This document shows positions 1-64,000 of a DNA stretch of 64,000 bases, in pieces; position 1 is the stretch's first letter; every line of letters starts with the position of its first letter. The position numbers and the translations under genes are program-made. This DNA is from Propionivibrio sp. (lineage in GTDB: Bacteria; Pseudomonadota; Gammaproteobacteria; Burkholderiales; Rhodocyclaceae), in assembly GCA_041441355.1 (NCBI GenBank), contig JASDTF010000016.1:56899-120898 (forward strand), given 5' to 3'. The notes under the pieces are model-generated. The model saw only the letters and a list, made by a program, of their open reading frames with translations, was not told the DNA's origin and did no database searches.

Positions 1-2
1 CC

Positions 3-587
3 AACTTCGACCGCCTGCGTTTCGTCGCCGAGCGCGCCGAGATCGGCGAGCAGCGCGAGGCGGTCTTCGCCGTGACGCTGCCCGAGAAGCCCGGCAGCTA
101 CAAAAAATTCCTCGCTCTGATCGGCGCGCGCAGCATCACCGAATTCAACTACCGTTACAACGAGCGTGCCGAAGCACACGTTTTCGTAGGCGTCCAGGTC
201 GCTTCGCGTGCCGAGTCGCTCAAGCTCGTCGAGCAACTGCGCAAGGGCGGCTACGCGACGCTCGACCTGACCGACGATGAAATGGCCAAGCTGCACGTCC
301 GTCACCTCGTCGGCGGGCACGCGCCTCAAGTCGATCACGAACTCGTCTACCGCTTCGAATTCCCCGAGCGTCCGGGCGCGCTGATGAACTTCCTGAGCCA
401 GATGAGCGCCGGTTGGAACATCAGCCTCTTCCACTATCGCAACCACGGCGCCGACTACGGCCGGGTGCTGGTCGGGATGCAGGTGCCGCCGAACGAGATG
501 AAGCAGTTCCGCGACTTCCTCAAGAATCTCGGGTACGCGCATTGGGACGAGACGGGGAATCCCGCGTACAAGCTCTTCCTCGGCTGA
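3..587 (+). CDS. ilvA: Threonine ammonia-lyase, biosynthetic (C-terminal regulatory ACT-like domains; 5' truncated by window edge)
   Basis: NFDRLRFVAERAE..., VTLPEKPGS, YRFEFPERPGAL and WNISLFHYRNHGADYGRVLVG motifs. Confidence 0.95.
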   Translation, partial: NFDRLRFVAERAEIGEQREAVFAVTLPEKPGSYKKFLALIGARSITEFNYRYNERAEAHVFVGVQVASRAESLKLVEQLRKGGYATLDLTDDEMAKLHVRHLVGGHAPQVDHELVYRFEFPERPGALMNFLSQMSAGWNISLFHYRNHGADYGRVLVGMQVPPNEMKQFRDFLKNLGYAHWDETGNPAYKLFLG

Positions 588-624
588 GCTTGAAGGTGGA
601 AGGGCGTTGCCGCGAGGCGGACGC

Positions 625-700
625 CTTCTTTATATCTCTAATCGATCTATTTAAGTAACAAACCATTCTTTTGTGGAATAAGCTGCCGCGATTAGACTTT
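625..700 (+). promoter_or_regulatory. AT-rich promoter region of the sulfate/cysteine operon; possible CysB (LysR) site
   Basis: Strongly AT-rich tract (ttatatctctaatcgatctatttaagtaacaaaccattcttttgtggaataag) in a GC-rich genome, directly upstream of sbp-cysK; regulator identity inferred from gene content only. Confidence 0.4.
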
Positions 701-738
701 TGTCATCGCGCATTCGCGCCGCCCACAGGAGAATACCC

Positions 739-1734
739 ATGGCTTTCCGTCCTGCGGCCGTTCTGGCCGCTTCGTTCGCACTGCTCGTTGGTGGGCCCGC
801 AGCGGCTCAGGTGTCGCTGCTCAACGTGTCCTACGATCCGACGCGCGAGCTGTACCAGGAAATCAACGCCGCCTTCGTGCGTCAGCACAAGGAGAAGACC
901 GGGCAGACCGTGTCGATCCGCCAGTCGCACGGCGGTTCGGGCAAGCAGGCGCGCTCGATCACCGAAGGGCTGGAGGCCGATGTGGCGACGCTGGCCTTGG
1001 CGCCGGACATCGATGCCCTGGCCGACTACGGGCTGATTCCGGCCAACTGGCAGCAGCGTTTGCCGCACAATGCGGCGCCTTACACCTCGACCATCGTTTT
1101 TTTGGTGCGCAAGGGCAACCCGAAGGCAATCAAGGACTGGAGTGACCTCGCCCGGCCGGGGGTTGCGGTCATTACCCCGAACCCCAAAACCTCGGGCGGC
1201 GCGCGCTGGAACTACCTTGCGGCCTGGGGCTACGCGCTCAAACAGCCGGGCGGCGACGAGGCCAAGGCGCGCGATTTCGTACGTCGGGTGTTTGCCAATG
1301 TGCCGGTGCTCGATACCGGAGCGCGCGGTTCGACGACCACCTTTGTCGAGCGCGGCATCGGCGATGTGCTGATCGCCTGGGAAAACGAAGCTTGGCTGGC
1401 GGTGAAGGAAATCGGGCCGAACAAGGTCGAGATCGTCGTGCCGTCGCTCTCCATCCTCGCCGAACCGAGCGTAACGTTGGTCGACCGCTACGCCGACAAG
1501 CACGGGACGCGCGAAATCGCCCAACGTTACCTTGAATTTCTCTATTCTTCAGAGGGTCAAAAGATCGCCGCCAAGCACTATTACCGGCCGCGTGACGCTA
1601 AAGCCGCCGAAAGCGCCGGCCTGCCCAAGCTGAAACTGTTTACCGTCGATGAGCTGTTCGGCGGCTGGCGCAAGGCGTCGCAGGCGCATTTTGCCGACGG
1701 CGCCAGTTTCGACCAGATTTTCACGCGCCGTTAA
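739..1734 (+). CDS. sbp: Sulfate ABC transporter periplasmic binding protein
   Basis: Signal peptide; [41 protein letters not shown] motifs; AGGAG RBS before ATG 739. Confidence 0.95.
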
Positions 1735-1800
1735 GGCCCGCCCGATTTCCTTATTTCACCCGTGGGCGCTGACCGCCCCAAGCATGCTGGAGGACTTTTC

Positions 1801-2739
1801 ATGACGCTCAAAATCGCCAACAACGTGACCGAACTGATCGGCAATACGCCGCTCGTCAAACTGGGCCGCCTGGCCGCCGGGATCGACGGCACCATCGCCC
1901 TCAAGCTCGAATTCTTCAATCCAGCGCACAGCGTCAAGGACCGCATCGCTGCGGCGATGATCGACGCGGCCCAGGCCGCGGGCAAGATCGGCCCCGACAC
2001 CGTGGTCCTCGAACCGACTTCGGGGAACACCGGCATCGGTCTGGCGATGGTCTGCGCCGCGCGTGGCATCAAGAGTTGTTTCGTGATGCCCGAGACCATG
2101 AGCCGCGAACGCCGTCTGCTGCTCAAGGCCTACGGTGCCGAGTTGGTGCTGACGCCTGGGCCGGAGGGGATGGGCGGCGCCATTGCCAAGGCCAAGGCTC
2201 TGGCCGAATCCGACCCGAAGTACTTCATTCCGCAGCAGTTCGAGAATCCGGCCAACCCGGCGATCCACCGCGCGACGACGGCCGAGGAAGTGTGGCGTGA
2301 CACCGACGGGCAGGTCGACATCTTTGTTGCCGGGATCGGCACCGGCGGTACGATCACCGGCGTCGGCGAAGTGCTCAAGGCGCGTAAACCGGGGGTGCAG
2401 GTGATTGCCGTCGAGCCCGACGCCTCGCCCGTGCTTTCGGGCGGACAAAAGGGGCCGCATCCCATCCAGGGCATCGGCGCGGGCTTTGTCCCGGGGGTGC
2501 TCAACGTCAAAGTCTATGACGAAATCGTGCGTGTGACCGCCGACGACGCCTTCACCACGGCGCGCCGGCTGGCAACCGAGGAAGGCCTGCTGGTCGGCAT
2601 TTCTTCCGGGGCTGCCGTGTGGGCGGCGCTCAAAGTCGCCGCGCGCCCTGAAAACGCCGGTAAACTGACGGTCGTGGTGATTCCCTCGTTCGGCGAACGT
2701 TACCTTTCAACCCAGTTGTACGCCCATTTGGAGGTTTAG
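1801..2739 (+). CDS. cysK: Cysteine synthase A
   Basis: [22 protein letters not shown] (PLP Lys), [19 protein letters not shown]; GGAGG RBS. Confidence 0.95.
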
Positions 2740-2741
2740 AC

Positions 2742-3905
2742 ATGGTGGCTTCGGGCACCGCGTTTGATTTCGAACACGTGCCCGAACGGCGCGGCAGCGA
2801 TTCCGTTAAGTGGAACAAGTACGCCGGGCAGGACGTCCTGCCCTTGTGGATCGCCGACATGGATTTCGCTTCGCCGCCGCCCGTGCTCGCGGCCCTGCAG
2901 GCACGCGTGGCACGCGGAGACTTGGGGTACGCTGAACCCTGGCCGGCGCTGGTCGAGGCCGTGCAGGCCTATTGCCAGCGCCACTATGACTGGCGGGTTG
3001 AGGCCGATTGGCTGGTCTGGTTGCCCGGCCTCGTCTGCGGCATCAACCTCGCCTGTCGCAGCGTCGACGGCGAGGTGCTGACCGCCACCCCCGTCTATCC
3101 GCCCTTCCTTTCTGCACCCGGTTTGTCCGGGCGCGGCTTGGTGCGCGTTTCCCTGCGCGAGGAGGGCGGTCGCTGGTCCTGGGATTTCGCCGCGCTTGAA
3201 GCGGCCGTGACCCCGGCGACTCGCCTGTTGCTGCTCTGTCATCCGCACAACCCGGTCGGGCGGGCCTGGGACGCCGACGAATTGCAAGCGCTGGCCGAAT
3301 TCGCTGCGCGGCATGACCTGGTGGTCTGCTCCGACGAAATTCACTGCGATCTGGTGCTCGATCCCGAGCGCCGCCATGTGCCCTTCGCGCGCCTGGGCGA
3401 AGACGCGACGCGGCGCAGCATTACCCTGATGGCGCCGTCCAAGACGTACAACATCGCCGGCCTGGGCTGTTCGCTGGCGATCATCCCCGATCCGGCGCTG
3501 CGTCGGCGTTACCAGGCGGCGCGGCGCGGCATCGTGCCGGACGTCAATGTGCTCGCGCTCACCGCCTGCGCCTCGGCGCTGCTCGAAGGCGAGGCCTGGC
3601 GGCAGGATCTTCTGGCCGTGCTGCGCGCCAACCGCGACCGGGTCGAAGCCGCGGTGAACGCGATGCCCGGCCTGAGCCTTGGGCACGTCGAGGCGACCTA
3701 CCTGGCCTGGATCGACGCGCGTGGCCTGGGCGTCGACGCTCCGGTCGAGTTTTTCGAAGCCGCCGGGGTCGGCCTTTCGGACGGGCGCGATTTCGGGCTT
3801 CCGGGTTGGGTTCGGCTCAACTTCGGTTGTGCGCCCGCGCTTCTCGACCAGGCCCTGGGCCGCATGCGCGCGGCGTGCCAACAACACCGGCTTGTCATTG
3901 CCTAG
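2742..3905 (+). CDS. patB: MalY/PatB family PLP-dependent C-S lyase (cystathionine beta-lyase)
   Basis: RRGSDSVKW, LPLWIADMDF, LCHPHNPVGR, SDEIHCDL, APSKTYNIAGL, RLNFGC. Confidence 0.9.
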   Translation: MVASGTAFDFEHVPERRGSDSVKWNKYAGQDVLPLWIADMDFASPPPVLAALQARVARGDLGYAEPWPALVEAVQAYCQRHYDWRVEADWLVWLPGLVCGINLACRSVDGEVLTATPVYPPFLSAPGLSGRGLVRVSLREEGGRWSWDFAALEAAVTPATRLLLLCHPHNPVGRAWDADELQALAEFAARHDLVVCSDEIHCDLVLDPERRHVPFARLGEDATRRSITLMAPSKTYNIAGLGCSLAIIPDPALRRRYQAARRGIVPDVNVLALTACASALLEGEAWRQDLLAVLRANRDRVEAAVNAMPGLSLGHVEATYLAWIDARGLGVDAPVEFFEAAGVGLSDGRDFGLPGWVRLNFGCAPALLDQALGRMRAACQQHRLVIA

Positions 3906-3975
3906 GTTTTGCATCTTCAGCGTTCTGCTGTAGTCTGCGCCCTTTAAAGAAAAACAAATACAGCCGGGCGAGGAA

Positions 3976-6900
3976 ATGACAACGTTGGAGGGGGACCGGA
4001 CCGTACGCGATCGCGCGTGGGTCATTCTCTTTTGCGTCGGCGTGGCGGGACTGATCCTGACCTTCTGGCTGGCGCGGTTCACGGCGCAGGCCGCGAACGA
4101 ACGACTGGAACAGCGTTTCGAAATCGCTGCGCGCGAACGCGCGGCGAGCATCGTCGAAGAGTTCCGGATTCCGATCGAGCAGTTGTTCTCGGTCCGTCGC
4201 CTGTTCGACAGTGTCGGCGGGGTCGAGCGCGAGGTGTTCGAGAACTTTTCCGAGCCCATCATGCGTCGCTACGGCGTGCGCGGCATTCGCTGGGCGCCGT
4301 ACATCCAGGCCGACGAGCGGGACGATTTCGAGCGCAATGGCAAGCGCCTCTGGGGGCACGACTTCTCTATTCTGGATCACGACGCAGAAGGGGTGTTCTT
4401 CCGGGCCGGGACGCGTGCGCAATATTTCCCTGTGCTCTACGCCTTGCCGCGGGCCGAAACGCGCAAGAGCATCGGCCTTGACCTGTACGCACACCACGAG
4501 CGTGGCGAGGTGCTGATGCAGGCCATCGAACAGGGGCAGGCGGTGGCCAGCGAAGTCGGGCAGTCGATCGGCGACGGTCTGCATTTCGACGAGATTGTGG
4601 CCATCGCCCTGCCGGTGTATCGCGCCGGGCAGCGTCCCGAGCAGCGCGAAGCGCGTCTGCGCGAGGTGCGCGGAGTCTTGGTCGGGCTGCTCGACATCGG
4701 TGCCCTGTTTGATTCGGCCAACGCCAAAGGCGCCAATCACGGCCTGCGCACCGTGCTCTTCGACCACGCCAGTCCGACGATTCCGATCCGCTCCTGGCAG
4801 GCTGAAGGGAGTGCCGCCGCAGAGTTGCCCTCGGCGGGCGTGCTGACGCACACCCAAAGCTTCGAACTCGCCAATCGCCTGTGGATGGTGCGCATCGTGG
4901 CCGAACCCGCCTGGATTCAGGCCAATAGCACGCGCAGCATGGAGGTCGTGGTTCTGAGCGGCTTTTGCCTGACGGCGTTGATGCTGGTGGGGCTCAACTG
5001 GCTGTTGCGCCGCAGCCGTCGGGTGACGACTCTGGAGACCGAGCTTGAACTCGGCCAAGCGCGCCAGCAGGCGGCGGAAGACTGGGCCAAGAAACTGTCG
5101 CTGGCCGTCGAGCAGAATCCGGCCAGCATCATCATCACCGACATCGACGGCAAGATCGAATTCGCCAACGACACCTTCCTGGCGACCACCGGGTACGCGC
5201 TCGACGAAGTGCTCGGCAAGACGCCGCTGCTGGTGCAGTCGGACGACACGCCGCGCGAGGCCTACGCCGAGCTGTGGCGCGAAATCTCTGCCGGCCGGAT
5301 CTGGCGCGGCGACTTGCAGAACCGGCGCAAGGACGGCGGCCAGTATTGGGAGCGGGTGCTGGTTGCACCGATCAAGGCACCCGACGGCAGCATCGCCAGC
5401 TACATTTGGATCAACGAGGACATCACCGAGCTGCGCGCCCTGTTCGACCAGTTGCGCGACAGCGACAGCCGCTTCCGCGGGGTGTTGGCGACCATGGTCG
5501 AGGGGGTTGCGGTGCTCTCGCCGAAGGGGCACTTCATCTACAGCAACCCCGCCGCCGAGAACGCTTTCGGCTGCCCGGACGGCGGCCTGATCGGGCGACG
5601 CCCCGAAGAATTGCCGGTCGAGCGCCTGCGCGCCGACGGCTCGCTCTGCCCGCCGGGTGAATTCCCCTTGCTGGTGACGCTGCGCGAACAGCGCGAACTG
5701 CGTGACATCACCCAGGGCATCCGCGCCCGCGACGGCAGCGTGCGCTGGCTGCGTGTCAATACCTGCGTGCTGCGCAGCAGCGGCGAGGGCAGTCACCACG
5801 GCGTGGTGCTGACCTTCACCGACGTGACCGAGCGCCAGCACGCTGAAGAACAGTTGCGCCTGGCCTTCGAGGTCATCAACCACACCAGCGAAGGCGTCAT
5901 GGTCAGCGACGCCCAGCACCGCATCCTGTCGATCAACCCGGCACTCGAACGAATGATCGGCCTGCGCAACGCCCAGATCATCGGTCGTCCGTCGGGCGCT
6001 TTCGTGCGCGCCCTTGACGACGCCTCCTTCGCTGCGGTGAACGATGCGCTGGTCAGCGGTCGCCCCTGGCAGGGCGAAGTGCGGTTGAAGAAGAAGACCG
6101 GACGCTCCTTGCACAGCTGGGCGGCGATCGCCGTGGTGCGCGATAACGAGAACCGGATCAAGCACCACATCTCGGTGTTCTCGGACATGACCGAGCGCAA
6201 GGAAGCGCAGGAGCGCATCGAGTTCCTGGCCCACCACGACCCGCTCACCGGCCTGCCCAACCGCCTGCTGCTGCGCGACCGTGTGGCGCAGGCGCTGGCG
6301 CAGGCACTGCGCATGCAAAACCGCGTGGCGTTGATGTTCCTCGACCTCGACCGCTTCAAGACGATCAACGATTCGCTTGGCCACCCGGTCGGCGACGCGC
6401 TGCTCAAGGAAGTCGTCGAGCGCTTGCGGACCTGCGTCCGCGACACCGACACCATCTGCCGCCAGGGTGGCGACGAATTCATCATCCTGCTCAACGACGT
6501 GCGCGACAGCGAAGCCGTCTCGCGCATCGCTGAAAAGATCCACCTGCGCATGACCGAGCCGGTGCTGGTCGGCAAGCATCAGCTCTCGACCTCGTTCTCG
6601 ATCGGCATCGCGCTCGGACCGGATGACGCCAGCGACTTCGACACCCTGTTGCAGAAGGCCGACACGGCGATGTACCACGCCAAGGAGGCGGGGCGGAACA
6701 GCCATCGTTTCTTTACCGAGCAGATGAACCGCCAGGTCGTCGAGCATCTGACGCTGGAGAACAAGCTGCGGCGGGCGCTCGACAACCGCGAGTTCGTCCT
6801 CTACTACCAGCCGCAGATCGACCTCGCCGAAGGGCGCATCGTCGGTGTCGAGGCCCTGATCCGCTGGAACAGCCCCGAAGACGGCCTGGTTTCGCCCGGG

Positions 6901-7539
6901 CGCTTCATTCCTGTTGCCGAGGCTTCGGGCCTGATCGCCCCGATCGGTGCCTGGGTGCTGCGCGAGGCCTGTCGTCAGGCGCGCGCCTGGCAGGATGCCG
7001 GCCTGCCGCCCTTCGTCGTGGCGGTGAACCTTTCGGCGATGCAGTTCAAGCGTCCCGACCTCATCAACACGGTGATCAACGCCCTGGTTCTCGCCGATCT
7101 CGACTCGCAGTGGCTCGAACTCGAACTGACCGAATCGATCCTGATCCAGGATGCGGAGTCGACGGTCGATTCGGTGCGTCGCCTGAAGGCGCTCGGGGTC
7201 AAACTGTCGGTCGACGACTTCGGCACCGGCTACTCAAGCCTTGCCTACCTCAAACGTTTCGCCGTCGACAAGCTCAAGATCGACCAGTCCTTCGTGCGCG
7301 ACCTCGGGCACGATCCGGAGGATTCGGCCATCGTTCGCGCCATCGTCCAGATGGCGCACAGCATGAAACTGACGACGATCGCCGAGGGCGTCGAGACGCA
7401 GGAACTGGCCGACCTGCTGCGCCTCTTCCATTGCGACGAGGCGCAAGGGTTCTGGCTGGCCAAGCCGCTGCCGGCCGACGAACTCGAAGCCTTCGTACGG
7501 GCGCGCATGAAGGTGCCCGGCGACGGCGTTTCGATCTGA
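3976..7539 (+). CDS. Membrane CHASE-PAS(x3)-GGDEF-EAL c-di-GMP signalling protein
   Basis: Two TM segments flanking a CHASE-like periplasmic domain; PAS repeats; HDPLTGLPNR, GGDEF, EAL, DDFGTGYSSL. Confidence 0.92.
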   Translation: MTTLEGDRTVRDRAWVILFCVGVAGLILTFWLARFTAQAANERLEQRFEIAARERAASIVEEFRIPIEQLFSVRRLFDSVGGVEREVFENFSEPIMRRYGVRGIRWAPYIQADERDDFERNGKRLWGHDFSILDHDAEGVFFRAGTRAQYFPVLYALPRAETRKSIGLDLYAHHERGEVLMQAIEQGQAVASEVGQSIGDGLHFDEIVAIALPVYRAGQRPEQREARLREVRGVLVGLLDIGALFDSANAKGANHGLRTVLFDHASPTIPIRSWQAEGSAAAELPSAGVLTHTQSFELANRLWMVRIVAEPAWIQANSTRSMEVVVLSGFCLTALMLVGLNWLLRRSRRVTTLETELELGQARQQAAEDWAKKLSLAVEQNPASIIITDIDGKIEFANDTFLATTGYALDEVLGKTPLLVQSDDTPREAYAELWREISAGRIWRGDLQNRRKDGGQYWERVLVAPIKAPDGSIASYIWINEDITELRALFDQLRDSDSRFRGVLATMVEGVAVLSPKGHFIYSNPAAENAFGCPDGGLIGRRPEELPVERLRADGSLCPPGEFPLLVTLREQRELRDITQGIRARDGSVRWLRVNTCVLRSSGEGSHHGVVLTFTDVTERQHAEEQLRLAFEVINHTSEGVMVSDAQHRILSINPALERMIGLRNAQIIGRPSGAFVRALDDASFAAVNDALVSGRPWQGEVRLKKKTGRSLHSWAAIAVVRDNENRIKHHISVFSDMTERKEAQERIEFLAHHDPLTGLPNRLLLRDRVAQALAQALRMQNRVALMFLDLDRFKTINDSLGHPVGDALLKEVVERLRTCVRDTDTICRQGGDEFIILLNDVRDSEAVSRIAEKIHLRMTEPVLVGKHQLSTSFSIGIALGPDDASDFDTLLQKADTAMYHAKEAGRNSHRFFTEQMNRQVVEHLTLENKLRRALDNREFVLYYQPQIDLAEGRIVGVEALIRWNSPEDGLVSPGRFIPVAEASGLIAPIGAWVLREACRQARAWQDAGLPPFVVAVNLSAMQFKRPDLINTVINALVLADLDSQWLELELTESILIQDAESTVDSVRRLKALGVKLSVDDFGTGYSSLAYLKRFAVDKLKIDQSFVRDLGHDPEDSAIVRAIVQMAHSMKLTTIAEGVETQELADLLRLFHCDEAQGFWLAKPLPADELEAFVRARMKVPGDGVSI

Positions 7540-7714
7540 TCCCGTCGAGGGCGCGCGCGGGGAAACCTGACTGCGCCACAAAGCTCACGACGCGAAGCAA
7601 AATCGGCGAACCCGGGTCGGAGACGTCCATCCGGGGCCATTCGTTACTTCAATGGCGTCCGTTTATTCAGCGCGCGTTACGTGCTGGGCCTTGTCCTCTG
7701 CCGTGCGTGAGCTT

Positions 7715-8323
7715 CTAAGGGCGGAAAACGCCAGCTTCAGTGACCACCGCGTCGAGCGCCACGTCGTGCGCGGCGGGGACGATGCTCTCGACCCGCGCCA
7801 GTTCGAAGCCGATGCCGATCGTCAGCGGGCGCGGCGTGAGCGCGGCGAGGGTGCGGTCGAAGAAACCGCCGCCATAACCCAGGCGGAAGCCGGCGGCGTC
7901 GAAGGCGTTGACCGGGATGAGCAGGGCCTCGGGGCGCACGAACTCGCCTTCGGGCGGGTAGGGAATGCCGTAGCGATCCTCGATCAGCGGCGTGCGGTCG
8001 TCCCAGGCGCGGAAGGCGAGCGGCGTTGCCGGTGCGACGACCACCGGCAGCAGGGCGGCGAAACCCGGCCGGCCCGTGGCGCGCCACTGGGCGAGCAGGG
8101 GGCGCAGGTCGGGCTCGTTCTGGATCGGCCAGCAAAAACCGACGCGTAACCCGGCCAGTTGCGGGAAGGCCGTCGCGAGGTGCTCCTGGATGCGCGCCGA
8201 CCATGCGGCGATCTGTGCCTCCGGCTGCGCGCGGCGCAGGGCGATGAGCCGTTCGCGCAAGGCCCGACGCGTCTCCCGCGCGGGCGAATCAGGGGGCAAT
8301 GCGGGCGGCGCTTGGGCGTCCAT
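7715..8323 (-). CDS. 5-formyltetrahydrofolate cyclo-ligase
   Basis: FCWPIQNEPDL, LIPVNAFDAAGFRLGYGGGFFDRTL, HDVALDAVVTE; start chosen at ATG 8323. Confidence 0.88.
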   Translation of the reverse strand: MDAQAPPALPPDSPARETRRALRERLIALRRAQPEAQIAAWSARIQEHLATAFPQLAGLRVGFCWPIQNEPDLRPLLAQWRATGRPGFAALLPVVVAPATPLAFRAWDDRTPLIEDRYGIPYPPEGEFVRPEALLIPVNAFDAAGFRLGYGGGFFDRTLAALTPRPLTIGIGFELARVESIVPAAHDVALDAVVTEAGVFRP

Positions 8324-8366
8324 GTGGTATGCTGCAAGACAGTATTGGCCTGCCTCCCAGCTTATC

Positions 8367-10316
8367 ATGAAGTCTTTTCTGCGCGCCCGCGTCGCGGCGC
8401 TGTGCCTTGCCATTCCCATGTTCGCCGCCGCGCAGGGGAACGGCACTCCCGATGACCGTTTCCTGGCGGCACGCGATGCCGCGCGCAGCGGCGACCGAGC
8501 CCGGCTCGAACGCCTGGCCGGCGAGTTGCAAGGTCATCCGCTCGAAGCCTACGTCGAGTACTGGCGCCTGCAGCCGGACCTCGCCACCGTCGATCCCAAC
8601 GTCGTCCGCGCTTTCCTGCAGCGTTACGAGCGCACCTACTTGGCGGACAAGCTGCGTAACGACTGGATCAAACAGCTCGGCAAGACGCAGCAGTGGGCCG
8701 AGATCAACGCCGAATATCCACGTCTCGTCCAACCCGAGCCGGAAGTGAACTGCTACGCGCTACAGGCTCGCCGGGCGAACGGCGACGCGAGCGCGCTCGA
8801 CGAGGCGATGCCGCTTTGGCTGACGTTGATCGAGCCGCCCGAAGGCTGCTATCCGGTGCTCGAAGCGCTGATCGTCGCCAAGCGGGTGCTGGCCGACGAC
8901 GTCTGGGCGCGCATCCGCCGCCAGATCGAAGCCAACCGCCCAGCGGCAGCGCGCTTTTCCATGAACTACCTGCCGCCGAGCCAGACGCCCGACGCCAAGA
9001 CGGCGCAGGCGGCGACCGAGTCGTCACTGGCCTGGCTCGCCAAGCTGCCGGCCAACTTCGCGCAGAGTCGCATGCAGCGTGAGCTGGCGGCGATCGCCGT
9101 GGCGCGCGTGGCGCGCAACGACCCGCGCATGGCGGCCGAACAACTCGCCCGTCTCGAAGGCAAGCTGCACGCCGACGCCCGGGCCTGGGCCTGGAGCATC
9201 GTCGGCTGGCAGGCTGCGCAACGTCACCAGCCCGAAGCACTGGATGCCTACCGTCAGGCCGGTGAGGCGCCGCTTTCCGACGAAGTCAGCCAGTGGAAGG
9301 TGCGGGCCGCCTTGCGGGCGCAGGACTGGGGGATGGTGCGCAATGCCATCGAACGCATGCCGCAGGCCTTGTCCAGTCAGCCGACCTGGATCTACTGGCT
9401 GGGCCGCGCGTACCGTGCCGAAGGGCGTGGCGACGAGGCCAACGCCTTGTTCGCGCGCATTGCCGGACAACCCAATTTCTACGGCAACCTGGCCGACGAA
9501 GAACTCGGGCGCGGCATCGTCGTTCCGCAGCGCGCGCCGCAACCGACGCAGGGCGAAGTCGCGCAGATGGCCGCCCGGCCGGAGATCGTCCGTTCGCTTA
9601 CCTTGCTGCGTCTGGGGCTGCGGGTCGAAGGCGTGCGCGAGTGGAACTGGGCGATGCGCGGCCTGAACGACCGCGAGCTGCTGGCCGCCTCGGTGGTCGC
9701 CGAGCGTGCCGGCAACTTCGATCGGGCGATCGCCGCCGCCGACCGGACCAAGGAAGAACACGACTACTCGCTGCGTTACCTGACGCCGTACAGCGAGGAA
9801 GTGCGTCCGGCGGCGCGCCGCCAGTCGCTCGACGACGCCTGGGTCTACGGCCTGATGCGCCAGGAGAGCCGTTTCGTCACCAACGCCAAGTCGAGCGCGG
9901 GGGCCTCCGGGCTGATGCAGCTGATGCCGGCGACGGCCAAATGGGTGGCCAACAAGATCGGTTTGCGCGACTACCACCACGGTCGGGTAAACGACACCGA
10001 GACCAACCTGCTGCTCGGCACCAGCTACATGCGCATGGTGATGGAGAGTCTGGACAACCACCCGGTGCTTGCTTCGGCAGCCTACAACGCCGGCCCTGGA
10101 CGGGCGCGCCGCTGGCGCGCCGAACGGCCGCTCGAAGGCGCGATCTACGCCGAAACGATTCCATTCACCGAAACCCGCGATTACGTGAAGAAGGTGATGA
10201 GCAACGCGGTGTATTACTCGGCGTTGTTCGAAGGGCAGCCGCAGTCGATCAAGACCCGCCTGGGCACGGTCGCGCCGCGCGTGAACGGCGACGCCAAGGC
10301 CGAGGAATTGCCCTAG
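8367..10316 (+). CDS. slt: Soluble lytic murein transglycosylase (Slt70-like)
   Basis: Signal peptide; helical repeats; catalytic RQES, GASGLMQLMP, AAYNAGPGR, ETRDYVKKV. Confidence 0.93.
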   Translation: MKSFLRARVAALCLAIPMFAAAQGNGTPDDRFLAARDAARSGDRARLERLAGELQGHPLEAYVEYWRLQPDLATVDPNVVRAFLQRYERTYLADKLRNDWIKQLGKTQQWAEINAEYPRLVQPEPEVNCYALQARRANGDASALDEAMPLWLTLIEPPEGCYPVLEALIVAKRVLADDVWARIRRQIEANRPAAARFSMNYLPPSQTPDAKTAQAATESSLAWLAKLPANFAQSRMQRELAAIAVARVARNDPRMAAEQLARLEGKLHADARAWAWSIVGWQAAQRHQPEALDAYRQAGEAPLSDEVSQWKVRAALRAQDWGMVRNAIERMPQALSSQPTWIYWLGRAYRAEGRGDEANALFARIAGQPNFYGNLADEELGRGIVVPQRAPQPTQGEVAQMAARPEIVRSLTLLRLGLRVEGVREWNWAMRGLNDRELLAASVVAERAGNFDRAIAAADRTKEEHDYSLRYLTPYSEEVRPAARRQSLDDAWVYGLMRQESRFVTNAKSSAGASGLMQLMPATAKWVANKIGLRDYHHGRVNDTETNLLLGTSYMRMVMESLDNHPVLASAAYNAGPGRARRWRAERPLEGAIYAETIPFTETRDYVKKVMSNAVYYSALFEGQPQSIKTRLGTVAPRVNGDAKAEELP

Positions 10317-10395
10317 AATCCAGTCAGGCGGGGCGTTTTTCGAAACGCCTTCCCTTGCTCTCGCAGCGCGCGTCGCATTTCCAAGGAGGTGTGCC

Positions 10396-11361
10396 ATGGC
10401 GGTTCGCAAGGTTCTCTTGATCGGTGGCAGCGGTTTCGTCGGAGGCTGGGTCGCCAGCCGGCTTTCGGCCGCGGGCGTCCGGGTGACGATCCCGACCCGG
10501 CGGCGGGAAAACCGCAAACGGCTCCTGCTGCTGCCGACCGTGTTCGAAGTGCAGGCCGACGTGGGCGACCCGCAGACGCTGGCCGCTCTGGTCGAGGGTG
10601 TCGATGCGGTGATCAACCTCGTCGGCATCCTGCACGACCGCGACGACCGTGCGCCCTACGGCGCCGCCTTTGCCGCCGCGCATGTCGATCTGCCGCGCCG
10701 GATCGTCGCCGCGATGCGCAGCGCCGGGGTGCGTCGGCTGTTGCACATGAGCGCGCTGGCGGCGGCGAGCGACGCACCTTCGGCCTACCTGCGTTCCAAG
10801 GCCGACGGCGAAGCGGCGGTGCTTGATGCAGCGGGCGAGCTTGACGTCACGGTATTTCGTCCGTCGGTGATCTTCGGCCCCGGCGACGCCTTCCTCAACA
10901 CCTTCGCCGGCCTGTTGCGCCACCTGCCGGTGCTGCCGCTGGTCGGCGGCGAAGCCCGACTGCAGCCGGTGTTCGTCGGCGACGTCGCCGATGCCTTCGT
11001 CGCCGCGCTCGGCGACCGCGACAGCTTCGGGCGCACCTACGAACTAGGCGGCCCGCGCGTTTACACCCTGCGCGAACTGGTGCGCTACGTCGCCGACCTC
11101 GGCGGCCATCCGCGTGTGCTGGTCGACGTTCCCGCCGGCGTGGCCGCGCTGCAGGCGCGTGTGCTCGGCTGGCTGCCCAATCCGCCGCTGTCGCCCGATA
11201 ACCTGCGTTCGCTCACCGTGCCCAACGTCACCGACGGCAGCCGCAATCCCCCCGCCTGGCAACCGCACGCCCTCGAAGCCGTGGCGCCGGGCTACCTCAC
11301 CCCGCTCAAGCTGCACCAGCGCCTCGGCTTCTACCGCGGGCGCGCCGGGCGCAGCACTTAA
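10396..11361 (+). CDS. NDUFA9-like NAD(P)-dependent epimerase/dehydratase (atypical SDR)
   Basis: GGSGFVG Rossmann motif; HMSAL, SAYLRSKADGE, RPSVIFG, QPVFVGDVA. Confidence 0.88.
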   Translation: MAVRKVLLIGGSGFVGGWVASRLSAAGVRVTIPTRRRENRKRLLLLPTVFEVQADVGDPQTLAALVEGVDAVINLVGILHDRDDRAPYGAAFAAAHVDLPRRIVAAMRSAGVRRLLHMSALAAASDAPSAYLRSKADGEAAVLDAAGELDVTVFRPSVIFGPGDAFLNTFAGLLRHLPVLPLVGGEARLQPVFVGDVADAFVAALGDRDSFGRTYELGGPRVYTLRELVRYVADLGGHPRVLVDVPAGVAALQARVLGWLPNPPLSPDNLRSLTVPNVTDGSRNPPAWQPHALEAVAPGYLTPLKLHQRLGFYRGRAGRST

Positions 11362-11385
11362 CCGCACTCAAGGAGATTCCATCCC

Positions 11386-12012
11386 ATGCAACTCGTCATC
11401 GGCGACCATAACTATTCCTCCTGGAGCCTGCGTCCCTGGCTCGCGCTCAAGCAGGCCGGCGTGGCCTTCGAAGAAGTGGGGGTGCGCTTGTATGCCGGCA
11501 ACACGCGCAGCGAGATCCTCAAGCATTCGCCCTCGGGCAAGGTGCCTTGCCTGATCGACGGCGACACCGTGGTCTGGGATTCGCTGGCCATCTGCGAATA
11601 CGTCGCCGAGCAGGTGCCGGCACTGTGGCCGGCCGACCGCGCCCGCCGCGCCGAGGCGCGCGCCGTCAGCGCCGAGATGCATTCGGGCTTCATGGCCCTG
11701 CGCAAGGGCTTTCCGATGGACGTTCGCGCCGCGTTGCCGGATCACCCGCGCGACGCCGAGATCGAGGCCGACGTCGCACGCATCGTCGCCATCTGGGAAG
11801 GCTGCCGGGCGCGCTTTGCCGCCGACGGTCCCTTCCTTTTCGGGGCTTTCTCGATCGCCGATGCGATGTACGCGCCGGTCGTCTGGCGCTTCCATACCTA
11901 CGGCGTCGCCTTGCCGCCGGCCGCGGCAGCCTGGGCCGAGCACCTGCGCGGCCTGCCGGCGATGCAGGAATGGCGCGCTGCAGCGCTGGCCGAACCGGCG
12001 CGCGGCGCCTAG
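11386..12012 (+). CDS. Glutathione S-transferase family protein
   Basis: NYSSWSLRPWL, SPSGKVPCL, WDSLAICEY, FSIADAMYAP. Confidence 0.9.
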   Translation: MQLVIGDHNYSSWSLRPWLALKQAGVAFEEVGVRLYAGNTRSEILKHSPSGKVPCLIDGDTVVWDSLAICEYVAEQVPALWPADRARRAEARAVSAEMHSGFMALRKGFPMDVRAALPDHPRDAEIEADVARIVAIWEGCRARFAADGPFLFGAFSIADAMYAPVVWRFHTYGVALPPAAAAWAEHLRGLPAMQEWRAAALAEPARGA

Positions 12013-12022
12013 CGGAGCGGGC

Positions 12023-13243
12023 ATGCGGATTTACACCGTGGGCGGCGCCGTGCGCGACGCCCTGCTCGGGTTGCCGGTGCAGGACCGCGACTACGTGGTC
12101 GTCGGCGCCACGCCCGAGGCCATGCTGGCGCGCGGTTTCAAACCGGTGGGCAAGGACTTTCCGGTCTTTCTCCACCCCAAGACGCACGCCGAATACGCGC
12201 TGGCGCGCACCGAGCGCAAGTCGGGGCACGGCTATACCGGTTTTACCTTTCATGCGGCGCCCGACGTCACCCTGGAAGAAGACCTCGCGCGTCGCGATCT
12301 GACCATCAACGCCATCGCCCAGGCCGAAGACGGGACGTTGACCGACCCTTACGGCGGCGCTGCCGACATCGCGGCGCGGGTTTTTCGCCACGTCGGTCCG
12401 GCCTTCATCGAAGACCCGGTGCGTATCCTGCGCGTTGCGCGCTTCGCCGCGCGCTTCGCTGATTTCTCGGTGGCGCCCGAGACGCTCGAACTGATGCAGC
12501 GCATGGTGGCCGACGGCGAAGTCGATCATCTGGTGCCCGAACGGGTGTGGCAGGAATTGTCGCGCGGGCTGATGGAAGCGGCGCCTTCGCGCATGCTCGA
12601 AACCCTGCGCGCCTGCGGCGCCCTGCGCGTGCTGCTGCCCGAGGTCGATGCGCTCTTCGGCGTGCCACAGCGGGCCGATTACCATCCCGAAGTCGATACC
12701 GGCGCGCACGTCCTGCTCGCCCTCGATTGCGCGGCGCGGCGCGCAGCGCCGCTGCCGGTGCGCTACGCGGTGCTGCTGCACGATCTGGGCAAGGCGCTGA
12801 CTCCGGCGGACGACTTGCCGCGCCATCCAGGGCACGAGGCACGCGGTCTGGCGCGCGTCGATGCGGTCAGCGCACGCCTGCGCGCCCCGGTCGAATGCCG
12901 CGACGTGGCCCGTCTCACGGCGCGTTACCACGGCGACATCCGGCGGGGGCCGCAACTGCGGGCCGCGACGGTGGTCAAACTGCTCGAAGAGTGCGATGCC
13001 TTGCGCCGTCCCGAGCGCTTTGCTTTGGTCCTTGACGCCTGCGCCTGCGATTTTCACGGGCGGGCGGGTTGGGAAGCGCAGCCTTTGCCGGCGCCGACCC
13101 TGTTTCCCGATGCGCTGGCCGCCGCGCGGGCTGTCGACGCCGGTGCGATTGCCCGCGCCTGCAGTGAGCGCGAGCAGATTCCGGCGCGGGTGCATGCGGC
13201 GCGTGTTGCAGCGGTGCGTGCCGCCCTGGCGCTGACCGAATAA
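12023..13243 (+). CDS. cca: Multifunctional CCA-adding enzyme with HD phosphatase domain
   Basis: MRIYTVGGAVRD, DRDYVVVG, EYALARTERK, DLARRDLTINA, EDPVRILR, LLHDLGK. Confidence 0.95.
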   Translation: MRIYTVGGAVRDALLGLPVQDRDYVVVGATPEAMLARGFKPVGKDFPVFLHPKTHAEYALARTERKSGHGYTGFTFHAAPDVTLEEDLARRDLTINAIAQAEDGTLTDPYGGAADIAARVFRHVGPAFIEDPVRILRVARFAARFADFSVAPETLELMQRMVADGEVDHLVPERVWQELSRGLMEAAPSRMLETLRACGALRVLLPEVDALFGVPQRADYHPEVDTGAHVLLALDCAARRAAPLPVRYAVLLHDLGKALTPADDLPRHPGHEARGLARVDAVSARLRAPVECRDVARLTARYHGDIRRGPQLRAATVVKLLEECDALRRPERFALVLDACACDFHGRAGWEAQPLPAPTLFPDALAAARAVDAGAIARACSEREQIPARVHAARVAAVRAALALTE

Positions 13244-13284
13244 CAAGGGGTTGTAGGTCGGGTTTTTTTGCCGAAGGAGCCGTG

Positions 13285-13902
13285 ATGATTACGCTTTACA
13301 CTTGGGGAACGCCCAATGGGCGCAAGGTCTCGATCATGCTCGAGGAGTGCGCGCTGCCGTACCGCGTCGAAGCGGTCGATATCACCCAGAAGCAGCAGTT
13401 CCGCCCCGAGTTCGTGGCCATCAACCCCAATTCGAAAATCCCGGCCATCGTCGTCGACGAAGGGCCGGACGGGCAGCCGATGGCCCTGTTCGAGTCGGGC
13501 GCCATCCTGATCTACCTGGCCGAGAAAAGCGGACGGTTCCTGCCGGCCGACGCGCGGGCGCGTTATGCGGCCCTCCAGTGGCTGATGTTCCAGATGGGCG
13601 GCGTGGGGCCAATGTTCGGCCAGACGCATCACTTCCTGCGCTACGCGCCCGAGCCAGTGCCTTACGCGATCGAGCGTTACCGCACGGAGACGGCGCGGCT
13701 GTACGGGGTGCTCAATCGCCGTCTGAGCGAAGCCGATTTCCTGGCGGGCGAATACTCGGTGGCCGACATTGCCACCTATCCCTGGGTGGCGCGCCACGAA
13801 TGGCACGACATCAGGCTCGCTGACTACCCTAACGTCGCGCGCTGGTACGCGGCCATCGGCGCGCGTCCGGCTGTGCAGCGCGGGATGGCGGTGCCGGCCT
13901 GA
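13285..13902 (+). CDS. Glutathione S-transferase, YfcG/YghU-like
   Basis: TPNGRKVSIMLEE, NPNSKIPAI, FESGAIL, QWLMFQMGGVGPMFGQ, YSVADIATYPW. Confidence 0.9.
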   Translation: MITLYTWGTPNGRKVSIMLEECALPYRVEAVDITQKQQFRPEFVAINPNSKIPAIVVDEGPDGQPMALFESGAILIYLAEKSGRFLPADARARYAALQWLMFQMGGVGPMFGQTHHFLRYAPEPVPYAIERYRTETARLYGVLNRRLSEADFLAGEYSVADIATYPWVARHEWHDIRLADYPNVARWYAAIGARPAVQRGMAVPA

Positions 13903-14131
13903 AACGCCGGGCGCATTTCAACGTTCATCCGGCGCGGCGAACGAGACCTGAGGAGGCCTTGGCGCCGCTGTTTTTGCCGACGTCGTGTCAGATAAGTCAC
14001 AACGCTTGACGCACGTCGTGCTTACCTTGAGTCGGAGGATGTGCCGACGGTGGCGCCGGCGCGCTTGAAGAAACGGGTGTCGTCGCTCAATACTGAATGC
14101 CGATCAATTTTCACTGCGTCCAGAATGCGGA

Positions 14132-15418
14132 ATGGCTACGACTGAGGATCTGTCCAGAATCGGGGAGACACCCGACGGCCTGCTCGAGCATCTGCTCAAC
14201 GGCGTCGCCTATTGCCGCCTGCTTTATACACAGGGCCGGGCACATGATTTTCTCTACCTCTACACCAATCCGGCCTTCCATGCGCTGACCGGGCTGGGGC
14301 GCGTCACGGGGCGCCGGGTGAGTGAAATCCTGCCCGAATTCAGCGCCACCGATTCGCCTTTCCTGCAGATGTGCGACCGGGTGGCCCGGGGTGGCGCGCC
14401 GGAACCGTTCGAGATGTTCGTCGCCGCCTGGGGGCAGTGGTATTCCGGGCGGGTCTATGGTCCGCAGGCCGGGCATTTCGTTGCCGTTTTCGATGCAACC
14501 ACCGGGCACAAGCGCACCGAGTTCGCCCTTCAGGAAAGCCTGACCCAACTCCGGTTCGTGCTTGAAGGTTCGGAATTGGGCTTCTGGGACTGGGACATTG
14601 CGAACGGTACGGTCGAGCGCAATGCGCAGTGGGCGAACATGCTCGGCTATACGCACGCGGAGTTGCAAACGACGACGCAGCAATGGTCGGACTTCGTTCA
14701 TCCGGAAGACCGGGCGCGCGCCTGGGACTCGATCTTCGCCGTGGTCGAGGGGCGATCGGCAGCGCACAAGCTCGAGTACCGGATGCTGCACAAGGACGGC
14801 GGCGTCCGCTGGATTCTCGACCAGGCCAAGGTGATGCAACGCGACGCGCAGGGACGGGCGACGCGCATGTGCGGCACGCACACCGACATCACCGAGCGCA
14901 AACTGCTCGAGGAAGAATTGACGCGGCAGGCCCGGGTCGACGAACTGACCGGCGTCCACAACCGGCGTTTCTTCATGGCCCGCGCCGAAAGCGAATTGCG
15001 TCGCGCGGTGCGTTACGGCAAACCGCTGTCGTTGCTGATGCTCGATGTCGATCATTTCAAGCAGATCAACGACAGTCACGGGCACAAGGTCGGGGATGCT
15101 GCACTGCAGACCTTGACCGCGACCTGTCAGTCGGCCTTGCGCGACATCGACGTGCTGGGGCGTTTGGGGGGCGAGGAATTCGCCGTGTTGTTGCCTGAGA
15201 CCGACCTCGGGCTGGCGCTCACCGTTGCCGAGCGCCTGCGCGCAGCCGTCGCGCGGGCACCACTGCCGCTCGAGGACGGCGGGTCGGTGCAACTGAGTGC
15301 CTCGTTTGGGGTGGCGTCAATGCTCGGTGCGGACGATAACCTCGATGCTTTGCTCGGACGCGCCGATCGGGCGCTGTACGCGGCCAAGGACAGCGGTCGG
15401 AACGCAGTGCGTTCCTGA
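14132..15418 (+). CDS. PAS-PAS-GGDEF diguanylate cyclase
   Basis: PAS_3-like WSDFVHPED; DELTGVHNRR; RDID I-site; GGEEF. Confidence 0.9.
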   Translation: MATTEDLSRIGETPDGLLEHLLNGVAYCRLLYTQGRAHDFLYLYTNPAFHALTGLGRVTGRRVSEILPEFSATDSPFLQMCDRVARGGAPEPFEMFVAAWGQWYSGRVYGPQAGHFVAVFDATTGHKRTEFALQESLTQLRFVLEGSELGFWDWDIANGTVERNAQWANMLGYTHAELQTTTQQWSDFVHPEDRARAWDSIFAVVEGRSAAHKLEYRMLHKDGGVRWILDQAKVMQRDAQGRATRMCGTHTDITERKLLEEELTRQARVDELTGVHNRRFFMARAESELRRAVRYGKPLSLLMLDVDHFKQINDSHGHKVGDAALQTLTATCQSALRDIDVLGRLGGEEFAVLLPETDLGLALTVAERLRAAVARAPLPLEDGGSVQLSASFGVASMLGADDNLDALLGRADRALYAAKDSGRNAVRS

Positions 15419-15469
15419 TCGGAGGCTAAGGGTGAGTGGTGGCGTGCGCGCGTCGATCGCGCGCGGCGT

Positions 15470-15673
15470 TCAGGCGAAGGTGTTGACGCTGTTGCCGAGG
15501 TGCGGCGGGTTGCTCGCTGCGGCAGGCGCCGGTTCGGGCAGCGCGGCGATCAGCTGTTGCGCGTTCTGCGCCTGAAGGTCGAGCGTTTTGCGCAGCACCG
15601 CGAGGGTGACGGCGTCGCCGGTACGCGCTTGCTGCGCGGCACTGACGCTGGCGGCGACGGAGGCGATGTCCAT
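15470..15673 (-). CDS. YjfB family small protein (putative motility protein)
   Basis: MDIASVA...AVLRKTLDLQAQNAQQLI...PPHLGNSVNTFA pattern; purine-rich RBS. Confidence 0.8.
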   Translation of the reverse strand: MDIASVAASVSAAQQARTGDAVTLAVLRKTLDLQAQNAQQLIAALPEPAPAAASNPPHLGNSVNTFA

Positions 15674-15761
15674 GGAGCTTTCCTTTCCCAAGTCCGCGCA
15701 TGGCAGCGCGGTCAACCTGATTGTAGGCGATTGCAGGCGTCGAGGTCGACCCTGTGCTTTT

Positions 15762-16934
15762 CTACAGGGTCGCGCTGCGGTCGCCCTGGGCGAAGCCGAG
15801 CAAGGTGTCCTCGATGCCCTTGCCGAGCGCCATGACCTTGAACAGTTCGCCCATCTCGCTCGGGCCGAGCAGCTTTTGCGCCGAGGCGGCGAGCGGCAGG
15901 TAGTGCGCGCGGTCCTCGTAGGGCGTGCGTGCCAGCACCTCGGTCAGGCCACAGTTGAGGAGGAAGACGCCTTGCGTCGTGTAGCCGAGGAAGTCGAGCC
16001 CGGCCGCGTGCCCGGCTTCGACGACGGCGGTGAAGTCCACGTGCGCGGTGATGTCCTGCAAGCCCGGCAGGTAGAAGGGATCGGCGTGGGCGCGGTGACG
16101 GTAGTGGCACATCAGGGTGCCTTCGCTGCGTTGCGGATGGTAGAACTCGTGCCGGGGAAAACCGTAGTCGATCAGCAGCAGGGCGCCATGGCCGAGGATG
16201 GGCGCCCAGGCGGCGGTCCAGTCGCCTGCGGCGAGGCCGATCTCGCTCAGGTAGCCGGTGGGCAGTTCGGTTTCGGCGGCGAGCTGCTGCGCGCGTTCGA
16301 GCAGCCGTCCGCTGGCCGGTCGGTCGCGCCAGACGAAACGTTCGCTTTCGACGCTCACCCCGCGCTCGAAGACCGCCTCCGGCGCTTCCTCAGCCCCCCA
16401 GACGACAAGGTGTACCGGCAAGGCGTCGAGCAACTCGTTGGCCAGCACCAGTCCGTCGAAACGCTCGGGCAGGCGGTCGAGCCAGCGGACGCGCGGCACC
16501 AGGTGCGGCGCGCGTTCGGTCAGCGTCGCCTGTTGGCGGGCGCGCAGTTCGCCCGAGAGATCGAGGATGGCGTAGCTCTCGGGCAGCGCCGCGCGTGCTT
16601 CGAGTTCAAGGAGCAGATCGGCAGCGAGCTGGCCCGAGCCGGCGCCAACCTCGACGATGTGCGGCGCGCTGAGGGCCATGATCTGCGCCGTCTGTGCGGC
16701 CAGCGTCTGGGCGAAGAGCGGCGAGAGTTCGGGCGCGGTGACGAAGTCGCCGGCAGCGCCGAACTTGTGTGTGCCGCCGGCGTAGTAGCCGAGGCCGGGG
16801 GTGTACAGCGCGCGTTCCATGAAGCGCGCGAATGACAGCCAGCCGCCGGCAGCGTCGATTTCAGCGGCGATCAGCCGGCACAGTGCAGCGCTGGCAGCCT
16901 GGGCGTCGGGAGAGGGCAGGGGCAGGGCGGTCAT
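15762..16934 (-). CDS. MidA/NDUFAF7-like SAM-dependent methyltransferase
   Basis: FARFMERALYTPGLGYY, GDFVTAPELS, EVGAGSG, ANELLDALP, IDYG, QDITAHVDF. Confidence 0.9.
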   Translation of the reverse strand: MTALPLPSPDAQAASAALCRLIAAEIDAAGGWLSFARFMERALYTPGLGYYAGGTHKFGAAGDFVTAPELSPLFAQTLAAQTAQIMALSAPHIVEVGAGSGQLAADLLLELEARAALPESYAILDLSGELRARQQATLTERAPHLVPRVRWLDRLPERFDGLVLANELLDALPVHLVVWGAEEAPEAVFERGVSVESERFVWRDRPASGRLLERAQQLAAETELPTGYLSEIGLAAGDWTAAWAPILGHGALLLIDYGFPRHEFYHPQRSEGTLMCHYRHRAHADPFYLPGLQDITAHVDFTAVVEAGHAAGLDFLGYTTQGVFLLNCGLTEVLARTPYEDRAHYLPLAASAQKLLGPSEMGELFKVMALGKGIEDTLLGFAQGDRSATL

Positions 16935-17068
16935 GGGGTGGTGAGGCGACAAAAGGGCGATTGTCGCACGGGGAGTGCTAGCCATTTGCCGATCCTGCCG
17001 TTTGGTTTTGCCGGTGCGAAGAATCTATAGTGAAACTGCCGGATCGGCAGAATTGCCGGAAGGAGGCG

Positions 17069-17209
17069 ATGATGGGAAAAGCACATGAATCGAGCAAGGC
17101 GGTAAAAAAAGTCCCGATGATGACGCCCAAGGAAAAGAAAGCCGCGAAACGGGCCAAGAAAAGCCATCGCGGCAATCCACCCTTCCTAGATCTACATCAC
17201 GAGAGTTGA
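17069..17209 (+). CDS. Small basic hypothetical protein, 46 aa (below ORF-track cutoff)
   Basis: AGGAGG RBS then MMGKAHESSKAVKKVPMMTPKEKKAAKRAKKSHRGNPPFLDLHHES*; followed by a terminator. Confidence 0.75.
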   Translation: MMGKAHESSKAVKKVPMMTPKEKKAAKRAKKSHRGNPPFLDLHHES

Positions 17210-17226
17210 GCGTTCCGAACCATGCG

Positions 17227-17262
17227 AAAAGGCCGATGCCGGAATATGGCATCGGCCTTTTT
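17227..17262. terminator. Bidirectional intrinsic terminator
   Basis: aaaa-ggccgatgcc-N7-ggcatcggcc-ttttt between convergent genes. Confidence 0.85.
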
Positions 17263-17295
17263 ATCGGCTCCGCGCCCGGGGTCAGCGTCCTGAAC

Positions 17296-18186
17296 CTAAC
17301 GGGACAGGATCAGTGCCGTGCCGATGACGGTGATCGCAGCGCCGCACCACGCGCCTTTGGCCGGAACGCGACGCAGTCGCAGCCAGAGCAGAGGCAGCAG
17401 CAGGATGGGCGTGACCGAGGACAGAATCGCGACCATGCCCACGTCGCCCCGTTTGAGCGCCAGCAACAGGAGCGTCATGCCGAGCGCCACGCTGACCAGC
17501 CCGCTGAGACCGGTTTGGATCAGCACGGGTAGGGTGGGGCGGCGGACGGGCTGAGCCACCTTGACCCCGAACCACAGCAGGCAGAAGTGGGCGGCGCAGG
17601 CCACGGAAACGCGTATGGCCGACGCTTCGACCGGGTCCATGCCGTCGGCCATGGCGGGTTTGGCGACCAGGGTGCCGAGGGCCTGGCCCAGCGCCGCGAC
17701 GAGGCCCAGCACGATGCCGATGCCAGGATGCCCCTGGTTGGTCTCCCAAGCGTGGTTGTCGGTTTTTCGCTGGCCGAAAAGGATGGCAATCATCACCCCT
17801 GAAATCGTCAGGGCCGCGCCGGCCAGGGCCTGGGCCGACATGCGTTCGCCGAAGACGGCAAAGCCGAGCAGTGCGCTGAAGATGGCGTGGGTGGCGAAAA
17901 GGATGCCTGCGCGCCGCGGCCCGAGCCGGTTCATGGCCGAGAACAAGGCGGTGTCGCCAATGAAGATGCCGATCAGGCCGCTGAGGGCCATCGTGCCGAA
18001 GTGGGTGAACGAGGGCGTCTGAACGCCGTTCAAGACCAGGGTCGTCGCCCACAGCATCGCTGCGACCAGGAGCATGCGCCAGCGCGTGTAGGAAAAAGCC
18101 CCCAGATGACGCGAGGCTTCGACCGACAGCAGGCTGCCGAACGCCCAGCACGCGGCGGCGGCGAGTGCGAAGACGTCGTAGGGCAT
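17296..18186 (-). CDS. DMT/EamA family transporter
   Basis: About 10 TM segments with two EamA-like halves; GIFIGDTALF, AILSSVTP. Confidence 0.85.
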   Translation of the reverse strand: MPYDVFALAAAACWAFGSLLSVEASRHLGAFSYTRWRMLLVAAMLWATTLVLNGVQTPSFTHFGTMALSGLIGIFIGDTALFSAMNRLGPRRAGILFATHAIFSALLGFAVFGERMSAQALAGAALTISGVMIAILFGQRKTDNHAWETNQGHPGIGIVLGLVAALGQALGTLVAKPAMADGMDPVEASAIRVSVACAAHFCLLWFGVKVAQPVRRPTLPVLIQTGLSGLVSVALGMTLLLLALKRGDVGMVAILSSVTPILLLPLLWLRLRRVPAKGAWCGAAITVIGTALILSR

Positions 18187-18208
18187 GGGCAAGGTCTGCG
18201 GTGCCGGG

Positions 18209-18565
18209 TCAGCGCCGTCCGACCGCCCATTTTCCGGCGCCGCCGAGGGCCGAGGCGGCGGCGACAAGGAGCAGGAAAAGGCCGTGCAGATTGCCGAAGA
18301 CGGGCGCCCCGTGCCACCAGCCGGAAACGAGCGGCCAGCCGATGATCAGGGTCAGGCCGAAGCTTGCCAGCGGCATCCACAGCCCGAGCAGCATGAACAC
18401 GCCGCACAGCATTTCGGCCAGATGCAGTCCCCAGTGAACGGCGAGGGCCTGCGTCGTCGGCAGGCGGGCGTGCAGCAAGGGCATCAGTCCGGCCAGGAAG
18501 GCCATGCCGCCGACGGCGAGGCGGAGAAGAAAGAGGGACCAGTCGGTGCGTACTTTGGAAGCCAT
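18209..18565 (-). CDS. DoxX-like small membrane protein
   Basis: 3' part of ORF 18209..19927: LFLLRLAVG, AEMLCGVFMLLGL, GAGKWAVG. Confidence 0.7.
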   Translation of the reverse strand: MASKVRTDWSLFLLRLAVGGMAFLAGLMPLLHARLPTTQALAVHWGLHLAEMLCGVFMLLGLWMPLASFGLTLIIGWPLVSGWWHGAPVFGNLHGLFLLLVAAASALGGAGKWAVGRR

Positions 18566-18627
18566 GGCGCGGTATGTTGTTTGAATTGTTTGGATGCGTG
18601 GGGCGGAGTATAGCCTGTGCCCGGCGC

Positions 18628-19782
18628 TCAGGCTTCCTGCAAATGGCCGCGTCCGGCGTGTTTGGCCGCATAGAGTGCGCGGTCGGCACGGCGACGAAAG
18701 GTGGTCAGGTTGGTGTCGTCGGGGCTGCGGCAGGCGAGGCCGGCGCTGAAATCGAGGGCGAAGCCGAGGTCGGCGCGCGAGCACGCGGCCAGGGCCGCAC
18801 GCAAACGCCGGTCGAAGCTGTGCGCAGCGTCCGGGCGGGCCATCTGGAGCAGGACGCAGAATTCTTCGCCGCCCAGGCGCGCGGCGATGTCGCTCGCGCG
18901 CAACTGCGACTGCAGCAAGCGGCCGAAGAGGCGCAGGGCGCGGTCGCCGGCGTCGTGGCCACGGGTGTCGTTGATCTGCTTGAAGTGGTCGAGGTCGAAG
19001 GTCAGCAGGGCCAGCGGCTGCTCGTAGCGCTGCGCCGAAGCGAACAGGCGTTCGCCCTGGTCGTTCCAGCCCTGGCGGTTGAGGACGCCGGTGAGCGGGT
19101 CGATCAACACCATTTCGCGCAACTGCTGCTCGGCCTCTTCGCGCCAGGCGACGAGGACGGCGACGTTGCTGAGCACCATGGTGACGTTGGCGAGGAGGAA
19201 AAGAAGGGTGTTGATCGGGTGTGGTGTCGTGAAACTCGGGTAGGTGCTGGCAAACAGGGTGATGAAAACCGCGTGCGTGAAGACGAGGGCGGTGATGACC
19301 GCGAAACAGAGGCCGAGGACGTGTCGCCAAGGGCCGACGCGGCGCGTGGGGAAGCGGGTGGCCAGGGTGAGCAGGGCGACCTGTGCGGCGATCAGAACAT
19401 AGGCCCAACTGACCCGGGCAGCGTAGTACTCGAACAGCAGGGCGTAACCGATCGGCGCGACGACGACCAGGCCCAGCAACAGGCGGCGTCCGCGACGGGG
19501 GCCGAGCCAGGCGCCGAGGGCGCGGTAGATCAGCCAGTTGCTGGTGCTGTAGGCGGCCATCGCCAGCGTCGAGAGCAGGAGCCCGGCCCAGGGCGGGACG
19601 TGTTGCTTGGCGAGGATGATGGCGGTCCAGGCAACGGCCTGGACGATCAGCGAACGGCGCGCGTCGCGTGCCGCCGGGCTGAGGCGACGTCCCATGATGA
19701 CGGGCAGCAGCACGGCGAGCACGAGCAGATTGACGACGTTGACGACGAGCAGGGTGTACGGGTCGAGCGGCAGGGCGGGCAC
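18628..19782 (-). CDS. Membrane-bound GGDEF diguanylate cyclase
   Basis: About 7 N-terminal TM helices; DPLTGVLNR, RASD I-site, GGEEF. Confidence 0.88.
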   Translation of the reverse strand: MPALPLDPYTLLVVNVVNLLVLAVLLPVIMGRRLSPAARDARRSLIVQAVAWTAIILAKQHVPPWAGLLLSTLAMAAYSTSNWLIYRALGAWLGPRRGRRLLLGLVVVAPIGYALLFEYYAARVSWAYVLIAAQVALLTLATRFPTRRVGPWRHVLGLCFAVITALVFTHAVFITLFASTYPSFTTPHPINTLLFLLANVTMVLSNVAVLVAWREEAEQQLREMVLIDPLTGVLNRQGWNDQGERLFASAQRYEQPLALLTFDLDHFKQINDTRGHDAGDRALRLFGRLLQSQLRASDIAARLGGEEFCVLLQMARPDAAHSFDRRLRAALAACSRADLGFALDFSAGLACRSPDDTNLTTFRRRADRALYAAKHAGRGHLQEA

Positions 19783-19794
19783 GGGCGGACGTCC

Positions 19795-20685
19795 TCAGTG
19801 CGTCCGGCTCGCGGCGCGCAACTGGCGCGGCGAAAAGCCGGTGACCAGCGCGGTGCCGGTGAGCACGGCGATGCCGCCGGCGAGCGTGTGCCAGCCGATC
19901 GGTTCGCCGAGGAAGAGGGCGCCCCAAAGGATGCCGAAGACCGGGATCAGGTAGGTGACGGTCAGCGCCGGAACGGCACCGAGCTCAGCGATCAAGCGGT
20001 AATACATGAGGATGGCGACGCCGCTGCAGACGATGCCCAGCGCGGCGACTGAGAGCAGCACCGTGGCGTCGGGCAGGGCCGGCGGCAAGGGCGCACCGGC
20101 AGCGAAGGGCAACAGCAGGAGGGTCGCTGCGCTCATGCTGCCGAGCGCGTTGCTGTGGGGCGGCACGTCGTGCAGCGACTTGGCGTAGAGCGAGGCCAGC
20201 GCATAGCAGGCCGAGGCGCCGGCGGCGACCGCGATGGCCAGGCCGCCGCCGGGCGGCAGGGTCAGGGATTCGACGCCGGCGAGCAGGCTCACGCCGGCGA
20301 TGCCCAGCAGCAGGCCGCCCACGGTGCGCGGGGCGAACCCGCTGCGCGTCCAGAGCGCGGAGAAGAGTGCAGCCCACAGCGGCGCGGTGGCGTTGAGCAC
20401 GGCAAGCAGGCCCGCCGATGCGGTTTTGGCGGCGAAGGCGAAGAGGGTGAACGGTACGGCGGCGTTGAGCAGACCGAGGACCAGGAAGTGGCGCGCGTGC
20501 TGCCGCAAGGCGAATGGCTGCCGGGTGATGAGGACCACGCCAGCGAGAAACAGGGCGGCGAGGCCGACGCGCAGGACGACGAGTACGGTCGGCGACAGGA
20601 CTGGCGCCGCCAGGCGCATGAACAGGAAGGAGCCGCCCCAGATGGCCGAAAGGGTAATCAGGCGGAAGGCGTTGGCAAGGCTCAT
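19795..20685 (-). CDS. DMT/EamA family transporter
   Basis: LSAIWGGSFLFMR, AVLNATAPLW, LTVTYLIPVFGILWG. Confidence 0.88.
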   Translation of the reverse strand: MSLANAFRLITLSAIWGGSFLFMRLAAPVLSPTVLVVLRVGLAALFLAGVVLITRQPFALRQHARHFLVLGLLNAAVPFTLFAFAAKTASAGLLAVLNATAPLWAALFSALWTRSGFAPRTVGGLLLGIAGVSLLAGVESLTLPPGGGLAIAVAAGASACYALASLYAKSLHDVPPHSNALGSMSAATLLLLPFAAGAPLPPALPDATVLLSVAALGIVCSGVAILMYYRLIAELGAVPALTVTYLIPVFGILWGALFLGEPIGWHTLAGGIAVLTGTALVTGFSPRQLRAASRTH

Positions 20686-21227
20686 GGTGACGGAGGGCGT
20701 GCGAGATCGAGCACGCTCAGACCGCCGTAGGCGAAGGCAAGTTGCGTCCACTCGTCTACGGGCAGGGCACGCCAGCGGCCGACGAGGGCACGCAACATGC
20801 CGGCATGACTGACGACCGCCGCGTGCGCATGGCCGCCGGCCTCCAGGACATCGGCAAAGGCGTGGGCGCGGATCTGGAGCGCGGCGACCGATTCGCCGCC
20901 GGGCGGCGCGTAGCCAAGCACGTCGGCGGCCCAGGCGTCGATCTCGGGACGGGCGATGGCGTCCCAGCGTTGTCCTTCCCAGGCGCCGAAGTCGATCTCA
21001 CGCAGGCGGTCGTCGAGGCGCAGGTCGGCCTCGAGCGCTTGCGCCAGGGCTTCGGCGAGCCGGCGGGCGCGGCGCAACGGGCTGCTGAAGATGAGCGTTC
21101 CGGGGGGGATCAGCGGGTGCAGCGCCGCGGCGTAAGGGGCCGGGTCGGCGCAGTCGAGGTCGAGGCGACCGTAGCAAATTCCGGCCTCGACGCAGGGCGG
21201 CGGGTGGCGGATCAGGAAAACCTGCAC
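20682..21227 (-). CDS. cobC: Alpha-ribazole phosphatase-like histidine phosphatase
   Basis: LIRH motif, SSPLRRA, LREIDFGAWEG, PPGGES, VVSHAG; GTG start overlapping cobS end; cob context. Confidence 0.8.
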   Translation of the reverse strand: MQVFLIRHPPPCVEAGICYGRLDLDCADPAPYAAALHPLIPPGTLIFSSPLRRARRLAEALAQALEADLRLDDRLREIDFGAWEGQRWDAIARPEIDAWAADVLGYAPPGGESVAALQIRAHAFADVLEAGGHAHAAVVSHAGMLRALVGRWRALPVDEWTQLAFAYGGLSVLDLARPPSP

Positions 21228-21970
21228 AGCAGCCCGGCGTAAAAGGCGACTTCGGCGAATTGTTGCACGGCCCCCAGGCAGTCGCCGGTGTAGCCGCCGA
21301 TGCGGCGCTTGAACATGCGCGCCAGCCATACGGTGGCGAGCGCCGCGAAGGCGACGCCGAGCAGCATCTGCCCGGGCGGCAGAAGCAGCATCGGGACCAG
21401 CGCGGTGAGGGCGGCGAAGACGAGAGCGCCTTTGCTGATGCGGGTGGCGAGCGGTTTGGCCTTGCCTTCGTCGCGCACGTAGTCGAGGGTGTAGAGGAGC
21501 GAGGTCGAGCACAGGCGTGAGAAAGCGTGTCCGGCGATCAACACCACCGGCAACAGCGTGGGCTCGATCTCGATCAGGGCGAAGAACTTGGCGAGCAGGA
21601 TCAGGACCAGGGCGATGGCGCCGAAGCTGCCGATGCGCGAATCCTTCATGATGGTCAGGATCTGCGCCTTCTCCCAGCCGCCGCCGAAACCGTCGACGGT
21701 GTCGCCCCAGCCGTCCTCGTGGAAGGCGCCCGTGACGTACAGGGTGGCGGCCATCGAGGCCAGAATGGCCAGGGTTTTCGGCCAGATGAAGAAAAACAGC
21801 CCGAAGACCAGGGCGCCGAGGCCGCCGACGATCAGCCCGACGGCCGGAAAATAGCGCGCGGAACGTTCGAGGGCCGCGCTGTCGTGGCCGACCCAATCGG
21901 GCACCGGCAGCCGCGTGAAGAAGCGGATGGCGCCGAGGAAGTGTTCGAGTTCAGAGCGGGGCTGGGGCAC
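21212..21970 (-). CDS. cobS: Adenosylcobinamide-GDP ribazoletransferase
   Basis: FFTRLP, TGAFHEDG, IMKDSRIGSFG, RIGGYTGDCLGA. Confidence 0.95.
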   Translation of the reverse strand: MPQPRSELEHFLGAIRFFTRLPVPDWVGHDSAALERSARYFPAVGLIVGGLGALVFGLFFFIWPKTLAILASMAATLYVTGAFHEDGWGDTVDGFGGGWEKAQILTIMKDSRIGSFGAIALVLILLAKFFALIEIEPTLLPVVLIAGHAFSRLCSTSLLYTLDYVRDEGKAKPLATRISKGALVFAALTALVPMLLLPPGQMLLGVAFAALATVWLARMFKRRIGGYTGDCLGAVQQFAEVAFYAGLLCRFS

Positions 21971-22028
21971 GGCGGGGTCCTTGTCGATGGGCGCCGGGCG
22001 CGCGAGCGCGCCCGGGCAGGCGGGAAGC

Positions 22029-23084
22029 TTACAACTTTTCGGCCACGCCGGCCGATTCGAAACTTGCCATCTCGTTGAGGAAGCCCGCCGCAGCCTTGAC
22101 GAGCGGCCAGGCCAATGCAGCGCCGGTGCCTTCGCCGAGGCGCAGGCCGAGGTCGAGCAGCGGGTCGGCGCCGAGCGCGTCGAGTTGGGCGAGGTGGCCC
22201 GGTTCGGCCGAACGGTGGCAGAAAATGCAGTAGTCGACGACTTCCGGCGCGAGGCGCGAGGCCGCGAGCAGGGCCGAAGTGACGATGAAGCCGTCGACCA
22301 GCAGGATCATGCCGCGTTCGGCGGCGCCGAGCATGGCGCCGGCCATGGTGACGATCTCGAAGCCGCCGAATTCGGCCAGCACGCGCTCGGCCGGGGCGTT
22401 TGCAGGCAGCGCGGCGCGCGCCACGGCCTGCGTCAGCAGTTCGCGCTTGCGGGTCAGGCCGGCGTCGTCGAGGCCGGTGCCGCGCCCGATGCAGTCGATG
22501 AGCGGGGTGCCGGTCAGGGCGTGGGTGATGAGCGACGCCGAGGCAGTGTTGCCAATGCCCATTTCGCCGAAGCCGACGACGTTGCAGCCGGCGTCGGCCC
22601 GTTCGTGCGCCAGTGCCTGGCCGCGGGCGAGTGCGGCGGCGCAGGCCTCGGCGCTCATCGCCGGTTCGACGACGTAGTTGGCGGTGCCCGGGCCCTGCTT
22701 GGCGTCGACCAGACCGTCGCGAACGCCGAAATCGTGTGCCACGCCGCAGTCGATGACCTGGATCGAAAGGCCGTTGTGACGGGCGAAGACGTTGATCGCA
22801 GCGCCGCCGGCGAGGAAGTTCTCGACCATCTGCCAGGTGACGTCCTGCGGGAAGGCCGAGACGCCTACCTTGGCCGCGCCATGGTCGCCGGCGAAGACGA
22901 GGATGTGCGGCTGAGTCAGCGTCGGCGTCAGCGTCTGCTGCATGCGCCCCAGGCGCAGGGCGACCTGCTCGAGCTGGCCGAGCGCGCCGAGCGGCTTGGT
23001 CTTGTGGTCGATCTTGCGTTGCAGGGCGGGAACGATGGCCGTGTCCGGCGCGGCGATGGAAAAGTCAGGAAGGTGGGCGGTCAT
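22029..23084 (-). CDS. cobT: Nicotinate-nucleotide:dimethylbenzimidazole phosphoribosyltransferase
   Basis: [40 protein letters not shown]. Confidence 0.95.
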
Positions 23085-23139
23085 GGCGGTGGGCAAAAAG
23101 GAAAATTATACGCCCGGCCTCCCGTGATAATCTTGTGGC

Positions 23140-23688
23140 ATGAAGGAATTGATCGTCGGTGGCGCCCGTTCGGGCAAGAGCACCTTGGCCGAGCGGCGGG
23201 CGCTGGAGAGTGGCCTGCCGGTGACGTACATCGCCACCGCGCAAGCGCTGGACGGCGAAATGACGCGCCGCATCGCGCTGCACCGGGCGCGCCGGCCGGC
23301 GTCCTGGGGCTTGCTCGAGGCGCCGCTGGCGTTGCCGGCGGCGATCCGCGAACACGCCGCGCCCGGGCATTGCCTGCTCGTCGATTGCCTGACGCTGTGG
23401 CTGTCGAACCTGCTCTTCGCGGGCGATGCGGCGCGCCAGGCCGAGGCCGGCGAGGCCGTCGACTGCCCGCTGCTGACGGCGCAGACACAGGCGCTCGTCG
23501 AGACGCTGACGGCGGCGCCCGGGGAGATTTTGCTGGTGTCGAACGAGGTCGGTTGGGGCGTTGTGCCCATGCACCCGGTGTCGCGCCTGTTCGCCGACGA
23601 GCAGGGGCGGCTCAACCAGCGCGTGGCGGCGGTGTGCGAACGGGTGACACTCGTCGCTGCCGGGCAGCCGCTGCGCTTGAAGGCTTGA
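23140..23688 (+). CDS. cobU: Adenosylcobinamide kinase / cobinamide-phosphate guanylyltransferase
   Basis: GGARSGKS P-loop, YIATA, VDCLTLWLSN, SNEVGWG, FADEQGRLNQ. Confidence 0.95.
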   Translation: MKELIVGGARSGKSTLAERRALESGLPVTYIATAQALDGEMTRRIALHRARRPASWGLLEAPLALPAAIREHAAPGHCLLVDCLTLWLSNLLFAGDAARQAEAGEAVDCPLLTAQTQALVETLTAAPGEILLVSNEVGWGVVPMHPVSRLFADEQGRLNQRVAAVCERVTLVAAGQPLRLKA

Positions 23689-23738
23689 AGCGAAGGTCGG
23701 GAACGGAAGGCAGTCCAACGTCTGAACGGAGGTTGAAC

Positions 23739-24191
23739 ATGTATTCACGGATCATGGTGGCCATCGACAGCGATTCCGCGCAGGGGCCGGCATTGGCGGC
23801 GGCGGTGGAATTGGCCCGCATGTGCGGCGCGCGGCTGGCGGTGTGTCATGCGCTCGACGAGACGATTTTTGCGACGCGGACGGCCGAGGTGCTGTTGCCG
23901 GGCAGCGTCGGTCAGGCCGGACGTCAGCTCGCCGACGGTGCGCTGGCCTTCCTCGAGGCCGCAGCCAACGAGGCGCGCGCGGCGGGCATTGACGTCGACG
24001 TGCGACTGGTCCGGTCGGAACGTGCGCACGCCGCCGAGATGATCGCGGCGGCGGCGGCCGAGTGGCGGGCCGATCTGCTGGTGGCTGCGGCGCACAACCG
24101 GCGCGGCATCGAGCGCCTGTTCGTCGGCAGTTTCGCCGAACAACTGGTGCGCAAGGTCGGTGCTTCGCTGTTGCTGGTGCGCGGCACGTGA
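23739..24191 (+). CDS. Universal stress protein
   Basis: MYSRIMVAID start; DLLVAAAHNRRGIERLFVGSFAEQLVR; GGAGG RBS. Confidence 0.85.
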   Translation: MYSRIMVAIDSDSAQGPALAAAVELARMCGARLAVCHALDETIFATRTAEVLLPGSVGQAGRQLADGALAFLEAAANEARAAGIDVDVRLVRSERAHAAEMIAAAAAEWRADLLVAAAHNRRGIERLFVGSFAEQLVRKVGASLLLVRGT

Positions 24192-24233
24192 TGCGAAAGT
24201 CATCTGAAAACTGTTTTTTGATGGAGCAAGGCA

Positions 24234-24276
24234 TTGACGACGAAGGTGTTTTTAGGTAGTTTGAAACGATGTTCCA
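24234..24276 (+). promoter_or_regulatory. Sigma70 promoter with overlapping KdgR-like operator (autoregulation)
   Basis: TTGACG-17-TAGTTT; operator TGAAAC-GAT-GTTCCA at 24262-24276. Confidence 0.7.
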
Positions 24277-24316
24277 TTTTTGTTCGCCGCGGCCTTCGGC
24301 CCGGCGTCCAGTGCCG

Positions 24317-25135
24317 ATGAAGACGACGACGAAAAAGCCTGCCGCCAAGGCGCGCAGCAAGACCCCGGCGGTGCCTCTGGTCAGCGCTGCGGTGCGCGTC
24401 CTGGCCGTTCTCGATCAGCTGTCGCGACAGCGCGCCGTCGGTCTGGAGGATTTGTCGCGTCAGCTCAAGCTGGCCAAGCCCACGGTCTACCGCTTCCTGC
24501 TTACCTTGCAGGAGCTCGGGTATGCGCGGCGCGTCGACGGCGAGCGCTGGGCGATGTCGATGAAGCTGTTCAACATGGGATCGCGTGCCCTTGATCACCT
24601 CGACCTGCATGCCGCGGCACGGCCGGTGGCGGAGGCCCTGGCCGACGAACTCGGCGAGACCGTGCACATGGGCGTGCTCGATGGCGACTCGGCGGTCTAT
24701 GTGCTCAAGATTGAATCGAAGTACACCATCCGCATGTATTCACGCGTCGGCCGGCGCATGCCTTTGTACTGCACGGCGATCGGCAAGGTGCTGCTGGCCT
24801 GGATGACGCCCGAGGAGCGCGACGAGGCGCTGGAAGGCGTGCGTCTGGTGGCGTTCAACGAACGTACGCTGACCACCCGTGCGGCGCTTGAGGCCGAAGT
24901 GGCGCAAGTGCGGACGCTGGGGTACGCGGTCGACAACGAAGAACGCGAGGAAAACGTGCATTGCATCGGCGCGCCGGTGTTCGACTACACCGGTGCGGTG
25001 GTGGCGGCGATTTCGGTGTCCTGGCCGACCTTCCGTTTCACGCCCGGCGAGGAGAGCGAGAAAATCGCCCACACCATGGCCGCGGCGGCGCGCATTTCCG
25101 CCATCCTCGGCTACGAGCCTGCGGCGGCAGGCTGA
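24317..25135 (+). CDS. IclR family transcriptional regulator, KdgR-like
   Basis: N-terminal HTH (LAKPTVYRFLLTL); GETVHMGVLDG, LYCTAIGKVLLA, CIGAPVFD; adjacent to kdu genes. Confidence 0.9.
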   Translation: MKTTTKKPAAKARSKTPAVPLVSAAVRVLAVLDQLSRQRAVGLEDLSRQLKLAKPTVYRFLLTLQELGYARRVDGERWAMSMKLFNMGSRALDHLDLHAAARPVAEALADELGETVHMGVLDGDSAVYVLKIESKYTIRMYSRVGRRMPLYCTAIGKVLLAWMTPEERDEALEGVRLVAFNERTLTTRAALEAEVAQVRTLGYAVDNEEREENVHCIGAPVFDYTGAVVAAISVSWPTFRFTPGEESEKIAHTMAAAARISAILGYEPAAAG

Positions 25136-25169
25136 GCCTCGAGACGCAGCCCCGGCGGCTCAAGACAGG

Positions 25170-25193
25170 CGGCGCCTTTACGGCGCCGTTTTT
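25170..25193 (+). terminator. Intrinsic terminator after the IclR gene
   Basis: cggcgcc-tttac-ggcgccg-ttttt. Confidence 0.7.
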
Positions 25194-25207
25194 CCGTCTT
25201 TGAAGTG

Positions 25208-25261
25208 AAAATGGAACAATGTTCCAAAATACTTGAGCGGTGCCCGGACATGGTGTAGATT
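25208..25261 (+). promoter_or_regulatory. KdgR-like operator and sigma70 promoter of the hexuronate operon
   Basis: Perfect palindrome TGGAAC-AAT-GTTCCA (25212-25226); TTGAGC-17-TAGATT (25233-25261). Confidence 0.72.
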
Positions 25262-25312
25262 GCGTCTGTTGCCGTCGTCGAAGACGGCTTTGTCTTCAGG
25301 ATGGGGTTTGCC

Positions 25313-25666
25313 ATGAGCACTTGCTTCTTCCCCGATGCCGAACTGGCGCTGGAGTGCGTCGAGCCCGGCCTGATCGAGCGCAAGATCCGCGCCTGTGGCG
25401 GTTCGCTGATGATGGTCGAGGTGGTCTTTGCTGCCGGCGGCGTCGGCGCGCTGCACAGTCACCCGCATGAGCAGGTGACCTACTGCCTGTCGGGCGTTTT
25501 CGAATTCACCATTGCCGGCGAGACGCGTCTCGTGCGCGCCGGCGACTCGCTCTACGTTCCCGGCGGCGCCGAACATGGCACCCGCTGCCTGGAGGGCGGG
25601 CACCTGCTCGACGTCTTCACGCCGCAGCGCGAGGACTTTCTCAAGAACACCACGGAGGACGCATGA
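25313..25666 (+). CDS. kdgF: Cupin protein, KdgF-like
   Basis: LMMVEVVF, HSHPHEQVTY, LLDVFTPQREDFL; kdu context. Confidence 0.8.
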   Translation: MSTCFFPDAELALECVEPGLIERKIRACGGSLMMVEVVFAAGGVGALHSHPHEQVTYCLSGVFEFTIAGETRLVRAGDSLYVPGGAEHGTRCLEGGHLLDVFTPQREDFLKNTTEDA

Positions 25667-26499
25667 AACTCGAAACCCGCTACGCGCACCATCCCGAGGA
25701 CGTCAAAGGCTACGACACCGAGGCCCTGCGCCGGCATTTTCTCGTCGAACAGGTCTTCGCCATCGGCGAGATCAATCTGGTCTATAGCCATGTCGACCGC
25801 GTCGTCTTCGGCGGTGCGATGCCCACCGTCGAAGCGCTCGAACTCAAGGGCGGCAAGGCCTTTGGTGGTGACGTCTTCCTCGCCCGGCGCGAACTGGGGG
25901 TGGTGAATGTCGGCCCCGCGGGGCGGGTGACCGTCGACGGCGAGACCTTCCCGTTGGCCTCGGGAGACGGGCTTTATGTCGGCATGGGCGCGCGTTCGGT
26001 GCGTTTCGAAAGTGACGAGGCTTCGCGCCCGGCGCGCTTCTACCTGATGAGCAGCCCGGCGCACGCCAGCTACCCGACGGTGCGCATCACCCGTGCCCAG
26101 GCGAACCCGCGCCGTCTCGGCGCGCCCGAGACCTGCAACGTGCGCACCATCTACCAGTACGTGCATCCGGCCGTGTGCCAGAGCTGCCAGCTGGTGATGG
26201 GCGTCACCGAACTCGAGCCGGGCAGCGTCTGGAACACCTACCCGCCGCACACCCACGAGCGGCGCATGGAAGTTTACTTCTACTTCAACATGGCGCCGGC
26301 GACGCGCGTTTTCCACCTGCACGGGCAGCCGTCGGAGACCCGCCACATCGTCGTTGGCAACGAACAGGCTGTCATTTCGCCCTCGTGGTCGATCCACTCC
26401 GGCGTCGGTTCCGGGGCCTATGCCTTCATCTGGGGCATGGCCGGCGAGAACCAGACCTTCGACGACATGGACACCCTCGGCCCCAACGATTTGCGCTGA
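25663..26499 (+). CDS. kduI: 5-dehydro-4-deoxy-D-glucuronate isomerase
   Basis: YSHVDRVVFGGA, CQLVMGVTEL, WNTYPPHTHERRMEVY, ISPSWSIHSG, WGMAGENQ. Confidence 0.95.
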   Translation: MKLETRYAHHPEDVKGYDTEALRRHFLVEQVFAIGEINLVYSHVDRVVFGGAMPTVEALELKGGKAFGGDVFLARRELGVVNVGPAGRVTVDGETFPLASGDGLYVGMGARSVRFESDEASRPARFYLMSSPAHASYPTVRITRAQANPRRLGAPETCNVRTIYQYVHPAVCQSCQLVMGVTELEPGSVWNTYPPHTHERRMEVYFYFNMAPATRVFHLHGQPSETRHIVVGNEQAVISPSWSIHSGVGSGAYAFIWGMAGENQTFDDMDTLGPNDLR

Positions 26500-26542
26500 A
26501 CCGTCGCGCTCCAACGAACACGCTTATTCAAAAGGAATGACC

Positions 26543-27313
26543 ATGGCAGGAATTCTCGATGCATTCAGGCTCGACGGCAAAATCGCCGTCGTCACCGGTT
26601 CGGAACGCGGTCTCGGTCGCGGCATGGCGGTCGCGCTGGCGCAGGCCGGTGCCGACGTGCTCGGCGTCACCTACGCCGCAGCGGCGCCGGAAACCGCAGC
26701 GGCGATCGCCGCCGCCGGTCGGCGCTACGTGCATGTCCAGGCCGACCTTTCCAGCCTTGAGCCGATGCAGCGCGTCATTGACGCCGCCCTGGCTGCTTAC
26801 GGGCGGATCGACATCCTGGTGAACAACGCCGGCATCATCACCCGCAACGACTCGGTCGATTTCACCGAGAAGGAGTGGGACGACGTCATGAACATCAACA
26901 TCAAGGCTGCCTTTTTCATGTGTCAGGCGGTGGGGCGCCAGTTTATCGCCCAGGGCGGTGGCGGCAAGATCGTGAACATCGCCTCGATGCTCTCCTTCCA
27001 GGGGGGCATCCGCGTGCCATCCTACACCGCCTCGAAGAGCGGCATCAAAGGCATCACCATGCTGCTGGCCAACGAATGGGCCAAGCACGGGATCAACGTG
27101 AACGCCATTGCCCCGGGCTATATGGCGACCGACAACACCACCGCGCTGCGGGCCGACGAAGCGCGCAACGCCGCGATCCTCGACCGTATCCCGGCCGGGC
27201 GCTGGGGCACGCCGGAAGATCTGGGCGGCGCCGTCGTCTTCTTGTCGTCGGCTGCGGCCGACTACATCAACGGCTACACGCTGGCCGTCGACGGCGGCTG
27301 GCTGGCGCGTTAA
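26543..27313 (+). CDS. kduD: 2-dehydro-3-deoxy-D-gluconate 5-dehydrogenase
   Basis: SDR; ILVNNAGII, IASMLSFQGGIRVPSYTASK, NVNAIAPGYMATDNT, RIPAGRWG. Confidence 0.95.
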   Translation: MAGILDAFRLDGKIAVVTGSERGLGRGMAVALAQAGADVLGVTYAAAAPETAAAIAAAGRRYVHVQADLSSLEPMQRVIDAALAAYGRIDILVNNAGIITRNDSVDFTEKEWDDVMNINIKAAFFMCQAVGRQFIAQGGGGKIVNIASMLSFQGGIRVPSYTASKSGIKGITMLLANEWAKHGINVNAIAPGYMATDNTTALRADEARNAAILDRIPAGRWGTPEDLGGAVVFLSSAAADYINGYTLAVDGGWLAR

Positions 27314-27385
27314 GCCGCAGTTTTTTCGCCCGGTGGGCGCCCGGCGCCGCCGGGCGCGATGAATCACGAGGATGGGAGCGAAGCG

Positions 27386-28807
27386 ATGAAACCTTTCATG
27401 AATGCCGATTTCCTGCTGCCCGACGCGAGCTCGCAGCGCCTGTACCACGAGCACGCGGCGCACATGCCGATCATCGACTACCACTGTCACCTGCCGCCGG
27501 CCGACATCGCCGGCGACCACGGTTTCCGCAACCTGGCGCACGCCTGGCTGGCGGGCGACCACTACAAGTGGCGGGCGATGCGTGCCAACGGTGTGCCCGA
27601 GTCCGAGATCACCGGGCATGAGCCCGATTACGCGACCTTCCTCGCGTGGGCGAAAACCGTCCCGGCGCTGATCGGTAACCCGCTCTACCATTGGACGCAC
27701 CTCGAACTGCAGCGTTATTTCGGCATCGACACCGTGCTCTCGGAGAAGACCGCGCCGATGATCTGGGAGGTGTGTAACGCCCAGCTGGCGACGCCCGAGT
27801 TCGGCGCCCGGCGCCTGCTGATGCGCATGAACGTGCGCGCCGTCGGCACCACCGACGATCCGGCCGACACGCTGGAGCATCACCTGGCCTACGCTGCCAA
27901 ACGGCAGCCGGGCGAACCGGTGATGGTGCCGAGCTTCCGTCCCGACAAGGCCATCGCCGTCGACGATCCGCTGGCCTGGCAGGGCTACATCGCCCGCCTT
28001 TCGGCCACCGCCGACGTGGCCATCGACAGCTATGCCAGCCTCATTGCCGCGCTCGACAAGCGGCATGCTTTCTTCCACGAACTCGGTTGCCGCGCTTCGG
28101 ACCACGGCATCGTCGGTCCCTTCGCGCGTTTTGTCGGCGACGCCGAGTTGCAGGCCGCCTTCGCCCGCCTGCAGGCCGGACAGGCGCTCGACGCCGAGGC
28201 GGCGGAAGCCTTCCGCACAGGGGTGATGCTCGAAGTCGGCCGCATGAACGCGCGCCGTGGCTGGGCGATGCAACTGCACCTCGCGGCGATCCGCAACTTG
28301 AACAGCCGCATGTTCGCGCGCCTGGGGCCGGACACCGGTTATGACGCGGCGACTGACGGCGCCATCGCGCCCAAGCTCGCGGCCTTCCTCGACGCGCTCG
28401 AACGCGACGGCCTGCTGCCCAAGACCATCCTCTACTCGCTCAACCCGAACGACATGGAGGTGCTGGCGACGGTGATGGGCTGCTTCCAGGACGGCAGCGT
28501 TCCGGGCAAGCTGCAGCTCGGCTCGGCCTGGTGGTTCAACGATCACATCGACGGCATGCGTCGGCAGATGGTCACCCTGGGCAATATCGGCCTGCTGGCG
28601 CGTTTCGTCGGCATGCTCACCGATTCGCGCAGCTTCCTCTCCTTCCCGCGTCACGAGTACTTCCGCCGCATCCTGTGCGCGCTGGTCGGCGGCTGGATCG
28701 AGGCCGGTGAGGTGCCGGCCGACTTCGAGACCTTCGGCCGGATGATCGAGGACATCTGCTTCAACAACGCCCAGGCTTACTTCGCCATCCCCGGCGTGGA
28801 GCGCTGA
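27386..28807 (+). CDS. uxaC: Glucuronate/galacturonate isomerase
   Basis: PIIDYHCHL, GDHYKWRAMR, GNPLYHWTHLEL, GSAWWFNDH, MLTDSRSFLSFPRHEYFRR. Confidence 0.96.
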   Translation: MKPFMNADFLLPDASSQRLYHEHAAHMPIIDYHCHLPPADIAGDHGFRNLAHAWLAGDHYKWRAMRANGVPESEITGHEPDYATFLAWAKTVPALIGNPLYHWTHLELQRYFGIDTVLSEKTAPMIWEVCNAQLATPEFGARRLLMRMNVRAVGTTDDPADTLEHHLAYAAKRQPGEPVMVPSFRPDKAIAVDDPLAWQGYIARLSATADVAIDSYASLIAALDKRHAFFHELGCRASDHGIVGPFARFVGDAELQAAFARLQAGQALDAEAAEAFRTGVMLEVGRMNARRGWAMQLHLAAIRNLNSRMFARLGPDTGYDAATDGAIAPKLAAFLDALERDGLLPKTILYSLNPNDMEVLATVMGCFQDGSVPGKLQLGSAWWFNDHIDGMRRQMVTLGNIGLLARFVGMLTDSRSFLSFPRHEYFRRILCALVGGWIEAGEVPADFETFGRMIEDICFNNAQAYFAIPGVER

Positions 28808-28872
28808 TCGAGTTTGCAGGCCAGACCACATGCTTACCGCCCGCTACGGCGGGCGGCGCGTAGTCTGCACTT

Positions 28873-28916
28873 GCCGCGTGTCGCCACCCCCTATCGGCGG
28901 CACGCGGCGTTTTTTT
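28873..28916. terminator. Intrinsic terminator between uxaC and blaOXA
   Basis: gccgcgtgtcgcc...ggcggcacgcggc followed by a T-run. Confidence 0.65.
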
Positions 28917-28932
28917 GCCTGGAGATCAGCGT

Positions 28933-29748
28933 TTACGGGGCGGGCAGGGCGCCGAGCTCGCGCAAGGCGGCGCGGACGATGGCTTCGCGTTTGGGCGCAT
29001 CGGCGATGCCGCCGGGCATGTCCAGGTTGAGCGCGAAGAACACCGGTCCTTCGGGACGCTCGACCCAGCCGACCCACCAGCCGACCGATTCACCGTTGCG
29101 GTTGAACCAGCCGGTCTTGGCCCGCAGGATGAAATCGCGGCCTGCCTCGACGACCATCAAATCCTTGACCAGGCGTTGGTGCGCGAGCTCGAACGGCAGG
29201 CGGTTGCGGTACAGGCGCTCGAGAAAGTCGATTTGTTCGTGCGCCGAAACGCGCAGGCTGCCGTCGAGCCAGAAGTCGTCGACGCGCGCACCGATCGTGC
29301 GGTTGCCGTAGTCGAGGTGGGCGAGGGCGGCGCGTTCGGCGGTCTCGCCGATCTTGCGGGCGAGGTCCTGATAGACCCAGACGACCGAATGGCGCATCGC
29401 CGAACGCAAGTCCTGGTCGCGGTTCCAGGCCGGGGCGCCGTGCCGGCGGCCGTCCCAGATGATGCGCGAAAACTCGTCGGCGACGGCGTGCTGTTCGAGC
29501 GCGATGAGGGTGTGCGGAAGCTTGAAGGTCGAGGCCGGCGCGTAGCGCGTCGCCGCGCGTTCGGGGGCGTAGACCTGGCGCGGCGCGTCGGGGCTGCGCT
29601 GATCGAGGATGAGCAGCGTGCCTTGCGCCGACTCGCGGGCAAAGTGCTGGGACCAGTCCGGGCGGACGATTTCGGTCGGAGCGGCCAGACCGAGCAGCGG
29701 CGCGGCGGCGATAAACAGCGCCAGAACGGCTTGGCGGGTAGGGGGCAT
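28933..29748 (-). CDS. blaOXA: Class D beta-lactamase (OXA-2-like)
   Basis: Signal peptide; STFK, SVV, YGN, FWL, KTG motifs in canonical order; HQRLVKDLMVVEAG resembles OXA-2 as I recall it. Confidence 0.92.
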   Translation of the reverse strand: MPPTRQAVLALFIAAAPLLGLAAPTEIVRPDWSQHFARESAQGTLLILDQRSPDAPRQVYAPERAATRYAPASTFKLPHTLIALEQHAVADEFSRIIWDGRRHGAPAWNRDQDLRSAMRHSVVWVYQDLARKIGETAERAALAHLDYGNRTIGARVDDFWLDGSLRVSAHEQIDFLERLYRNRLPFELAHQRLVKDLMVVEAGRDFILRAKTGWFNRNGESVGWWVGWVERPEGPVFFALNLDMPGGIADAPKREAIVRAALRELGALPAP

Positions 29749-29814
29749 AACGGGTGCAGCAGTGACAAAGGCGGAATTATCGCCTGCCGAGGCCCTTAAC
29801 CCAAGCCGAAGCGT

Positions 29815-29842
29815 AAAAAAAGGACACCCCGCGGGGTGTCCT
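29815..29842 (-). terminator. Intrinsic terminator of the DASS gene
   Basis: Perfect 22-bp palindrome aggacaccccgcggggtgtcct followed on the minus strand by a T-run. Confidence 0.8.
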
Positions 29843-29865
29843 GGTGACAAGCTGCACGCCGTTTT

Positions 29866-31341
29866 TTAAAGGTAACCGAGCACCTGCCACCAGACGGCGC
29901 CGACGACGACCATGATCAGGATGTTGATCACGCTCATCACGAAGCCGGCGAACCACCACTCGTTGAGCGTCGTGTAGCCCGAGCCGAAGATGATCGGCGC
30001 AGTGCCCGTCGCGTAGTGGGTCAGCGACATGTTGAGCGAGGACGAGAACGAGAGCAGCAGCCCGAGCAGCAGGGGCGGCGCGCCGAGCGCGACGCCGGCG
30101 GCGAAGAAGGCGGCGAACATCGCGGTGACGTGTGCCGTGGTGCTGGCGAAGAAGTAGTGGGCGTAGAAGTAGACCAGCACCAGCAGCGCCGTCGACGCCA
30201 TCCAGCCAAAGCCCATGCCGCTGATCCCGAGCTCCATGCTCTTCGAGAACCAGCCGATGACCCCGAGCTTGCCGAGGAAGGTTGCCATCATCACCAGCGC
30301 CGCGAACCACATCAGCGTGTCCCAGGCGCTCTTGGCCTTGAGGATGTCCTCCCATTCGAGCACGCCGGTCAGCAGCAGGATGGCCAGGCCGAGGATGGCG
30401 GTGGTCGTCGGATTGACGGCATAGGCCTTGCCGAGCAGCCACTCGGGCACGCCGGCCCACAGGCAGAGCATGCCCAGCAGCACGCCGATGGTGATCTTCT
30501 CGGTCAGCTTCATCGGCCCGAGCTTGCCGAGCTCGGCCTCGGCCATCTCGCGCGCGGCCGGCGTTTCCTTGATCTCGGGCGGGTAGAGGTAGTAGAGGAT
30601 GAGCGGCATGAGCAGCAGCATCACCGCGCAGGGCAGCAGCGCGGCGAGCGCCCACTGGCCCCAGGTGATCTGGATGTTCAGGTTGGTCGCCTTGGCGATC
30701 AGTTCGACGCACAGCGGGTTGGGCGCGGTGGCGGTGATGAACATCGTCGAGGTGATCGGGTTGGCCTGGTAGTTCACCAGCGCCAGATAACGCCCGATGC
30801 GGCCCTGGGTGCCTTTCTCCGGCGCGGAACCGAAGCTGTCGGCGACCGAGCGCATGATCGGGTGGATGATGCCGCCGCCGCGCGCGGTGTTGCTCGGCGT
30901 CACCGGGGCGATGACCAGCTCGGCGGCGACCAGGCCGTAGGCGACCCCCAGCGTGCGTTTACCGAAGAGCTTGATGAAGTAGTAGCCGATGCGGGTGCCG
31001 AGGCCGGTCTTGTTGAGCGAGAGCGAGACCAGGACGGCGATGACGATCAGCCAGATCAGGGAATTGGAAAAGCCGCTCAGCGCGTCATTGAGCGCGTTGG
31101 CCGATTTGCCCGGGCTGGTGACGCCGGTGATGGCGACCAGGGCGATGGCGACGACTGAGATCGAACCGATCGGCATCGCCTTGCCGATGATCGCGGCGAT
31201 GGTCCCGATGAACAGCGCCAGAAGTTGCCAGGCGTTGGGCTTGACGCCCTCGGGCACCGGGATGACGAACCAGATGAGCAGGGTCAGGCCGATCGCAATC
31301 GCGCTCGGCAGTGGTCTGGGCAGAACCAGATTGTGTTGCAT
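29866..31341 (-). CDS. DASS family anion transporter (CitT/TtdT/YbhI-like)
   Basis: AWQLLALF, TGLGTRI, PVTPSNTARGGGI, HYFFASTTAH, LTHYATGTAPI. Confidence 0.9.
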   Translation of the reverse strand: MQHNLVLPRPLPSAIAIGLTLLIWFVIPVPEGVKPNAWQLLALFIGTIAAIIGKAMPIGSISVVAIALVAITGVTSPGKSANALNDALSGFSNSLIWLIVIAVLVSLSLNKTGLGTRIGYYFIKLFGKRTLGVAYGLVAAELVIAPVTPSNTARGGGIIHPIMRSVADSFGSAPEKGTQGRIGRYLALVNYQANPITSTMFITATAPNPLCVELIAKATNLNIQITWGQWALAALLPCAVMLLLMPLILYYLYPPEIKETPAAREMAEAELGKLGPMKLTEKITIGVLLGMLCLWAGVPEWLLGKAYAVNPTTTAILGLAILLLTGVLEWEDILKAKSAWDTLMWFAALVMMATFLGKLGVIGWFSKSMELGISGMGFGWMASTALLVLVYFYAHYFFASTTAHVTAMFAAFFAAGVALGAPPLLLGLLLSFSSSLNMSLTHYATGTAPIIFGSGYTTLNEWWFAGFVMSVINILIMVVVGAVWWQVLGYL

Positions 31342-31679
31342 GAACTCCCTCCAAAAGCGTTGGTACTCCAAATGGAAAAACTGAGCGTGTCGTTCTTTTT
31401 TGGCGTGCAGCTTGAGGAACGTTTCGGCGCTGGTTCAGGCCGGTGCCGGTGTTAACCGGCTCGGCGCAACCCGGGGCGCGTGGGCGCTTATTTTTATGTC
31501 ATGACGAGCGAGAGTGTTGCCGAAAAGCCTCGGCCTGACAATCAATTTCCGGTGTGCGGAGCGCGCGTTCTCAGGCCCTGTTGCGCGGCCTCGACGGGCC
31601 GTCGTGGCGGGCTTTGCGGCGTTTTTCGAAAGGCGGTGAAAAAGCGTTCGTGCCGACATGACGGACGTTTTTTTGCCGC

Positions 31680-31708
31680 TTGAAAAAACAAATTTGCTGC
31701 GTTAAATT
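31680..31708 (+). promoter_or_regulatory. Candidate sigma70 promoter of the octaheme cytochrome operon
   Basis: TTGAAA-17-TAAATT followed by an AT-rich tract up to the RBS. Confidence 0.5.
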
Positions 31709-31768
31709 ATTAGTACGTGCTTATACAATAACTTTCATATGCAGTAACGATCATTGCCGGGAGAGGCC

Positions 31769-33394
31769 ATGAGGCAAGGCGCGTTTCGAGGGGTGAAAGG
31801 GTGGTTGGGGGCCGCGTTCATGGCGGCGTTGCTGTGCGGAGCGTGGAACGTTCTCGCGGCGGACGCGCCCAGGCCGGTCAAGCTGAACACCACGGCCGAC
31901 CATTCCAAGTTCAAGGAACTGCAGCGTGAATTCGCTTCCGGGCCGGAGGTGACGCAGGCCTGCCTCTCCTGCCACACCGAGGCGGCCGGGCAGATCCACC
32001 GCACCAAGCACTGGACCTGGGAGTACAAGAACCCGCAGACCGGGCAGGTGTTGGGCAAGAAGCACGTGCTCAACAATTACTGCATCTCGGTCGAGACCAA
32101 CCTCGGCGCCTGCGCCAGCTGCCACGTCGGCTACGGCTGGAAGGACAACAACTTCGACTTCGCGTCGGAGAAGAACGTCGATTGCCTGGTCTGCCACGAC
32201 ACGACCGGCATCTACAAGAAGCCGGCCGGTTTTGCCGGCAATCCGGTGCTCAAGGACGTCGAAGTACCACCCGGTTCAGGCAACGTGATCAAGGGCATCG
32301 ACATCGCCAAGGTGGTGCAGAAGGTCGGCAAGACCAGCCGCGACACCTGCGGCGCCTGCCACTTCTTCGGCGGCGGCGGCGACGGCGTCAAGCACGGCGA
32401 CCTCGACAGCTCGATGGCGGCGCCCGACCGCGAGCTCGACGTGCACATGGACGCCACCGGCCTTGACTTCACCTGCGCCACCTGTCACAAGACCGCGAGC
32501 CATGATGTGGCTGGCAGCCGCTACACGCCGACGGCAGTGGATACCGGCGGCGCGCACCTGCGCGGCAAGGCCGACAACAGCAATCCGGCCACCTGCGTTT
32601 CGTGCCACGGCCAGGCGCCGCACAAGCGGACGGCGCTGCTCAACACGCACACCGACAAGCTGGCTTGCCAGACCTGCCACATCCCGGCCTTTGCGCGCGG
32701 CGGGGTGCCGACCAAGATGAGTTGGGACTGGTCGACCGCCGGCGAGCGCGACGCGGAGGGCAAGCAGGTCACGCGTAAGGATGCCAAGGGGCATGTGATC
32801 TACGAATCGCGCAAGGGCAGCTTCACGGTTGCCGAGAACGTCAAGCCGGAATACCTCTGGTTCAACGGGCAGGTGAACTACACCCTGGCCGAGGACAAGA
32901 TCGCCGATCCGGAGAAGATCGTGCAGGTCAATTCGATCGGCGGCAGCCCCGGCGACGGCAAGTCGCAGGTCTGGCCGTTCAAGGTCTTCCGCGGCTCCCA
33001 GCCTTACGACAAGGAGCACCGGACGTTGGTCAAGCCGCACGTGGCCGGCAACGACGACACCGCCTACTGGAAGAACCTGGTGTGGGACAAGGCCGTGGCC
33101 ACCGGCATGGCCTCGGCGGGGCTGCCGTTCTCGGGCCAGGTCGGCTTCGTTACGACCGAGATGTTCTGGCCGGTGACGCACATGGTGGCGCCGAAGGAAA
33201 AGTCCGTACGCTGCACCGAATGCCACAGCCGCGACGGACGGCTGGAGGGCGTGCCGGGCCTTTACATTCCCGGGCGCGACCGCAATGCGCTGGTCGATAC
33301 CCTGGGTTGGGCGCTGGCCGGGCTGGCGTTGGTCGGCTCCTTGGGCCATGGGCTGCTGCGCATCGTCGCTCGTCGCCGCGAAACCAAGGAATGA
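31769..33394 (+). CDS. otr: Octaheme c-type cytochrome, tetrathionate reductase (Otr) family, with C-terminal TM anchor
   Basis: Eight CxxCH (CLSCH, CASCH, CLVCH, CGACH, CATCH, CVSCH, CQTCH, CTECH); GKKHVLNNYC motif; signal peptide; hydrophobic C-terminus. Confidence 0.88.
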   Translation: MRQGAFRGVKGWLGAAFMAALLCGAWNVLAADAPRPVKLNTTADHSKFKELQREFASGPEVTQACLSCHTEAAGQIHRTKHWTWEYKNPQTGQVLGKKHVLNNYCISVETNLGACASCHVGYGWKDNNFDFASEKNVDCLVCHDTTGIYKKPAGFAGNPVLKDVEVPPGSGNVIKGIDIAKVVQKVGKTSRDTCGACHFFGGGGDGVKHGDLDSSMAAPDRELDVHMDATGLDFTCATCHKTASHDVAGSRYTPTAVDTGGAHLRGKADNSNPATCVSCHGQAPHKRTALLNTHTDKLACQTCHIPAFARGGVPTKMSWDWSTAGERDAEGKQVTRKDAKGHVIYESRKGSFTVAENVKPEYLWFNGQVNYTLAEDKIADPEKIVQVNSIGGSPGDGKSQVWPFKVFRGSQPYDKEHRTLVKPHVAGNDDTAYWKNLVWDKAVATGMASAGLPFSGQVGFVTTEMFWPVTHMVAPKEKSVRCTECHSRDGRLEGVPGLYIPGRDRNALVDTLGWALAGLALVGSLGHGLLRIVARRRETKE

Positions 33395-33405
33395 GGAGAA
33401 CGGAC

Positions 33406-33999
33406 ATGAGCGAGCGCATCTACATCTTCAAAGGCTTCGAGCGCTTCTGGCACTGGGCGCAGGCGGCGCTGATCATCACCCTGCTGCTCACCGGGTTCGA
33501 GATTCACGGCAGTTATAAGCTGTTCGGCTTCTACAAGGCGCTGGACACCCACACGACGGCGGCGTGGGCGCTGATCGGGCTGTGGGTCTTCGCCATTTTC
33601 TGGCACGTGACCACCGGCGAATGGCGGCACTACATCCCGACCACCGACAAACTGCTGGTCATCGCCCGCTATTACGCCTCCGGCATCTTCCGCGGCGAGC
33701 CGCACCCGTTCAAACCCAGCAGCCTGAACAAGCACAACCCGCTGCAGCGGCTGACCTACCTCGGCATCCTGGTGTGCGTGAGCCCGCTGTTGTGGATCAC
33801 CGGCTGGCTGCTCTACTTCTACGGCAGCTGGAAGGCCTGGGGGCTCGAAACGCTGTCGCTTGAAGCGGTGGCCGTGGCGCACACCGTAGGCGCCTTCCTG
33901 ATGCTGGCCTTCCTCATCTCGCACCTCTATCTTGTAACCACGGGGCGGACGCCGACGGCGCACCTGAAGGCCATGGTCACGGGCTGGGAGGAGCATTGA
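33406..33999 (+). CDS. Cytochrome b/b6 domain membrane subunit (PhsC/FdnI-like quinol-interacting)
   Basis: FERFWHWAQA, TM His residues, KHNPLQRLTY, AHTVGAF...SHLYL. Confidence 0.88.
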   Translation: MSERIYIFKGFERFWHWAQAALIITLLLTGFEIHGSYKLFGFYKALDTHTTAAWALIGLWVFAIFWHVTTGEWRHYIPTTDKLLVIARYYASGIFRGEPHPFKPSSLNKHNPLQRLTYLGILVCVSPLLWITGWLLYFYGSWKAWGLETLSLEAVAVAHTVGAFLMLAFLISHLYLVTTGRTPTAHLKAMVTGWEEH

Positions 34000-34063
34000 A
34001 ACCGCGACACTGAGGCGGCCTTGCCGCTGACGCACCGATCGTTTTTCAACAGGGAGAAGTGAC

Positions 34064-34456
34064 ATGGGGATCAAACAAGTGGTGGTCGGCGCGGTGGCGC
34101 TGGCTGCCCTCGGGGTCGCCGCCCAGGCTACCGCTTACGACGGCGACTGGAAGCGCGGTCGCATTTACTACCGCAGCGTGTGCACCTCGTGCCACGTCGC
34201 CTCGCCGGTCGGCGGAATCAACCCGAGTTCGAAGACCAAGGCTGAGTGGAACGCCTATCTGCAGGCCGACAAGCACGCCAAGGGCAAGGACGCGGTGAGC
34301 CACTACGTCAGCCAGGGCTATCGCAACAGCATCAAGGCGGCGAACAAGGCGGCCGAGAAATTCGCCGATGTGCCCGACAAGGAGCTGGCCGAGGACATCA
34401 AGGCCTTCCTGCTCAAGGGCGCCAAGGACGGCGACGCGCCGGCCAGCTGCAGCTGA
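34064..34456 (+). CDS. Periplasmic monoheme cytochrome c
   Basis: Signal peptide; single CTSCH; ends PASCS. Confidence 0.85.
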   Translation: MGIKQVVVGAVALAALGVAAQATAYDGDWKRGRIYYRSVCTSCHVASPVGGINPSSKTKAEWNAYLQADKHAKGKDAVSHYVSQGYRNSIKAANKAAEKFADVPDKELAEDIKAFLLKGAKDGDAPASCS

Positions 34457-34481
34457 ACGTCCATCCATTCAGGAGACGACC

Positions 34482-35636
34482 ATGAGCCTCAGGCAATCCG
34501 CGGTGCTGGCGCTGCTTGCCGCCAGCCTTCTTTCCTTTGCGCCGGCCCCGGTGCAGGCCGCCGACCCGTCCGCCGCGACTGCGCTTCAGCCGCGCGAGGG
34601 GTGGTACAAGCAGCTCGTCGATTTCGATTTCATGCGCGCCAACGTTGACATCCCACCCAAGCCGGGGGTGCTGATCGTCGATTCGCGGCCGGCGGCGCGG
34701 CAGTACGATCCGGGCCACATTCCCGGGGCGATCAACATTCCCGATACCCAGTTCGACAAGCAGGTCGCCCGCCTTCCGGCCGACAAGAACTCGCTGCTCG
34801 TCTTCTACTGCGGCGGCGTCGATTGCCCGCTCAGCCACAACTCGGCGTTCAAGGCCGAGCAGCTCGGCTACACCAACATCAAGGTCTATCCGCAAGGGAT
34901 GCCCGACTGGGCGGCGCGCGGCGGCCAGGTGGCGGTGTCGGCGGCGTTCATCAAGAAGCTGATCGACGAGAAGGGCGCCTATGCCCTGATCGACGCGCGC
35001 CCGAAGCGGGTGGCCGAGAAAGGCATGATCCCGACCGCGATCAACATTTCCGACACCGAGTTCGACAAGCAGACCGACAAGCTGCCGACCGACAAGGCGA
35101 CGCCGCTGATCTACTACTGTGGTGGTTTGGAATGCGTGCTTTCCGACAAATCGGCGGCCAAGGCCAAGGCGCTCGGGTACAGCAACGTCCTGACCTACCC
35201 CGAGGGCTATCCGGAATGGGAAAAGCTGCACGGCGCAGCGCCGGCGGTGGTCGCATCTGCAGGCAGTGCGCCGGCACCCGCAGTGGCGAGCCCGAGCCTG
35301 ATCGCGGGCAAGGAAAAAGGGTCGGTGACCGTGGCCTCGTTCGAGCAGGTCTGGAAAACGGCGCCGGCGAACCTCGTCCTCGTCGACGTCCGCGACGCCA
35401 AGGAGTACGCCGCGGGGACGATCAAGGGCGCGCAAAATCTGCCGATCAATGACCTCGAAAAACAGGTCGGCACGCTGCCGACGAACAAGCCGGTGGTCTT
35501 CTTCTGCAGCACCGGCGCCCGCGCCGGCGAAGCCTACGACACCGTCAAGCTGCTGCGCGGCGAGGTTCAGGCTTACTTCCTCGATGCCGGCATCAAGTTT
35601 TCTGGCGACGGCGCTTACACGATGACGCAAAAGTAA
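34482..35636 (+). CDS. Secreted triple-domain rhodanese/sulfurtransferase
   Basis: Signal peptide; three repeats (VDSRP..GHIPGAINI; IDARP..GMIPTAINI; VDVRD..GTIKGAQNL) with loops YCGGVDC, YCGGLEC, FCSTGAR. Confidence 0.88.
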   Translation: MSLRQSAVLALLAASLLSFAPAPVQAADPSAATALQPREGWYKQLVDFDFMRANVDIPPKPGVLIVDSRPAARQYDPGHIPGAINIPDTQFDKQVARLPADKNSLLVFYCGGVDCPLSHNSAFKAEQLGYTNIKVYPQGMPDWAARGGQVAVSAAFIKKLIDEKGAYALIDARPKRVAEKGMIPTAINISDTEFDKQTDKLPTDKATPLIYYCGGLECVLSDKSAAKAKALGYSNVLTYPEGYPEWEKLHGAAPAVVASAGSAPAPAVASPSLIAGKEKGSVTVASFEQVWKTAPANLVLVDVRDAKEYAAGTIKGAQNLPINDLEKQVGTLPTNKPVVFFCSTGARAGEAYDTVKLLRGEVQAYFLDAGIKFSGDGAYTMTQK

Positions 35637-35653
35637 GCGCCGTCATTCCCCTC

Positions 35654-35682
35654 AAACGGTCGCGCGTGCGGCCGTTTTTTTT
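35654..35682 (+). terminator. Intrinsic terminator of the otr operon
   Basis: aaacggtcgc-gcgt-gcggccgttt followed by a T-run. Confidence 0.75.
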
Positions 35683-35857
35683 ATAGTTCGAGGTGGGCCC
35701 GGGCGCGCGCGAGCAGTTCCTTGCAGCAGCGACAGGTGACGCAGGGGATGAGCAGCGGCAGGCAACCGATCAATCCGGCGAGCAGCACGGGCGCCAGGGT
35801 GATGGCGCGCAGCAGGCGTTCAGCACGGGACAGACGCAAGGTGCGGTTCATGATCAT
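35681..35857 (-). CDS. 58-aa Cys-rich membrane peptide, weakly DUF2892/YgaP-TM-like
   Basis: AGGAG RBS; ERLLR...LLAGLIGCLPL...CVTCRCC; lies directly downstream of a sigma54-like promoter. Confidence 0.6.
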   Translation of the reverse strand: MIMNRTLRLSRAERLLRAITLAPVLLAGLIGCLPLLIPCVTCRCCKELLARARAHLEL

Positions 35858-35891
35858 GATGCTCTCCTGTCGGCAGGGATGGTGTACCACG

Positions 35892-35907
35892 ATCAATTTG
35901 CGTGCCA
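35892..35907 (-). promoter_or_regulatory. Sigma54 -24/-12 promoter (variant -12)
   Basis: Minus strand TGGCACGCAAATTGAT vs consensus TGGCAC-N5-TTGC. Confidence 0.65.
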
Positions 35908-35972
35908 TGTGCCGCCAGCCCTTGCAGGGTGGGCAACACGGCTGAAGGCGGGCGTTGGTGGCTGGCGCTGTG

Positions 35973-36031
35973 CTGTCAAAACCGGCAGAAAATCGCACGT
36001 GTGCGGGCTATAGTGCTGTCAGAGATGTCAG
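35973..36031. promoter_or_regulatory. Two candidate enhancer (UAS) sites for the sigma54 activator
   Basis: CTGTC-N6-GGCAG (35973-35988) and CTGTC-N6-GTCAG (36016-36031), both preceded by GTG, 43 bp apart; the second abuts a TATAGT -10 (36009-36014) of the activator gene. Confidence 0.55.
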
Positions 36032-36043
36032 CGCGAGGCCGCC

Positions 36044-37405
36044 ATGGACTATCCTGCAGCATCGCTTTCCGAACTGGTGTCCTTCCTCGACAGCCAGGAC
36101 GAGCCGAGCATCGTGATGGATGCGGACTACCGCATCCTTGCCGCAAATCGGGCGTATACCGCGGCGTTCGGGCGGATGGGGGCGGTGACCGGGCGCCACT
36201 GCTACGAAGTCTCGCACCGCTTTGCCGCGCCCTGCGACCAGGCCGGCGAGCCTTGCCCCCTGAACATGAGTCGGCAGAGCGGCCAGGCGCAGCGTGTGCT
36301 GCACCTGCACCACACGCCCACGGGCGAAGAACACGTCGATGTGCAGACGACGCCGATCCGCGATCGGCACGGGCGTCTCGCGTATTTCGTCGAGACGATG
36401 CACGTCGTCCGCCAGGCGTCGAGCCGGCCCGCGGCCGAGGGGCTGGTCGGGCGCTCGCCCCGCTTCCAGAGCATGCTGGCCCTGGCGCTGCGCGTGGCCC
36501 CGACCTCGGCCAACGTGTTGCTGCGCGGCGAAACCGGCACTGGCAAAGAACTGCTGGCGCGGCTGATCCACGAGGCCGGGCGGGCGGCGCGTGGCCCCTT
36601 CGTGGTCGTCGACTGCTCGGGGCTGAGCGAAACCCTGTTCGAGAGCGAGTTGTTCGGCTACGAGAAAGGCGCGTTCACCGGCGCCCAGCACCGCAAGACC
36701 GGCCTCGTCGAGGCGGCCAACGGCGGCACGCTCTTCCTCGACGAAGTCGGCGACATCCCCGGTAGCCTGCAGGTCAAGCTGCTGCGCCTGCTGGAGAACG
36801 GCACCTTCCGCCGGGTCGGCGGCGTTGAGGTGCTGCGCAGCACCTTCCGCCTGATCTGCGCCACTCACCGCGACCTTGAAGGCATGGTCGGTGCCGAGCG
36901 TTTCCGGCGCGACCTCTACCACCGCATCAACACCTTCCCGATCCTCGTGCCGGCGTTGGCCGAGCGCGGCGAGGACATCCCCCTGCTGGCCGCCTCCTTC
37001 CTCAAGCGGGTGGCCGGCGAACGCAGCCTGCGCCTGTCGCCCGACGCCGTGGCGGCGCTGCAGGCGCGGCCCTGGTCGGGCAACATCCGCGAACTGCGCA
37101 ACCTGATCGAGCGCGCCACCGTCCTGGCCGACGGCGACACCCTTGAAGCCGCGCATTTCGACATGGACGCGGTGACGGGCGCAAGGTCACCCGAAGCGAG
37201 GCCGACGACGAGCGAATTTCATGTCGGCGAGATGCTGCCGCTGGCCGAAGTCGAACGCCGTTACCTCGCCTGGGCGATGGCACAGCCGGGCGGGCGCGAG
37301 GCGCTGGCCCGATGCCTGGGGCTGGGCGAGCGCACCTTGTACCGCAAGCTGGCCGCGTTGAAGGCCGGAGGCTTGGGCGGGGCGAGCGCCGCCGGACAGG
37401 GCTGA
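36044..37405 (+). CDS. fisR: Sigma54-dependent activator (PAS-AAA+-Fis HTH), FisR-like polysulfide sensor
   Basis: [40 protein letters not shown]; Cys at residues 53, 64 and 71, the positions I recall for Cupriavidus FisR. Confidence 0.85.
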
Positions 37406-37535
37406 CGCGCACGGGCGCGGAACTCTTGCCGGTTCTCGCACACTAACAAACATTAGAGATTTATAATATTCTTGTTTTAACCCCGGGGTGCTGCCGCGGA
37501 CTGACGCCGCCCGCCCCATGTTCTGGAGATTCCCG

Positions 37536-37967
37536 GTGCTGATCGACTGGACCCATTTCACCCCCGGCGCCGCCTTGCTCGGCGGCGTCCTGATCGGCCT
37601 CGCGGCTGCGGCGTTGATCCTCGTCAACGGGCGCATCGCCGGCATCAGCGGCATCGTCGGCGGGCTTTTCCGGCCGCAGCGCGGCGAGGTCGGCTGGCGG
37701 CTGGCCTTCGTCGGCGGCTTGCTCGCGGCGCCGTTGCTGTATGGCCTGTGGGCGCCGCTGCCCGCGGCGCGCATTGAAGCTGGGCCTTTGCTCATCGTCC
37801 TGGCCGGCTTGCTGGTCGGCGTTGGCACCCGTTACGGCGCCGGTTGTACCAGCGGGCACGGGGTGTGCGGCCTGTCGCGCCTGTCGCCGCGCTCGCTGGT
37901 GGCGACGCTGGTGTTCATGGTGGCGGGCTTTGCCACCGTTTTCTTTGTCCGCCATCTGTTCGCCTGA
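37536..37967 (+). CDS. YeeE/YedE family sulfur transporter subunit (PmpA/B-like)
   Basis: [34 protein letters not shown]; GTG start after GGAGA. Confidence 0.88.
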
Positions 37968-37974
37968 GGTGTGC

Positions 37975-38406
37975 ATGAACATCCGTTTGAATACCTTTTT
38001 CGCTTTTCTCGTCGGCCTGCTGTTCGGCCTGGGCTTGATCGTCTCGGGCATGAGCGACCCCGCCAAGGTGCTCGGTTTCCTCGACCTGGCCGGCGCCTGG
38101 GACCCGTCACTGGCGCTGGTCATGGGCGGGGCGATCGGGGTTGGCTTCGTTGCCTTCACCCTGGCCGGGCGGCGCCAACGCTCGCTGCTCGGCTTGCCGA
38201 TGCAATTGCCGACGGCGCGCCAGATCGACCGCCGACTGGTGCTCGGCAGCCTCGTGTTCGGCGTCGGCTGGGGGCTGGCCGGGATCTGCCCTGGGCCGGC
38301 GCTGGTGTTGTTCGGCGCCGGAGCGCCCGAAGGCGCGTTGTTTGTCGCCGCGATGCTGGTCGGCATGGGCGCGTTCGAAATCCTCGAGCGGCGCCGGGTG
38401 CACTAA
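37975..38406 (+). CDS. YeeE/YedE family sulfur transporter subunit (PmpA/B-like)
   Basis: [38 protein letters not shown]. Confidence 0.88.
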
Positions 38407-38436
38407 GATCAAGCGTAAGCGAACAGGGAGAACGCG

Positions 38437-39318
38437 ATGAACGTACAGACTCCTCAGGTTGAAGGCTTCTACGATCCCGCAACGTCGACGCTCAGCTACC
38501 TGCTGCTCGACCGCGCCAGCGGCGCGGCGGCGCTGATCGACAGCGTCCTCGACTACGATCCGAAGTCCGGGCGCACCCGCACCACCTCGGCCGACCGCCT
38601 GCTGGCGCGCGTCGCCGAACTCGGGGCGCGGGTCGAATGGATTTTGGAAACGCACGTGCATGCCGATCACCTCTCGGCGGCGGCTTACCTTAAAGAGAAG
38701 CTCGGAGCGAAGGTGGCCATCGGCGAGCGCATCGGTGCGGTGCAGCAGGTGTTCAGGCAGCTGTTCAACGCCGAGCCGGAATTCGCCACTGACGGCCGCC
38801 AGTTCGACCGCCTGCTCGCTGATGGCGAAACGCTGAGCCTGGGCAGCCTTGAAATCGAAGCCTGGCAGACGCCCGGGCACACCCCGGCCTGCCTGACGTA
38901 TGTGGTGCGCGGTGGTGGCGAAACGCAGGCCTTCGTCGGCGACACGCTGTTCATGCCCGACTATGGCACGGCGCGCTGCGACTTCCCGGGCGGCGACGCG
39001 GCGACGCTCTACCGCTCGATCCGGCGCATCCTCAGCCTGCCCGAGGCGACGACGCTCTATATGTGCCACGACTACCGGCCGTCCGGGCGTGACGTCGCTT
39101 ACGTGAGCACGGTCGGCGCGCAGCGCGCGGCCAACGTGCACATCCACGACGGGGTGGATGAAGCCGCGTTCGTGGCAATGCGCCAGGCGCGCGATGCGCA
39201 GCTCGAAGCGCCGGTGCTGCTCCTGCCCTCGGTGCAGGTGAACATGCGCGGCGGCGAGCTGCCGCCGGCGGAAGCCAACGGCACGCGCTACCTGAAGATT
39301 CCGCTCAACGCGCTTTGA
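38437..39318 (+). CDS. pdo: Persulfide dioxygenase (MBL fold, Blh/PDO type)
   Basis: SVLDYDPKSG, ETHVHADHLSA, TPGHTPAC, GDTLFMPDYGTARCDFPGG, CHDY, YLKIPLN. Confidence 0.88.
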   Translation: MNVQTPQVEGFYDPATSTLSYLLLDRASGAAALIDSVLDYDPKSGRTRTTSADRLLARVAELGARVEWILETHVHADHLSAAAYLKEKLGAKVAIGERIGAVQQVFRQLFNAEPEFATDGRQFDRLLADGETLSLGSLEIEAWQTPGHTPACLTYVVRGGGETQAFVGDTLFMPDYGTARCDFPGGDAATLYRSIRRILSLPEATTLYMCHDYRPSGRDVAYVSTVGAQRAANVHIHDGVDEAAFVAMRQARDAQLEAPVLLLPSVQVNMRGGELPPAEANGTRYLKIPLNAL

Positions 39319-39349
39319 TTCCGCCGCCCATGCCGCGGCGGCGAGAGTT

Positions 39350-40837
<1,488 letters not shown>

Positions 40838-40878
40838 ATTCGGCGTAGAATCCGCAATTCGTTGTGCCCGATTTTCTC

Positions 40879-41841
40879 ATGCCTGCCGAATTTTCTCCCG
40901 TCGCTTTCGCCGCCTCGCTCCCCGCTTCGTTCTGGCTGCCGCTCGCCGCGCTGGCCGCGGTTGCGCTCGACCGCCTGCTCGGCGAGCCAGCGCGCTGGCA
41001 CCCGCTGGTCGGTTTTGGCGCTTTGGCGAGCCGCTTCGAAGCCGCGCTCAACCGTGGCAGCGAGGCCCGTCGGCGGGTGATGGGTGTGCTTGCCTGGGTG
41101 CTGGTCGTGCTGCCCTTCGTGGCGCTGGCCGGCGCGCTCAAGCCCGTCGGCCTCGCCGGCTGGGCGCTCGACGTCGTCCTCCTCTACCTCGCGCTGGGCG
41201 GACGCAGCCTGGCCGAACACGCCGAGCGCGTCGGCGCCGATCTGGCGTGCGGCGACCTGAATGCCGCGCGCGAGCATGTGGGCTGGATCGTCTCGCGCGA
41301 CACCTCCACGCTCGATGAGTCCGGGGTGGCCAAAGCCTGCGTCGAATCGACGCTGGAGAACGGCAACGACGCCGTCTTCGGCGCGCTGTTCTGGTTCATG
41401 CTCTTCGGCGGCGCGGGCGCGGTGCTCTTTCGCCTCGCCAACACGCTCGACGCGATGTGGGGCTACCGCAATGCGCGCTTCAACGCCTTTGGCTGGGCGG
41501 CGGCACGCATCGACGACGTACTCAATTACCTGCCGGCGCGGCTTACCGCGCTGGCCTACGCGCTGTGCGGCGAAACGCGGCGCGCGCTGGCCTGCTGGAA
41601 GCAGCAGGCGCCGCACTGGGAAAGCCCCAACGCCGGGCCGGTGATGGCTGCCGGCGCGGGCAGCCTGGGCCTCGTCCTCGGCGGTGCGGCGATCTATCAC
41701 GGCCGGCTCGAAGAACGCCCGCCGCTGGGCGACGGCGTGCCCGCGCGCGGCGCCGACATTGGTCGCGCGGTGCGTCTCTTGCGCCGCGCCACGGCCCTCT
41801 GGCTGGCGGCCTTCATCATCGGAGGATGGCTCAGTGCTTGA
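40879..41841 (+). CDS. cbiB: Adenosylcobinamide-phosphate synthase
   Basis: [49 protein letters not shown]. Confidence 0.95.
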
Positions 41842-42850
41842 ACACGGCGGACGCCTGCGCCGCGCCGCGGCCGAACATCAAATCCCGCTTGCCGACTGGC
41901 TGGACCTGTCGACCGGCATCAACCCGGCCGGCTACCCCGTGCCGCCCATCGACCCGGCGTGCTGGAACCGCCTGCCCGAAGACGACGACGGCCTGGAAGC
42001 CGCCGCCGCCGCCTACTACGGCAATCCGCGCTTGCTGGTGCTGCCTGGCTCGCAGGCCGGCATCCAGGGTTTGCCGGCCTTTTTGCCGCGCGGCGTGGTG
42101 GCCTGTGTGGCGCCGCTCTACGAGGAGCATCCGCAGGCCTGGGCGCGCGCCGGGCACAAGCTGCGCCGTCTACCTTCGCTCGCCCGCGCGCTGGCGGCGG
42201 CGACGCCCAATGTGCTGCTCTGCAACCCCAATAACCCGACCGCGACGGCGCTCGACCGCGAGACGCTGCTCGCCGCCGCCGAAACGCTGCGCCGGCGCGG
42301 CGGTGTGCTGATCGTCGACGAAGCCTTCGCCGACCCCGAGCCCGAGCGCAGCGTCGTCGACCTCGCCGGCAGCGACGCGGCGCCCAACCTCATTGTGCTG
42401 CGCTCGCTGGGCAAGTTCTTCGGCCTTGCCGGCGCGCGCGTCGGCTTCCTCTTTGCCGGCGAAGCCCTGCGCCAGAACCTGCGCGAAGCGCTCGGCCCCT
42501 GGCCGGTGGCGCACCCCTCGCGCGCCGTGGCGCGCGTAGCGCTCGCCGACTTCGCCTGGCAGGCGGCGGCGCGTGCGGCCTTGGCCGAGGCCTCGCAACG
42601 CTTGGCCGACCTCCTCGCCCCGCTGGGCAAGCCCGATGCCGTGACCCGCACGCCGCTCTTTTGCACCTTGCGCGTGGAGGGGGTGGATGCCCCGGAAACC
42701 CTGGCCGCGCTCGACGCGCACTTTGCCCGGCGCGCCATTCTCATCCGCCGTTTCGACGAACACAGCCTGCTGCGCTTTGGCCTGCCGCCCGACGCGGCCG
42801 GCTGGGAGCGCCTCTCGGCGGGCGTTGCAGCCTGGCTGGAGGGCGCATGA
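41834..42850 (+). CDS. cobD: Threonine-phosphate decarboxylase
   Basis: EHGG start, [37 protein letters not shown]. Confidence 0.92.
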
Positions 42851-43737
42851 ATAAAGGCTTCCAGGCCGGTGTCTGCCTCGCCCTCGCGCTGGCGGCGGCG
42901 AACCTGCGCGCCGAAATCCAGGTGGTCGACGACGCCGGGCGCAGCGTGCGCCTCGCGCGCCCGGCGCAGCGCATCGTCACCCTCGCGCCGCACATGGCCG
43001 AAACGCTCTACGCCGCCGGCGCGGGCGAGCGCCTCGTCGGCACCGTCGAATTCAGCGACTACCCGCCGGAGGCGCAGAACGTGCGCCGCGTGGGCGGTTA
43101 CTCGCGCGTGGACCTCGAAGCCGTCGCCGCCTTGAAGCCCGACCTCGTGATCGGCTGGCAGAGCGGCAACGCGCCGGCGACGCTGGACGCGCTGCGCGCG
43201 CTGGGGCTGACGGTGTACGTCTCGCAGCCCGACCGCATCGAAGACGTGGCGCGCGAGATCGAGCGCTTTGGCCAACTGGCCGGGACGGAAAAAATCGCCC
43301 AGCCCAAGGCCGCCGAACTGCGCCGCCGCCAGGCTGCGCTGCGACGCGAATACGCTGGCCGGCCGACGGTGCGCGTCTTCTACCAGATCTGGAAACAGCC
43401 GCTCGCCACCATCGGCGGCAAGCAGATCATCTCCAGCGCGATCCGCCTCTGCGGCGGCGAGAACGTGTTTGCCGCGCTCGAAACCCTGGCGCCGACGGTG
43501 AGCGTCGAGGCCGTCATCGCTGCCAACCCCGAGGCCATCGTTGCCAGCGGCATGGACGCCGCGCGCCCCGAATGGCTGGACGACTGGAAGCGTTGGCCGA
43601 CGATCGCCGCCGTGGCGCGCGGCAACCTCTTCTTCGTCCCGCCCGAACTCATCCAGCGCCACACCCCGCGCCTCCTCGACGGCACCGAAATCCTCTGCCG
43701 CCAGCTTGAAAGCGCGCGCGAGCGGCGGCCCAAGTAA
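42847..43737 (+). CDS. btuF: Cobalamin-binding periplasmic protein
   Basis: Signal peptide; RIVTLAPHMAETLYA, SDYPPEA, ALKPDLV; cob context. Confidence 0.85.
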   Translation: MNKGFQAGVCLALALAAANLRAEIQVVDDAGRSVRLARPAQRIVTLAPHMAETLYAAGAGERLVGTVEFSDYPPEAQNVRRVGGYSRVDLEAVAALKPDLVIGWQSGNAPATLDALRALGLTVYVSQPDRIEDVAREIERFGQLAGTEKIAQPKAAELRRRQAALRREYAGRPTVRVFYQIWKQPLATIGGKQIISSAIRLCGGENVFAALETLAPTVSVEAVIAANPEAIVASGMDAARPEWLDDWKRWPTIAAVARGNLFFVPPELIQRHTPRLLDGTEILCRQLESARERRPK

Positions 43738-43897
43738 TTCCATTTCCAAATCCTCCGTGCCTTTGTCGACTTCGCCTTGCCGTGCTATTCGCACTGTCTG
43801 CGGCTCGTCTTCGTGGCACGAATGATTTAGAAATGGAATAAGACCGCCCGCTCGCCCGCGCCGGCACAGGCAAGGCCTTGTTTCATCATCGTTAGGA

Positions 43898-43926
43898 TGG
43901 ACGCGGCGCGGCAAACCCGTTAGACT
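43898..43926 (+). promoter_or_regulatory. Sigma70 promoter of the tRNA locus
   Basis: TGGACG-17-TAGACT, 13 nt upstream of the tRNA. Confidence 0.6.
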
Positions 43927-43939
43927 TCGTCCCCTCTGC

Positions 43940-44016
43940 GCGCCCGTAGCTCAGTTGGATAGAGTACTGCCCTCCGAAGGCAGGGGTCGGACGTTCGAAT
44001 CGTCTCGGGCGCGCCA
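43940..44016 (+). tRNA. tRNA-Arg(CCG)
   Basis: 77 nt; acceptor GCGCCCG/CGGGCGC; anticodon stem CTGCC/GGCAG with loop CTCCGAA; TTCGAAT T-loop; encoded CCA. Confidence 0.97.
43995..44016 (+). repeat. attL core, 22-bp direct repeat (tRNA 3' end)
   Basis: tcgaatcgtctcgggcgcgcca, identical to 50122-50143. Confidence 0.93.
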
Positions 44017-44120
44017 AAGACTGTCTAAGGGGCTGATTCCGCAAGGGTTAGCCCTTTTTCATGCACTTACAGATGCCGTGCTGCTACACAGAGCTGTTAC
44101 ACAGCCGATAGAATCTTGGC

Positions 44121-45701
44121 ATGGACAAGGGCATGAAAGATCAAACGGGCCTCGTAAGGCGAGGTTCCATCTACTACTACCGGCAGCGCATTCCCACTGA
44201 CTTATTGCCCCACTTCGACAAAGCAGAAGTCTGGCGTTCTCTACGTACGTCGAACAAGACGGAAGCCAAGCAGCGTGCCAAGCTAGAGGCGCTGAAGTGG
44301 GAACAGGAATTCCACCAGAAGAGAAGTCTGCGGGAAACCTCCGAGGTTACGCAGATAAGCGCAGACGAGCTTGAGCGCCTTACCGCAATCTACTATGCGG
44401 AGCAGCTTGAGGGCGACGAGTACATTCGAGCTACTGGACGCCTCTCAGGCGGAGTGTTCGAGTCGTACGGGAAGGCCCTGGAGAAGTTCGACAACGAAGA
44501 CGGACGGCGGGTTGCTCAAGGAGTGACGGGCGAGCGGGACCAGGAAATGGACGCTTTCCTACAAGGCTACGGTATCCGGTTAGCGTCGGCGCCAGAACAA
44601 TACATGCTTACGGCGTATGCCTTTGCGAAGGTTCGGAAGCGTGTAGGGGAGGCTGTGCTAGCTCGGCAAAGAGGTCAGGTGGTTGATACGCCTATTCCTC
44701 CTGCATTTGCACTGCGTGTCGTTTCTGGCAGCAATGAAGGTGACAGCCTTGAAGCGTTGCTGAACTATTGGAAAACGCAGGGAGAGAAGGCACACCGGAC
44801 GCTGCTGGAAGCGAGTACCGCTGTACGGCTTTTCTCGGAATCGTTGCAAGGCATCCCTGCGTCCAGAATCACCAAAGTTCATGTGGTCGCCTTCAAGGAC
44901 AAACTGCTGGCCGAGGGCAAGGCGCCTGCGACCGTGTTAAAGCAAGTCGGGCTTCTCAAGGCGATATTCGAGACAGCCGCAGCGAACGGGAAGCTGTCCG
45001 GCAATCCGGCTCAGGGAGTGAAGGTTCCTCGCCCAAAGATTGAGCAGAAAAAGCGTGTCTCGTTCTCTGCGACAGACCTTTCCGCAATCTTCAATTCTCC
45101 GGTATTCACTCAAGGGGCAAGGCCGCTCGGAGGACGCGGAGAGGCCGCCTACTGGATTCCTCTGCTCGGCCTCTGGTCGGGTGCCCGCCTTGAGGAAATC
45201 GGGCAGTTACTCACAACAAATGTGGAGGAAGAGGACGGTATTCATTTTCTGCGCATTACCCATGACGCAGAAGCTGGGCAGACCGTGAAGACAGCAACAT
45301 CACGGCGTCGCGTTCCGCTCCATCCTGAGCTGATTCGTTTGGGCTTCTTGGACTACGTTCGCAACTTGGAGAGAGAAGGGACCGCGCGCCTATTCCCGTT
45401 GTTGGTCTCGGGGGCTTCCCGCCAATTGACGGCAAGCTGGTCTCAGTGGTGGGGGCGCTATCTCCGTAAGGAGGTCAAAATCACCGACAGCCGCAAGGTG
45501 TTCCACTCTTTCCGTCACGGCTTCAAAGATGCCTGCCGAGATAGTGACATTCCGAAAGAGTTGAACGACCGCCTGACAGGGCACGGCGGCGGCGGCGTTG
45601 GAGATAGTTATGGTGCCGATGATTACCCGCTCCGTCCGTTGGCTGATGCAATGAACAAGTTGCGGTATCGCGGTCTGGATTTGGCCCACCTTGCGATGTA
45701 G
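44121..45701 (+). CDS. Tyrosine integrase with DUF6538-like N-terminus
   Basis: RRGSIYYYRQRIP; catalytic R (GARLEEI), K, HSFRH, GH, Y; start may be 44133. Confidence 0.92.
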   Translation: MDKGMKDQTGLVRRGSIYYYRQRIPTDLLPHFDKAEVWRSLRTSNKTEAKQRAKLEALKWEQEFHQKRSLRETSEVTQISADELERLTAIYYAEQLEGDEYIRATGRLSGGVFESYGKALEKFDNEDGRRVAQGVTGERDQEMDAFLQGYGIRLASAPEQYMLTAYAFAKVRKRVGEAVLARQRGQVVDTPIPPAFALRVVSGSNEGDSLEALLNYWKTQGEKAHRTLLEASTAVRLFSESLQGIPASRITKVHVVAFKDKLLAEGKAPATVLKQVGLLKAIFETAAANGKLSGNPAQGVKVPRPKIEQKKRVSFSATDLSAIFNSPVFTQGARPLGGRGEAAYWIPLLGLWSGARLEEIGQLLTTNVEEEDGIHFLRITHDAEAGQTVKTATSRRRVPLHPELIRLGFLDYVRNLEREGTARLFPLLVSGASRQLTASWSQWWGRYLRKEVKITDSRKVFHSFRHGFKDACRDSDIPKELNDRLTGHGGGGVGDSYGADDYPLRPLADAMNKLRYRGLDLAHLAM

Positions 45702-45883
45702 GAGGCGGCGGGGCGTACGTGCCAGCATGTTGTGCGTAAAAACAGGGGATCACCGTTGAACGTGGAATCCCCTGCCAGAAGCTTCGGGGTATGAAATTTC
45801 ACCCCCGTAGAAGTGCAGACTGAAGAGGTCTGACGACCCCTCCAGTTCTCTTTAGATGCCCGTGCTGGGGCGGATGTGGAGGT

Positions 45884-46717
45884 TCAGAACTCCGGTTCCT
45901 CTTCTTCTAGGCCAAGGTCGGAGACATCGACCACGCCATGCCAGTACTCCGCAAAGAAGCTCGGCAGGCTCCTGTCGTAATGCTCCAGTGCTCGTGCCAG
46001 AACTTCGGGCATGCCGTGTCGTTGGAAGCGATGCCCTAGGAGCTGCATGAGTTTGCCTGCAAGCTGCTTCGCTTCCTCCTCCATCGCGGCATCCCAATCC
46101 TTGTTCTCGTCCATTTCCTTGCCGTCTGCTTCGCTCCTTGCTCGCGGCCAAGAAATTTCCGTCAGGTCCCGTTCAGGCTCCTTCTGGAGCAGCGTCCGTT
46201 TGGTGGCTCGCATGGTAAAGACTTGCCGCTCCGAGACGGTCGATGCAAGGGCGATGGCCTTGGCGCTGGCCTCTCCTTTTGTAGTCAAGACGACCAACTC
46301 CCATGCCGCTTGTGCTTGCTCGCGCTTCGTCATTTGGAGTTTTGTAGGTGCGTTGGACTGGACCGACCTGAGCATGGCGCTGACGACCGTGCCGCGATGG
46401 ACCTGAACCGGCACAGGGTCCTTCTTGGGCCATCTGCCGACTTCGTAAGCATCCAGACGGTGGTGACCGTCGATGCAATACCAGCCATCCCCGCCCCACC
46501 AGACGAGCAGCGCTTCTAGCGCCTGCCCATCTTTGACCTTCCGTGCCATCTCGTGAATGTGCGTCCGGCTCGCATATTCCGCTGGTCGTCGGAATTGGTA
46601 CAACTCCGGGATCCGCTTGATGTCGCCGAGAAGGAGGCTCTTCGGGTCCTCGGGAGGGGGCTGCGTACCACTCTTGACCTTCCGTTCAAGCGCCTGTCGT
46701 GCTTCTGGTCTGCTCAT
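45884..46717 (-). CDS. ParB/Srx-like N-terminal domain protein
   Basis: LEALLVWW..WYCIDGHHRLDAY motif; acidic tail; GGAGA RBS. Confidence 0.7.
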   Translation of the reverse strand: MSRPEARQALERKVKSGTQPPPEDPKSLLLGDIKRIPELYQFRRPAEYASRTHIHEMARKVKDGQALEALLVWWGGDGWYCIDGHHRLDAYEVGRWPKKDPVPVQVHRGTVVSAMLRSVQSNAPTKLQMTKREQAQAAWELVVLTTKGEASAKAIALASTVSERQVFTMRATKRTLLQKEPERDLTEISWPRARSEADGKEMDENKDWDAAMEEEAKQLAGKLMQLLGHRFQRHGMPEVLARALEHYDRSLPSFFAEYWHGVVDVSDLGLEEEEPEF

Positions 46718-46904
46718 TGCGTTCTCCACGTTCTACATTCATTCGTTGATGCTCGGCCAGGATGATGGCAAGCGTTTGGTTGTTGTTCAGCCGGACCCCC
46801 TGTGCCCTTTCGCGGGAACGTTGGAAGTCCTTGAGGTAATCGAAGGATGCGACCGAGAAAGCCACTTGCCGGAAGACAAGTGCTGCGGGCTTGTGCGCCG
46901 TCAT
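46686..46904 (-). CDS. 72-aa hypothetical protein, possible ribbon-helix-helix
   Basis: beta (FRQVAFS)-helix-helix pattern; overlaps the ParB-like start. Confidence 0.55.
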   Translation of the reverse strand: MTAHKPAALVFRQVAFSVASFDYLKDFQRSRERAQGVRLNNNQTLAIILAEHQRMNVERGERNEQTRSTTGA

Positions 46905-46908
46905 GGGC

Positions 46909-47235
46909 TTACTCTTCCCAGGGCGCTGCGCTGGCGTTGGGGCCGGAGGTTGGCGACTCCCCGCGAACGGTCTTGGGTATTGCCTCCTGCTCGTCAAAGA
47001 GGGCGAGGAATTCAGCGTTCGGCTTAGTCTTCTTGTTGAGCGTGTTGCGGGCATAGGCGAACTCCCAGGCAATCGGCTCATACGTACCGTTCTTTACGGC
47101 ATGGTGGTAGCGTCCAAGGGCTTTCTTCAAAGCCTGACTCGGCGCACCACCAGGGGACAGCGCCCATGAATTGAGGGCGTCGATAATCTCCTTCAGGTCA
47201 CCCGAACGGGTTGCGAGGTTGGTTGCGTACTTCAC
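46909..47235 (-). CDS. 108-aa hypothetical protein
   Basis: GTG start with GGAGA RBS; ends 4 nt before the next ORF in an apparent operon. Confidence 0.6.
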   Translation of the reverse strand: MKYATNLATRSGDLKEIIDALNSWALSPGGAPSQALKKALGRYHHAVKNGTYEPIAWEFAYARNTLNKKTKPNAEFLALFDEQEAIPKTVRGESPTSGPNASAAPWEE

Positions 47236-47374
47236 GTCTGTTTCTCCATTGGTTGGGTTAGGGGGCGCACAAAGATCACGCTCCAGTCGGAAGGAGCGTT
47301 TTCTCTATGCGATAGCTAGGTTTTATCGCCAAAACCCGCCTCAAACCCTTGCCAATCAAGGCTTTCAGAGCGAC

Positions 47375-47397
47375 AAAAAGGGCCGCCGAAGCGACCC
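47375..47397 (-). terminator. Intrinsic terminator of the 336-aa cargo gene
   Basis: Minus strand gggtcgc-ttcg-gcggccc-ttttt. Confidence 0.75.
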
Positions 47398-47454
47398 GCG
47401 TTTGATCTGCAGAAGCAGCTTCAAATCCTTCGCAGCATTGTCATCCAAACATTT

Positions 47455-48462
47455 CTACGAAAAATTAGAGGTACTGTGCTCTGCTGCAGGAGTCCAGATT
47501 GCTCCCTCTGGAATCGAATCCAAAATCCCTGTTTCTTCGTTCAGGCGCTCAAAGAACAATGTGGTTTGATGCTCTCTTTTCCTTCCATGAAGAACACTCA
47601 CAGCGAGTTGTGTATCAGGATTGAAGAACCCTACCGAGGCGTTTTTGGAGATAAATAAGATTGCTCGCTCCGTGGCGTGCTGTTGAGCATAAACCTCCTC
47701 TGCGTAGTCAAGCTCTCTCCGAATGGTGATGGCTCGTTCGACTGCCAGAACAGATGAACCATCCATCGAAATGCCAAATCCTGGGGTCAAAAACATCTTC
47801 CCAGCGAGCGTGATAGGCACAGACACTCCACTTCTGCGTAGAGCAATGTAATCCGCAGCCGAATGCTGTTTCCCAGGCAGAATCCCTTTGAGTTCAAACC
47901 TGTCGATGGTTTCAGGCCAATTGCGATAGAGCGTCTCAAGAAGTTCGATCTTGCCCCATAGATCCCCGAATCCCCTCCCGTGCGGGACCACATCGATTAG
48001 GTAAGCTGCGTCATCAGTAAGGCGCGCTATCAAGACTCGACGGGAGCGCATAACCCGCCCACCTTTGCCTTCCAAGTCTGCGCCAAGATGAAAATGCAGG
48101 AGACCCCAGTCAGCAAAGAAGATGTCGTGGTTCGCCCACTTTCGTTTTCTATCGTTGTTACTACGCCTTCGAATTGAGGCTGTCGTATCGCCAAGAAAAG
48201 ACAGAAGAGAACCGCCCCTCGCCATTGCGGAACAGAGCTGCCGAATGCCGCTTAGTTCATAAGGCGACAGAATGCGCTCATGCGTAAGGACGTCAGAGAA
48301 ATAAATGCGCCTGGTTCTTCTGGACGGAATCCTACCAAGCCACTCAATGACATCAATGAGCCGCAACTCTGGTTTTGGGGGTAGGGGCGATTGCGTTTTC
48401 TCATAGACATCTGCAAGGAGAATCGGCAAGTCTCTACACCAAATCAGAGCATCATCCTTCAT
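47455..48462 (-). CDS. Hypothetical cargo protein, 335 aa, with DWGLLHFHLG motif (possibly YafO/RelE-like RNase)
   Basis: Low-GC long ORF with RBS and its own terminator; HFHL...SRRVLIAR...AYLIDVVPHG pattern. Confidence 0.7.
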   Translation of the reverse strand: MKDDALIWCRDLPILLADVYEKTQSPLPPKPELRLIDVIEWLGRIPSRRTRRIYFSDVLTHERILSPYELSGIRQLCSAMARGGSLLSFLGDTTASIRRRSNNDRKRKWANHDIFFADWGLLHFHLGADLEGKGGRVMRSRRVLIARLTDDAAYLIDVVPHGRGFGDLWGKIELLETLYRNWPETIDRFELKGILPGKQHSAADYIALRRSGVSVPITLAGKMFLTPGFGISMDGSSVLAVERAITIRRELDYAEEVYAQQHATERAILFISKNASVGFFNPDTQLAVSVLHGRKREHQTTLFFERLNEETGILDSIPEGAIWTPAAEHSTSNFS

Positions 48463-48511
48463 CTCAGAGCGCTCCTCAGAAGGGGGCAAAGTCAAGGAAA
48501 ATGCCGTCAAG

Positions 48512-48540
48512 TTGTCGTGAACAGGATTGTCGAATACTAT
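48512..48540 (+). promoter_or_regulatory. Sigma70 promoter of the cargo membrane gene
   Basis: TTGTCG-17-TACTAT, 29 nt before ATG 48570. Confidence 0.65.
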
Positions 48541-48569
48541 GCTTTCAGAATGTGACTGTAGAGGCTTCT

Positions 48570-48974
48570 ATGGAAACAATCCTGGCCAACCTTGCAGACC
48601 CTTCGTGGTGGTTTAGTAGCTTTTTCCCCGCTGTGGTCATCATTTTGCTCCCACGGTTATTTAGGCCGCTGTGGGCGCGCACAAAAATATTCCTAAGAAC
48701 TCGCCGCGCAAAAGAACTCAGCAAAATTAAAAGACTCCGCTGGGACGATATGCAAATTACTTACGAGATGCAGAAGGCTGCCGCCTTGCTTGTCATCTTT
48801 ATTCTGTCCATCGTCCTGGCCCTTGTGTCGCTCCTCTTAAGCCCCGTCACCAAATCGACGCTGCATGTCATTATCGTAAGCATTCCGATTCTGTGGTCAG
48901 AACTGGCTTGGTTGTCACGTGACAAGCTCGTGAAGGAAGTGATTCTGTACCGTAAAAAACTGAATCGACCGTAA
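48570..48974 (+). CDS. Hypothetical 134-aa membrane protein (about 3 TM)
   Basis: GAGG RBS; hydrophobic segments separated by a basic linker (RTRRAKELSKIKRLR); low GC. Confidence 0.72.
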   Translation: METILANLADPSWWFSSFFPAVVIILLPRLFRPLWARTKIFLRTRRAKELSKIKRLRWDDMQITYEMQKAAALLVIFILSIVLALVSLLLSPVTKSTLHVIIVSIPILWSELAWLSRDKLVKEVILYRKKLNRP

Positions 48975-48984
48975 AAACAGGGAA

Positions 48985-49551
48985 TCAGGCAGACGCCTTC
49001 AGATACTGATACAGGGTCTCCCGGCTGATACCGTACTCCTTGGCGAGGGCCGCCTTGTTGCTCTTGGGCTCCCCTGCCTTGGCCTTCAGTTCCTCCACCT
49101 GGGCCGCTGTAAGGGCCTTCTTGCGTCCCTTATAGACGCCCTTGGCCTTGGCGATGGCGATGCCCTCCCGCTGCCGCTCACGGATCAAGGACCGCTCAAA
49201 CTCAGCCACCGCTCCCAGCATCGTCAGTAGCAGGTGCGACATGGGCGAGTCATCCCCGGTGAAGGTCAACCCTTCCTTGTGGAAGCGAACCACGACGCCC
49301 CTTCCGGTCAGCCCCTTGACGATGCCCCGGAGGTCATCAACGTTACGGGCGAGACGGTCCATCGAATGAACGTGGAAGGTGTCCCCCTCCCGGAGGTAGT
49401 CCAAGGCGGTCTGTAGTTCGGGGCGGGCGACATCCTTCCCGCTGGCCTTGTCGGTGAAGGTCTTATCGAGAGGGACGCCTTCAAGCTGCCTGTCGGTGTT
49501 CTGGTCCAGTGTCGAGACACGGACGTAGCCAATGTGCTTGCCTTTGCTCAT
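48985..49551 (-). CDS. tnpR: Serine recombinase/resolvase, Tn21/Tn501 TnpR-like
   Basis: GYVRVSTLDQN, DKASGKD, HSMDRLARN, AEFERSLIRERQREGI, C-terminal HTH. Confidence 0.93.
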   Translation of the reverse strand: MSKGKHIGYVRVSTLDQNTDRQLEGVPLDKTFTDKASGKDVARPELQTALDYLREGDTFHVHSMDRLARNVDDLRGIVKGLTGRGVVVRFHKEGLTFTGDDSPMSHLLLTMLGAVAEFERSLIRERQREGIAIAKAKGVYKGRKKALTAAQVEELKAKAGEPKSNKAALAKEYGISRETLYQYLKASA

Positions 49552-49572
49552 GGAGGTCTTCCCTGGTTGAAG

Positions 49573-49692
49573 TGTCAGGAAAGACTCTAAGACGTACAAT
49601 GGCTTGTGTCAAGAAAATCCAAAATGGACCCTATCCCTACGCACCTGAAGGGGCCTGGCTGACGTCAGGCTGGCCTACACCCCACACTGACG
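49573..49692 (-). promoter_or_regulatory. Three-subsite res site (Tn21-like)
   Basis: Site I CGTCAG-N18-CTGACG (49663-49692); minus-strand GGATAGGGTCCATTTTGGATTTTCTTGACA and GTCTTAGAGTCTTTCCTGACA resemble Tn21 sites II/III as recalled. Confidence 0.8.
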
Positions 49693-50121
49693 ACGGCACC
49701 AGGACACAAGGAAGAAGGCTGTTTGTGGTCGTGACCCGTGATGCCTCGGGCGTTCCACTCAGCTTAAGAAGGGGCCCGGCCCGTAAGGTGATGGGCACAA
49801 GATGGGAGGTGACTTACCCCATACGGGGGGAGTTCTCAGGAGCGAGAATATCGTATGCCCTCTCGGATTTTCCCAGCAAAACATTCTGCCCTTGCTTGTC
49901 GGTTGAGGACACGTTTGGAGGGCGTAACGCTCTGGGGCGTTCGGCTGGCGAGAGCAGAAGAGCCTCCGATAGAACTGTAGTCGAGGTATTTTTCGCTTCT
50001 AGGTGATTATTGTGAGAGAATGCGCACCCTGCGGTGCAGGATAGCACCACAAACCTGTTACACAGCTGTTTTGACTGGCCGTCGTAAGTGCTTCAAAGAC
50101 AAGAGATTTATCTCTGGTTCC

Positions 50122-50143
50122 TCGAATCGTCTCGGGCGCGCCA
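50122..50143 (+). repeat. attR core, 22-bp direct repeat
   Basis: tcgaatcgtctcgggcgcgcca, identical to 43995-44016. Confidence 0.93.
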
Positions 50144-50192
50144 GTTCAAAATCGAGAGCCGGCCGACAGGTTGGTTTTTGTTTTTTGGCAGC

Positions 50193-50269
50193 GCGCCCGT
50201 AGCTCAGTTGGATAGAGTACTTGGCTACGAACCAAGGGGTCGGGCGTTCGAATCGCTCCGGGCGCGCCA
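50193..50269 (+). tRNA. tRNA-Arg(ACG)
   Basis: 77 nt; anticodon stem CTTGG/CCAAG with loop CTACGAA; encoded CCA. Confidence 0.97.
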
Positions 50270-50276
50270 AGAATTG

Positions 50277-50310
50277 AATGGGCTAGGTGATCATCACCTA
50301 GCCCATTTTT
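50277..50310. terminator. Bidirectional intrinsic terminator
   Basis: aatgggctaggtgat-c-atcacctagcccatt followed by a T-run. Confidence 0.88.
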
Positions 50311-50352
50311 ATTTTGCGCAAACCCGTGCCGGTGCGGGATGATTTGTTTTGG

Positions 50353-52026
50353 CTAATGCGCAATCTGGAACCGTCCGACGTCATCTCGCAAGCGGATTGC
50401 CAGGTGATCGAGTTGAGTGGCGGTGTCGGCCACCGTTTCCATGGAGTGGTTGTTGCCGTCGATCATCTGCGCGATGGTTTCGACGCGCCCTGCAATGTCC
50501 TGGCTGGCGACGGCTTGCTCTCTGAGTGCGCGGGAGACATCGTCCACGATCGCGACCACCTGCGTTGCGCCTCCGAGGATGGCCTCGATGGAGGCGCCAG
50601 TTTTTTCTGCAATGGCCATGCCTGCTTTCACTTGCTCGACCGACAAGGTCATTTGCGAAGCCATGGCTTGAGCGCCTTGCTGCATGGATGTAATCATGGT
50701 GGCGATCTCTTGGGCCGAGGTGCCGGTTTTCTCCGCTAGTTTTCGAACTTCATCGGCAACCACCGCAAAGCCGCGGCCTTGTTCTCCGGCGCGGGCGGCT
50801 TCAATGGCCGCATTTAGGGCCAGCAGATTGGTCTGGTCGGCCACTTCCTTGATCACGGCAGTGACATTGGAGACTTGGTCCGAAGCCTTTTGAAGCGCCT
50901 CGGCCGATTGTGCAGCGGTTTCTATGGATCGGGCGATGAGGCCGATGTCATGGACCATGGCGTGGATCTGTTCAGAGCCTTTTTGGGCTGCTTGGCCCGA
51001 TTCGCTCGAAATGCGTTGCGCTTCGGCGGACAAGTCCGAGACGTGCGTGATGCTCGTCGACATTTCTTCCAGTGCTGCTGCCATCGAGGCGGTGGACTCC
51101 GACTGTTCTTCGGAGCCTTTGAGAACCTGGGCAGAAATCGCGTTGAGCCCGTTGGATGCGTTTCCAAGATCCACGGACTGTGCTTGAAGGTCGCGCAGCA
51201 TTCTGGAAAGTTCGGAGACCATCGTCACCGTTGCACGCTGCAGGCGTGCCAGTTCATCCTTGCGGGATGTGTCGACTTGGATGCGCACGGTGAGATCGCC
51301 AGCAGAAACTTTTTCCATGGTGCTGACCGTTTCATTCAAAGGAGAGACGATCGATTTTCCGAGGGCGAGACCGAAAAGCACCAAGGAGACGACAGCAGCA
51401 AAGAAAACCGAAATGGCTGCCGTCTGCGCAAAACTGGCGGCATTGAGCGCGAAATCCACACTCTTTTTTGCTTCCCTTGTATTTAATTCGATGATGGCTT
51501 GAAGGCTTTCGCCAAGTTCGCGAGTGATTGCGCGACGTGTTTCCACCATTTTTTGGTGCTCATTGGCCGCATTGCGCAAGGACTCGTCGCTTAGATTGTC
51601 GATCGTGGATTTGTGGATGGTGAGTACTTTTTTCTCCAGTTCAAACCAGTTGTTCCATGTCCCGTGAAATTTATTCCAAGCGGCCTGTTCTTCTGCATCC
51701 GCAGGCAAGGCTTGGTATTGTTTGATCGCGTTTTCCGCGCGTTTGATCGCATCCAGCTTGCGGGTGTAGGCAATTTCGATCTCTGCCTTTTTCTTTTCCA
51801 AGGAAGGGAGGCGATCCGCAGCGGTAAAGGTGTAGAGGTTGCGAGACAGGTCAGTGATGGCTTCTTTGATGACCAGAAGGTAATTGACCGATGGCATCCG
51901 ATTGTGCCCGATGTCGGCAATCGCGGCGTTATTCTTGGCGAGGCCAATGACGCCGACCCCACCCACAATCAGAATTGCCAAGCAACTGACAGCAATCAGA
52001 AGAAGTAATTTTTTTTGAATTGTCAT
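50353..52026 (-). CDS. Methyl-accepting chemotaxis protein (4HB sensor-HAMP-MCP)
   Basis: Two TM segments; [35 protein letters not shown]. Confidence 0.95.
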
Positions 52027-52596
52027 TGCTGCTCCCGCGGCGGTTTGATTGATACGGATTCCTGCGTGCACGACTTTGATTCAGGGCTTGAAAAACAGTC
52101 GATGGAACGTTCTTTCAGATTGATCTGAGACGACTCCCGGGTTACAAACTGTCCAAAACAATCGAGGGGAGGTGATGGCGCGCAGGTCGCCACGGAAAGC
52201 ATGACGGCCGGCACGGGCCAGGCTTTGCGGCGCCTTTTCTGATGCCGCGTCCTCCGTAACCAAATCTAAGTCCACAATTTTGGTGTGGGCAATAATTGTT
52301 TTACGGTTACCAAGCCCTTGGAACGACAAATGTCTTTCAGCCAACGACGGGGCAATTTTCCGGAGCCAAGCGCTTGTGTTTCGACAAGGGTCCGGGGGCA
52401 CGAAGGCGCCCGCTCCGGGCTATGACCTTCGTTTGATTTGTGAATGGGTTTTTTTGTGGTAAAAACGCAGCGCCCAGTAGGGGCATGCTGCGTTTTCGTG
52501 CCCGGCGACCGTTGTCGCGGGGCGCCTGATCCCGGCATCCGGACTGCATTTCAGTACTCCCGCAGCTTCTCCCGCCGCACTTTCGAGCCGTTGTTC

Positions 52597-53670
52597 ATGA
52601 GCGCTTTTTTAACGCCCCCCTGGTTTCCGCGAGCCAAAAAAATCTTCTGGTTGTCCGTCGTTTTTGGCGTCGTGGCCTGGTCGCTCTGGCTCTTGTACTT
52701 GAAGTTGTGCGCTGAAGTTGCGAGCGACCCGGCCGCGCGCGCGCTGCTGGTCTCGGGCGGGTTCTGGGTCAGCCTCAAGGTCATTGCCGAATCGATCGGC
52801 AGCAGCATCTGCAACGTTTCCAAGGCGAGCTATATGCTGGCCGCAGCGTCGGCGCTGCTGGCCTACGCGGCGTTGGCGTGGTACGACCGCATTGCGCTGA
52901 TCCACCTCAATCGCCAGGACGAGATTTCCTGGCCTTTCGTGGCCTCGTGCTCGTTCGTGACCTATGCGCTGGGGCACAACATCGGGGCCTCGGTGCTGTC
53001 GGGCGGGCTGGTGCGCCTGCGGGCCTACGGCTCCTGCGGGCTCAGCGCGGCAGAAGTCGCCATCCTCGTCGCCTTGTGTTCATTCACCTTTGCCTACGGC
53101 ACCGTGCTGTTGACGGGTTTTGTCCTGTTCGTCGAGCCGGAGATCGTCCAGCCCTTGGCCACGCTCATCCCGCGGCTCGACCTGCCCGCGGGGGTGGTTC
53201 AGGCGGTGGGGGCGACGATGCTGGGGCTGTGCGCGCTTTACGTGCTTGGCTCGTGGCGCCACTTCAAGCCGCTGCATTTCCGCTCGGTGCATATCGTCTA
53301 TCCGCGTCTGCCCGTGGTGGTTCGGCAGCTGATCGCCGCGCCGCTGGAGCTGATCGCCGCGGCGGGCATCATTTACTTCGTGCTGCCGGAGACGGGGAAC
53401 CCCGGTTTCCTGGTGGTCCTCGGCGCCTTCATGCTCTCGTTCTCGGCGGGTTTGCTGTCGCAGACCCCGGGCGGGATCGGCGTCATGGAAGCCGTCTTCC
53501 TGGCGCTTTTGCCTTCGGTGCCCCCATCCGACACCGTCGCCGCGCTCCTCATCTGGCGCCTGATGTACCTCATGATTCCCTTGGCCCTGTCGGTGCCGCT
53601 CATCGTGGCCTTCGAACGCCTCCAGCTGCGCGACGGCGGCAAGAAGCTGGCGGCCTCGCCCGCGAACTGA
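52597..53670 (+). CDS. Lysylphosphatidylglycerol synthase TM-domain/flippase-like protein (YbhN/UPF0104)
   Basis: YALGHNIGASVLSGGLVRLRAY, SQTPGGIGVMEA, AALLIWRLMY. Confidence 0.82.
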   Translation: MSAFLTPPWFPRAKKIFWLSVVFGVVAWSLWLLYLKLCAEVASDPAARALLVSGGFWVSLKVIAESIGSSICNVSKASYMLAAASALLAYAALAWYDRIALIHLNRQDEISWPFVASCSFVTYALGHNIGASVLSGGLVRLRAYGSCGLSAAEVAILVALCSFTFAYGTVLLTGFVLFVEPEIVQPLATLIPRLDLPAGVVQAVGATMLGLCALYVLGSWRHFKPLHFRSVHIVYPRLPVVVRQLIAAPLELIAAAGIIYFVLPETGNPGFLVVLGAFMLSFSAGLLSQTPGGIGVMEAVFLALLPSVPPSDTVAALLIWRLMYLMIPLALSVPLIVAFERLQLRDGGKKLAASPAN

Positions 53671-53829
53671 CGAACCGGGCGTTGGCCTGCGGTGCGCGTC
53701 GAACCGGCACGCAAGGCGCTTCGCCGGTGCCGCTGTAGCACGCCTCCGAGGCCGATTGCAGGCGTTCTGCGGGCTGCGCAGGGCGCGCATCCGATAGAAT
53801 GTGAGGCTCCCGCTCACAAGGAATGAAAC

Positions 53830-55515
53830 ATGATTTCGAAAATCGTCAAAAGCGACCTGGAAATCGCGCAAGGCGCCGTACTCCCTCACATCAACGACAT
53901 CGCCCGCGGTCTGGGCGTCGATCCCGAAGTGCTCGAGCACTACGGCAAATACAAGGCCAAGCTGCCGCTCGATCTGATCGACCCGGCCAAGGTGGAAAAA
54001 GCCAAGCTGGTGCTGGTGACGGCGATTACGCCGACGCCGCCGGGCGAGGGCAAGACCACGGTATCGGTGGGCCTCACCGATGGCCTCAACCGCATCGGCA
54101 AGAAGACCACGGTGGTGCTGCGCGAACCGTCGCTCGGGCCGGTGTTCGGCATCAAGGGCGGGGCCACGGGCGGCGGCCATTCGCAGGTGGTGCCGATGGA
54201 AGACATCAACCTGCATTTCACGGGCGACTTCGCGGCGATCGAGAAAGCCAACAACCTGCTGGCGGCGCTGATCGACAACAACGTCTACTACCCGAAGGGG
54301 AACCTGGGCATCGACCCGCGCACGGTGAAGTGGAAGCGGGTGCTGGACATGAACGACCGCTCGCTGCGCAGCATCATCACCGGCCTCGGCGGCCGCCCGG
54401 GCGGGACGCCGCGCGAGGCGGGCTTCAACATCACGGCGGCGTCCGAGATCATGGCCATCCTGTGCCTGGCCGAGTCCTTCGCCGACCTGAAGACCAAGCT
54501 CGGCAACATCTACGTCGGCGACACCTACGACAATGCACCGGTCTACTGCCGCGACCTCAACGCGCAGGGCGCCATGGCCGCGTTGCTCAAGGATGCGATC
54601 AAGCCCAATCTGGTGCAGACGCTGGAGGGCAACCCGGCGATCATCCACGGCGGTCCCTTCGCCAACATCGCGCAGGGCACCAATTCGATCCTGGCGACCA
54701 AGCTGGGCCTCTCGCTCTCGGATTACGTGGTCACCGAGGCGGGCTTCGGCGCCGACCTGGGGGCGGAGAAGTTCCTCAACATCAAGTGCGGCTATTCGGG
54801 CCTCAGCCCTTCGGCGGTGGTCATCGTGGCCACCGTGCGGGCGCTCAAGTACCACGGCGGGCACGACCCGAAGGCGCTGACCACGCCCGATCTGGCGGCG
54901 CTCAAGGCGGGCTTCGTCAATCTGGAAAAACACCTCGAGAACATCGCCCACTTCGGCCTGCCGGCGGTGGTGGCGATCAACCGCTTCGCCAGCGACAGCG
55001 AGGAAGAACTGGACTACCTGAAGACGGCGTGCGCAGCCCTCGGCGCGCGCACCGCGCTTTCCGACGGTTGGGCGCGGGGCGGCGCGGGGATGACCGATCT
55101 GGCGCAGGCGGTGGTGGAGACGGCGGAAGGGTTCAGCGGTCGCTACCGGCCGCTCTACGACTGGAACAGCGACATCAAGAGCAAGGTGGAAACCGTGGCG
55201 CGCAAGATCTACGGGGCCGGCTCGGTGAGCTTCCAGGCCAAGGCGCTGGCCGACATCAAGCACATCGAAAGCCTGGGCCTCGCCCATCTGCCGGTGTGCA
55301 TCGCCAAGACGCAGAAGTCCTTCACCAACAACGAGGCGCTGGTCGGGCGCCCGAGCGGCTTCGATTTCTCGGTGCGCGAATTCGAAATCGCCGCCGGGGC
55401 GGGCTTCCTGGTGCCGATCGCCGGGGCGATGATGCGCCTGCCGGGCCTGCCGGCCTCGCCCGCGGCGCTGAACATCGACATCGACGAACGCGGGGTGATC
55501 AGCGGCCTTTCGTGA
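53830..55515 (+). CDS. fhs: Formate--tetrahydrofolate ligase
   Basis: TPTPPGEGKTT, REPSLGP, INLHFTGD, HGGPFANIA, TEAGFGADLGAEKF, MMRLPGL. Confidence 0.96.
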   Translation: MISKIVKSDLEIAQGAVLPHINDIARGLGVDPEVLEHYGKYKAKLPLDLIDPAKVEKAKLVLVTAITPTPPGEGKTTVSVGLTDGLNRIGKKTTVVLREPSLGPVFGIKGGATGGGHSQVVPMEDINLHFTGDFAAIEKANNLLAALIDNNVYYPKGNLGIDPRTVKWKRVLDMNDRSLRSIITGLGGRPGGTPREAGFNITAASEIMAILCLAESFADLKTKLGNIYVGDTYDNAPVYCRDLNAQGAMAALLKDAIKPNLVQTLEGNPAIIHGGPFANIAQGTNSILATKLGLSLSDYVVTEAGFGADLGAEKFLNIKCGYSGLSPSAVVIVATVRALKYHGGHDPKALTTPDLAALKAGFVNLEKHLENIAHFGLPAVVAINRFASDSEEELDYLKTACAALGARTALSDGWARGGAGMTDLAQAVVETAEGFSGRYRPLYDWNSDIKSKVETVARKIYGAGSVSFQAKALADIKHIESLGLAHLPVCIAKTQKSFTNNEALVGRPSGFDFSVREFEIAAGAGFLVPIAGAMMRLPGLPASPAALNIDIDERGVISGLS

Positions 55516-55581
55516 TTCGAGCGCAAGCCGCGGAGTGCGGCGCGCTGGCGTGGGCGGGCATCATCGGGGCATACTCTCCCG

Positions 55582-56736
55582 ATGAGGCCTGAGCCCATGA
55601 CCCCCACGAAGACGAAGGAAACGCGGCCCGACGACCGCGACGAGGCCCGCTGGCAGGCCGTGCGGACGCGCGATGCCAAAGCCGACGGCAGCTTCTGGTA
55701 CGGCGTGCGCAGCACCGGAGTGTATTGCCGCCCGTCCTGCCCGTCGCGGCCGGCGCGGCGCGAGAACGTGAGCTTCTGGTCCAGCCCCGCCGAGGCCGAG
55801 GCGGCAGGATTCCGGCCGTGCAAGCGCTGCCGCCCAGAGGCCGGTGCAGCGGCCCCGCACGCGGCGGCCATCGAGCGCACCTGCCGCGCCATCGAGGCCG
55901 CCGAAGCTGCCGGGGCCGACGCAGCGCCGCCGTCGCTGGACGCGCTGGCGCAGATCGCCGGGCTGAGCCCTTACCACTTCCATCGCGTGTTCAAGGCCCT
56001 GACCGGGCTGACGCCGCGCCAGTACGCGGCGGCGCGGCGGGCCGCGCGAGTGCGGGAAGAGCTGCGGCCCGGACGCAGCGTCACGGCGGCGTACTACGAG
56101 GCGGGTTTCAACTCCTCCGGCCGTTTCTACGAACACGCCGGAGATTTGCTCGGCATGCCGCCGCGCCGCTACCGCGACGGCGGCGCGGGCGAGACCATCC
56201 GCTTCGGCGTCGGCCAATGCCGGCTCGGCGCCCTTCTCGTTGCCGCCACCGAACGCGGCGTCTGCTGCATCGACCTCGGCGACGACCCGCAAGCGCTGGT
56301 GCACGGCTTGCAGGATCGCTTTCCCAGGGCGGAGCTGGTCGGCGGCGATGCGCAGTTCGAGGGCTGGATGGCCGCGGTGGTCGGGCTCGTGGAAGCGCCC
56401 GCCGGTACGGGCAGAGACGGCGGGCTGCCGCTCGACGTGCGCGGCACGGCCTTCCAGCGGCGCGTCTGGCAGGCGTTAAGCGAAATTCCGCTCGGTTCGA
56501 CCGCAAGCTACACCGAGGTGGCCGCGCGCATCGGCGCGCCCAGCGCGGCGCGGGCGGTGGCGCGCGCCTGCGCCGACAACCGGCTGGCGGTGGCGATTCC
56601 GTGCCATCGGGTGGTGCGCCAGGATGGCGGCCTCTCCGGCTACCGCTGGGGCGTGGCGCGCAAGGCGGCGCTGCTGGCGCACGAGGCGGAAGCGGTGGGC
56701 GCGGTGGATGCGGCCACTTGGCGAGGGCGCGAATGA
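55582..56736 (+). CDS. ada: Bifunctional Ada regulator / O6-methylguanine-DNA methyltransferase
   Basis: Zn site CRPSC...FRPCKRC; AraC HTH; PCHRV active site; start 55582 or 55597. Confidence 0.94.
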   Translation: MRPEPMTPTKTKETRPDDRDEARWQAVRTRDAKADGSFWYGVRSTGVYCRPSCPSRPARRENVSFWSSPAEAEAAGFRPCKRCRPEAGAAAPHAAAIERTCRAIEAAEAAGADAAPPSLDALAQIAGLSPYHFHRVFKALTGLTPRQYAAARRAARVREELRPGRSVTAAYYEAGFNSSGRFYEHAGDLLGMPPRRYRDGGAGETIRFGVGQCRLGALLVAATERGVCCIDLGDDPQALVHGLQDRFPRAELVGGDAQFEGWMAAVVGLVEAPAGTGRDGGLPLDVRGTAFQRRVWQALSEIPLGSTASYTEVAARIGAPSAARAVARACADNRLAVAIPCHRVVRQDGGLSGYRWGVARKAALLAHEAEAVGAVDAATWRGRE

Positions 56737-57953
56737 GGGCGGTGGCCGAACCTTTCCTTCGTTTGGCGGCGTCCAACCTGGCGGCGCAGTCGGCCCAGCA
56801 GATCGGACTGGCGGCGGCGCCGCTGGTGGCGGTGCTGGCCCTGGGCAGCGACGTGGCCGGCACCGGGCTGCTGCAGGTGGCGCAGACCTTGCCCTTCCTC
56901 TTGTTCGCGGTGCCTTTGGGCGTGCTCGCCGACCGTACCGCGCGCCGCCGCCTGATGGCGGCGGGCGAACTGCTGCGGGCCGTGGCCTTCCTCGCCATCG
57001 TGGCGCTGGCGGCGGCGGGAAAGCTGGATTTGCTCGGCTTGGCGCTGCTGGCCTTTGTCGGTACCGTCGGCGCGGTGGCCTACAGCGTGGCCACGCCGGC
57101 CTTGATCCCCGCGCTGGTGCCGCACACGCGGCTGGCGCGCGCCAACAGCCAGATCGAACTGGTGCGCAGCCTGGCGCTGACGGGCGGGCCGGCCCTGGCC
57201 GGCCTGCTGGTCGGGCTGACCGGCGTCGGCGTCGCCTTCACCCTGGCCGCCGGCCTGTCGGTGCTTGCCGCCGCAGCCCTGATCGGCCTGCCCGAAGGGC
57301 CGGTGCGGCTGGGCGCGCGCCGCGCGTTCGCCACCGAGTTGTGCGAGGGCGCGGTCTTCGCGTTCAAGCAGCCCTTGCTGCGGCCGATGCTGGTCACCTC
57401 GATGCTCTTCAACATCGCTTACGTGGCCTTGCAGACGGCCTACGTGCCTTATGCGGTGCGGCAGCTGGGCCTGAGCGGCGGCGGCATCGGCCTGACCCTC
57501 GCCGCGTATGGCGTAGGCATGGTGACCTTCGCGGTGGCGATGCCCTTCATCATCCGGCGCTGGCGGGCCGGCGCGCAGCTGGTCATCGGCCCCTATGGTG
57601 CGCTCGTCGCCAGCGCCGCGATGCTGGCGACGCTGTACTGGCCGTCGGCGTGGCTGGCCGGCCTGTGCTTCTTCATCCTCGGCACCGGGTCGGTGTCCTG
57701 GAGCGTGACGGCCACCACCCTGCGTCAGGCGGTGACGCCGCCGTCGCTGCTGGGGCGGGTGTCGTCGCTGAACACGCTGGCCACCTACGGGGCGCGCCCG
57801 CTGGGCGCCGCGCTGGCCGCCGCGGTCGGCTTGCTGGGCGGCGAGGTGGCCTGCCTGGCCTTCTCGGCCTTGTGCTTCGCGGTCCAGGCGGTCTATCTCG
57901 CCGTTTCTCCCGTCCCCCGCTTGTCCCGCCTGCCCGAACCGACGGAGCGTTGA
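56733..57953 (+). CDS. MFS transporter (DHA3/macrolide-efflux-like)
   Basis: About 12 TM; GVLADRTARRRLM motif A; LRQAVTPPSLLGRVSS; ATGA overlap with ada. Confidence 0.85.
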   Translation: MRAVAEPFLRLAASNLAAQSAQQIGLAAAPLVAVLALGSDVAGTGLLQVAQTLPFLLFAVPLGVLADRTARRRLMAAGELLRAVAFLAIVALAAAGKLDLLGLALLAFVGTVGAVAYSVATPALIPALVPHTRLARANSQIELVRSLALTGGPALAGLLVGLTGVGVAFTLAAGLSVLAAAALIGLPEGPVRLGARRAFATELCEGAVFAFKQPLLRPMLVTSMLFNIAYVALQTAYVPYAVRQLGLSGGGIGLTLAAYGVGMVTFAVAMPFIIRRWRAGAQLVIGPYGALVASAAMLATLYWPSAWLAGLCFFILGTGSVSWSVTATTLRQAVTPPSLLGRVSSLNTLATYGARPLGAALAAAVGLLGGEVACLAFSALCFAVQAVYLAVSPVPRLSRLPEPTER

Positions 57954-58012
57954 ACCGGGGGGGCGGGAGGGTGGGGCTTGAGCCATAAAGGGCGTCGCGG
58001 CAAGCGCAGGGC

Positions 58013-59185
58013 TTATTCCTCCGCCGGCGGCCGGCGGCTCGCCAGCTGCATGCCGATGTACAGCATCAGCATGTCGTCGATCGAGTCGAGGTTCATGCCG
58101 GTGATCTCGCCGATCTTGCGCAGCCGGTAGTCGAGCGAGTTGCGGTGAATGTGCAGCGCCTTGGCGGTCAGGGTCGGGTGGCCGTTGTTGGCGAACCAGA
58201 CGGCGAGCGTCTTGATGAGGACCCCGGACTTGGGATCGCTGCTGGCCAGCCGTTCGAGCGGCTTGAGAAAGCGTTCGTGCTTCCAGCCGAGGTCGAGGTC
58301 GGCGAGCAGGACGGGCAGGGGGTATTCGTAGAACGAGGCGCACGGCTGCTTGGCGCCACGGCTGCAGGCGACCGACAGCGTGGTCTTCGCCGACTGGTAG
58401 GACGCCGAGGCGCCGTCGAGCCCGGGCAGGCCGATGCCGGCGGTCAGCGTGTACTCGAGTTCGATGCTGTGGCTGACCACCCGGTCGAGTTCCTTGAGCC
58501 GCTTCTGCGCCCGCTGCAGGCATTCGGCCTGGGTGCCGCTGGCGTCGAAGGGTTCGAGCAGGGCCAGTTCGCGCGGGGAGATGACGGCGGTGAGGAGGTT
58601 GCTCCAGCGGCCGATCAGCTCGTTCTGGGCGCGTTGCAGGTTGAGCAGCAGGTGATCCGGTTCGGCGCGCGGGGCGTCGATGTGCAGCAGGGTCACCGAG
58701 CGCGCCTGGGTGAGGTCGACGCCCAGCCGGGCGGCCCAGGCCGACATGCTTTCGGCGGAGACACCGGTGCGCTTGAGCAACTGGAAGACGAACTCTTCGC
58801 GGTAGCGGCGTTCGCGCTGCAGTTCGCCGGTCAGCAGCGCCTGTTCGATCATCATTTCGGCGGTGATGCGCACGAGTTCGCCGAACTGGCGTGTTTCCTC
58901 CGGCGCGCCGGTGATGCCGATCACGCCGCAGATTTCGCCTCGGCCGTAGAGCGGCAGGTTGATGCCCGCCTTGGCGCCCGGAAGGCTGGACGCAGCCGCA
59001 GTGTCGATCTCCACCGCCTGCTGCCGGGTGAGCACCATCTGGGCGCCGGAATGCAGGTCGCCGATCCGCTGCGGCGTGCCGCTGGCGATGATGATGCCTT
59101 TGGCATCCATCACGTTGACGTTGAACGGCAGCACTTTCATCGAACGTTCGACGATTTTCTGCGCGAGTTGTGGGGCGATCATCAT
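58013..59185 (-). CDS. cdaR: CdaR/SdaR sugar-diacid regulator
   Basis: LAQKIVERSM, NVNVMDAKGIIIASG, GINLPL, HIHRNSLDYRLRKI. Confidence 0.92.
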   Translation of the reverse strand: MMIAPQLAQKIVERSMKVLPFNVNVMDAKGIIIASGTPQRIGDLHSGAQMVLTRQQAVEIDTAAASSLPGAKAGINLPLYGRGEICGVIGITGAPEETRQFGELVRITAEMMIEQALLTGELQRERRYREEFVFQLLKRTGVSAESMSAWAARLGVDLTQARSVTLLHIDAPRAEPDHLLLNLQRAQNELIGRWSNLLTAVISPRELALLEPFDASGTQAECLQRAQKRLKELDRVVSHSIELEYTLTAGIGLPGLDGASASYQSAKTTLSVACSRGAKQPCASFYEYPLPVLLADLDLGWKHERFLKPLERLASSDPKSGVLIKTLAVWFANNGHPTLTAKALHIHRNSLDYRLRKIGEITGMNLDSIDDMLMLYIGMQLASRRPPAEE

Positions 59186-59230
59186 GGCAGGCTTCTCCGC
59201 AGGGAAACGCGATCTGGAATCGGCAGTGTA

Positions 59231-59285
59231 GTGCACATGCCAGTCTGATTGGTTTTTTTATGCTAAAAATTCTTACATGTGCACA
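59231..59285. promoter_or_regulatory. Candidate CdaR-binding repeats
   Basis: GTGCACA at 59231-59237 and 59279-59285 in the divergent intergenic region. Confidence 0.45.
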
Positions 59286-59369
59286 ATGACCGGATTTTTT
59301 GCTCCTCCTACGATGGCGCCGCTTCACAAATAAGTATTACGAGCACCATTCGTTAACCCAGGAGATCGC

Positions 59370-60704
59370 ATGTCTATTGCAGCAGAAAGCACCCTGACTT
59401 CGGCAAGAGGGGCCGAACAGCAACAGGTCTTGGAGGGCGCATACCGGAAGGTCACCATCCACCTCATTCCTTTTATCTTCGTTTGCTACCTGTTCAACTA
59501 CCTTGACCGGGTGAATGTCGGCTTCGCCAAGCTCCAGATGCTGGATGCGCTCAAATGGAGCGAGACCATCTACGGTCTGGGGGCCGGGATTTTCTTTGTC
59601 GGCTACGTGTTGAGCGGCGTGCCGAGCAACCTGCTGCTGCACAAGCTGGGCGCCCGCAAGGTCATCGGCACGCTGATGGTGGCCTGGGGAACGGCCTCGG
59701 CGCTGCTGATGTTCGTGAAAACGCCGGAGCAGTTCTACATTCTGCGCTTCATCACGGGGGTGTTCGAAGCCGGTTTCTTCCCGGGCATCGTGCTGTACTT
59801 CACGAGCTGGTTCCCGGCGTCGCGTCGCGGCCGCATCATGGGCCTGTTCATGTCGGCGATCCCGATCTCGGGCGTGCTCGGGAGTCCGCTCTCCGGCTGG
59901 ATGATGGAAGCCTTCGCCGGACACGGCGGCATGGCCGGCTGGCAGTGGATGTTCCTGCTCCAGGGCGTGCCGACGGTACTGCTCGGTTTCCTGGTCTATG
60001 TCCTGCTCAATGACGGCATCGCCCAGGCCAAGTGGCTGAGCGGTGAGGAGAAGGCCCTGCTCAGCGCGGAACTGGCCAAGGACGAGCAGCAGCGCAAACA
60101 GACGGCGCAGACCGCGGACACCTTTGCCAGCGTCCTGAAGAACAAGAGCGTGTGGCTGCTCGGACTCATCTACTTCTGCATCCAGATGGGCGTGTATGCC
60201 ATCAACTTCTGGCTGCCCACCATCGTCAAGGGCCTCGGCTTCCAGACGCCGGCCATGGTCGGCTGGGTCAGCGCCATTCCCTACTTCTGCGCCAGCCTCT
60301 TCATGATCTGGATCGGCCGTTCCGGCGATGCGCGCAAGGAGCGTCGCTGGCATCTGAGCGGTCCGCTGCTGATGGGGCTGTGCGGGCTGATGCTGGCCAC
60401 CCAGGCCGGCGGCAACGTGATGATCGCCATGATCGGACTCTCGCTCGCCACCATGGGCGCGCTGGCCGGCCTGCCGATGTTCTGGCCGTTGCCCACCGCC
60501 TTCCTGAGCAGTGCCGCGGCGGCAGGCGGCCTGGCGCTGATCAACTCGCTCGGCCAGATCGCCGGCTTCGTCAGCCCCTTCCTGGTCGGCTGGATCAAGG
60601 ACGCCACGGGCGGTACGACGGTCGCCCTCTATCTGCTCTCCGGTATCCTTTTCGTCGGCGCCATGCTGGTGCTGCGCATGCCGGCCAAGGTGGTCAATCG
60701 CTGA
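59370..60704 (+). CDS. MFS anion:cation symporter (TtuB/GudP-like; glycerate or aldarate uptake)
   Basis: YLDRVNVGFA, GLGAGIFF, EAGFFPG, WQWMFLLQG, INSLGQIAGF. Confidence 0.9.
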   Translation: MSIAAESTLTSARGAEQQQVLEGAYRKVTIHLIPFIFVCYLFNYLDRVNVGFAKLQMLDALKWSETIYGLGAGIFFVGYVLSGVPSNLLLHKLGARKVIGTLMVAWGTASALLMFVKTPEQFYILRFITGVFEAGFFPGIVLYFTSWFPASRRGRIMGLFMSAIPISGVLGSPLSGWMMEAFAGHGGMAGWQWMFLLQGVPTVLLGFLVYVLLNDGIAQAKWLSGEEKALLSAELAKDEQQRKQTAQTADTFASVLKNKSVWLLGLIYFCIQMGVYAINFWLPTIVKGLGFQTPAMVGWVSAIPYFCASLFMIWIGRSGDARKERRWHLSGPLLMGLCGLMLATQAGGNVMIAMIGLSLATMGALAGLPMFWPLPTAFLSSAAAAGGLALINSLGQIAGFVSPFLVGWIKDATGGTTVALYLLSGILFVGAMLVLRMPAKVVNR

Positions 60705-60773
60705 TCGTTCGGTCGCTGGCGTGGCGCTCCGCCGCGTCAGCGACCGGCAACGTATTCCTTAAAGGTTTTAGCA

Positions 60774-62057
60774 ATGAACGAAACAATTTCGCCGCGCGCT
60801 TTGTTGCAAGAGATGTTCGCTACCGCCATCGAGGCTGCGCAACCCAACCGCTGCATTCCCGACCATCTGCCCGCCAAACCTAAGGGCAAGCTGATCGTCA
60901 TCGGCGCGGGCAAAGCCTCCGCCGCCATGGCGCGGGCGGTCGAACAGCATTGGGAAGGCGAGCTTGGCGGCCTGGTGGTGACCCGCTACGGTTACAAGGT
61001 GCCCTGTGAGCGCATCGAGATCGTCGAGGCGGCGCATCCCGTTCCCGACGACGCCGGCCTCCAGGCCGCGCAACGCATCCTGGACCTCGTCGGCGGCCTG
61101 TCCGCGAACGACACCGTCCTGTGCCTGATTTCCGGCGGCGGCTCGGCGCTGCTGCCCCTACCGCTCGCCGGCATCACGCTGGAAGACAAACAGGCGGTCA
61201 GCCGCGCCCTGCTCAAGTCGGGGGCGACGATCAGCGAGATGAACTGCGTTCGTCGCCACCTGTCGGCCATCAAGGGCGGGCGCCTCGCGGCGGCCTGCCA
61301 TCCGGCGAAGGTGGTGACCCTGCTGATTTCCGATGTGCCCGGCGACAACCCGTGCGACATCGCCTCCGGGCCGACGGTCGGCGATCCGACGAGCTGCGCC
61401 GATGCGCTGGCCATCGTCCGTCGCTACGCCATCGACCTGCCGGCCAAGGTGCGCGAAGTGCTCGAGAGCGGCGCCGGTGAGTCGATCAAGCCGGACGATC
61501 CCCGTCTGCAGAACACCGAAACGCACATCATCGCTGCGCCCCAGATGGCGCTCGAAGCAGCGGCCAAAGTGGCGCGCAACGCCGGCCTCGACGCCTATGT
61601 GCTGAGCGACAGCATCGAAGGCGAAGCGCGCGACGTAGGCAAGGTGCTCGCCGCGCTGGCGCGCCAGGTGGCGCAGCATGGCGCGCCGTTCAAAACCCCG
61701 TGCGTGCTGATCTCCGGCGGTGAGACGACGGTTACCGTGCAGGGCACGGGCCGCGGCGGACGCAACGTGGAATTCCTGCTCTCGCTCGGCGTGGCCTTGA
61801 ACGGCGAGCCGGGTGTGTATGCCCTGGCGGGCGACACCGACGGGGTCGACGGCCAGGAAGAAACGGCGGGGGGCTTCCTCGCGCCGGACAGTCTGGCGCG
61901 CGCCTGGGAACTCGGCGTGCGTCCCAAGGATCGCCTGGACGACAACGATGGGCACGGTTTCTTCAGTGCCCTGGGCGATTCGGTCGTGACCGGCCCGACG
62001 CTGACCAACGTCAATGATTTCCGGGCCATTTTGATTACCGGTGCGGCGCAGGCCTGA
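60774..62057 (+). CDS. Glycerate 2-kinase (TtuD/MOFRL family)
   Basis: IGAGKAS, EAAHPVPD, LISGGGSAL, SGGETTV, GGRN, TDGVDG, TGPTLTNVND. Confidence 0.92.
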   Translation: MNETISPRALLQEMFATAIEAAQPNRCIPDHLPAKPKGKLIVIGAGKASAAMARAVEQHWEGELGGLVVTRYGYKVPCERIEIVEAAHPVPDDAGLQAAQRILDLVGGLSANDTVLCLISGGGSALLPLPLAGITLEDKQAVSRALLKSGATISEMNCVRRHLSAIKGGRLAAACHPAKVVTLLISDVPGDNPCDIASGPTVGDPTSCADALAIVRRYAIDLPAKVREVLESGAGESIKPDDPRLQNTETHIIAAPQMALEAAAKVARNAGLDAYVLSDSIEGEARDVGKVLAALARQVAQHGAPFKTPCVLISGGETTVTVQGTGRGGRNVEFLLSLGVALNGEPGVYALAGDTDGVDGQEETAGGFLAPDSLARAWELGVRPKDRLDDNDGHGFFSALGDSVVTGPTLTNVNDFRAILITGAAQA

Positions 62058-62090
62058 GGCCTTCGCGCGGCGCCAAACGCGAAAGAGAAA

Positions 62091-63509
62091 ATGAACAGAA
62101 AACGTAATGCCAAGATCGTGGCCACGCTCGGCCCGGCCAGCAACACCAAGGAAACCATCCAGGCGCTGTTCGAAGCCGGAGCCGACGTCTTCCGCCTCAA
62201 CTTCAGCCACGGCTCGCACGCCGATCACCAGCGCAACTACGAGATCATCCGCGAGATCGAGAGCGAACTCGGGCGCCCGATCGGCATCCTGATGGACCTG
62301 CAAGGCCCGAAGCTCCGCCTCGGCACCTTCGCCGACGGCCCGGTGACGCTGAAGGAAGGCGACAGCTTCCGCCTCGACCTCGACCTGGCGACCCCGGGCG
62401 ACGCCCGCCGCGCGCCGTTGCCGCACCGCGAGATCTTCGCGGCGCTGGAAGTGGGCACCGACCTCCTGATCGACGACGGCAAGGTGCGCCTGTGCGTCGA
62501 GTCCTGCGGCCCGGACTTTGCCGAGACGCGCGTCGTCGCCGGCGGTGCCGTCTCCAATCGCAAGGGCGTGAACGTGCCGAGCGTGGTGCTGCCGCTTTCG
62601 GCGCTGACCGAGAAGGACCACGCCGACCTGCGCTTCGGCCTTGAGCTGGGTGTCGATTGGGTGGCGTTGTCCTTCGTCCAGCGTGCCGAAGACGTGGTCG
62701 AGATCAAGGGCATCGTCAACGGGCGGGCCGGGATCGTCGCCAAGCTGGAGAAGCCGACGGCGATCGACAGCCTGGAGCGTATCGTCGAGGAAACCGATGC
62801 GGTGATGGTGGCGCGCGGCGACCTGGGCGTGGAAATGCCGCCCGAGCAGGTGCCGGCGATCCAGAAGCGCATCGTGCGCGCCTGCCGCAAGGCCGGCAAG
62901 CCGGTGATCGTGGCCACCCAGATGCTCGAGTCGATGATCTCGGCCGCGGTGCCGACGCGCGCCGAGGCCTCCGACGTGGCGACCGCGATCTACGACGGCG
63001 CCGACGCGGTGATGCTCTCGGCCGAATCGGCCTCGGGCCGCTATCCGCTCGAAGCGGTGCAGATGATGAGCAAGATCATCGCCCAGACCGAAACCGACCC
63101 GCATTACCGCGAGGCGCTTGAGACCACGCGCACGCCGTCGCGCCCGGACGCTGCCGACGCCATCGGCGCGGCGATGCGCAGCGCCGTCGAGACGCTGCCG
63201 GTGGCCGCCTCGGTGGCCTACACGACCTCCGGCTACTCGGCCCTGCGCATGGCGCGCGAACGGCCGCAGTCGCCGATCATCGGCATGACCCCGGAAGTGA
63301 CCACGGCGCGCCGTCTGGCGCTGGCCTGGAGCGTCTATCCGGTGCGCTGTCCGGAGGTTGCCGACGTGCGCGACATGAGCGACATGGCCTGCCGCGCGGC
63401 CAAGGACAAGGGCTTCGGTGGTGCCGGCGAGTACATCGCCATCGTCGCCGGGATGCCTTTCGGCACGCCGGGAACGACCAATCTGCTGCGTCTGGCGCAG
63501 CTCAAGTAG
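62091..63509 (+). CDS. pyk: Pyruvate kinase
   Basis: KIVATLGPAS, RLNFSHG, DLQGPK, AKLEK, MVARGDLGVE, ATQMLESM, MLSAES. Confidence 0.96.
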   Translation: MNRKRNAKIVATLGPASNTKETIQALFEAGADVFRLNFSHGSHADHQRNYEIIREIESELGRPIGILMDLQGPKLRLGTFADGPVTLKEGDSFRLDLDLATPGDARRAPLPHREIFAALEVGTDLLIDDGKVRLCVESCGPDFAETRVVAGGAVSNRKGVNVPSVVLPLSALTEKDHADLRFGLELGVDWVALSFVQRAEDVVEIKGIVNGRAGIVAKLEKPTAIDSLERIVEETDAVMVARGDLGVEMPPEQVPAIQKRIVRACRKAGKPVIVATQMLESMISAAVPTRAEASDVATAIYDGADAVMLSAESASGRYPLEAVQMMSKIIAQTETDPHYREALETTRTPSRPDAADAIGAAMRSAVETLPVAASVAYTTSGYSALRMARERPQSPIIGMTPEVTTARRLALAWSVYPVRCPEVADVRDMSDMACRAAKDKGFGGAGEYIAIVAGMPFGTPGTTNLLRLAQLK

Positions 63510-63594
63510 TTCCGGTCGCCCGGGCCTTGTCGGGCTCGGGCGCCGTGTTGCACCGTCCGTTGTCGTTTCCTCCAGCGCTGACGGGCGTTTTTTT

Positions 63595-63631
63595 AGGGCA
63601 GGCGCCGACCGGCGTCCTGCCCTTGTTTTTT
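63595..63631 (+). terminator. Intrinsic terminator after pyk
   Basis: agggcaggcgcc-gacc-ggcgtcctgccct followed by a T-run. Confidence 0.75.
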
Positions 63632-63797
63632 GGCGGGTACGGACCGCCGGCGGTCGCCTAGGGCAGAAGACGCAGGATTCCGGCGCAAAGCGAACTACAA
63701 TCGTTTGTAGTTGAGGTCGAAAGGCACGGGGTCGAACGAAGCGGCTTGCTGCGTGGTCCGCCGTTTCCTCTGCTTCCTCCGCGTGCAAGGACAGCCA

Positions 63798-64000
63798 ATG
63801 AGGACTTCGGAGCGTGGTCGTTTTCTGACGGAATGGGGGCTGCTCGTCGCCGGGTTGCTGCTCGGCAGCCTGCTCATCGGCGGCGCCCAATACCGGGAAT
63901 ACGCCGACATCGACCGGCGCGAGCGCGAGCACCTGTCCACCCAGGCAGGGATCATCAACAAGAACGTCAGCCGTTCGTTGCTGGTCGTGGAGCGAGCCCT
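63798..64000 (+). CDS. N-terminus of a membrane sensor/signalling protein (3' truncated)
   Basis: MRTSERGRFLTEWGLLVAGLLLGSLLIGGAQY...: TM helix followed by a Cache-like helix; open to the window end. Confidence 0.6.
   Translation, partial: MRTSERGRFLTEWGLLVAGLLLGSLLIGGAQYREYADIDRREREHLSTQAGIINKNVSRSLLVVERA

What the first reader, a model, noticed from the sequence alone, without database searches (positions are those of the whole stretch)
47375..48974. Candidate novel anti-phage or toxin module: YafO-like RNase paired with a 3-TM protein
Seen: two low-GC divergent genes in the island cargo slot, separated by 107 bp, with a clean sigma70 promoter for the membrane gene and a dedicated terminator for the other. 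The 335-aa protein has D..FADWGLLHFHLG...RSRRVLIAR...AYLIDVVPHG. Known (recalled): YafO-family mRNA interferases show a similar HxHL...S..LVY...YLL...P.AH order; small multi-TM proteins are common abortive-infection effectors; tRNA-targeting islands are defence hotspots. Inference: a stand-alone RNase with extra N- and C-terminal regulatory regions plus a membrane partner, with no cognate antitoxin visible. I do not recognise it as a named system.
Basis: partly seen in the sequence, partly recalled or inferred. Interest (0 to 1): 0.72.

Follow-up and report, generated by a model that had tools for sequence, protein, structure and literature searches.

The report
Divergent PD-T4-7 phage-defence gene
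The 335-residue protein is a distant relative of PD-T4-7, an already named single-gene abortive-infection phage defence of E. coli, carried here on a 6.1-kb island in a tRNA-Arg gene. The small membrane gene beside it is an orphan rather than a conserved partner, so this is an ordinary new member of a known family.

Summary
Both genes exist as described. A 335-aa ORF lies at 47455-48462 (-) and a 134-aa hydrophobic ORF at 48570-48974 (+), 107 bp apart, at about 50% GC against 70% in the flanks. The minus-strand terminator is real. The "clean" sigma-70 promoter is only an 8/12 match.

PADLOC's PD-T4-7 model hits the 335-aa protein at E=7e-37. PD-T4-7 is a validated single-gene abortive-infection system (Vassallo 2022) that its authors already called "RelE toxin-like", with YafO_toxin as the top, weak HHpred hit.

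The window protein is a distant member: 24% identity to the E. coli prototype, with a shared core and clade-specific ends. The family is large, about 3,050 clusters at 50% identity. It has invariant D113, W119, H123, H125, L126 and H161, and near-invariant R139.

[quoted passage not shown] Its best PDB matches are YafQ, HigB, YoeB and Cami1, none of them significant.

The membrane ORF has no homologue anywhere. It is absent from 127 related loci, and no neighbour recurs next to family members.

Close homologues sit beside Gabija-like and type III restriction-modification genes or in prophages.

Verdict: a new member of a known kind, and the pairing is unsupported.

The parts
47455..48462 (-). 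Gene for the 335-aa PD-T4-7-family protein, a predicted single-polypeptide abortive-infection defence. Predicted layout: N-terminal helical region 1-48; RelE/BECR-like core about 49-165 (beta1 52-55, helices 57-62 and 67-81, an insertion 82-120, beta2 121-125 carrying H123 and H125, beta3 142-148, beta4 152-160, then H161); helical and alpha/beta C-terminal regions 166-330.
   Evidence: PADLOC PDLC04066 E=7.4e-37 and PDLC04065 E=2.7e-20. 24% identity and E=3e-19 to the E. coli prototype. Family invariants. AF2 model with pLDDT 92 and pTM 0.90. Foldseek results.
47380..47397 (-). Intrinsic-terminator-like hairpin (GGGTCGC-TTCG-GCGGCCC followed by TTTTT) just downstream of the 335-aa gene.
   Evidence: Terminator scan and the sequence itself.
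48463..48569 (.). 107-bp divergent intergenic region. It holds a weak plus-strand promoter-like site, TTGTCG (48512-48517), 17 nt, TACTAT (48535-48540). I saw no convincing minus-strand promoter.
   Evidence: Sequence. The promoter scan found nothing here at its 9/12 threshold.
48570..48974 (+). Orphan 134-aa hydrophobic ORF with one strong and two marginal TM-like segments. It is probably a real gene, but it is not a conserved partner of the defence gene.
   Evidence: No homologue among 5.8 billion proteins except itself, none in 61 related genomes, and none in 127 loci that carry PD-T4-7-family genes.
43940..44016 (+). tRNA-Arg(CCG), the integration target. Its last 22 nt (43995-44016) form attL.
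   Evidence: ARAGORN, Rfam and the direct repeat.
44121..45701 (+). Island integrase: a tyrosine recombinase with an N-terminal DUF6538 domain.
   Evidence: Pfam DUF6538 E=1e-20, plus weaker hits to integrase N-terminal and SAM-like domains.
45884..46729 (-). ParB-like 281-aa island gene of unknown role.
   Evidence: PHROG 1033, ParB-like partition protein, E=5.5e-7. Found only in the own genome among 400 sampled genomes of the class.
48985..49599 (-). Serine recombinase (resolvase/invertase), convergent with the membrane ORF.
   Evidence: Pfam Resolvase E=6.6e-35 and HTH_7 E=6.8e-8.
50122..50143 (+). attR, an exact 22-bp copy of the tRNA-Arg(CCG) 3' end. It closes a 6.1-kb island (44017-50143) that lies 49 bp upstream of tRNA-Arg(ACG) at 50193-50269.
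   Evidence: The empty site, with the two tRNA-Arg genes adjacent, is present in relatives G014:C22 and G010:C29.

Best explanation
The 335-aa gene encodes a divergent member of the PD-T4-7 family. PD-T4-7 is a self-contained, single-polypeptide abortive-infection phage-defence protein.

Shown: it belongs to the family by HMM and pairwise similarity. It keeps every family-invariant residue: G83, D113, W119, H123, H125, L126, H161, and the near-invariant R139. It is horizontally acquired cargo of a 6.1-kb integrase-borne islet in tRNA-Arg(CCG). Family members have no conserved neighbour gene.

Inferred mechanism: residues about 49-165 form a RelE/YafQ/YafO-type (BECR) endoribonuclease fold. The His-x-His on beta2, the Arg before beta3 and the His after beta4 would be the catalytic set. 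The N-terminal helical region and the C-terminal alpha/beta regions would keep the nuclease silent in cis and sense infection. That would explain why no antitoxin gene is needed. On infection the nuclease would cut mRNA, probably on the ribosome, stop translation and abort the infection.

The adjacent 134-aa membrane ORF is a lineage-specific orphan that happens to occupy the gap between the defence gene and the island's resolvase. It is not part of the system.
For: Family membership:
- PADLOC PD-T4-7 models hit at E=7.4e-37 and 2.7e-20.
- The E. coli-type protein (L102, 352 aa) scores 478 bits full-length on the same model and aligns to the window protein at 24% identity over 220 aa, E=3e-19, with D113, W119, H123, H125, R139 and H161 conserved.
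- A profile of the family finds 3,052 clusters at 50% identity with E<=1e-3.

Prototype properties (from the literature):
- PD-T4-7 is listed among the systems that gave abortive-infection defence and were 'TA-like' (PMC9519451).
- It was cloned as a 1,650-bp fragment holding only the 1,059-bp gene, annotated 'RelE toxin-like', with YafO_toxin as top HHpred hit at 51% probability over residues 118-164.

Fold:
- The AF2 model built on 88 sequences has pLDDT 92 and pTM 0.90. Its strand and helix order is 52-55, 57-62, 67-81, 121-125, 142-148, 152-160, 166-181. [quoted passage not shown]
- In Foldseek against PDB the top hit is YafQ 9lew_B (E=0.15, probability 0.85, TM-score 0.55 normalised to the target). 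More than half of the top 20 hits are YafQ, HigB, YoeB, ParE or Cami1. The first, poorer model gave the same enrichment.
- hhalign against a YafO alignment gives P=0.027 over residues 121-159 versus YafO 62-107, with HxHL, R-T/S and A/C-Y-L in register. One of 40 column shuffles reaches that score.
- hhalign against a YafQ alignment gives P=0.064 over residues 49-88 versus YafQ 1-42 (beta1-alpha1-alpha2). None of 40 shuffles reaches it.
- The two comparisons cover complementary halves of the domain in the right order.

No partner:
-.

Defence and mobile-element context of homologues:
- GajB-like helicase and HNH (L001). Between type III mod and res (L009). GajB plus an AriA/PD-T4-4_A-like ATPase (L010). 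Type III mod (L014). HEC-06/DUF262 in a P2-like prophage in E. coli.
- 36 viral contigs carry a family member.

Island insertion:
-. Only 1 of 61 related genomes carries the gene.
Against: - No structural or profile match to a RelE-superfamily protein reaches significance. The best Foldseek E-value is 0.15. The hhalign P-values are 0.03-0.06. Pfam's YafO HMM hits 1 of 103 family members, at E=0.15.
- RNase activity has not been shown for any PD-T4-7 protein in the papers I could read. A 2024 preprint only asserts it.
- The window protein matches only positions 46-264 of the 337-position PADLOC profile. Its N-terminal 45 or so residues and C-terminal 70 or so residues are clade-specific, so function could differ from the prototype.
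- I saw no clear promoter for the 335-aa gene.
- Nothing here shows that the gene is expressed or protects its host.
- Absence of conservation cannot exclude a local functional link to the membrane ORF.
Confidence: 0.8

Rival explanations
1. This is the first reader's model: a two-gene defence or toxin module. The RNase-like protein and the divergently transcribed 3-TM protein would work together, for example as sensor plus membrane-disrupting effector, or as toxin plus membrane-bound antitoxin.
For: The two genes are 107 bp apart and divergent, share the lowest GC of the island (0.50 and 0.49), and are both cargo between island backbone genes. One other close homologue (L013, 47% identity) also has a divergent, unrelated 160-aa 2-TM ORF upstream. 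Membrane-associated BECR toxin systems do exist (ToxM/ToxR, PMC11980606).
Against: The membrane ORF has no homologue in 5.8 billion proteins, in 61 related genomes or in 127 loci carrying family members. Only 2 of 97 dereplicated loci have any divergent ORF with two or more TM segments upstream. No neighbour family recurs in more than 6 of 97 loci. The E. coli prototype protects as a single cloned gene.
Confidence: 0.07
2. The protein is a PD-T4-7-family defence protein, but its conserved Asp/Trp/His/His/Arg/His cluster is not a RelE-type mRNA endonuclease site. It could bind a metal or nucleotide, cut DNA or tRNA, or act as a non-catalytic sensing surface, with a different effector activity.
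For: All links to RelE, YafO and YafQ are below significance. ParE proteins share the fold without RNase activity (PMC11980606). Weak sheath-like matches (6gkw, 9cba, 9g8s; Phage_sheath_1 in 1 of 103 members; also reported by the discoverers) hint at other functions in the C-terminal half.
Against: The invariant residues sit where RelE-family catalytic residues lie, on beta2, before beta3 and after beta4. That placement of the RelE-family residues is from my own knowledge of YafQ and YoeB, not tested here. They also align with YafO's invariant H64, H66 and T84-S85 and near-invariant Y101. RelE-superfamily proteins dominate the structural neighbours in two independent models.
Confidence: 0.2
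3. The gene mainly serves the island rather than the host. It would be a fused toxin-antitoxin-like addiction module that stabilises the 6.1-kb element after integration, with phage defence incidental or absent.
For: It lies in a minimal island whose other genes are an integrase, a ParB-like protein and a resolvase. RelE-superfamily toxin-antitoxin modules are classic stabilisers, which is general knowledge. A near-identical island (4 differences in 6.3 kb) turns up in an unrelated metagenome assembly.
Against: A single autoinhibited polypeptide has no labile antitoxin to drive post-segregational killing. Family members are mostly found beside defence genes or in prophage accessory-gene ('moron') positions rather than on plasmids. 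The prototype was isolated by selection for phage resistance.
Confidence: 0.08

Closest known systems
PD-T4-7 (E. coli UMB0103, RRN43039.1; Vassallo et al. 2022, PMC9519451; PADLOC PDLC04066/PDLC04065)
   Same: Homologous core, with 24% identity over 220 aa at E=3e-19 and an HMM E-value of 7e-37. Similar size (335 versus 352 aa). Stand-alone gene with no conserved partner. All family-invariant residues are kept. Carried by a mobile element at a variable cargo site.
   Different: Only profile positions 46-264 of 337 are matched. The N-terminal 45 or so residues and the C-terminal 70 or so residues belong to a small separate clade of about a dozen 50%-identity clusters. It sits in a tRNA-Arg integrative islet of a 70%-GC proteobacterium rather than in a P2-like prophage hotspot. 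Its function has not been tested.
YafO (PF13957), YafQ (PF15738) and other RelE/ParE (BECR-fold) type II toxins
   Same: [quoted passage not shown] The H-x-H-L, R-T/S and A/C-Y-L motifs are co-linear with YafO. YafQ, HigB and YoeB are the best structural neighbours.
   Different: About three times larger, with a roughly 35-residue insertion between alpha2 and beta2 plus extra N- and C-terminal domains. No adjacent antitoxin gene. No significant HMM, profile or Foldseek score. It is not a member of any Pfam BECR family.
Fused or multidomain toxin-based defence proteins, such as CapRelSJ46 (cited), the multidomain BECR toxins surveyed by Gerdes 2025 (PMC11980606), and Cami1, a RelE-family ribosome-dependent RNase (PDB 8phb/8phj)
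   Same: The same concept: a translation-targeting toxin domain kept silent by covalently attached domains and released by an infection signal, giving abortive infection from one gene. Cami1 appears among the structural neighbours.
   Different: The sensor and regulatory domains are unrelated. There is no cyclic-oligoadenylate-binding CARF domain and no pseudo-ZFD. The trigger is unknown. The Gerdes survey does not mention PD-T4-7 (0 occurrences).

Membership tests
PD-T4-7 (PADLOC / Vassallo 2022) | Significant match to the family HMMs | tested here: met
   PDLC04066 E=7.4e-37, 125 bits, residues 57-280 of the 351-aa form versus profile positions 46-264 of 337. PDLC04065 E=2.7e-20. I could not consult PADLOC's own coverage cut-offs.
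PD-T4-7 (PADLOC / Vassallo 2022) | Direct homology to the validated E. coli protein, with the conserved core residues kept | tested here: met
   BLASTP E=3e-19, 24% identity over 220 aa. D113, W119, H123, H125, L126, R139 and H161 are aligned and identical.
PD-T4-7 (PADLOC / Vassallo 2022) | End-to-end co-linearity with the prototype | tested here: not met
   The N-terminal 45 or so residues and the C-terminal 70 or so residues do not align to the prototype or to most family representatives, which match profile positions about 25-265 only. This makes it a divergent clade, not an orthologue.
PD-T4-7 (PADLOC / Vassallo 2022) | Single-gene system with no obligatory partner | tested here: met
   No neighbour family recurs in more than 6 of 97 dereplicated loci. 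The prototype was cloned alone.
PD-T4-7 (PADLOC / Vassallo 2022) | Abortive-infection protection against phage | not testable with these tools
   Known only for the E. coli prototype.
RelE/ParE (BECR) superfamily, YafO family PF13957 | Match to the Pfam family HMM | tested here: not met
   No Pfam family matches the window protein at E<=10. YafO_toxin matches 1 of 103 family members, at E=0.15.
RelE/ParE (BECR) superfamily, YafO family PF13957 | Profile-profile similarity to the toxin core | tested here: inconclusive
   hhalign versus YafO gives P=0.027, with 1 of 40 shuffles reaching the score. hhalign versus YafQ gives P=0.064, with 0 of 40 shuffles reaching it. The two cover complementary halves in the correct order.
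RelE/ParE (BECR) superfamily, YafO family PF13957 | [quoted passage not shown] | tested here: inconclusive
   The topology is present in a pLDDT-92 model. The top Foldseek hits are YafQ, HigB, YoeB and Cami1, but the best E-value is 0.15 with a target-normalised TM-score of about 0.55.
RelE/ParE (BECR) superfamily, YafO family PF13957 | Adjacent cognate antitoxin gene (type II toxin-antitoxin operon) | tested here: not met
   There is no small co-directional ORF next to the gene. Its neighbours are a terminator and a divergent orphan membrane ORF.

The most novel reading that the evidence does not exclude
The small clade to which the window protein belongs has its own N- and C-terminal regions, so it could be a functionally distinct PD-T4-7 variant that senses a different phage cue. 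In this island it may have recruited the orphan membrane protein as a locally evolved accessory, for example to tether or gate the nuclease at the membrane. That would make a two-component variant of a single-gene system.
Probability: 0.06. Interest if true: 0.5.

Novelty: new member of a known kind. Interest (0 to 1): 0.2.

Why it matters
It matters little for discovery. The gene belongs to a defence family that standard tools (PADLOC) already detect, and the proposed gene pair is not real at the family level.

There is modest value for the family itself, because the mechanism of PD-T4-7 is still unpublished as far as the held literature shows. This work adds four things:
- a high-confidence model (pLDDT 92);
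- a short list of invariant residues to mutate (D113, W119, H123, H125, R139, H161);
- evidence that the family is very large (about 3,000 clusters) with clade-specific ends around a RelE-like core;
- recurrent placement beside Gabija-like and type III restriction-modification genes and in prophage accessory-gene positions.

The 6.1-kb tRNA-Arg islet is a compact natural vehicle for a single defence gene.

Tried and rejected
- Pfam, NCBIfam and PHROGs on the 335-aa protein gave nothing useful.
- A sequence-profile search of PDB gave only a chance hit, E=0.5.
- Foldseek against BFVD gave nothing significant.
- A Pfam scan of 103 family members for YafO was essentially negative.
- The genome-contig scan gave only 4 loci, so I used the metagenome and viral scans.
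- I looked for a conserved partner three ways: tblastn and phmmer of the membrane ORF against all loci, a count of divergent small TM ORFs, and all-against-all clustering of neighbours. All were negative.
- A recurring upstream ORF of about 270 aa in a distant subclade turned out to be the phage Mu-F/portal head module, so it is context and not a partner.
- I searched for sister islands with the ParB-like backbone gene in 400 genomes of the class and found none.
- Rfam on the island found only the two tRNAs.
- I considered that orf134 might be a non-coding artefact. I rejected this as the leading view because of its codon-position GC pattern, its ribosome-binding site and the independent gene call. 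It remains unproven.
Full report
**1. What is in the sequence**

The region holds two divergent ORFs.
- The minus-strand ORF runs 47455-48462. Its ATG is preceded by GAGGAG 9 nt upstream. The longest form starts at a TTG at 48510 and would give 351 aa.
- The plus-strand ORF runs 48570-48974 and encodes 134 aa, with AGAGG 7 nt upstream.

The gap between them is exactly 107 bp. GC is 0.48-0.52 here, against about 0.70 in the chromosome on either side.

A G+C-rich hairpin with a T-run lies on the minus strand at 47397-47380, just past the 335-aa gene.

It matches 8 of 12 positions, and the scan did not report it.

The 134-aa product has one strongly hydrophobic segment (70-92) and two marginal ones (13-31, 97-116). 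Its codon-position GC of 0.49/0.38/0.59 looks like coding sequence.

**2. The island**

tRNA-Arg(CCG) lies at 43940-44016. Its last 22 nt, TCGAATCGTCTCGGGCGCGCCA, recur exactly at 50122-50143, which is 49 bp before tRNA-Arg(ACG).

Between the repeats lie:
- a DUF6538-type tyrosine integrase;
- a ParB-like gene;
- a 108-aa ORF;
- the two genes in question;
- a serine resolvase.

In related genomes the two tRNA-Arg genes are adjacent. G014:C22 matches the joined flanks contiguously, and G010:C29 has the two tRNAs about 120 bp apart. The 6.1-kb segment is therefore an insertion.

Only the window's genome among 61 relatives carries the 335-aa gene. A metagenome contig (L138) carries the same island with 4 differences in 6.3 kb. 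There the sequence beyond the tRNA remnant encodes a different tyrosine integrase, so the site is used by more than one element.

**3. Identity of the 335-aa protein**

Pfam, NCBIfam and PHROGs give nothing. PADLOC's two PD-T4-7 models hit at E=7.4e-37 and 2.7e-20.

PD-T4-7 comes from the functional selection of Vassallo et al. 2022 (PMC9519451).
- It is one of the systems that "provided Abi defence" and were "TA-like".
- It was cloned as a 1,650-bp fragment holding only the 1,059-bp gene.
- It was annotated "RelE toxin-like".
- Its top HHpred hit was PF13957 YafO_toxin, at 51% probability over residues 118-164, followed by very weak sheath-type hits.

But the system is named and validated.

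**4. How close it is to the prototype**

I recovered the E. coli-type protein from IMG/VR prophage contigs (L102, 352 aa). It scores 478 bits full-length on PDLC04066. Its gene is present at 99% identity or more in 48 of 5,426 complete E. coli genomes. In the genome I inspected (strain IMT16316) it sits in a P2-like prophage next to a DUF262/HEC-06 gene.

The window protein aligns to it at 24% identity over residues 72-286, E=3e-19.

A full HMMER search with a family profile finds 3,052 clusters at 50% identity (2,419 at E<=1e-10). Most of these match only profile positions about 25-265. About a dozen match end to end, and that small group is the window's clade.

Across 88-103 diverse members the invariant residues are G83, D113, W119, H123, H125, L126 and H161. 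Near-invariant residues are R139, L144, W182, P183, R209 and G230.

**5. Fold and likely chemistry**

With a 16-sequence alignment AF2 gave pLDDT 76. With 88 sequences translated from fetched loci it gave pLDDT 92 and pTM 0.90.

Residues 52-181 run strand, helix, helix, [insertion 82-120], strand (121-125, carrying H123 and H125), strand (142-148), strand (152-160), helix. [quoted passage not shown]

Foldseek against PDB finds no significant match. The best hit is V. cholerae YafQ (E=0.15, probability 0.85, target-normalised TM-score 0.55). The list below it is dominated by HigB, YafQ, YoeB, ParE and the RelE-type RNase Cami1, as it was for the poorer model. A few tail-sheath entries (6gkw, 9cba, 9g8s) echo the discoverers' sheath remark.

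At the sequence level:
- Pfam's YafO model is essentially blind to the family, hitting 1 of 103 members at E=0.15.
- Profile-profile comparison with a 21-sequence YafO alignment aligns residues 121-159 to YafO 62-107, with HxHL, R-T/S and A/C-Y-L in register. P=0.027, and 1 of 40 column shuffles reaches the score.
- Comparison with a 28-sequence YafQ alignment aligns residues 49-88 to YafQ 1-42, which is beta1-alpha1-alpha2. P=0.064, and 0 of 40 shuffles reach it.

Each test is marginal on its own. Together they place the two halves of a RelE-type domain where the model puts them.

I therefore regard a RelE/BECR-like nuclease core as the most likely reading, at roughly 0.6. It is not established, and the protein fails formal membership of any Pfam BECR family. 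No paper I could read shows RNase activity for PD-T4-7. A 2024 preprint merely lists it among RNase systems.

**6. The membrane ORF is not a partner**

- The 134-aa protein finds only itself among 5.8 billion proteins.
- It finds nothing in 61 related genomes.
- tblastn and phmmer find no trace of it in 127 loci that carry family members.
- Of 97 dereplicated loci, 2 have any divergent small ORF with two or more hydrophobic segments upstream. These ORFs are unrelated in sequence.
- Clustering all neighbours within 3 kb gives no family present in more than 6 of 97 loci.
- The one tidy recurring neighbour, in a distant subclade, is the phage portal / Mu-F head module. That shows a prophage accessory-gene ("moron") position, not a partnership.

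**7. Context of relatives**

Eight of ten neighbours of close homologues that I tested hit defence models:
- a GajB-like helicase and an HNH nuclease (L001);
- type III mod and res flanking the gene (L009);
- GajB plus an AriA/PD-T4-4_A-like ATPase (L010);
- type III mod (L014);
- HEC-06 (E. coli).

Thirty-six viral contigs carry a family member.

The "paired" expectation is not.

**8. Verdict**

The novelty and the two-gene architecture are not supported.

This is a divergent new member of the known PD-T4-7 family, riding a minimal tRNA-Arg islet. Interest is low. What remains of value is the residue list, the confident model, and the family's still unknown trigger and mechanism.

Noticed in passing
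window 45735-45752 and 48970-48987: An 18-nt direct repeat, CGTAAAAACAGGG(G/A)ATCA, with 0 matches expected in shuffles. One copy lies just after the integrase stop codon. The other spans the stop codons of the membrane ORF and the resolvase. Together they bracket the 3.2-kb segment from the ParB-like gene to orf134. They could be crossover sites for the adjacent serine recombinase, or a module boundary.
   Followed up: partly
L138:6298-7809 (metagenome contig ERZ15186112 NODE_4436): The same 6.1-kb island, with 4 mismatches in 6.3 kb, is followed beyond the tRNA-Arg remnant by a different tyrosine integrase (398 aa, Pfam Phage_integrase). This suggests tandem elements at this tRNA-Arg(CCG) site in another strain.
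   Followed up: partly
L009:3062-9301 and L014:13-2475: Close homologues of the 335-aa protein (44-48% identity) are embedded in type III restriction-modification loci. In L009 the gene lies between mod and res, together with a small NTase_sub_bind gene. In L014 it lies directly after mod.
   Followed up: partly
L092:2546-5600, L116:2680-5726, also L026, L047 and L048: In a distant subclade the PD-T4-7-like gene lies immediately downstream of the phage portal and Mu-F-like head genes. This is a conserved prophage accessory-gene ('moron') position inside the morphogenesis module.
   Followed up: partly
L013:3273-3755 (-): A 160-aa ORF with two N-terminal TM segments and a coiled-coil tail lies divergently upstream of a 47%-identical homologue. 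It is unrelated in sequence to the window's 134-aa ORF and is the only other close-clade locus with such an arrangement.
   Followed up: no
window 50353-52500: The methyl-accepting-chemotaxis-like gene (572 aa, minus strand) just beyond tRNA-Arg(ACG) is also low in GC, at 0.55 against 0.70 in the chromosome. The low-GC tract therefore extends past attR and may be a second acquired segment.
   Followed up: no
window 49600-50121: About 520 bp between the resolvase start and attR has no convincing ORF and no Rfam match. It may hold recombination-arm sites or promoters of the island.
   Followed up: no
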